The notes below the pieces were generated by a model. The model made no database searches. It was not told where the DNA came from and worked only from the letters and a program-made list of their open reading frames with translations. 31,518 nt of DNA, taken from assembly GCA_048882385.1 (NCBI GenBank), contig JBHLRQ010000030.1, positions 1 through 31,518 on the forward strand, in the 5' to 3' direction. Position numbers and translations under genes: made by a program. The stretch is from Candidatus Thorarchaeota archaeon (GTDB lineage: Archaea; Asgardarchaeota; Thorarchaeia; Thorarchaeales; Thorarchaeaceae). Shown here piece by piece: positions 1-31,518 of the stretch; position 1 is the first letter of the stretch; every line of letters starts with the position of its first letter.

Positions 1-776
1 ACTATTGCAATGAGTAATTCACCGCATATGAACCCAGTAAACCAAATCAATTCCATAAACTGGAGGGGATTAGATTGTAGTATGTACAAGCCAATGACAT
101 GTAGCCAGATCAAGATACCAAGGAAAGCTGCCAAATCTAGTCTATTCCCTTCAGATTTCCATGCTGTGTAGTACCTCCACAATGCTACCAAAAACGTAGG
201 CAAAAGAAATACCAAGATGAGATATGCAGCCGGTGTCATTCCACCTCCAGGATAAGTTGTTCGAAATACTGGTTCTGGATTGAACATAAACCACAATGAA
301 GTCAATGGACTCAGTAACAAACCCCATAGGATGGCTAACAGAATTCGTTTCTTGTTCAACTGGATTTCTTCTGAAATACCAACAAAAAGAACAGATGGTG
401 CTAAAACCAATGAAAATGCTGCTACAATAGTTCTGTTTCTCGCTTGGTCTGCAAATGGAGAAATTGACATCATTGAAACATTGGTTAGGTAGTAAAGAAC
501 TGATGTGAGTATCATGTTCAAAGCCATGAAAACAAGTGCTAGGTGACGGAATTGTTTCTGCATTGAGTATTGCGCAATCGAGTAAGTGAATATGACTCCT
601 GCTAACATTGCTGCAATAGGAACTAGAATGGAAAGGATCAGCGCCATGTCTTCTGGAACCATTATAATGAATGCGCTTCCAGATAGAACTAGAATTAGAC
701 TCGATATAACAACTGCTGAGAAGATGACTAAAAGGATGAAATCACCAAGACTCAGTGATCTTTTCTTTTGCATCAT
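1..776 (-). CDS. Polytopic membrane protein, 3'-truncated at window edge; possibly the N-terminal membrane sensor region (MASE3-like) of a signalling protein
   Basis: Not in the ORF track (no stop in window). Manual translation from ATG at 776 reads MMQKKRSLSLGDFILLVIFSAVVISSLILVLSG...FMELIWFTGFICGELLIAI, open for ~258 codons to the edge, with about 7-8 hydrophobic segments. A GGGGA SD-like motif lies just upstream. The sensor role is inference. Confidence 0.75.
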   Translation of the reverse strand, partial: MMQKKRSLSLGDFILLVIFSAVVISSLILVLSGSAFIIMVPEDMALILSILVPIAAMLAGVIFTYSIAQYSMQKQFRHLALVFMALNMILTSVLYYLTNVSMMSISPFADQARNRTIVAAFSLVLAPSVLFVGISEEIQLNKKRILLAILWGLLLSPLTSLWFMFNPEPVFRTTYPGGGMTPAAYLILVFLLPTFLVALWRYYTAWKSEGNRLDLAAFLGILIWLHVIGLYILQSNPLQFMELIWFTGFICGELLIAI

Positions 777-906
777 GCATCCCCAGTTTTAATAGAATAC
801 GAGATGCTAGATTTGACATATTAACAAATTTACTACGTTTGGAGGATGAAAGCTATAGGAACCTCCTAATTAGGAATATATACAGAGTTTCTTAGAAAAA
901 ACAGGA

Positions 907-1506
907 ATGACAGATCAGTTGGAGCTTATGGTCAAGTATCTGATATACTTACAGTTCTATTCTGAAGAAGAGAATGTCCTTTACAGTCGTGATAAGAAGC
1001 ACCGCATTTCAATAGAGGGTATTGGTCCAGTCATTGCTGCATTTGAGGAAGAGTTCAGAAGTCGTGTTCATTTGATAAGACGTAAAGAGTTTCGTAAATT
1101 TCTTGTTGAGATTGCCAAGTCTGTTCCTTTTGAAATCGAGCCAGTTCTCCTACAGTTCAATGACAATGTTAGAGAGATAGGTAGTCACAATCTCACTGAT
1201 GAATTATCAGCAAACTTCTTGATTGGTCCAATCAGATCAGCTCTCCAGACAAGAGAGTTTGATGATTGTATGTACAACATCCGAAGAAAGGCGATACGAC
1301 GAAAAGGTGGTGGAGAAGCCAAATCCATCGTAGATAATCGAATATCAGACTTCTATTCGAGAAATGAATTCTCTGTATCTATGCTTCATAATATTGCATT
1401 TTTGAAACTGTTGACCACACTATATGGTTCTGAGGAGATACAAGATAAGGTCGGGATGATCTACGAGCAGTTCTGTGAAGAGCTAATTGTAAAACTGTCC
1501 AAGTAA
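907..1506 (+). CDS. Hypothetical soluble protein (199 aa)
   Basis: Long ORF filling the gap between neighbours, ATG preceded by AGGA, normal composition; no motif recognised. Confidence 0.75.
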   Translation: MTDQLELMVKYLIYLQFYSEEENVLYSRDKKHRISIEGIGPVIAAFEEEFRSRVHLIRRKEFRKFLVEIAKSVPFEIEPVLLQFNDNVREIGSHNLTDELSANFLIGPIRSALQTREFDDCMYNIRRKAIRRKGGGEAKSIVDNRISDFYSRNEFSVSMLHNIAFLKLLTTLYGSEEIQDKVGMIYEQFCEELIVKLSK

Positions 1507-1526
1507 TGAGTTATGGACGTTTACGA

Positions 1527-2921
1527 CTACTCTTTACTCGATCCTGAGAACCTGAATGAAGGTAGCTTCATCGCAGGAACTAGTCCAATGGGTGGAGTTT
1601 CCCGGAATTCAGAGTAACTTCCTATCATGTCGATTCTATTGAAGAACCTAGGAATTGAATCTGTAAATCTAAGAGTGTTTAGAGGATATTGAATCTCACC
1701 AGCATCTATAAACCAAGTCCCATCACGAGTAAGTCCAGTAAGAACACCCTCAGTTGGATTTACTGGGTTCATGTAATGAAAGTGTGTGACTAGAACTGCT
1801 CTTTTTGAATCTGATATCATCTCCTCAACTTGCACCTCTCCTTCCTCGACTATAATGTGACGCGCAATTGGCTCAGCTGGTCCCCACCATCTTGAATGAT
1901 TACCAGTGCTTTCTACGTCGTCTTTAGATGCAGTCAAAGTATCATAGACTAGATTCTTTACAACACCTTGTTCAATCAAGTCCACCTTTTGGTGTGGAAC
2001 TCCCTCTTCGTCGAATAAAGACGCACCAACAAGTCGATCATCTAACGCGTTGTCCCATACAGTCAATTCAGGGGAGAAGACTTGTTCCCCAATTCTATCT
2101 CGTAGATAGCTCATGAATTCCTGATGTCTTCGAGCCCCAAATCCAATTAGTACAGAATAGAATAGAAGATCAGCCACTGCTGCAGGCTCGAGAATCACAT
2201 TATATTCTCCAGGTTGAAGGTCCTTCTTCCCAAACCCATTTGCAGCTTTTTCAGCTGCAACATTGGAAACACTCTCAACTTTCAGTTCTCCAATTTTTCT
2301 ACTAGCATCAGTAGCCCAACCTGTAGCTTCTTCAGTCCCATCACGAGCAATTATTGTCAATTCAGTATCTGCATATGTTCTCATTTCATATCCTTCAATT
2401 CCCAGAGAATTGGAAACAACTCTCTCACTCGAAACATTCTGTACATATCCAGCAACTGCATTAATTCTACTATCAACTTCATGAGCAGTATCAATGGCCA
2501 ATTTAGCAAGTTCAGCTCTCTGCTCAGGAGTTGTGTTCCGTGTATCCTCAGAAACGAGGTCTCTCAAATCGAGATCTGTAGAGTATGATTTTGGAGATGG
2601 TAGGGATTTGAATTCCAAATTCTCTGGAGAAATCCGTGCCAATGAAGCAGCCTGTTCCACTGCTTTTCTTAGGTCGATATCATCAAAGACCTCCGACTCA
2701 ACTGTGCCAGCTCTCAGTCCAAAGTAAAGGAGAATTCGTACATTTGCATGGTTCTCTGAAACATTCTGATCGATTATACTGTTAGCTAGTCTGGTCAGAT
2801 TCCTGTTTACCAAAACTATCGATACTTGAGCTTGTGATGCTCCTATCTTCTCAGCTTCCTTGAGAACTAAACCGGCTTTATCAAGTAGTAATTGCTTGTT
2901 GTTCCTCATTTCATTTCCCAT
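1527..2921 (-). CDS. pmbA: TldE/PmbA family protein (non-catalytic partner of TldD)
   Basis: PGEYNVILEPAAV, FDEEGVP and TGLTRDG motifs; no HExxxH; overlaps the stop of tldD. Confidence 0.9.
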   Translation of the reverse strand: MGNEMRNNKQLLLDKAGLVLKEAEKIGASQAQVSIVLVNRNLTRLANSIIDQNVSENHANVRILLYFGLRAGTVESEVFDDIDLRKAVEQAASLARISPENLEFKSLPSPKSYSTDLDLRDLVSEDTRNTTPEQRAELAKLAIDTAHEVDSRINAVAGYVQNVSSERVVSNSLGIEGYEMRTYADTELTIIARDGTEEATGWATDASRKIGELKVESVSNVAAEKAANGFGKKDLQPGEYNVILEPAAVADLLFYSVLIGFGARRHQEFMSYLRDRIGEQVFSPELTVWDNALDDRLVGASLFDEEGVPHQKVDLIEQGVVKNLVYDTLTASKDDVESTGNHSRWWGPAEPIARHIIVEEGEVQVEEMISDSKRAVLVTHFHYMNPVNPTEGVLTGLTRDGTWFIDAGEIQYPLNTLRFTDSIPRFFNRIDMIGSYSEFRETPPIGLVPAMKLPSFRFSGSSKE

Positions 2922-4374
2922 CCATTATTCCAACACGCACATTGTGGAATCTTGCTGTTCCACAACCATGGCCAACATACATCACCTGCGGTGGTTGACC
3001 CTTTCCACAATTTGGAGTCCCCCAGACCCTCCAGTCATCCTTGGAGGAGGCATCCATACTTCCCCAGAACTCAGGTGTGATTCCTGTGTAGGTGGGGTTC
3101 TTGAGAATTTGACCAATCTCTCCATCAGCAATCTCCCAAGCAATCTCTGTACCAAACTGAAAATTGAGTCGTTTGTCGTCTATACTCCAGCTCTTGTTTG
3201 TCGACATCAGGATTCCTTGTTTTGTGTCTTCAATGATCTCATCACGAAGCCAACCTGATGGGTCGAGATTGATATTCACCATTCTAATCAAAGGGAGTTT
3301 CTGAGGGCTATCAGCTCTCATTCCGCCTGAACTCTCTTTCAATCCTACAAGAGCGGCAGTTTCTCTTGAGCTCTGATATCCTACAAAGAGCCCATTTTTC
3401 ACCAGTTCAACTCGTTTTGCTTTCACACCCTCATCATCATAACCGAATGTACCAAGACCTCCAGGTATTGTAGAATCAGAAACAAGAGTAACATGTTCAC
3501 TTCCATATCGAAGTGAATTCAATAGATCAACTGTCATGAAACTAGTTCCAGCATAGGCTGCTTCTGTTCCAAGAACTCTATCTAGTTCAGTTGGATGTCC
3601 GGTACTCTCGTGTATCTGAAGCATGAGCTGATGTCCATCGAGGAGAAGTGTTGCTTTGTCGGTTGGACATTGTTTTGCAGTAGTTAGGGCTATCGCTTCT
3701 GCCGCAATCCTTTCAGTATTTTCAAGCAACTGTCGAGATTCAAAGAATTCGTAACCATTTGTAGAGAAGTCTCCTCGAAATGAACCAGGAAATGATCTCC
3801 TTTGTGGAGGCGAACCAGGATTGATTGCCATGCACGAAAAACCTCCACCACAGAAAACAATCTTCTGAGTGATATATGCACCTTCTGTGCTACTAAATAT
3901 CTTATCTTCAGAATGACCACGGTAGTCAGCTTTGGTGAATTTGATGACTTCAGGATCATATTGTTTGAGACGCTTATCTACCTCGAGAAGAAGGTCAACC
4001 TTTTCTTCAATTGAAACCTTGAATGGGTCCTTCTTGATTGGAGTGGAGTAACTATCAACTGCAGCCTTTTCATCAACCAATTCAACTGGACTTCTCCTTG
4101 TTGCTCCTGAGGCTTTGGCAATCCTCACCGCGAGTTCTGCAACTCTATGAACCTCATCCTTTGAAGGATTATATGAACCTGCAAATCCGAAACCCCCATC
4201 AGCAAGACATCGTATCCCAAAGCCAACTTCCTCGCGGACTTCTAATACTGAGATGTTTCCAAGTTTGACGGAGATATCTTCATCTTTTATTGTAACAAAT
4301 CGGATATCAGCATATGATGCACCAAGTTTTCTACATGTATCCAGAGCAAGCTCAGATAGATCCTTCACAAACAC
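2911..4374 (-). CDS. tldD: TldD metalloprotease
   Basis: YADIR N-terminus, GFGIR, HExxxH (HESTGH), YDDEG and C-terminal CGKGQP. GGTGA SD; the real start may be the GTG at 4368. Confidence 0.93.
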   Translation of the reverse strand: MFVKDLSELALDTCRKLGASYADIRFVTIKDEDISVKLGNISVLEVREEVGFGIRCLADGGFGFAGSYNPSKDEVHRVAELAVRIAKASGATRRSPVELVDEKAAVDSYSTPIKKDPFKVSIEEKVDLLLEVDKRLKQYDPEVIKFTKADYRGHSEDKIFSSTEGAYITQKIVFCGGGFSCMAINPGSPPQRRSFPGSFRGDFSTNGYEFFESRQLLENTERIAAEAIALTTAKQCPTDKATLLLDGHQLMLQIHESTGHPTELDRVLGTEAAYAGTSFMTVDLLNSLRYGSEHVTLVSDSTIPGGLGTFGYDDEGVKAKRVELVKNGLFVGYQSSRETAALVGLKESSGGMRADSPQKLPLIRMVNINLDPSGWLRDEIIEDTKQGILMSTNKSWSIDDKRLNFQFGTEIAWEIADGEIGQILKNPTYTGITPEFWGSMDASSKDDWRVWGTPNCGKGQPPQVMYVGHGCGTARFHNVRVGIMDGK

Positions 4375-4432
4375 TCACCATATTGTTTCGAGAGTTGCTG
4401 AGATAATACTCTTTCTGAAGAATTGGTCAATA

Positions 4433-5317
4433 CTACTTAGTACTCAGCAAATGGAGAACATCTCTCATCTTGCTTACTTGCATCTGAGAGTGTGGAATTG
4501 ACATCTTATCAAATTCAGGAACGAACCATTCTTCGTACCAGTCAAGTAGAATTTGGAGACCATCCCATATCTCATCTGCACTCTTTACACGAGATCGTCT
4601 ATAATAATCCAGAATTTCTTTAGGAAATCTATTCTCAGCTCGTCGGGTGCCTTCGTCGTGATAACCTAGTAACCAACCGCATAATGTCAACAGATCATTT
4701 CTTATCCAGTCAATATCAGCCAGTGCTGTAAGTTCCTCACCTCTTACCAAATGACCAGCAGTGATGAAACAGAAAACTGGGATTGCAGGAGCTCTTCCAA
4801 TAAGGGTAGGCATCACATCATCAATATTGAATGAAATTGCTTTAGCTTTATCTACAATCCCCTTTGCAAGTCCCTTTCGATCAAAGAGAATCTTAGCTGA
4901 GCCAGCTCTCCAACGTGCACTTATTTCGTCACAGGTTGCTACACTTAGTTCAAACTTAACAAAAGGATGAAGATAGATAATACAATCATTTGGGAAAGCT
5001 GTTGATGGAAAACATTGGATTATTGACTCAACCTCTTCTAGTTCATCTATGATCAATTCAAGAATAGTCTGAGAAGCTGATGAGTCTCCTTCATGAATTA
5101 TCTGGAAATCAATGTCAGAGAATACATCCCCTTCTCCAAGTCCAAGAGATCCCTTCAGAAGTACACCTTCAACATTGTCAATGGCTTTAGCAATCTTGAC
5201 AGCTTTGTCAATGAGTCTTTGGTGATACTTTGTTGTTGATATGTCTTTAAGGAATGATTCGAATTCCTTCATATCAGGGAGAGGTCCAACCTTTGTCTTA
5301 ACCAAGAAAACCGCCAA
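4433..5317 (-). CDS. Pol-beta superfamily nucleotidyltransferase (aminoglycoside/lincosamide adenylyltransferase-like architecture)
   Basis: hGS-x-DxD motif (LKGSLGLGEGDVFSDIDF), ILFDRKG and a helical C-terminal domain. Start uncertain (TTG 5317 or ATG 5272). Confidence 0.75.
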   Translation of the reverse strand: MAVFLVKTKVGPLPDMKEFESFLKDISTTKYHQRLIDKAVKIAKAIDNVEGVLLKGSLGLGEGDVFSDIDFQIIHEGDSSASQTILELIIDELEEVESIIQCFPSTAFPNDCIIYLHPFVKFELSVATCDEISARWRAGSAKILFDRKGLAKGIVDKAKAISFNIDDVMPTLIGRAPAIPVFCFITAGHLVRGEELTALADIDWIRNDLLTLCGWLLGYHDEGTRRAENRFPKEILDYYRRSRVKSADEIWDGLQILLDWYEEWFVPEFDKMSIPHSQMQVSKMRDVLHLLSTK

Positions 5318-5371
5318 AGGTTGAGGTTTGATATTCCAACAAGAATCTATCGAATCGCAAATTGAAGCAAG

Positions 5372-5653
5372 TTAGTCAATCGGAAGCTCATCGTGAGCTC
5401 CGAATGCTTTGAAGATGAAAGCCATTGAGAGTCCAATAAAGAAAATAATGACTACGAAGCTTCCCATGACAATAGGTCCAGTCCAACTATTCAAGACAAA
5501 ATATTGACCGTAATTGTAGGTTGACAGACCCGAAATATCGCTGATAACTTGAATTATGAAAGACATAGCAGGATAACATGCAATAGCTAGAGAAATGAAG
5601 ACTATTCTCTGGACTATGGCTTTCTTGTACCAAGGTTTGTTTTTGGACGACAT
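5372..5653 (-). CDS. Small two-TM membrane protein, paralogous to the C-terminal domain of 5747..6649
   Basis: PWYK...IIQVISDISGL...FVLN.WTGP..M.SFV.IIFF..LS.AFIFKAF shared with the upstream protein; GGAG SD upstream. Confidence 0.8.
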   Translation of the reverse strand: MSSKNKPWYKKAIVQRIVFISLAIACYPAMSFIIQVISDISGLSTYNYGQYFVLNSWTGPIVMGSFVVIIFFIGLSMAFIFKAFGAHDELPID

Positions 5654-5746
5654 TCTGGTAGCTGCTCCATCAGAAATTGTATTGCGGTATGATAACCTCG
5701 GAATTTCCAGTTATCAATGCATCTATGATGACATAGGCTAGGAAGG

Positions 5747-6649
5747 TTAGAATTCTAGTTCCTGAGTAGTTGAGAATGCTTTGAAGATGAAGGCAAGCGA
5801 AAGAGCCATGAAAAAGATGATTGCTACAAATGAAGCCATTATTGGTGGACCTGTGAAATCGTTAAGTACAAAGAATGGTCTACTCTCGGACCAAGCAGCT
5901 AACCCGCTGATATCACTAATTATCTGAATTACAATTCCCATCAATACAAAAGAAAATCCAGATCCAAAGAGATAGGCAACTCGTTTAAACCATGCATTCT
6001 TGTACCACGGTTGCTTTGTCTTGGATTTGCTGGTTTTTATCTCATGTTTCAAATCAGTATTCCAGGTGCGTGTGCTTGTAGTGATTCTCTTCTTTATGCC
6101 TGATGATGAGATTAGTTTTGCATCCCGTCTGTTTTCTAGTCTACTTTTGAAGAAGTATTTTGTCTGAGACCAACTGATGTCGTGCCTTCTCTTGAGTAGT
6201 TTGTTCATAAGGTATAATGTAAACAGGAATGAAAAGCCTCCTGTCCAAAAGGGTGGGTAAACCATTCCACCTACGAAAGGCAGATAGTAGAATGTAACAT
6301 TATACGCTGCCATTGCAACCCTGAGGGCAATGACTAATGATAGGTAGAATGTATCTGGCCCTCTAGGTCTCCAACGAGTATGAAGGTAGTATGAACCAGC
6401 CATCATACAGAAAAACGTGAATCCTAGAATGTTGATCAAAGACCACGGAAACCAAAATCCAGCAGCTAGTAGCTCACGTGTTAAAGGGTTGAATTCAACC
6501 TCAAATCCATAGAGCTGAGTCATGGCAAGAGTGTACACTGTATCAATAACTCCGATTGGTATTAGCATCAAGACTAATGCACGGACCCAACGTTCAATCC
6601 ACCATTCTGTGAAGAGTTCGTGTGGAGTTATTGTTGACAGGTTTTTCAT
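5747..6649 (-). CDS. Membrane protein with N-terminal DUF5658-like domain and C-terminal two-TM domain
   Basis: D-xx-xT...E-x-NP motif (IDTVYTLAMTQLYGFEVEFNPL) in a 4-TM region, a basic linker, then two further TMs. Confidence 0.75.
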   Translation of the reverse strand: MKNLSTITPHELFTEWWIERWVRALVLMLIPIGVIDTVYTLAMTQLYGFEVEFNPLTRELLAAGFWFPWSLINILGFTFFCMMAGSYYLHTRWRPRGPDTFYLSLVIALRVAMAAYNVTFYYLPFVGGMVYPPFWTGGFSFLFTLYLMNKLLKRRHDISWSQTKYFFKSRLENRRDAKLISSSGIKKRITTSTRTWNTDLKHEIKTSKSKTKQPWYKNAWFKRVAYLFGSGFSFVLMGIVIQIISDISGLAAWSESRPFFVLNDFTGPPIMASFVAIIFFMALSLAFIFKAFSTTQELEF

Positions 6650-6791
6650 GGATCAATCAGCTTCCGACACACCAGGCTGGGCATACTAGATATAATAGTT
6701 CGCCACTCAGCAACTAAAGGTTTTTCGAGTATTCACTTTGACCTTTTTATAAGTATAACTTTGAGGCAATCGAATCTTGTTCTTGAAATTG

Positions 6792-6830
6792 AAAAAAAGA
6801 AAGGATGACAGAGGCCGAAGCCTCTGCATC
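6792..6830 (-). terminator. Hairpin plus U-tract terminator downstream of the peptide-binding protein gene
   Basis: Minus strand reads GAUG-CAGAGGC-UUCG-GCCUCUG-U-CAUC followed by CUUUCUUUUUUU, 30 nt after the stop at 6861. Confidence 0.85.
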
Positions 6831-6860
6831 TTGCACATTACTTGTTCTACCTTACCTAAC

Positions 6861-8723
6861 CTATGCGGTTGGGTATGTCTTGTAGAGGTGGTAGAAGTAT
6901 ACTTGGTGCATTGGGTTGTACACTAGACCATCGCCATGTAGCCATGCTCTCCAAGTTCTAAACTCGGTGGGCTGGTACATCCATAGGTATGGTGCATCAT
7001 CAGCGAGTTGCTCCTGAATCAGACTGTAAAGTCTAGCACGCTCGACAAGATCGGTTTCGACCTTGGCGTCCTCGTACCATGTGTTAACATCTGAGTTGTT
7101 GTAGGAGATTCTCTGGGCGTAGGTACCAACGTGGTAGGCGAATGGGAAGACGTAGTTGTCTGGGTCAGCATAGTCAGGAGCCCAACCGACGAAGAAGATA
7201 GGCATCCTCTTCTCACGGATGTGATCCAGATAGTTGGACCACTCGAGAGCCTGAGTTGAAACTGTCATAGCGGCATCGAGGCCGGTATCATCAGCTGCTG
7301 AGTCAGCCCACATGTCAGTGAGACCGTCAGCGAGTAGCAGACAGCCCTGTTCTCTAACAGTGTTACCACTGTTGTAGTAGAGAGTAATGTGGTTGTCCAG
7401 AGCGTTGAGTGCATCAACGAAGCCAGAGTCAGCCATAGCCAAGTTCCATTCTTCGACTGCTGCAGTCAAGTTGTATTCCCAGTTGTACGCGCTATCGTTG
7501 TGACCAAACATTCCGATGGGTATACATCCTTTACCTTGGACACCGAATCCATTCAGTGCTGCGGATAGGAATGCAGTATAATCCATGGCCCATGATGCGG
7601 CTCTTCTGAAGTTCACCCATTGGAATGGGCTTGTGAACTCTTCAAGGGTAGAACCTGTGGTCATGTTGATTATTCCCATGTTGAATCCGAAGAAGATCAC
7701 AGTGTAGCTGTATCCACCAGTAGAGACAAAGATGTTAGGATCTGAGCTCTCTTCTGTAACGTTGTCCCAAATATCGAGGGCGTTTGTGGTTGGCCAGTAT
7801 GCACCGTCAATTGTTCCAGTTCTAAGGTTCAATGAACGACCGTTAACGTCTTCGTTGGTCTTGATGAAGACCTTTTCAATTGAGCCAGCACCAGTGCTGG
7901 TTGAGGTCCTCCAGTAATTGTCATAGAGGTCCAACTCAATGAACTGATCAGGCACCCAGTCAGTGAGCATGTAAGGTCCAGTACCACAGGTTTGTGTGGT
8001 CATTGGATTCTCGAACTCACCATAGTCGACACCATATGCATCCCAGGTAGCCCATGCTGCATCACTTGCGTGAGCAATAACATAGCTGGGACTCATTATT
8101 GCACCAACCTCATAGGTGTATGCAGCAATGAAAGCTGTGTATGGCTCTGCTAGTCTGAATCGAATGGTGCTCTCATCCATTACGATGATTGAGCTTGAGT
8201 TTTCAACCCAGTCGTCAAAAGCAGCCTTGAATGCGGCTGATGAAGGACCATCGCCAAAGGCAGCGGCCTCAACTGCAGCACCACCAAGAATTGGCTCTGC
8301 AAGCATCCACACAGGACCATCTGGGTAGAAGATTTTCATTGCACGCTCGAAGTTCCATTTGACACAGCTAGCGTTGAATGGTGTACCATCATGGAAGGTG
8401 ATACCTGTCCTCAACGTGATTGTGTAGTTTAGACCATCAGCAGATAGTACCGGTGCTGAAGCTGCCAGCAATGGTACATCTGGGTCAGTTACAGCGCTGT
8501 CCCACGGATACGTGTACAACGTCTCGTATATATTATATTGTACCCACGAACCGAAGCTCTCGTAGTTTACATGCGGATCCATATAATCGGGGTTACCAAT
8601 TGTCTCCCATATCAGAGTATTTTCTGGCGGCCTGGTAGGCTGCTGCATGAAGACAAAGGCGACTCCTGCGCCCGCTATAACAACTACAATAACAACGATC
8701 GCAAGTAGTTGATTTCTTTCCAC
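6861..8723 (-). CDS. ABC transporter substrate-binding protein, family 5 (OppA/DppA-like), N-terminally membrane anchored
   Basis: N-terminal TM; DPH...IYETL, LRTGITFHDGTPFNA, GTGPY and GWAPDYADPDNY motifs; GTG start with GGAGG SD; many N-x-S/T sequons. Confidence 0.93.
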   Translation of the reverse strand: MERNQLLAIVVIVVVIAGAGVAFVFMQQPTRPPENTLIWETIGNPDYMDPHVNYESFGSWVQYNIYETLYTYPWDSAVTDPDVPLLAASAPVLSADGLNYTITLRTGITFHDGTPFNASCVKWNFERAMKIFYPDGPVWMLAEPILGGAAVEAAAFGDGPSSAAFKAAFDDWVENSSSIIVMDESTIRFRLAEPYTAFIAAYTYEVGAIMSPSYVIAHASDAAWATWDAYGVDYGEFENPMTTQTCGTGPYMLTDWVPDQFIELDLYDNYWRTSTSTGAGSIEKVFIKTNEDVNGRSLNLRTGTIDGAYWPTTNALDIWDNVTEESSDPNIFVSTGGYSYTVIFFGFNMGIINMTTGSTLEEFTSPFQWVNFRRAASWAMDYTAFLSAALNGFGVQGKGCIPIGMFGHNDSAYNWEYNLTAAVEEWNLAMADSGFVDALNALDNHITLYYNSGNTVREQGCLLLADGLTDMWADSAADDTGLDAAMTVSTQALEWSNYLDHIREKRMPIFFVGWAPDYADPDNYVFPFAYHVGTYAQRISYNNSDVNTWYEDAKVETDLVERARLYSLIQEQLADDAPYLWMYQPTEFRTWRAWLHGDGLVYNPMHQVYFYHLYKTYPTA

Positions 8724-8910
8724 TTAGCTTTTCCTCCTTCGAGGGAAGCGATATGCTTCCTCCTTCAGTTGCGACTGAATAGTTAGGAATAGATTGGATA
8801 CGATCGAGGTACGCCCTCTGAGTCTTCGACCTTTCGGGAAATAGTACCTCATCTTAGGAATCTTGCGTACATAATTAGCTAATATACATTGCGGATTTTG
8901 GACCCGCATA
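8724..8910 (-). promoter_or_regulatory. Putative structured 5' leader of the substrate-binding protein gene
   Basis: Several stems (GAGGUAC/GUACCUC, UUCAGU/ACUGAA, UGCGGG/UCCGCA) and a duplicated GAAGGAGGAA flanking an anti-SD. Confidence 0.5.
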
Positions 8911-8967
8911 AATTTATGGCTTTAAAATGTGAAAAGTGTAAGAATGATAAAATTACTAATTGATAAT

Positions 8968-17336: not shown

Positions 17337-18881
17337 TTACTCTTCCTCAGAGTAGAAATCATCAGATTCTTCTTCGGAGTATTCATCCACCTCATCACCG
17401 AAATAATCTCCAGATTCGGTTTCCGTGTCATCTGGTAATTCTGCTGATGTTTCCTCTGCTATCTCAGACTCTTGCTGAGCTTTTGCTTCAGCCTCAATCT
17501 TTTCTGCTCCAGCTTCAGCTCTTGCCTCCTCTTCAGTTGGGAGCATCTTCTTGCCCTCCTCTTGATCAGCTACAAACTTCTCAATCTGGGCTCTTCTACT
17601 GACATAGAGGGCTATGATGATTGCTAGAGACATAGCTGCCCCAATTAGGGTGATGCTGGTTTGCCAATTACTTGTACTGTCTCCAAGCAGTTGCTGCCAA
17701 GTAACAACGAGGAAAGCCAGCCCTGCTATATTGAAAACAAAGCTTCGAAGAGGTGTACCAACCTTTGTAATCTCTGTGACCTCAGTATCAACCATAGCAG
17801 CAGCAATTACACCAGCATTGTATTGAGTTGACTTTGTCTTCTTTGCTAGAGTCTTCACATCAGAAGACTTCTTCTTTCCAAGCCACCTTATTGCCGCTGG
17901 AACTTTGGATGCAAGATAATCTGCATACTCAATACGAGCATCTTCGTAAGACAATCCGCACTTCTTACACATGTCTAGTTTCTTATTCCACTTACGTTTA
18001 CACTTTGGACATTTATCAGCTTGCCAGGCATCAGGAGCGACTTCCCTAAGACGTTGCCTGACAATATATTCACTCACCCCGCTATCCTCACGTCCATCCT
18101 TCTTCTTCTTTTTCATACTATCAAGCATTGAGAAGAGAAGAGGTAATGAACTCAGTACTGTGAGATTGGGTAGTGAACGCAGTTCAGAAGCTTTCTTGTG
18201 AATTCCTCTGAGTTTGTAGGCTGTTTTGAGACCATCCCATAGCGAGAAGATACTCTGTCCAACTCCTGTGACTGCACCGATTGTTGCTACAATTGCGGAT
18301 ATTCCAGTTACAGAAGTTACAACATTATAGGGATCTGAGGGTATTAGAAAAGAAAACTGATGTTGAGCATAATTGACAGTGGAGTTACCTTCGGCAGTAT
18401 ACCGGAAATCGACCGTTGCTTCGAAAACACCTGTTGTTAGGCTAATTGGACCAAGAGACAACATCTGAGAGAAATCGATTTCAGCTTCGATAGGTTCTAT
18501 TGATGAGGAAGGATCTACTAAGACCCATGTGCTATTGGTATCAGGATCAACAATCTGAATTGGAAATATTGCTATACCTTGATACCAGAATGTTATAGAG
18601 CCACTCATGTTCAATGTCTGGGTACCTGTAGCATTAATCACCATGTAGAGAGGCATTGGATCTTCCATGTCTAGTGTAATTGGATTACCGAGATTATGTT
18701 GTTTGATAATCTCACCACCTAGAACGATATATACATGCAATCGATCTTGTTCATCGTTAATCCAATTCTCATCTGGAAATTGAGCGTCAACTGTTGTGTT
18801 ATTTCCTACAATCATTAAGACTATGAATAGAGTCATGAAACCAAGTAACAATAGGCGTGAAGGTGAGCGTCGCATAAACAT
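17337..18881 (-). CDS. Hypothetical membrane protein with extracellular beta-rich domain, Zn ribbon and acidic tail
   Basis: N-terminal signal/TM, beta-rich region with sequons, TM, CPKC-x10-CKKC, two further TMs and a D/E-rich C-terminus. Confidence 0.85.
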   Translation of the reverse strand: MFMRRSPSRLLLLGFMTLFIVLMIVGNNTTVDAQFPDENWINDEQDRLHVYIVLGGEIIKQHNLGNPITLDMEDPMPLYMVINATGTQTLNMSGSITFWYQGIAIFPIQIVDPDTNSTWVLVDPSSSIEPIEAEIDFSQMLSLGPISLTTGVFEATVDFRYTAEGNSTVNYAQHQFSFLIPSDPYNVVTSVTGISAIVATIGAVTGVGQSIFSLWDGLKTAYKLRGIHKKASELRSLPNLTVLSSLPLLFSMLDSMKKKKKDGREDSGVSEYIVRQRLREVAPDAWQADKCPKCKRKWNKKLDMCKKCGLSYEDARIEYADYLASKVPAAIRWLGKKKSSDVKTLAKKTKSTQYNAGVIAAAMVDTEVTEITKVGTPLRSFVFNIAGLAFLVVTWQQLLGDSTSNWQTSITLIGAAMSLAIIIALYVSRRAQIEKFVADQEEGKKMLPTEEEARAEAGAEKIEAEAKAQQESEIAEETSAELPDDTETESGDYFGDEVDEYSEEESDDFYSEEE

Positions 18882-18926
18882 CCATCTCCGACTAATAGGC
18901 TAGCATTTTACGGTGGTTGTCTAGTT

Positions 18927-18940
18927 CTTAAAGGGTTTTG
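18927..18940 (-). promoter_or_regulatory. Candidate BRE/TATA for 17337..18881
   Basis: Minus strand CAAAACCC-TTTAAG about 46 nt upstream of the ATG. Confidence 0.4.
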
Positions 18941-18950
18941 TTAGGTGAAT

Positions 18951-19358
18951 TCAAGAAACTGAATTACTGGGCTCTCTTGTTCCACGAATCATATCTGCAA
19001 CTTTCTTAGCCACAGACTTGAAACCGTCACTCTTTCGAATAACCCCCTTAGCTCCGGCATCTGCAGCTTGTTGCACTGCTTCAGGGTTAAAAAATGCCGT
19101 AAGAAGATGCACATTATTTACTCCTATCTCAGCCAGCTTTTGTGTGCATTCTAGTCCATTCATTTTAGGCATTTTTAGATCCATCAAAACAATATCGAGT
19201 TTTTGACCTAGTTCCATTGCATGAGATGCCTTATTGAGAGCTTCTTCACCAGAAGATGCAGATAGAAGCTCGAAATCATCAAGAAAACGCTTTAGATAAA
19301 CCATCATCACTTCGTGTATTGCTGGTTCATCATCTACAACAAGTATCCGAAAGGTCAT
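18951..19358 (-). CDS. Single-domain response regulator receiver (CheY-like)
   Basis: ILVVDDE, phospho-acceptor MDLKMPKMNG, LTA and a conserved Lys; GGGGA SD. Confidence 0.93.
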   Translation of the reverse strand: MTFRILVVDDEPAIHEVMMVYLKRFLDDFELLSASSGEEALNKASHAMELGQKLDIVLMDLKMPKMNGLECTQKLAEIGVNNVHLLTAFFNPEAVQQAADAGAKGVIRKSDGFKSVAKKVADMIRGTREPSNSVS

Positions 19359-19493
19359 CAAGCATTCCCCACAATGATTGTGCCCAGATATGCAGTTTGA
19401 ACCTTATCAATAGTGTGATTCTGGAGAGATCCAAATATCAATTCACGAATCTATTTATCCTAGAATGCCTTTGTTCCTCTTTGAGGTAGTCTT

Positions 19494-20582
19494 ATGACAT
19501 TTGAAAGGATGCAACTTGAAGTTTGGTTTGATGAGTACCAGTTTGAAGTTGACTATGATATCGGAGAGAGCGGAATGAAATTCTTCTCCGTTAAAGACTT
19601 GAATTTTGATTTGAATGATGTGGACCTTAGGTACGGATATCATTTGGGACATCCTGAACTTAGATCTGAAATTGTGAAAATGTACAAGGGTCAGTCCATT
19701 GAAAATGTGGCAGTAACAACAGGAGCAAGCGAGGCAAATTTCTCTGTAATTGCTCATCTGGTTGGACCCAAAGACCACATCATTGTCGAGCATCCAACAT
19801 ATCCTTCATTATATCAGGTTGCCAGGTCTCTCGGAAGAGATCTATCTCTTTTTCATCTTGAATGGGATTATGAATTCAGGCCAAATATGGATGCATTGAG
19901 GAAACTTATCAAACCGAATACAAAGCTGATAACCCTGACTCATCCGAATAATCCGACTGGATCAGTCATAACCGAAAATGAGTTGAAAGAAGCGATCGAG
20001 ATTGCTGAAAATGCTGGCGCATACTTGATGGTTGATGAAACCTACAGAGACCTCATGTTTGAGAATCCTCCTCCGCTAGCTGCAACTATGAGTCCAAACG
20101 CTATTAGTCTAACAAGTATGTCAAAGACATGGGGTGTCCCTGGAATCAGGATCGGATGGGCTGTTGGTGATACATCTGTTGTTCAGGCTATTCGTGCAAT
20201 TCGTGAACAGATAACAATCTGTAACTCTTCACTCGGAGAAGCAATAGCAAGGGAGATTCTCGTCAAGAGAGAGGAGATGCTCTCAACTCTACGACAAGCA
20301 ATGTTATCAAATTACAAGATTGTGAAAGACTGGATGGATTCTCAGGAATGGTTAGAGTGGATTCAACCAAAGAGCGGTGTTGTATGCGCTCCAAGACTCA
20401 AGCGAGGTGGTAGTACAGATGAGCTCTGTAGACTACTTGTTACCAAGTATCGGACCTTCACAGTTCCTGGTTCTGCGATGGAACTAGATGGACACTTTCG
20501 ACTTGGATTTGGTGGAGAACAGGAGGAACTTGTTAAAGGACTAGAACAACTTGGTCATGCTCTAAAAGAGATTCACTCCTAG
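19494..20582 (+). CDS. PLP-dependent aminotransferase class I/II
   Basis: PNNPTG, VDETY, SMSKTWGVPGIRIG (PLP lysine) and FRLGF; GAGGT SD. Confidence 0.93.
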   Translation: MTFERMQLEVWFDEYQFEVDYDIGESGMKFFSVKDLNFDLNDVDLRYGYHLGHPELRSEIVKMYKGQSIENVAVTTGASEANFSVIAHLVGPKDHIIVEHPTYPSLYQVARSLGRDLSLFHLEWDYEFRPNMDALRKLIKPNTKLITLTHPNNPTGSVITENELKEAIEIAENAGAYLMVDETYRDLMFENPPPLAATMSPNAISLTSMSKTWGVPGIRIGWAVGDTSVVQAIRAIREQITICNSSLGEAIAREILVKREEMLSTLRQAMLSNYKIVKDWMDSQEWLEWIQPKSGVVCAPRLKRGGSTDELCRLLVTKYRTFTVPGSAMELDGHFRLGFGGEQEELVKGLEQLGHALKEIHS

Positions 20583-20587
20583 ATAGA

Positions 20588-21133
20588 GTGTGGAGTTCTT
20601 TAGTGAATAATCAGACACATCCTTGGATGTGCACACAAATCATGCATGAGAATGAAGGGCTTCAGGAAAAATATGAACTGAAATGGACTGCAATATCAGA
20701 TCTGACAACAGAGTCAAGAGATGTCAATGTGAAATTCAAGATACTTGAAAAGGAGAGGTCTCGAAGAGTAATTGCCAGAAACACAGGTAGGTCGCATCTT
20801 GTGTGTAATTGCCTCGTGGGGGATGCTACAGCTGTTATTTCACTAACTCTCTGGAATGAAGACATTGATCTAGTTGATATTTCCAAGACATACGCTCTTG
20901 TGAATGGGAGAATTAACATCTATGATGAATGCATGAATCTTGGAATGGGACGTTGGGGAGAGATTAGAGAGGTTGAGCAGGAGTTCGTAACAATTAATCA
21001 GGAATTTAACATGAGTAGACCGTTTATGGGAATACCACACCGGCGTAGAAAAGTTAGGTCACAAACTGGACGGACCTTTAGCGGAACAGCTGGTAGAGAA
21101 TCACGAGGTTACCCAGCAAGGAAGTCCTTTTGA
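20588..21133 (+). CDS. Single-stranded DNA-binding protein, single OB fold (crenarchaeal SSB-like)
   Basis: ISDL...VNVKFKILEK...VGDATAVISLTLWNE...NG pattern with an Arg/Gly-rich tail. The real start may be ATG 20642. Confidence 0.85.
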   Translation: MWSSLVNNQTHPWMCTQIMHENEGLQEKYELKWTAISDLTTESRDVNVKFKILEKERSRRVIARNTGRSHLVCNCLVGDATAVISLTLWNEDIDLVDISKTYALVNGRINIYDECMNLGMGRWGEIREVEQEFVTINQEFNMSRPFMGIPHRRRKVRSQTGRTFSGTAGRESRGYPARKSF

Positions 21134-21158
21134 GGTGGTGCGAACATGCAAAGGCTAG

Positions 21159-22079
21159 ATGGAAGCTGTTCCCATGAAAGTTCGATATCGAGATGCAGAT
21201 GTTCCCTATCCGCTCTCAGTAGTCAGGGGTAGACTGAAACTAAGTGGACTTTCTGAAAAGCTGGCTGTTGACATCATTGATAACATATGTGATGTTTTGA
21301 AGAATCCAACAGAGGAGAGTATTCTGCAACTAGCAAGAGAATCAATAGACACGAACAATCCATCCATCGTTGACAATTTTGATACCCTTTCGAAGTATGA
21401 GATCCTAAAAGGAGAGTCAGACAATATTCCCTCAATTGTTGTTGTCCTAGAAGGAGCATCAGCAACAGGAAAATCAATTGTAGGGTTAGAGGTTGTCAAT
21501 AATCTTGTTGCAACGAGATTCATAAGCTCCGATACAGTTCGCCAAGTTCTTCGGAGTACTATGAGTAAAGAGGACTATCCTGAGTTGTATTGTCATACCT
21601 ACCAAGCATATCATCATAGACAGGCAGGAAATGAAGATTTGGATCCTGTAATTCGAGGATATCTCGCTCAGTGTGACATCATAACACCTCAAATCATCGG
21701 GATGACCAAGAGGATAATTTCAGAGGGAGTCACTGGAGTTGTTGAAGGAGTTCACATTCTTCCTGGGATGTTGCAAAAGATAAGTCCGGGAGTTATAGAA
21801 ATTCTAATTCATCCAAATGATGAAACTCACAGAGCTATGTTCACTAGCAAACATACTGCAACAAAACTGAGAACAGTTACAAAGGATATTGAAACTCGTG
21901 AATCAGAGTATGCAAGTACTAGGATGATTCAGAATTATTTGCTGATACTAGCTCAGGAAGCCAAAGTTCCAATTGTTGAGATGAATGATTTTGAGGAGGC
22001 AATAATATCCGTTTCCAAACTCGTCGTTGAGTCAGTTAGAAGACTAGTATCAGACTTTGAAGAGGAATCTAGACAATGA
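21159..22079 (+). CDS. 2-phosphoglycerate kinase-like P-loop kinase with a divergent N-terminal ATP-cone-like region
   Basis: LEGASATGKS P-loop, SSDTVRQVLR and VVEGVH motifs typical of the 2PGK family. Confidence 0.8.
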   Translation: MEAVPMKVRYRDADVPYPLSVVRGRLKLSGLSEKLAVDIIDNICDVLKNPTEESILQLARESIDTNNPSIVDNFDTLSKYEILKGESDNIPSIVVVLEGASATGKSIVGLEVVNNLVATRFISSDTVRQVLRSTMSKEDYPELYCHTYQAYHHRQAGNEDLDPVIRGYLAQCDIITPQIIGMTKRIISEGVTGVVEGVHILPGMLQKISPGVIEILIHPNDETHRAMFTSKHTATKLRTVTKDIETRESEYASTRMIQNYLLILAQEAKVPIVEMNDFEEAIISVSKLVVESVRRLVSDFEEESRQ

Positions 22080-23470
22080 GCTGGAAGAATGAATCTCTTG
22101 ACAAATTGTTCAATCCAAAGACGATAGCAGTAATTGGAGCCTCAGACAAGCCAGACAAGCTTGGAGCACTCACTATACTTGCTTTACGTGATTTCAAAGG
22201 TACTGTGTATCCTGTGAATCCACGCTTGGAATCAATAAACGGAAAGAAATGCTATCCCAGCATTGGCGAAATAGATTCACAAATCGACTTAGCGATGATC
22301 GCCCTTGGTCCTCAGTACATACTTAGTACCATGAAGGAATGTGTTGAAAAGGGTGTGAGAGGAGCAATCATCTTTTCTGCAGGTTTCAAAGAACTAGGAG
22401 GAATTGGAGAAGCAAACCAACAGCAGGTTAGAGAATTAGCTGATTCAGGAAAAATCGCAGTCATTGGACCAAATTGTCTCGGAGCAGGAAATTGCAACAT
22501 AGATCTTAATGCCACTTTCTTCCCCCATCCAACTCCGATGAAAGGAGGATCTGTCGCAATTGTTAGTCAGAGCGGTGGAGTCACAGGATTGATGATTTAT
22601 CGAGCCGCAGATGCGGACTTGGGAATTTCAAAATTCGCGAGTGTAGGCAACAGAGTAAACATCGATTTTCACGACATAATTCGTTATCTTAGACAGGATT
22701 CAGATACGGAAGTGATTTGTCTTTTCATTGAAGGAACAGAATTCGCAAGGGAAATGACAGAGGAAATAAGGAAAACGACTCCTGAAAAACCAGTAGTTGC
22801 ATTCAAGGTTGGAAAAACACCTGCTTCGATGGAAGCTGCACTAAGTCATACAGGAAGTTTGGCAGGAAAAGCGGAACTATACTCAGCAGCACTGAAGCAA
22901 TCTGGAGCAATAGAAGTCAGTGATGTAGGAGAGATGATGGATACCGCTCGATTGCTAAGTATCTGCAAATTAAGACCAGATAATAATCGCGTTGCTATTG
23001 TTACACATACACTGGGCATAGCTTTGATTGCTGCACAAACCCTTGAACTGAATGGGATAAGACTTCCACTTCCTTCTAAATCAACAGCATTGAAAATCCA
23101 GGACATGTTGAATATGCCTGTGGAAGTACCAATCAAGAATCCTGTTGATCTTCTTGCACAGGGATGGGCGAATCCTACTATCTTTGCTAAAGCATTCGAT
23201 CTTGTTATGAGAGAGAGTCAATATGATGCAGCGATGATAGTATTCTCCCCAAATTACCAAGAAGGTATTGGAGGAGGTGTGCCAATTGATTCAATTATCA
23301 AGACTGCCAATGAGGTTGGCAAGCCTGTTGTCAGTATATTGGCTTCACCTGAAACCAGGAAACCACCGGGTCATGATGTTCTCGAAGCGGCAGGTATTCC
23401 ATTCTTTTCTAGTCCACAAAGAGCTGCAAAAGCTCTAGCAAATATGCTTCGTCTGTCAAACCACACCTAA
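22076..23470 (+). CDS. acdA: ADP-forming acyl-CoA synthetase alpha subunit-like
   Basis: FNPKTIAVIGAS, YPVNP, GPNCLG, SQSGG, SHTGSLAG (phospho-His) and NPVDL; no ATP-grasp domain; ATGA overlap with the upstream gene. Confidence 0.88.
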   Translation: MSWKNESLDKLFNPKTIAVIGASDKPDKLGALTILALRDFKGTVYPVNPRLESINGKKCYPSIGEIDSQIDLAMIALGPQYILSTMKECVEKGVRGAIIFSAGFKELGGIGEANQQQVRELADSGKIAVIGPNCLGAGNCNIDLNATFFPHPTPMKGGSVAIVSQSGGVTGLMIYRAADADLGISKFASVGNRVNIDFHDIIRYLRQDSDTEVICLFIEGTEFAREMTEEIRKTTPEKPVVAFKVGKTPASMEAALSHTGSLAGKAELYSAALKQSGAIEVSDVGEMMDTARLLSICKLRPDNNRVAIVTHTLGIALIAAQTLELNGIRLPLPSKSTALKIQDMLNMPVEVPIKNPVDLLAQGWANPTIFAKAFDLVMRESQYDAAMIVFSPNYQEGIGGGVPIDSIIKTANEVGKPVVSILASPETRKPPGHDVLEAAGIPFFSSPQRAAKALANMLRLSNHT

Positions 23471-23501
23471 AAAAAAGGAGGCCGCTGTATGAAACAGCGG
23501 C
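23469..23501 (-). terminator. Hairpin plus U-tract terminator after trpB2 (possibly bidirectional)
   Basis: GCCGCTGT-ATGAA-ACAGCGGC 8-bp stem (23481-23501); the minus strand continues CUCCUUUUUUUU. Confidence 0.8.
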
Positions 23502-23509
23502 GAGTTTGT

Positions 23510-24871
23510 TCACTTACCCTGAACTGTAAGGAGATCACTAGTGGTTTGTGAGATACTCTCTGGACCATTTCCATTTAGGGTTCCATCCATGAGCGCTTGG
23601 TACGCGGTCATGTCGAAGTGTCCATGTCCAGACAGGTTGAAAACAATAGATCGAGATTCATTCTGCTTCTTTGCCTCTAATGCAATATCAATTACTGCTT
23701 TGATGGCGTGAGCAGATTCAGGTGCAGGTACAATACCTTCTGACCTTGCAAATAATACTCCAGCATTTAATACGTCAATTTGATCAAATGCTTGAGGATT
23801 GATTCTACCTTCTAATAGCAATGCACTCATTGTGGGTGCAACACCATGATACCTCAATCCACCAGCGTGGATCTTGGGTGGTGTGAAATCAGATCCCAAT
23901 GTATGCATCTTTAGTTTCGGAGTCATGCCTGCGGTATCGCCAAAGTCGTATTCGTACTTGCCTTTAGTGAGAGATGGACACGCAGTTGGTTCGGCAGCGA
24001 TGAATTCTGTTTCCTTGAATCTATCATCTGCCATGAAGGGATATGCAAGACCTGCAAAATTGCTACCTCCTCCCACACAGCCAATAACAGAGTCAGGAAC
24101 CTCTTCAATACTATCAAGTTGGGTAATTGCTTCTTGCCCTATGACACTTTGATGGAGCATGACAAAATTGAGTACTGAACCAAGTGTGTATTTTGTATTG
24201 TCATTATTGACAGTATCTTCAATCGCTTCACTGATTGCAATCCCTAATGTTCCTGGATGGTTTGGATTTTCAGCATTGACCTTTCTACCAAATTCAGTTC
24301 TGTCGGATGGACTTGGCACAATCTCCGCACCATATGTTCTCATGAGGATGCCGCGATACGCCTTCTGTTCATAGCTCACTCTGACCATGTATACCATAGC
24401 TTTGAGTCCAAAATAGGCACAAGCCAATGAGACAGCACTTCCCCACTGTCCTGCGCCAGTCTCGGTAGCCATACGTTCAATACCTTCTTGTTGGGCATAA
24501 TAGGCTTGAGCAGCCGCAGTGTTTAGCTTGTGGCTACCTGTGGGAGACACATCCTCTCGTTTGTAGTATATTCGACAGGGTGTCTTCAAGGCACGTTCCA
24601 ATCCAACAGCCCGCTGTAATGGCGTTGGACGACCCGATCGCATTAGGATTTCTCGAACTTCCCCAGGTATTGAAATGTTCTTATCCATTGAGACCTCTTG
24701 TTTGACACATTCGACAGGAAACAGGGCCATCAAGGCATCGGGACTAACTGGCTCTCCCGTCCCAGGGTTTAGGGGAGGTGGTAGAGGTTCTTTCAGATGA
24801 GGAAGAATATTCAGATAGTTCTTAGGTGTTTCCTCACTATCCAATAGTATTCTGGCTTTTTCGCTTTTCAT
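23510..24871 (-). CDS. trpB2: Tryptophan synthase beta chain, TrpB2 type
   Basis: PTGSHKLN (PLP Lys), [30 protein letters not shown] and FNLSGHG; TrpB2-type N-terminal extension; GGTGA SD; no trpA adjacent. Confidence 0.95.
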
Positions 24872-25043
24872 TGTTTATTCACCGTGTAATTGTTCGCTTC
24901 TGGGAAGTGTTGTCTTGTTTGAACTGTCATCGAGCAAGCTAAGTGGAGAGAAAGCTCAAGGAGTGTATAAGCAGAATCAGTTCTCAAAGAAGAAGTAACA
25001 AGAACACAGAGCGATCTGATTGGCGAACTTTCTAAACGGGTCA

Positions 25044-25085
25044 CTAGGGACCCAAAAGCCATTGGCCAAGGCACGCTCGTGTCAT
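25044..25085 (-). CDS. Candidate Trp-containing leader peptide MTRACLGQWLLGP
   Basis: ATG ACA CGA GCG TGC CTT GGC CAA TGG CTT TTG GGT CCC TAG TGA, located between a TATA-like box and trpB2. Confidence 0.4.
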   Translation of the reverse strand: MTRACLGQWLLGP

Positions 25086-25128
25086 GTTCTCACACTCAGA
25101 AACGATTATAGTCGTCGTACAAGGTTCA

Positions 25129-25140
25129 CTTTTAAATATT
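25129..25140 (-). promoter_or_regulatory. Candidate TATA box for the trpB2 leader transcript
   Basis: Minus strand AATATTTAAAAG, ~45 nt upstream of the leader ATG. It could instead serve the divergent kinase gene (plus strand TTTTAAATA). Confidence 0.4.
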
Positions 25141-25289
25141 GTGCATAAGTGTACTAGGATGTACGAAAATGTACATCAGAAGAAAAGTTGTATCTACCAA
25201 ATGTTTTTTGAAGGAAACATAATCGGGATGCACCTGAATCGCGCATAAATAGCAGACAATTCTCAACCCTGTGCGTACACTTAGTCACG

Positions 25290-27266
25290 GTGAACAATGT
25301 GGATGAAAATGCAAAATCCAATGGTGAACTCGCCATTTCAATATTGAAGAGTCTATTTGATTCTTCTCTACTTGGAGTGCTCATATTGCACGAGGGAGAG
25401 ATTGTCTATGTGAATAGTGCACTTTGTAAGACGCTTGGAATTGATTCAGACTGCTCAAAGCAACAGAAACAGCTAATTTCATCAGTCCTTGCTTCAGGAT
25501 TCAAAGACGAAGCGGTCGAAAGATACCGAAGCTTTGCATCTGGAAATACAGAAAAAGATCTTGGAAGGTATGAGTTCATAGGAGAAGATGGTGCAAAGCG
25601 ATACTTGGATTTGATATCAAATGCAGTGACAATCGGATCAAAGAAGTATCTTATCGCGTATAGTATTGATGCGAGTATAGAAGTAGTTACACAACACACA
25701 TTGAATACGGAACGAAAAGCATACAGCATCATAGCCGAAGCGGCATTGAGTACAGAGAGCTTGGAGAAGCTTTGTGATAGGATCCTCAAAGGACTAGTAA
25801 CTACTCTAGGTTTCGACTTGGGTACAATAAGACTCTATGATGAAGAAACACAAATGTTGACCCTTTATGCATCTGTGGGAATAGAAGAAGGAGGGACACC
25901 GAAATCAGTTCATAAAGATGACCCCAATTTTTTGGTTGCTAGAACAGCTAGGACATTGTCACCTCTTTTCACACCAGATATTGAACAATCACCTGAAAGC
26001 CAAGACCGCATGGCTCGAGCAAAAGAATTTAAGATTCGCTCCTTAATTTTCTGGCCAATAATTGGTTCCGATCAAAATCTTCTTGGAGTTATCAACATCG
26101 CTGCACATGAAGCGAAACCCTTAGGACAAGAAGACAGGACTGTCTTTGCGACAATAGCAGGGATGTTTTCAACAATCCTTGAAAGGCGGAGCGCAGAACA
26201 AGAACTCCAAGAAAGCCAAGAGAGGTTCATAGCTTTTGCAGACAATATGCCAGGACCTGTTTATATCAAAGATGACCTTTCGAAAGTTCTATTCATTAAC
26301 CGATATATGCGAGATATGGCACCCACACCAGCACGTGATAATTGGGAAGGGAAAAGTAACATAGACTTGTTCCGGGAGGAACGAGCAGATGTGCTGACTG
26401 AAGAAGACCAACGAGTTCTAAAGGAAGGTCCTTTGGATCGTGTCCACAGAACAGTTCGCGACGGAAAAATCAGAACCTTTCGAACACACAAGTTCCCCAT
26501 TCTTAGAGAAGGCAAACCTCCTCTAGTTGGTGGCTTTTCTATCGATATTACAGAGCAAATAGAAGCGCAGAATCAACGCGAAATGGCAAAAGCTAGAGCT
26601 GAATTTTTCAATGACTTGATGGCACACGATCTAAACAACATGCATCAAGGAATCATGTCGAGCTTGGAACTCATTTTGTCAGAAGAGGATCTACCTGACC
26701 ATCTTCGGAAAATGGCAGAGAGTGCACTCAAACAAGTTAATCGAAGTGTGTCACTAATTAATAATGTAAAGAAATTCGCCATGGTAAACAAAGAGGACAT
26801 TGTGCTTGAAAAGACCGACCCAGCAGAATCACTTGTTGCAGCAATTCAAATCATGCATCAGACATTTCCCAATCAGAATATTACAATCGATACAAACCTC
26901 ATGTCTGGAACCTACTGCATTATGGCAAATGACTTCCTCCAAGATGTGTTCTATAATATACTTCACAACGCAGTGAAATTTACTGAATCCGATGAAGTTA
27001 ACATCAGAGTGAATACATCATTGACTGATGAGGGAGAGTTCTTGCAATTTGAATTTGAAGACTGGGGCACTGGAATCAGCGACAGATTAAAGGAGAACAT
27101 ACTGACTGGTATTGATGAGAGAGTTCGGAGAGTTTCCGGAGTCGGTCTTACATTGGTCAAACAGATTGTCGGCCAATACAATGGAAAGGTATGGGTAGAA
27201 GACCGAGTAGAGGGAGATTTCACCAAAGGAACAAGAGTGGTGATAATGCTACCCAACGGTTGTTGA
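25290..27266 (+). CDS. Cytoplasmic sensor histidine kinase (PAS-GAF-PAS-HisKA-HATPase)
   Basis: H-box MAHDLNN, N-box NILHNAVKF, DWGTGI, GVGL; PAS signatures (IVYVNSA, LFINRY); GAF signature (WPII...LLGVINI); no TM. Confidence 0.93.
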   Translation: MNNVDENAKSNGELAISILKSLFDSSLLGVLILHEGEIVYVNSALCKTLGIDSDCSKQQKQLISSVLASGFKDEAVERYRSFASGNTEKDLGRYEFIGEDGAKRYLDLISNAVTIGSKKYLIAYSIDASIEVVTQHTLNTERKAYSIIAEAALSTESLEKLCDRILKGLVTTLGFDLGTIRLYDEETQMLTLYASVGIEEGGTPKSVHKDDPNFLVARTARTLSPLFTPDIEQSPESQDRMARAKEFKIRSLIFWPIIGSDQNLLGVINIAAHEAKPLGQEDRTVFATIAGMFSTILERRSAEQELQESQERFIAFADNMPGPVYIKDDLSKVLFINRYMRDMAPTPARDNWEGKSNIDLFREERADVLTEEDQRVLKEGPLDRVHRTVRDGKIRTFRTHKFPILREGKPPLVGGFSIDITEQIEAQNQREMAKARAEFFNDLMAHDLNNMHQGIMSSLELILSEEDLPDHLRKMAESALKQVNRSVSLINNVKKFAMVNKEDIVLEKTDPAESLVAAIQIMHQTFPNQNITIDTNLMSGTYCIMANDFLQDVFYNILHNAVKFTESDEVNIRVNTSLTDEGEFLQFEFEDWGTGISDRLKENILTGIDERVRRVSGVGLTLVKQIVGQYNGKVWVEDRVEGDFTKGTRVVIMLPNGC

Positions 27267-27361
27267 TACTGTAGGACATTGATTTTTCAGAGGCTTGTCA
27301 CTTTCCCAGAACGGTTAAATTCTAGAATAGCTGTCATAGGTCAGCTAAGGAAGGGTAAACT

Positions 27362-27919
27362 ATGGAAGAAGACTGTCCCAGCTATGTGCTGAAAATGGTT
27401 GCACTGGGTGATGGGGCAGTAGGCAAAACAAGTTGTATAATGCGTTACACAGAGGATAGTTTTGGAGAAAACTACAAGGCTACTATTGGAACCAACATTG
27501 CTGTGAAAATTGTAGAAATTGAACTGAGAAAGGGAGAACGGAAAAAAGCTCAGGTTGTTCTATGGGATTTAGCAGGCCAACCAACATACAAGGATCTGCG
27601 ATCAAGATACATGACAGGTTCATCAATTGCGTTTATTGTATATGACGTTACAAGACCACCGACATTCTTGAATGTCGCAGATTGGTACAATACGTTCGCG
27701 ACTGTTTGTCCCGAAGCAGTAGTAATTCTTGTAGCAAACAAGGTAGACTGCGAAGATCATTTGGTTCCAAGAGAAGCTGGAGAAATGGTCAGCCGATGGT
27801 TAGGAATAGACTGGATTGAAACGTCCGCTAAGACCGGCGAAAACGTAGAGATGATGTTCACTAAATGTGTAGAGAAAGCAATCCGAAAGGAAGAGAACCG
27901 ACTAGGTTATCAACTCTAG
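27362..27919 (+). CDS. Ras-superfamily small GTPase, Rab-like
   Basis: G1 GDGAVGKT, G2 YKATIG, G3 WDLAGQ, G4 NKVD, G5 ETSAK; no C-terminal Cys prenylation motif. Confidence 0.95.
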   Translation: MEEDCPSYVLKMVALGDGAVGKTSCIMRYTEDSFGENYKATIGTNIAVKIVEIELRKGERKKAQVVLWDLAGQPTYKDLRSRYMTGSSIAFIVYDVTRPPTFLNVADWYNTFATVCPEAVVILVANKVDCEDHLVPREAGEMVSRWLGIDWIETSAKTGENVEMMFTKCVEKAIRKEENRLGYQL

Positions 27920-27943
27920 TCGGATTATGTATTCCTTCAGCTA

Positions 27944-29467
27944 CTATGGGACTGCTGCAAATGCATAGTCGAGTATTAGTCCTGGAAAGAGGAACAGAGC
28001 TATCACCGCTATAACACATAGTAGGACCGCTACCATTGGAATCGTGGGTAATTTGATTGGACTATCATCAGTTGGTTCAGTCATGTATGCGAACCTCAGC
28101 ACTCTCAAGTAGTAACCAAGAGAGAACACTGAATTGAGAAGACCAATAAGTGCAAGCCACCAAAGACCAGCAACCACAGCACCCTGAAAGAGTACTAGTT
28201 TGGACCAGAATCCTACTGTGAGTGGCATTCCAGCTAATGAGAGCATCAATATGGCAAATGCTCCAGCAACCACAGGTGCGCGTTTACTAAGTCCTGCTAG
28301 ATCATCATACGTGATTCTCTTTGCCAGTCGTAGTGATAGTGCCCACACAAGAATGAATGCAGCCGTTTTCATTATGGCATGCGTGAATGCATGGAATAAT
28401 GCTGCACCTGTACCAATGGTGTAAGCAACAGCTGAAACTGACGGATCCATTGCTGAGCCGATGCCAATGAATAGATATCCCATTTGGGCTATTGATGAAT
28501 AAGCAAGCATTCTCATGATGTCTTTCTGTGCAAGTGCAAGAACATTCCCAATTATCATAGTCAAGATTGATACAACTACTATCATTGGCATCCATTCTGT
28601 TTGAGCCACAACGAATCCGATGACAAGGATCCTCATCAATGCGCCAACACCAGTTTTCTTTGACCCTCCAGCAAGATAGGCTGTTACACTTCCATCAGCA
28701 CTGGCATATGCATCCGGTACCCATTGCCATCCTGGAAAAACGCCTACTTTGAATCCAAATGAAGCAACGAATAGGATAACTGCCAGAATCATTGTATAAG
28801 CAGCATTCGGTGTTGTTGAAGCTGATGCCCAGATACCACTCACAGCGACTGCAACCTCAGCAATAGATGTGGTTCCAGTGACACCATAGATCAACGCAAT
28901 TCCAAAAATCATCAACATTGTGGCAAGGAGTCCCATGACGAAGTACTTGGTTGCACCATCGACAGCCTCACGTCTGGGTCCTAAAGCAACGAGTATGTAT
29001 GTTGGTGTGGACATGACCTCCCATGCAACAAACAGACCAACAAAGTCGACTGCCATCACTACCCACATGGCTCCAGCAAAGGAAATGAGGAGTAGAAAGT
29101 TGTAGGGTCCTTTGTCACCACCATAGAGGGTCGATGACATTAGGACTAGAAAACCCACCATGATTATGATGTAGATAAAGAAGTCAGCCATTGGGTCTCG
29201 AACAAATTGAATGTTCGTTGTTTCGATAGCCGCTACTAACGGGTCAAGCGCAACCATCTCAACAGCTGCTAGGAATAGTCCAACAAGACTAATTCCCAGG
29301 GGATTGTATCGCATTCCTATAATAAGAGCAAGAAAGGCGAACACTATCAGTGTGATGGCAGGGAGCGACATCACCATGTTGTCGGTAAGCGGTAGTGCTC
29401 CGAGGAAGTTTGTAAACGGACTAAAGAGTGCTCGAATGAAATCAGCGATTTGATGAATTTGTAGCAT
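27944..29467 (-). CDS. nuoN: Complex I-like antiporter subunit N
   Basis: WEVMSTPTY, ATKYF, GFKVG..P...WVPDAY, RMLAYSSIAQMGY, SLAGMP and YYLR; TGATG overlap with the nuoM stop (track start 29470). Confidence 0.92.
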   Translation of the reverse strand: MLQIHQIADFIRALFSPFTNFLGALPLTDNMVMSLPAITLIVFAFLALIIGMRYNPLGISLVGLFLAAVEMVALDPLVAAIETTNIQFVRDPMADFFIYIIIMVGFLVLMSSTLYGGDKGPYNFLLLISFAGAMWVVMAVDFVGLFVAWEVMSTPTYILVALGPRREAVDGATKYFVMGLLATMLMIFGIALIYGVTGTTSIAEVAVAVSGIWASASTTPNAAYTMILAVILFVASFGFKVGVFPGWQWVPDAYASADGSVTAYLAGGSKKTGVGALMRILVIGFVVAQTEWMPMIVVVSILTMIIGNVLALAQKDIMRMLAYSSIAQMGYLFIGIGSAMDPSVSAVAYTIGTGAALFHAFTHAIMKTAAFILVWALSLRLAKRITYDDLAGLSKRAPVVAGAFAILMLSLAGMPLTVGFWSKLVLFQGAVVAGLWWLALIGLLNSVFSLGYYLRVLRFAYMTEPTDDSPIKLPTIPMVAVLLCVIAVIALFLFPGLILDYAFAAVP

Positions 29468-31044
29468 CAAGGTAAGACACCTCCAAGGATGAAGTCAACA
29501 ACAGTTTGTGTGAAGTCAAGTACCAAGTCTGGCCAGACTCCAAGTAAGATGACTGGTATCATCATCAGGATTGGAGCGATGAGATCAGACCACGGAGCTT
29601 CAGAAACCTCCTTCTCAGGATCAGGATCGCTGAACACAATACGATTCAGCATCCATAGCATGTAGCCTACGGTCACAAAGATACCAAATGTAATGATACC
29701 TGCCCAAAGATAGATCACTACTGAGCCAAAGAGAACCAATGCTTCAGCAATGAATCCACTGAAACCGGGTAAGCCAAATGCTGCAAATGATGCAAGTATC
29801 AGGATTGCTGAAAGCCGTGGAGCTTTGTTCATGAGCCCTTTAATGTCTGGTAACTCCCTAGTTCCTGCTGTGTATTTCAGTTGACCAGCCATGATAAACA
29901 TCACAGAGATTATCGTACCATGACTGAACATCATGAAGATGGCACCCTGGAGTGCCAGATTACCAGCAACGAATAGTGGATTCGATGGATCTAAGCCAAT
30001 ACCAATCGATGCAACTGCAACACCCAGAAGCACCCATGACATGTGATTGATTGACGTATAGGCAACAAGGCTCTTCAGATCTGTCTGAGCCATAGCAGTG
30101 AATGCTGCATAGATACAAGTGAATATCGCAAGAGCTGCAAATGGAATACTCAACCGTGCAAATGCAGTTGGAACCAACCAAAGCCCTAACCGAATGAATG
30201 TATAACCACCCATTTTCAGGAGGATGCCTGCGAGTATTACAGAGCCGGGCGTTGGAGCCTTTACATGAGCCCATGGTAGCCAGTTATGCAGTGGAAAGAC
30301 AGGTAATTTGACTCCCGCACCCATGAAGATACCGAGAGTGAAACCAATCTGTATCATTGGTGCAAGTGTTGGTATTGATTCTCTAAGTGCAAGCATACTG
30401 AAAGTGTATGTGCCAGTAGCATCACCTGCAAGAAGGTAGACCATGAAGAAAGCTATTAGCATTACAGCCGAGCCAAGATGTGTATAGATGAAGAACTTGA
30501 CAGAAGCATGCTGACACCCTTCCTCGCCCCATCTCCCAATTATGAAGAACATTGGGATTAAGACAAGTTCCCAAAATATGAAGAATCCAATCAAGTCAAG
30601 AGACATGAAGACTCCCATAAGTCCAACCTGAAGGAGGAGGAATAAGGAATAGTAAAGCCCTTCAGACTTGTGAATATGATTTGAACTGAGGGCTGCGATG
30701 AAGACAACCAGATTGGATAGAAGAATCATTATTGCAGAGAGTCCGTCGACTCCCAAGGAAATCTGGAAGACAGTTCCACCAGTTCCTACTGGAATCGTCG
30801 CCATAACGAAATCAGCAAGATATTGCATTCCTGCACCAGTCAGAATCTCCCCAACATCAACTCCAAGAATCAAGACGAGAGATAAAGCAAGTTCTAGGAA
30901 TGTCACAAGAAGTGTAATTGCTCTTGCTCCCTTTCCTCCAGCGAAGTAAGCGATGAGTGCTCCTAACAGCGGTAGGATTAGCATGAATGCGAGTGGCCCA
31001 AAGGGCAATGCGTTGAGTAGATTAACAGCGAAGTCCATTTGCAT
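29467..31044 (-). CDS. nuoM: Complex I-like antiporter subunit M
   Basis: GVDGLS, FWELVLIPMFF, KFFIYT, VKLPVFPLHNWLPWAH, LLKMGGY and GLPGFSGFIAE. Confidence 0.94.
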   Translation of the reverse strand: MQMDFAVNLLNALPFGPLAFMLILPLLGALIAYFAGGKGARAITLLVTFLELALSLVLILGVDVGEILTGAGMQYLADFVMATIPVGTGGTVFQISLGVDGLSAIMILLSNLVVFIAALSSNHIHKSEGLYYSLFLLLQVGLMGVFMSLDLIGFFIFWELVLIPMFFIIGRWGEEGCQHASVKFFIYTHLGSAVMLIAFFMVYLLAGDATGTYTFSMLALRESIPTLAPMIQIGFTLGIFMGAGVKLPVFPLHNWLPWAHVKAPTPGSVILAGILLKMGGYTFIRLGLWLVPTAFARLSIPFAALAIFTCIYAAFTAMAQTDLKSLVAYTSINHMSWVLLGVAVASIGIGLDPSNPLFVAGNLALQGAIFMMFSHGTIISVMFIMAGQLKYTAGTRELPDIKGLMNKAPRLSAILILASFAAFGLPGFSGFIAEALVLFGSVVIYLWAGIITFGIFVTVGYMLWMLNRIVFSDPDPEKEVSEAPWSDLIAPILMMIPVILLGVWPDLVLDFTQTVVDFILGGVLP

Positions 31045-31045
31045 T

Positions 31046-31518
31046 TTATATCACTCCCAATGAAACCAGAGCAAGAATGATCAGTATTCCAATTCCGAAT
31101 ATGACAACACTGACGTAGTCGTTGATTCTCCCAGTCTGTGAACCCTCAAGTCCAGACTCAGATGCAGCAACACTCCGAGTAGAGATTCCTTCAGCAAATC
31201 CATCGACTATATTGTCATCTACCCAACGTACCTTAGTTGAGATAGCAATAGCTGCATCTGCTGACTTGAAGTCGATTCCATCAATTATCTTGTCGTCAAC
31301 TCCAACTCGATAGCGCTCTGCAAAGTTCAGGAATTTTCCGAGGAACCAATGATAGCCTTCATTGATGTACCATCTGTGCTTCAAGAAATTGTAGATTCGG
31401 CGTCTAAAGCCCGTTTCTCTAATGATGGTGTTTGGGCTATCAGCATTCTTGATGTAGATCAAATATCCAGGAATACCACCAATTGCTAACGCACCAAGTG
31501 TGATGAGGAAGGGAGGTA
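31046..31518 (-). CDS. nuoL: Complex I-like antiporter subunit L, C-terminal part (5'-truncated by the window)
   Basis: Frame is open to the window edge (PPFLITLGALAIGGIPGYLIYIK...); WYINEGY, D..I[IV]DG, QTGRINDY and a final TM typical of the NuoL lateral helix; immediately upstream of nuoM. Confidence 0.88.
   Translation of the reverse strand, partial: PPFLITLGALAIGGIPGYLIYIKNADSPNTIIRETGFRRRIYNFLKHRWYINEGYHWFLGKFLNFAERYRVGVDDKIIDGIDFKSADAAIAISTKVRWVDDNIVDGFAEGISTRSVAASESGLEGSQTGRINDYVSVVIFGIGILIILALVSLGVI

Follow-up and report, generated by a model that had tools for sequence, protein, structure and literature searches.

Does a 13-codon reading frame with a single Trp codon, lying upstream of a trpB2 gene in an archaeon, serve to sense tryptophan, or is the Trp codon there by chance? 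The question was raised by a first-pass annotation of a 31,518-nucleotide stretch of Candidatus Thorarchaeota DNA, the whole of which is called the window below. Working from the letters alone, it had proposed a leader peptide that senses tryptophan and attenuates trpB2, had compared this peptide with bacterial TnaC, and had considered the U/C-rich RNA behind it as a site for the termination factor aCPSF1/FttA. The features from which the question can be approached are the following:

23510..24871, minus strand: trpB2, coding for a TrpB-like PLP enzyme of 453 aa, with its ATG at 24871 (ORF and family profile search)
24879..24883, minus strand: Shine-Dalgarno sequence of trpB2, GGUGA (GGTGA in the DNA; sequence, genus and family alignments)
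25038..25053, minus strand: hairpin P2, GGGUC/GACCC, arms 25053-25049 and 25042-25038, with the stop codon of ORF A in the loop
25044..25085, minus strand: ORF A, MTRACLGQWLLGP followed by TAG, the short ORF of the first-pass annotation (sequence, genus and family conservation); ATG 25085-25083, TGG 25061-25059, TAG 25046-25044, then TGA
25059..25065, minus strand: invariant heptamer C-CAA-UGG (Gln-Trp), containing the Trp codon of ORF A (25061-25059) and the AUG of a second frame, ORF B (25062-25060)
25130..25138, minus strand: TATA-like box TATTTAAAA, conserved in the genus as TTATAA/TTTAAA

The 453-aa product was assigned to the TrpB2 type with the family model NF009057 (674 bits vs a cut-off of 366), its score with the trpB model TIGR00263 being under the cut-off of that model. 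The neighbour of trpB2 on the opposite strand encodes a PAS/GAF histidine kinase. The source genome (3.7 Mb, 95% complete) has Candidatus Thorarchaeota MAGs as its nearest named relatives, and it gave no Pfam match for TrpA, TrpE (chorismate-binding) or IGPS (TrpC), the same search being positive in 14 of 14 control genomes. TrpB2 seems to stand alone in this genome. Enzymes of the TrpB2 type are linked to Trp synthesis from salvaged indole, and since TrpA, TrpE and TrpC were not matched, the trpB2 product probably makes Trp in this way.

On the minus strand the TATA-like box, the hairpin and the ORF of 13 codons with its single Trp were all found where the first-pass annotation had placed them, and the pyrimidine run that it had noticed, CTTCTTCTTT, was confirmed at 24995-24986. 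Judged from the spacing to the TATA box only, transcription would start at about 25106-25109.

Conservation of the Trp codon leader

Orthologues of trpB2 with 76-95% identity are present in 20 of the 27 other genomes of the genus. All of them are preceded by a block of about 75 nt in which conservation is much higher than at the beginning of trpB2. CTTGGCCAATGGC, a 13-mer with NNNNGGG behind it, has a single copy in its own genome and was found in 21 of the 28 genus genomes, exactly the 21 with a trpB2 match; the seven genomes without trpB2 also lacked the motif. ORF A was intact in all 21 trpB2-bearing genomes. It has 17 codons in 18 of them, 18 codons in two, and 13 codons only in the window, where it was shortened by a TAG that arose in the hairpin loop. 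The genus consensus is M[TI]R[AV]CLGQW..G....PV-stop. Changes within ORF A are often synonymous (CGA/AGA for Arg, TGC/TGT for Cys, GTT/GTC for Val, TAG/TAA for the stop), and the two insertions in the loop are 3 nt each.

For the other genera of the family the upstream DNA of 36 trpB2 loci was compared, two of which were too short to assess. The ORF A arrangement was found, with different sequence, in all 34 assessable loci, the encoded peptides being for example MSVRYCQWIAGRERPT, MASVRYGQWYMGPLRPV, MDVYRGQWHRGPRGPV, MVSRVYHYQWHWGPRGPV and, from a GTG start, RTGEFGQWHEGPMGPV, each followed by a stop codon. Most family versions of ORF A have one Trp codon, about eleven have two, and an SD-like match of at least 4 nt precedes ORF A in 43 of 54 scored loci. 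Family counts below refer to 53 valid loci (21 of the genus and 32 of other genera), the shortened locus G355 having been dropped from the 54 scored. Simple rules were used to place the starts of trpB2 and ORF A, six of which were corrected by hand for the accessibility analysis described below. All genomes are MAGs of related organisms, and the members of one family are not independent samples, so that these counts overstate independence.

The most constant element of the leader is the sequence around the Trp codon. CCAATGG is present in 51 of the 53 valid loci and is invariant in the family alignment. In 51 of 52 sequences CAA is preceded by C, though the codon to which this base belongs may specify any of G, Y, C, S, R and L. 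The first-pass annotation had allowed that a single Trp in 13 codons might be accidental; with ORF and Trp codon kept in 21/21 genus genomes and 34/34 assessable loci elsewhere in the family, it is far from that. The comparison of trpB2 upstream regions had been named beforehand as the test of the proposal, and the orthologous leaders were found to keep a Trp-containing upstream ORF.

The end of the peptide proved variable. UGG and the stop codon of ORF A are 15, 27, 30, 39, 42, 45, 48 or 54 nt apart. The Pro-TAG ending, to which the first-pass annotation had drawn attention, does exist in the window, but it is peculiar to this genome, its relatives ending in Pro-Val-stop or 3-10 codons further on. 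The likeness to TnaC thus comes down to a single conserved Trp and the Pro-stop of the window. As the position of the stop varies, and as most relatives have Pro-Val-stop, there is no real resemblance to TnaC; moreover, the gene controlled here makes Trp, whereas the tna operon degrades it, and the downstream RNA lies in a conserved ORF (see below).

Beyond the family, 40 trpB2 loci from 13 other Asgard families were sampled. In 22 of the 40 an upstream short ORF has 3-5 in-frame Trp codons within 12 codons. Examples are WCWQWPWRWR and, each ending at a stop codon, MTLAKTLSWCWQWPWRWR, MLTEKMTFWRWQWQWRS, ..FWRWQWCWRWQ, SWRWWHWL and LFWAWRWLTWP. By family, such leaders were found at 12 of 14 loci in f9, the largest, 3/3 in f18, 2/2 in f32 and 2/2 in the Odin-like f3; none was found in the sampled families f7, f21, f22, f23, f31 and f12. 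For most of the Trp-rich leaders the number of Trp codons was never attained in 200 shuffles; on the antisense strand three Trp occurred in just one row among the 31 rows listed. In these outside families the last Trp codons and the stop were seen by eye to sit in a hairpin, the arms of which differ between genomes. In f9 oligo-T runs of 5-9 come after the Trp-rich peptides, though in genomes so rich in AT they may be due to chance. Trp-run leaders (WWWW, NWW..W) precede trpB2 in bacterial records as well, which was to be expected: attenuators upstream of trp operons that include trpB2A are described for actinobacteria in the relevant part of PMC1262725.

Taken together, these comparisons, which extend to other Asgard families, lend strong support to the core idea of the first-pass annotation, namely a translated Trp codon leader that senses Trp for trpB2; its analogies with TnaC and FttA were not supported. 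We estimate the probability that the leader senses Trp by means of a translating ribosome, in one way or another, at roughly 0.8.

A second open frame across the Trp codon

The Trp codon of ORF A overlaps the start of a second frame, which continues to the start of trpB2:

24868..25062, minus strand: ORF B, in the -1 frame relative to ORF A, 64 codons from the AUG at 25062, or 68 codons from the GTG at 25074 (24868..25074)
Stop codons between Trp codon and trpB2 start, genus (21 loci): frame A 86, frame B 8, frame C 71
Stop codons between Trp codon and trpB2 start, other genera (32 valid loci): frame A 96, frame B 8, frame C 107

The last A of CAA together with the UG of UGG forms the AUG of ORF B, hereafter AUG(B) (A-AUG-G). 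Of 53 loci 51 have ATG here, and in many loci it is the sole start codon of frame B. In the window the TGA of ORF B overlaps the ATG of trpB2 as ATGA. In each genus leader of full length no stop interrupts frame B between the conserved block and the trpB2 start, and ORF B is open for about 60-75 codons up to the trpB2 start in 49 of the 53 loci; the chance of such an open frame is 0.06-0.18 per genome. The 16 frame B stops are found in 14 loci. In 12 of the 14 the stop is the terminal one of ORF B, at most 20 nt from the trpB2 start, and G343 and G346 have two stops each, at -47 and -43. Counted from the start of trpB2, ORF B ends at a position from -20 to +35 in 49 of 53 loci (at +1 in 17 and at +5 in 10), often as ATGA; the exceptions are two loci where it ends 43-47 nt early and two where it remains open for more than 100 codons into trpB2. 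An SD-like match of at least 4 nt upstream of AUG(B) was found in just 3 of 54 loci.

Substitutions in ORF B showed no third-position or other codon-position bias, and the frame in which the conserved block CCACACUCAGAUUCGG is read varies from genome to genome, two frames being in use. On these grounds it is the act of translating ORF B that, as the alignments indicate, is under selection, and not the product. A small conserved protein can be ruled out for the same two reasons, and the 68-aa version of ORF B matched no family in Pfam or NCBIfam. An N-terminal extension of TrpB2 was likewise ruled out, the frame of ORF B relative to trpB2 being different in different genomes. An alternative frame B start at -30 is closed by TGA in the clade of the window and in other genera. 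Since 18 of 19 loci with Trp-rich leaders from outside the family have stops in all three frames, ORF B is, in this comparison, special to the Thor family. The U/C-rich stretch of the first-pass annotation is not naked RNA, as it lies inside this conserved open frame.

Helices of the leader RNA

Besides P2, two helices that connect distant parts of the leader were considered:

25092..25105, minus strand: 5' strand of the long-range helix P0, UCGUUUCUGAGUGU, which includes the SD-like purines of ORF A
24894..24910, minus strand: 3' strand of P0, ACACU...CAGAAGCGA, inside the end of ORF B and just upstream of trpB2
25004..25013, minus strand: 3' strand of the candidate helix P1, CGCUCUGUGU, pairing with ACACGAGCG at 25082-25074 in the 5' part of ORF A (MFE folds)

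P2 starts exactly 5 nt after UGG in 52 of 52 aligned sequences, with no indel in the spacer. Over these 52 family sequences it is 90.4% paired, two-sided changes occur at four of its six pairs, and its covariation score was reached by 0 of 500 shuffles. The CCACACUCAGAUUCGG block forms the 3' strand of P0 and pairs with the initial 15-20 nt of the predicted transcript. In the genus sequences 80.4% of P0 is paired, vs 34-55% in slid controls, with 20 compensatory cells (0/500 shuffles). Between genera both strands have changed completely with complementarity kept (ACCCUUUCC/GGAGAGGGU, ACCACUUUCAAGGAUUG/CAAUCCUUGAGAGUGG, CCCAUAGAGUGUGGC/GCCGUACUCUAUCGG), and the cognate duplex was better than unrelated partners at the 5% level or beyond in 18 of 53 loci, where about three are expected. 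P1 links the start region of ORF A with the stretch after its stop. Across genera its cognate duplex stood out at 5% or better against unrelated partners in 15 of 53 loci, convincingly in several genera; within the genus it is 73% paired and its covariation was not above that of shuffles. ORF B, P0 and the TGTACA repeats of the promoter (see below) had been missed by the first-pass annotation.

In the predicted folds P0, P1 and P2 close a domain of about 210 nt. It may thus be asked whether the leader is a structured RNA, such as a riboswitch or a site for tRNA or protein, with CCAAUGG as recognition site and the ORFs as by-products. The domain itself and the invariance of CCAAUGG and of third codon positions at the nucleotide level would suit such an RNA. 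It could not, however, account for a single frame that has stayed open in about 50 genomes, in sequence that is poorly conserved and rich in indels, and relatives replace the motif with runs of Trp codons. Moreover, an Rfam scan of 24700-25400 at E <=10 gave just two eukaryotic families at chance level (E 4-6), neither of them relevant. We consider a structured RNA of this kind highly improbable.

The folds, which show P0, P1 and P2, contained no terminator hairpin, and no oligo-T run of at least 5 is present in the leader of the window. This bears on the reading of the first-pass annotation, i.e. transcription attenuation or polarity, in which the nascent RNA would be protected by leader translation, and the position of the ribosome at UGG would decide whether an uncoupled polymerase is stopped by aCPSF1/FttA, or the RNA degraded. 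A translated frame over the whole leader is what anti-polarity would select, and the oligo-T runs of f9, insofar as they exceed chance in AT-rich genomes, would agree with it. The missing oligo-T in the leader of the window argues against it, as does the direction of control: by uncoupling the polymerase, early stalling would lower expression under starvation, which is wrong unless combined with frameshifting. Attenuation of this type is therefore unlikely.

The mean predicted unpaired probability of the trpB2 TIR in the folded leader was 0.55, i.e. the TIR is not consistently sequestered, which fits the use by trpB2 of its own SD sequence. When a ribosome footprint at UGG was masked, the mean hardly moved (0.546 free vs 0.530 masked), and the predicted accessibility was altered in 11 of 53 leaders (up in 4, down in 7). 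A refolding of the erm or trpL kind, by which stalling would free the trpB2 SD, was thus unsupported in silico. With erm/cat translational attenuation the leader shares a ribosome that would stall on a leader peptide beside a hairpin; it differs in that the trpB2 TIR is predicted to respond to the stalled footprint in those 11 leaders only.

How the leader may be wired to trpB2

Sensing of amino acids by leader peptides is textbook bacterial biology. Like trp attenuators of the E. coli trpL type, the leader has a short ORF with a Trp codon just upstream of a gene for Trp synthesis and a hairpin right after the regulatory codon, near which the stop is located; ORF and Trp codon are conserved in orthologous leaders, and relatives have 3-5 Trp codons. 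Unlike them, it belongs to an archaeal host and has in the Thor family one, sometimes two, Trp codons, and the long overlapping second ORF and the leader-spanning helix have no counterpart in trpL. Because a terminator/antiterminator pair and a U tract are also missing, the leader is, by its predicted layout, outside the trpL class, yet it would work like a bacterial leader-peptide sensor.

We infer from the sequence comparisons that both ORF A and ORF B are translated, and in which direction control runs. The wiring that we prefer, tentatively and at somewhat less than even odds, is that a translated regulatory leader of about 235 nt reports the level of charged tRNA-Trp to trpB2 by occlusion through ORF B. 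A ribosome would load on ORF A of the nascent RNA. With ample Trp-tRNA it would pass UGG, melt P2 and terminate; the melting of P2 would briefly expose AUG(B), and ORF B would be translated. Ribosomes on ORF B would cross the SD and start of trpB2 and keep them occluded, and by holding P0 and P1 open they would allow ORF A to go on loading. When Trp-tRNA is scarce, the ribosome on ORF A would wait with UGG in its A site, covering AUG(B) and with P2 at its entry channel, so that translation of ORF B would stop. With ORF B silent, P0 and P1 would close the leader, and the accessible ribosome-binding site of trpB2 would be used.

Two of the wirings considered, occlusion and the frameshift described below, would raise TrpB2 when Trp runs short, the direction that makes physiological sense. 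Occlusion was ranked above the frameshift, still as a tentative choice, because it needs known processes only and accounts for the invariant AUG and the accessible TIR. Several observations stand against it. Arrangements of the ATGA type usually give positive coupling and not occlusion in bacteria and haloarchaea, and ORF B often ends in this way or otherwise near the start. AUG(B) has no SD, and P2 lies within the footprint of a ribosome initiating there. The fixation of C-CAA-UGG beyond the AUG is left unexplained. The two loci in which ORF B ends 43-47 nt early and the two in which it runs more than 100 codons into trpB2 do not fit well, ORF A is just 13 codons long in the window, and P1 is not significant within the genus.

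Occlusion would not be without parallels. In inhibitory overlapping upstream ORFs such as uORF2 of ATF4 the upstream ORF also crosses the main start out of frame and its use is prevented by stress; here the by-pass would result from a ribosome parked on the start of the upstream ORF, not from scanning and the ternary complex, and repression by ORF B is part of the proposed wiring. Upstream translation over the main start is also a feature of bacterial ribosome-mediated occlusion of the RBS, as presented in the relevant part of PMC13285730.

If ORF B, started at AUG(B), were instead coupled positively to trpB2, TrpB2 would be made at ample Trp-tRNA and shut off by the stall. The invariance of AUG(B) and the usual behaviour of ATGA-type overlaps would be in line with this. 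It would, however, be the opposite of what a Trp-making enzyme needs, and it is at odds with the biosynthetic-type Trp-rich leaders of relatives and with a promoter that may resemble a Trp repressor-operator (see below). Positive coupling seems very unlikely to us.

The main competitor of occlusion is a -1 frameshift at the hungry codon. While Trp-tRNA is awaited at C-CAA-UGG, the ribosome would slip into ORF B, read it to trpB2 and there terminate and reinitiate; at ample Trp, ribosomes would stop at the stop codon of ORF A, and P1 and P0 would lock the leader, in a manner similar to prfB or Ty1 but responding to an amino acid. A heptamer, a fixed 5-nt spacer, a GC hairpin, a near 0-frame stop and an open -1 frame of 60-75 codons make up the anatomy of a frameshift cassette. 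The C before CAA in 51/52 sequences is expected if tRNA-Gln(UUG), a tRNA found in the genome, has to re-pair on CCA. ORF B, with an SD in 3/54 loci, would be masked whenever ORF A is read, and the variable distance of 15-54 nt between AUG(B) and the stop of ORF A argues against backward reinitiation. The TTG start of trpB2 in 13 of 54 loci would suit reinitiation, and the position of P0 and P1 strands inside ORF B would make a self-locking loop. Frameshifting at hungry codons as such is treated as established in the section concerned of PMC5009743.

On the other side, CAA is not slippery, the Gln anticodon pairing with CCA at two of three positions, and in no case has a truly slippery codon (AAA, UUU) taken its place. 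According to the same section of PMC5009743, a slow codon in the A site counts for more in +1 shifts than in -1 shifts. An invariant AUG is most simply a start codon, two paralogues in G353 keep ORF B with CAC-UGG or CAU-UGG, where re-pairing would be poor, and the predictions give no sign that use of the trpB2 TIR requires unfolding. Compared with hungry-codon frameshifts (prfB and Ty1, both +1) and with -1 cassettes such as that of dnaX, the leader has the decision at a slow A-site codon and, in common with the -1 cassettes, heptamer, spacer, stem-loop, nearby 0-frame stop and long shifted frame; it differs in having C CAA UGG in place of an X XXY YYZ slippery site and in that the shift would be one of -1 at a sense codon. 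Thus, of three sequence features of a -1 cassette two were found (a stem-loop at a spacing within 5-9 nt, and the open -1 frame with 0-frame stop), whereas the slippery heptamer is absent. In our judgement the frameshift is doubtful, if the strongest of the alternatives to occlusion. Should it be true, the rate of frameshifting and not stalling as such would set TrpB2 synthesis, and Asgard archaea would provide the first natural regulatory use of hungry-codon frameshifting; the 2016 review, in the section cited (PMC5009743), knows of no starvation-specific use.

A leader with a Trp codon has been kept throughout a Thorarchaeota family, and Trp-rich leaders stand before trpB2 across much of the Asgard phylum, which points to a putative bacterial-style amino acid-sensing peptide in the archaeal relatives of eukaryotes. 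A literature search, with subscription journals mostly outside its scope, gave no description of leader-peptide sensing in archaea or of an Asgard trpB2 leader; the term 'leader peptide' in PMC6393860 is used in the bacteriocin sense. Two overlapping upstream ORFs with the sensor codon of one placed over the start of the other recall the logic of eukaryotic uORFs. Being easily mutated, the leader offers a test bed for the choice of starts without SD, for occlusion vs coupling by upstream ORFs in archaea, and for regulatory hungry-codon frameshifting.

Upstream of the leader, the promoter has an additional element:

25140..25176, minus strand: four TGTACA-like repeats (TGTACA, GTACA, GTACA, TGCACA), operator-like, adjoining the TATA box on its upstream side

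The TGTAC and GTACA columns were invariant or nearly so in 18 genus sequences. The consensus of the TRP box, the site of TrpY, is TGTACA, and the repeats are putatively akin to it. The promoter would then have the appearance of a TrpY/TRP-box operator as in Methanothermobacter, with repeated TGTACA-like hexamers abutting the TATA box of a trp gene, here four in number and conserved in the genus; they lie beyond the feature that the first-pass annotation had marked out. A repressor at these repeats would probably add control on top of the leader. A scan of the genome for the repeat with a loose pattern gave 60 matches and was not specific. Members of the Thor family have both the boxes and the leader. 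In other Asgard families, too, TGTACA-like repeats adjoin the TATA box, and several of the families f7, f21, f22, f23, f31 and f12 have two such boxes against it. In Methanothermobacter, binding of TrpY to TRP boxes is described at the trpY-trpE promoter in the part of PMC6737238 that deals with it.

Short ORFs upstream of trpB2 in Asgard archaea and bacteria

In many Asgard families trpB2 is preceded by a leader peptide with 3-5 alternating Trp codons (W-x-W-x-W; loci L208-L221 of family f9, L192, L193, L194, L204-L207 and L200). In these leaders a hairpin, recognised by eye, takes in the final Trp codons together with the stop; further elements downstream are a conserved CAUUGG and, often in family f9, oligo-T runs of 5-9. 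In family f3, loci L030, L031, L197 and L198 (from 1.3-1.4-Mb genomes) have two upstream ORFs before trpB2, one of which (MPWNG...) lies inside a 13-bp stem (UUUCAGUAAGGGU / ACCCUUACUUGAAA), and the second has the C-terminal end ..FWAWRWLTWP*. Short ORFs with WWWW or NWW..W were detected upstream of bacterial trpB2 loci (Melioribacter/Bacteroidota and Patescibacteria; L133, L135, L143, L147; L128, L134, L138, L153, L170); these ORFs are of the classical attenuator type.

Genomes with two trpB2 genes

On contig C6 of genome G353, the trpB2 paralogues L086 and L098 are separated by approximately 10 kb, and each has its own leader variant, in which His-Trp replaces Gln-Trp. One of the two leaders has lost the canonical Trp and retained a second Trp against the hairpin. 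Genome G376 also contains two trpB2 genes (L066, L067): one has the leader found in the genus of G376, the other is of the window's genus type in both gene and leader. This second copy could reflect transfer or a mixed bin.

Promoter repeats and tryptophan pathway

25140-25176, minus strand: TGTACA-like repeats adjoining the TATA box of trpB2, kept in the window's genus

TGTACA-like boxes next to the trpB2 TATA box were also found in other Asgard families, ones lacking a Trp-rich leader; the loci carrying such boxes are L028, L029, L183-L187, L195, L196 and L201-L203. By their sequence the boxes look like a putative Trp-repressor operator of the TrpY type. Similar close repeats (ATGTACA...GTACA) occur at two more sites of G000, the window's own genome (contig C1, ~10187; contig C115, ~3625).

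Pfam searches of the whole G000 genome (95% complete) gave no match for TrpA, chorismate-binding (TrpE) or IGPS (TrpC), and all control genomes were positive in these searches. TrpB2 may be the sole Trp-pathway enzyme of G000, acting in indole salvage.

Other genes in the window

12334-17268, plus strand: ORF of 1644 aa
27362-27919, plus strand: small GTPase of the Ras/Roc family (Pfam Ras, E 7e-42)

For the long ORF no Pfam family was found except a sub-threshold match to Big_1. The GTPase is a eukaryote-like signature typical for Asgard archaea.
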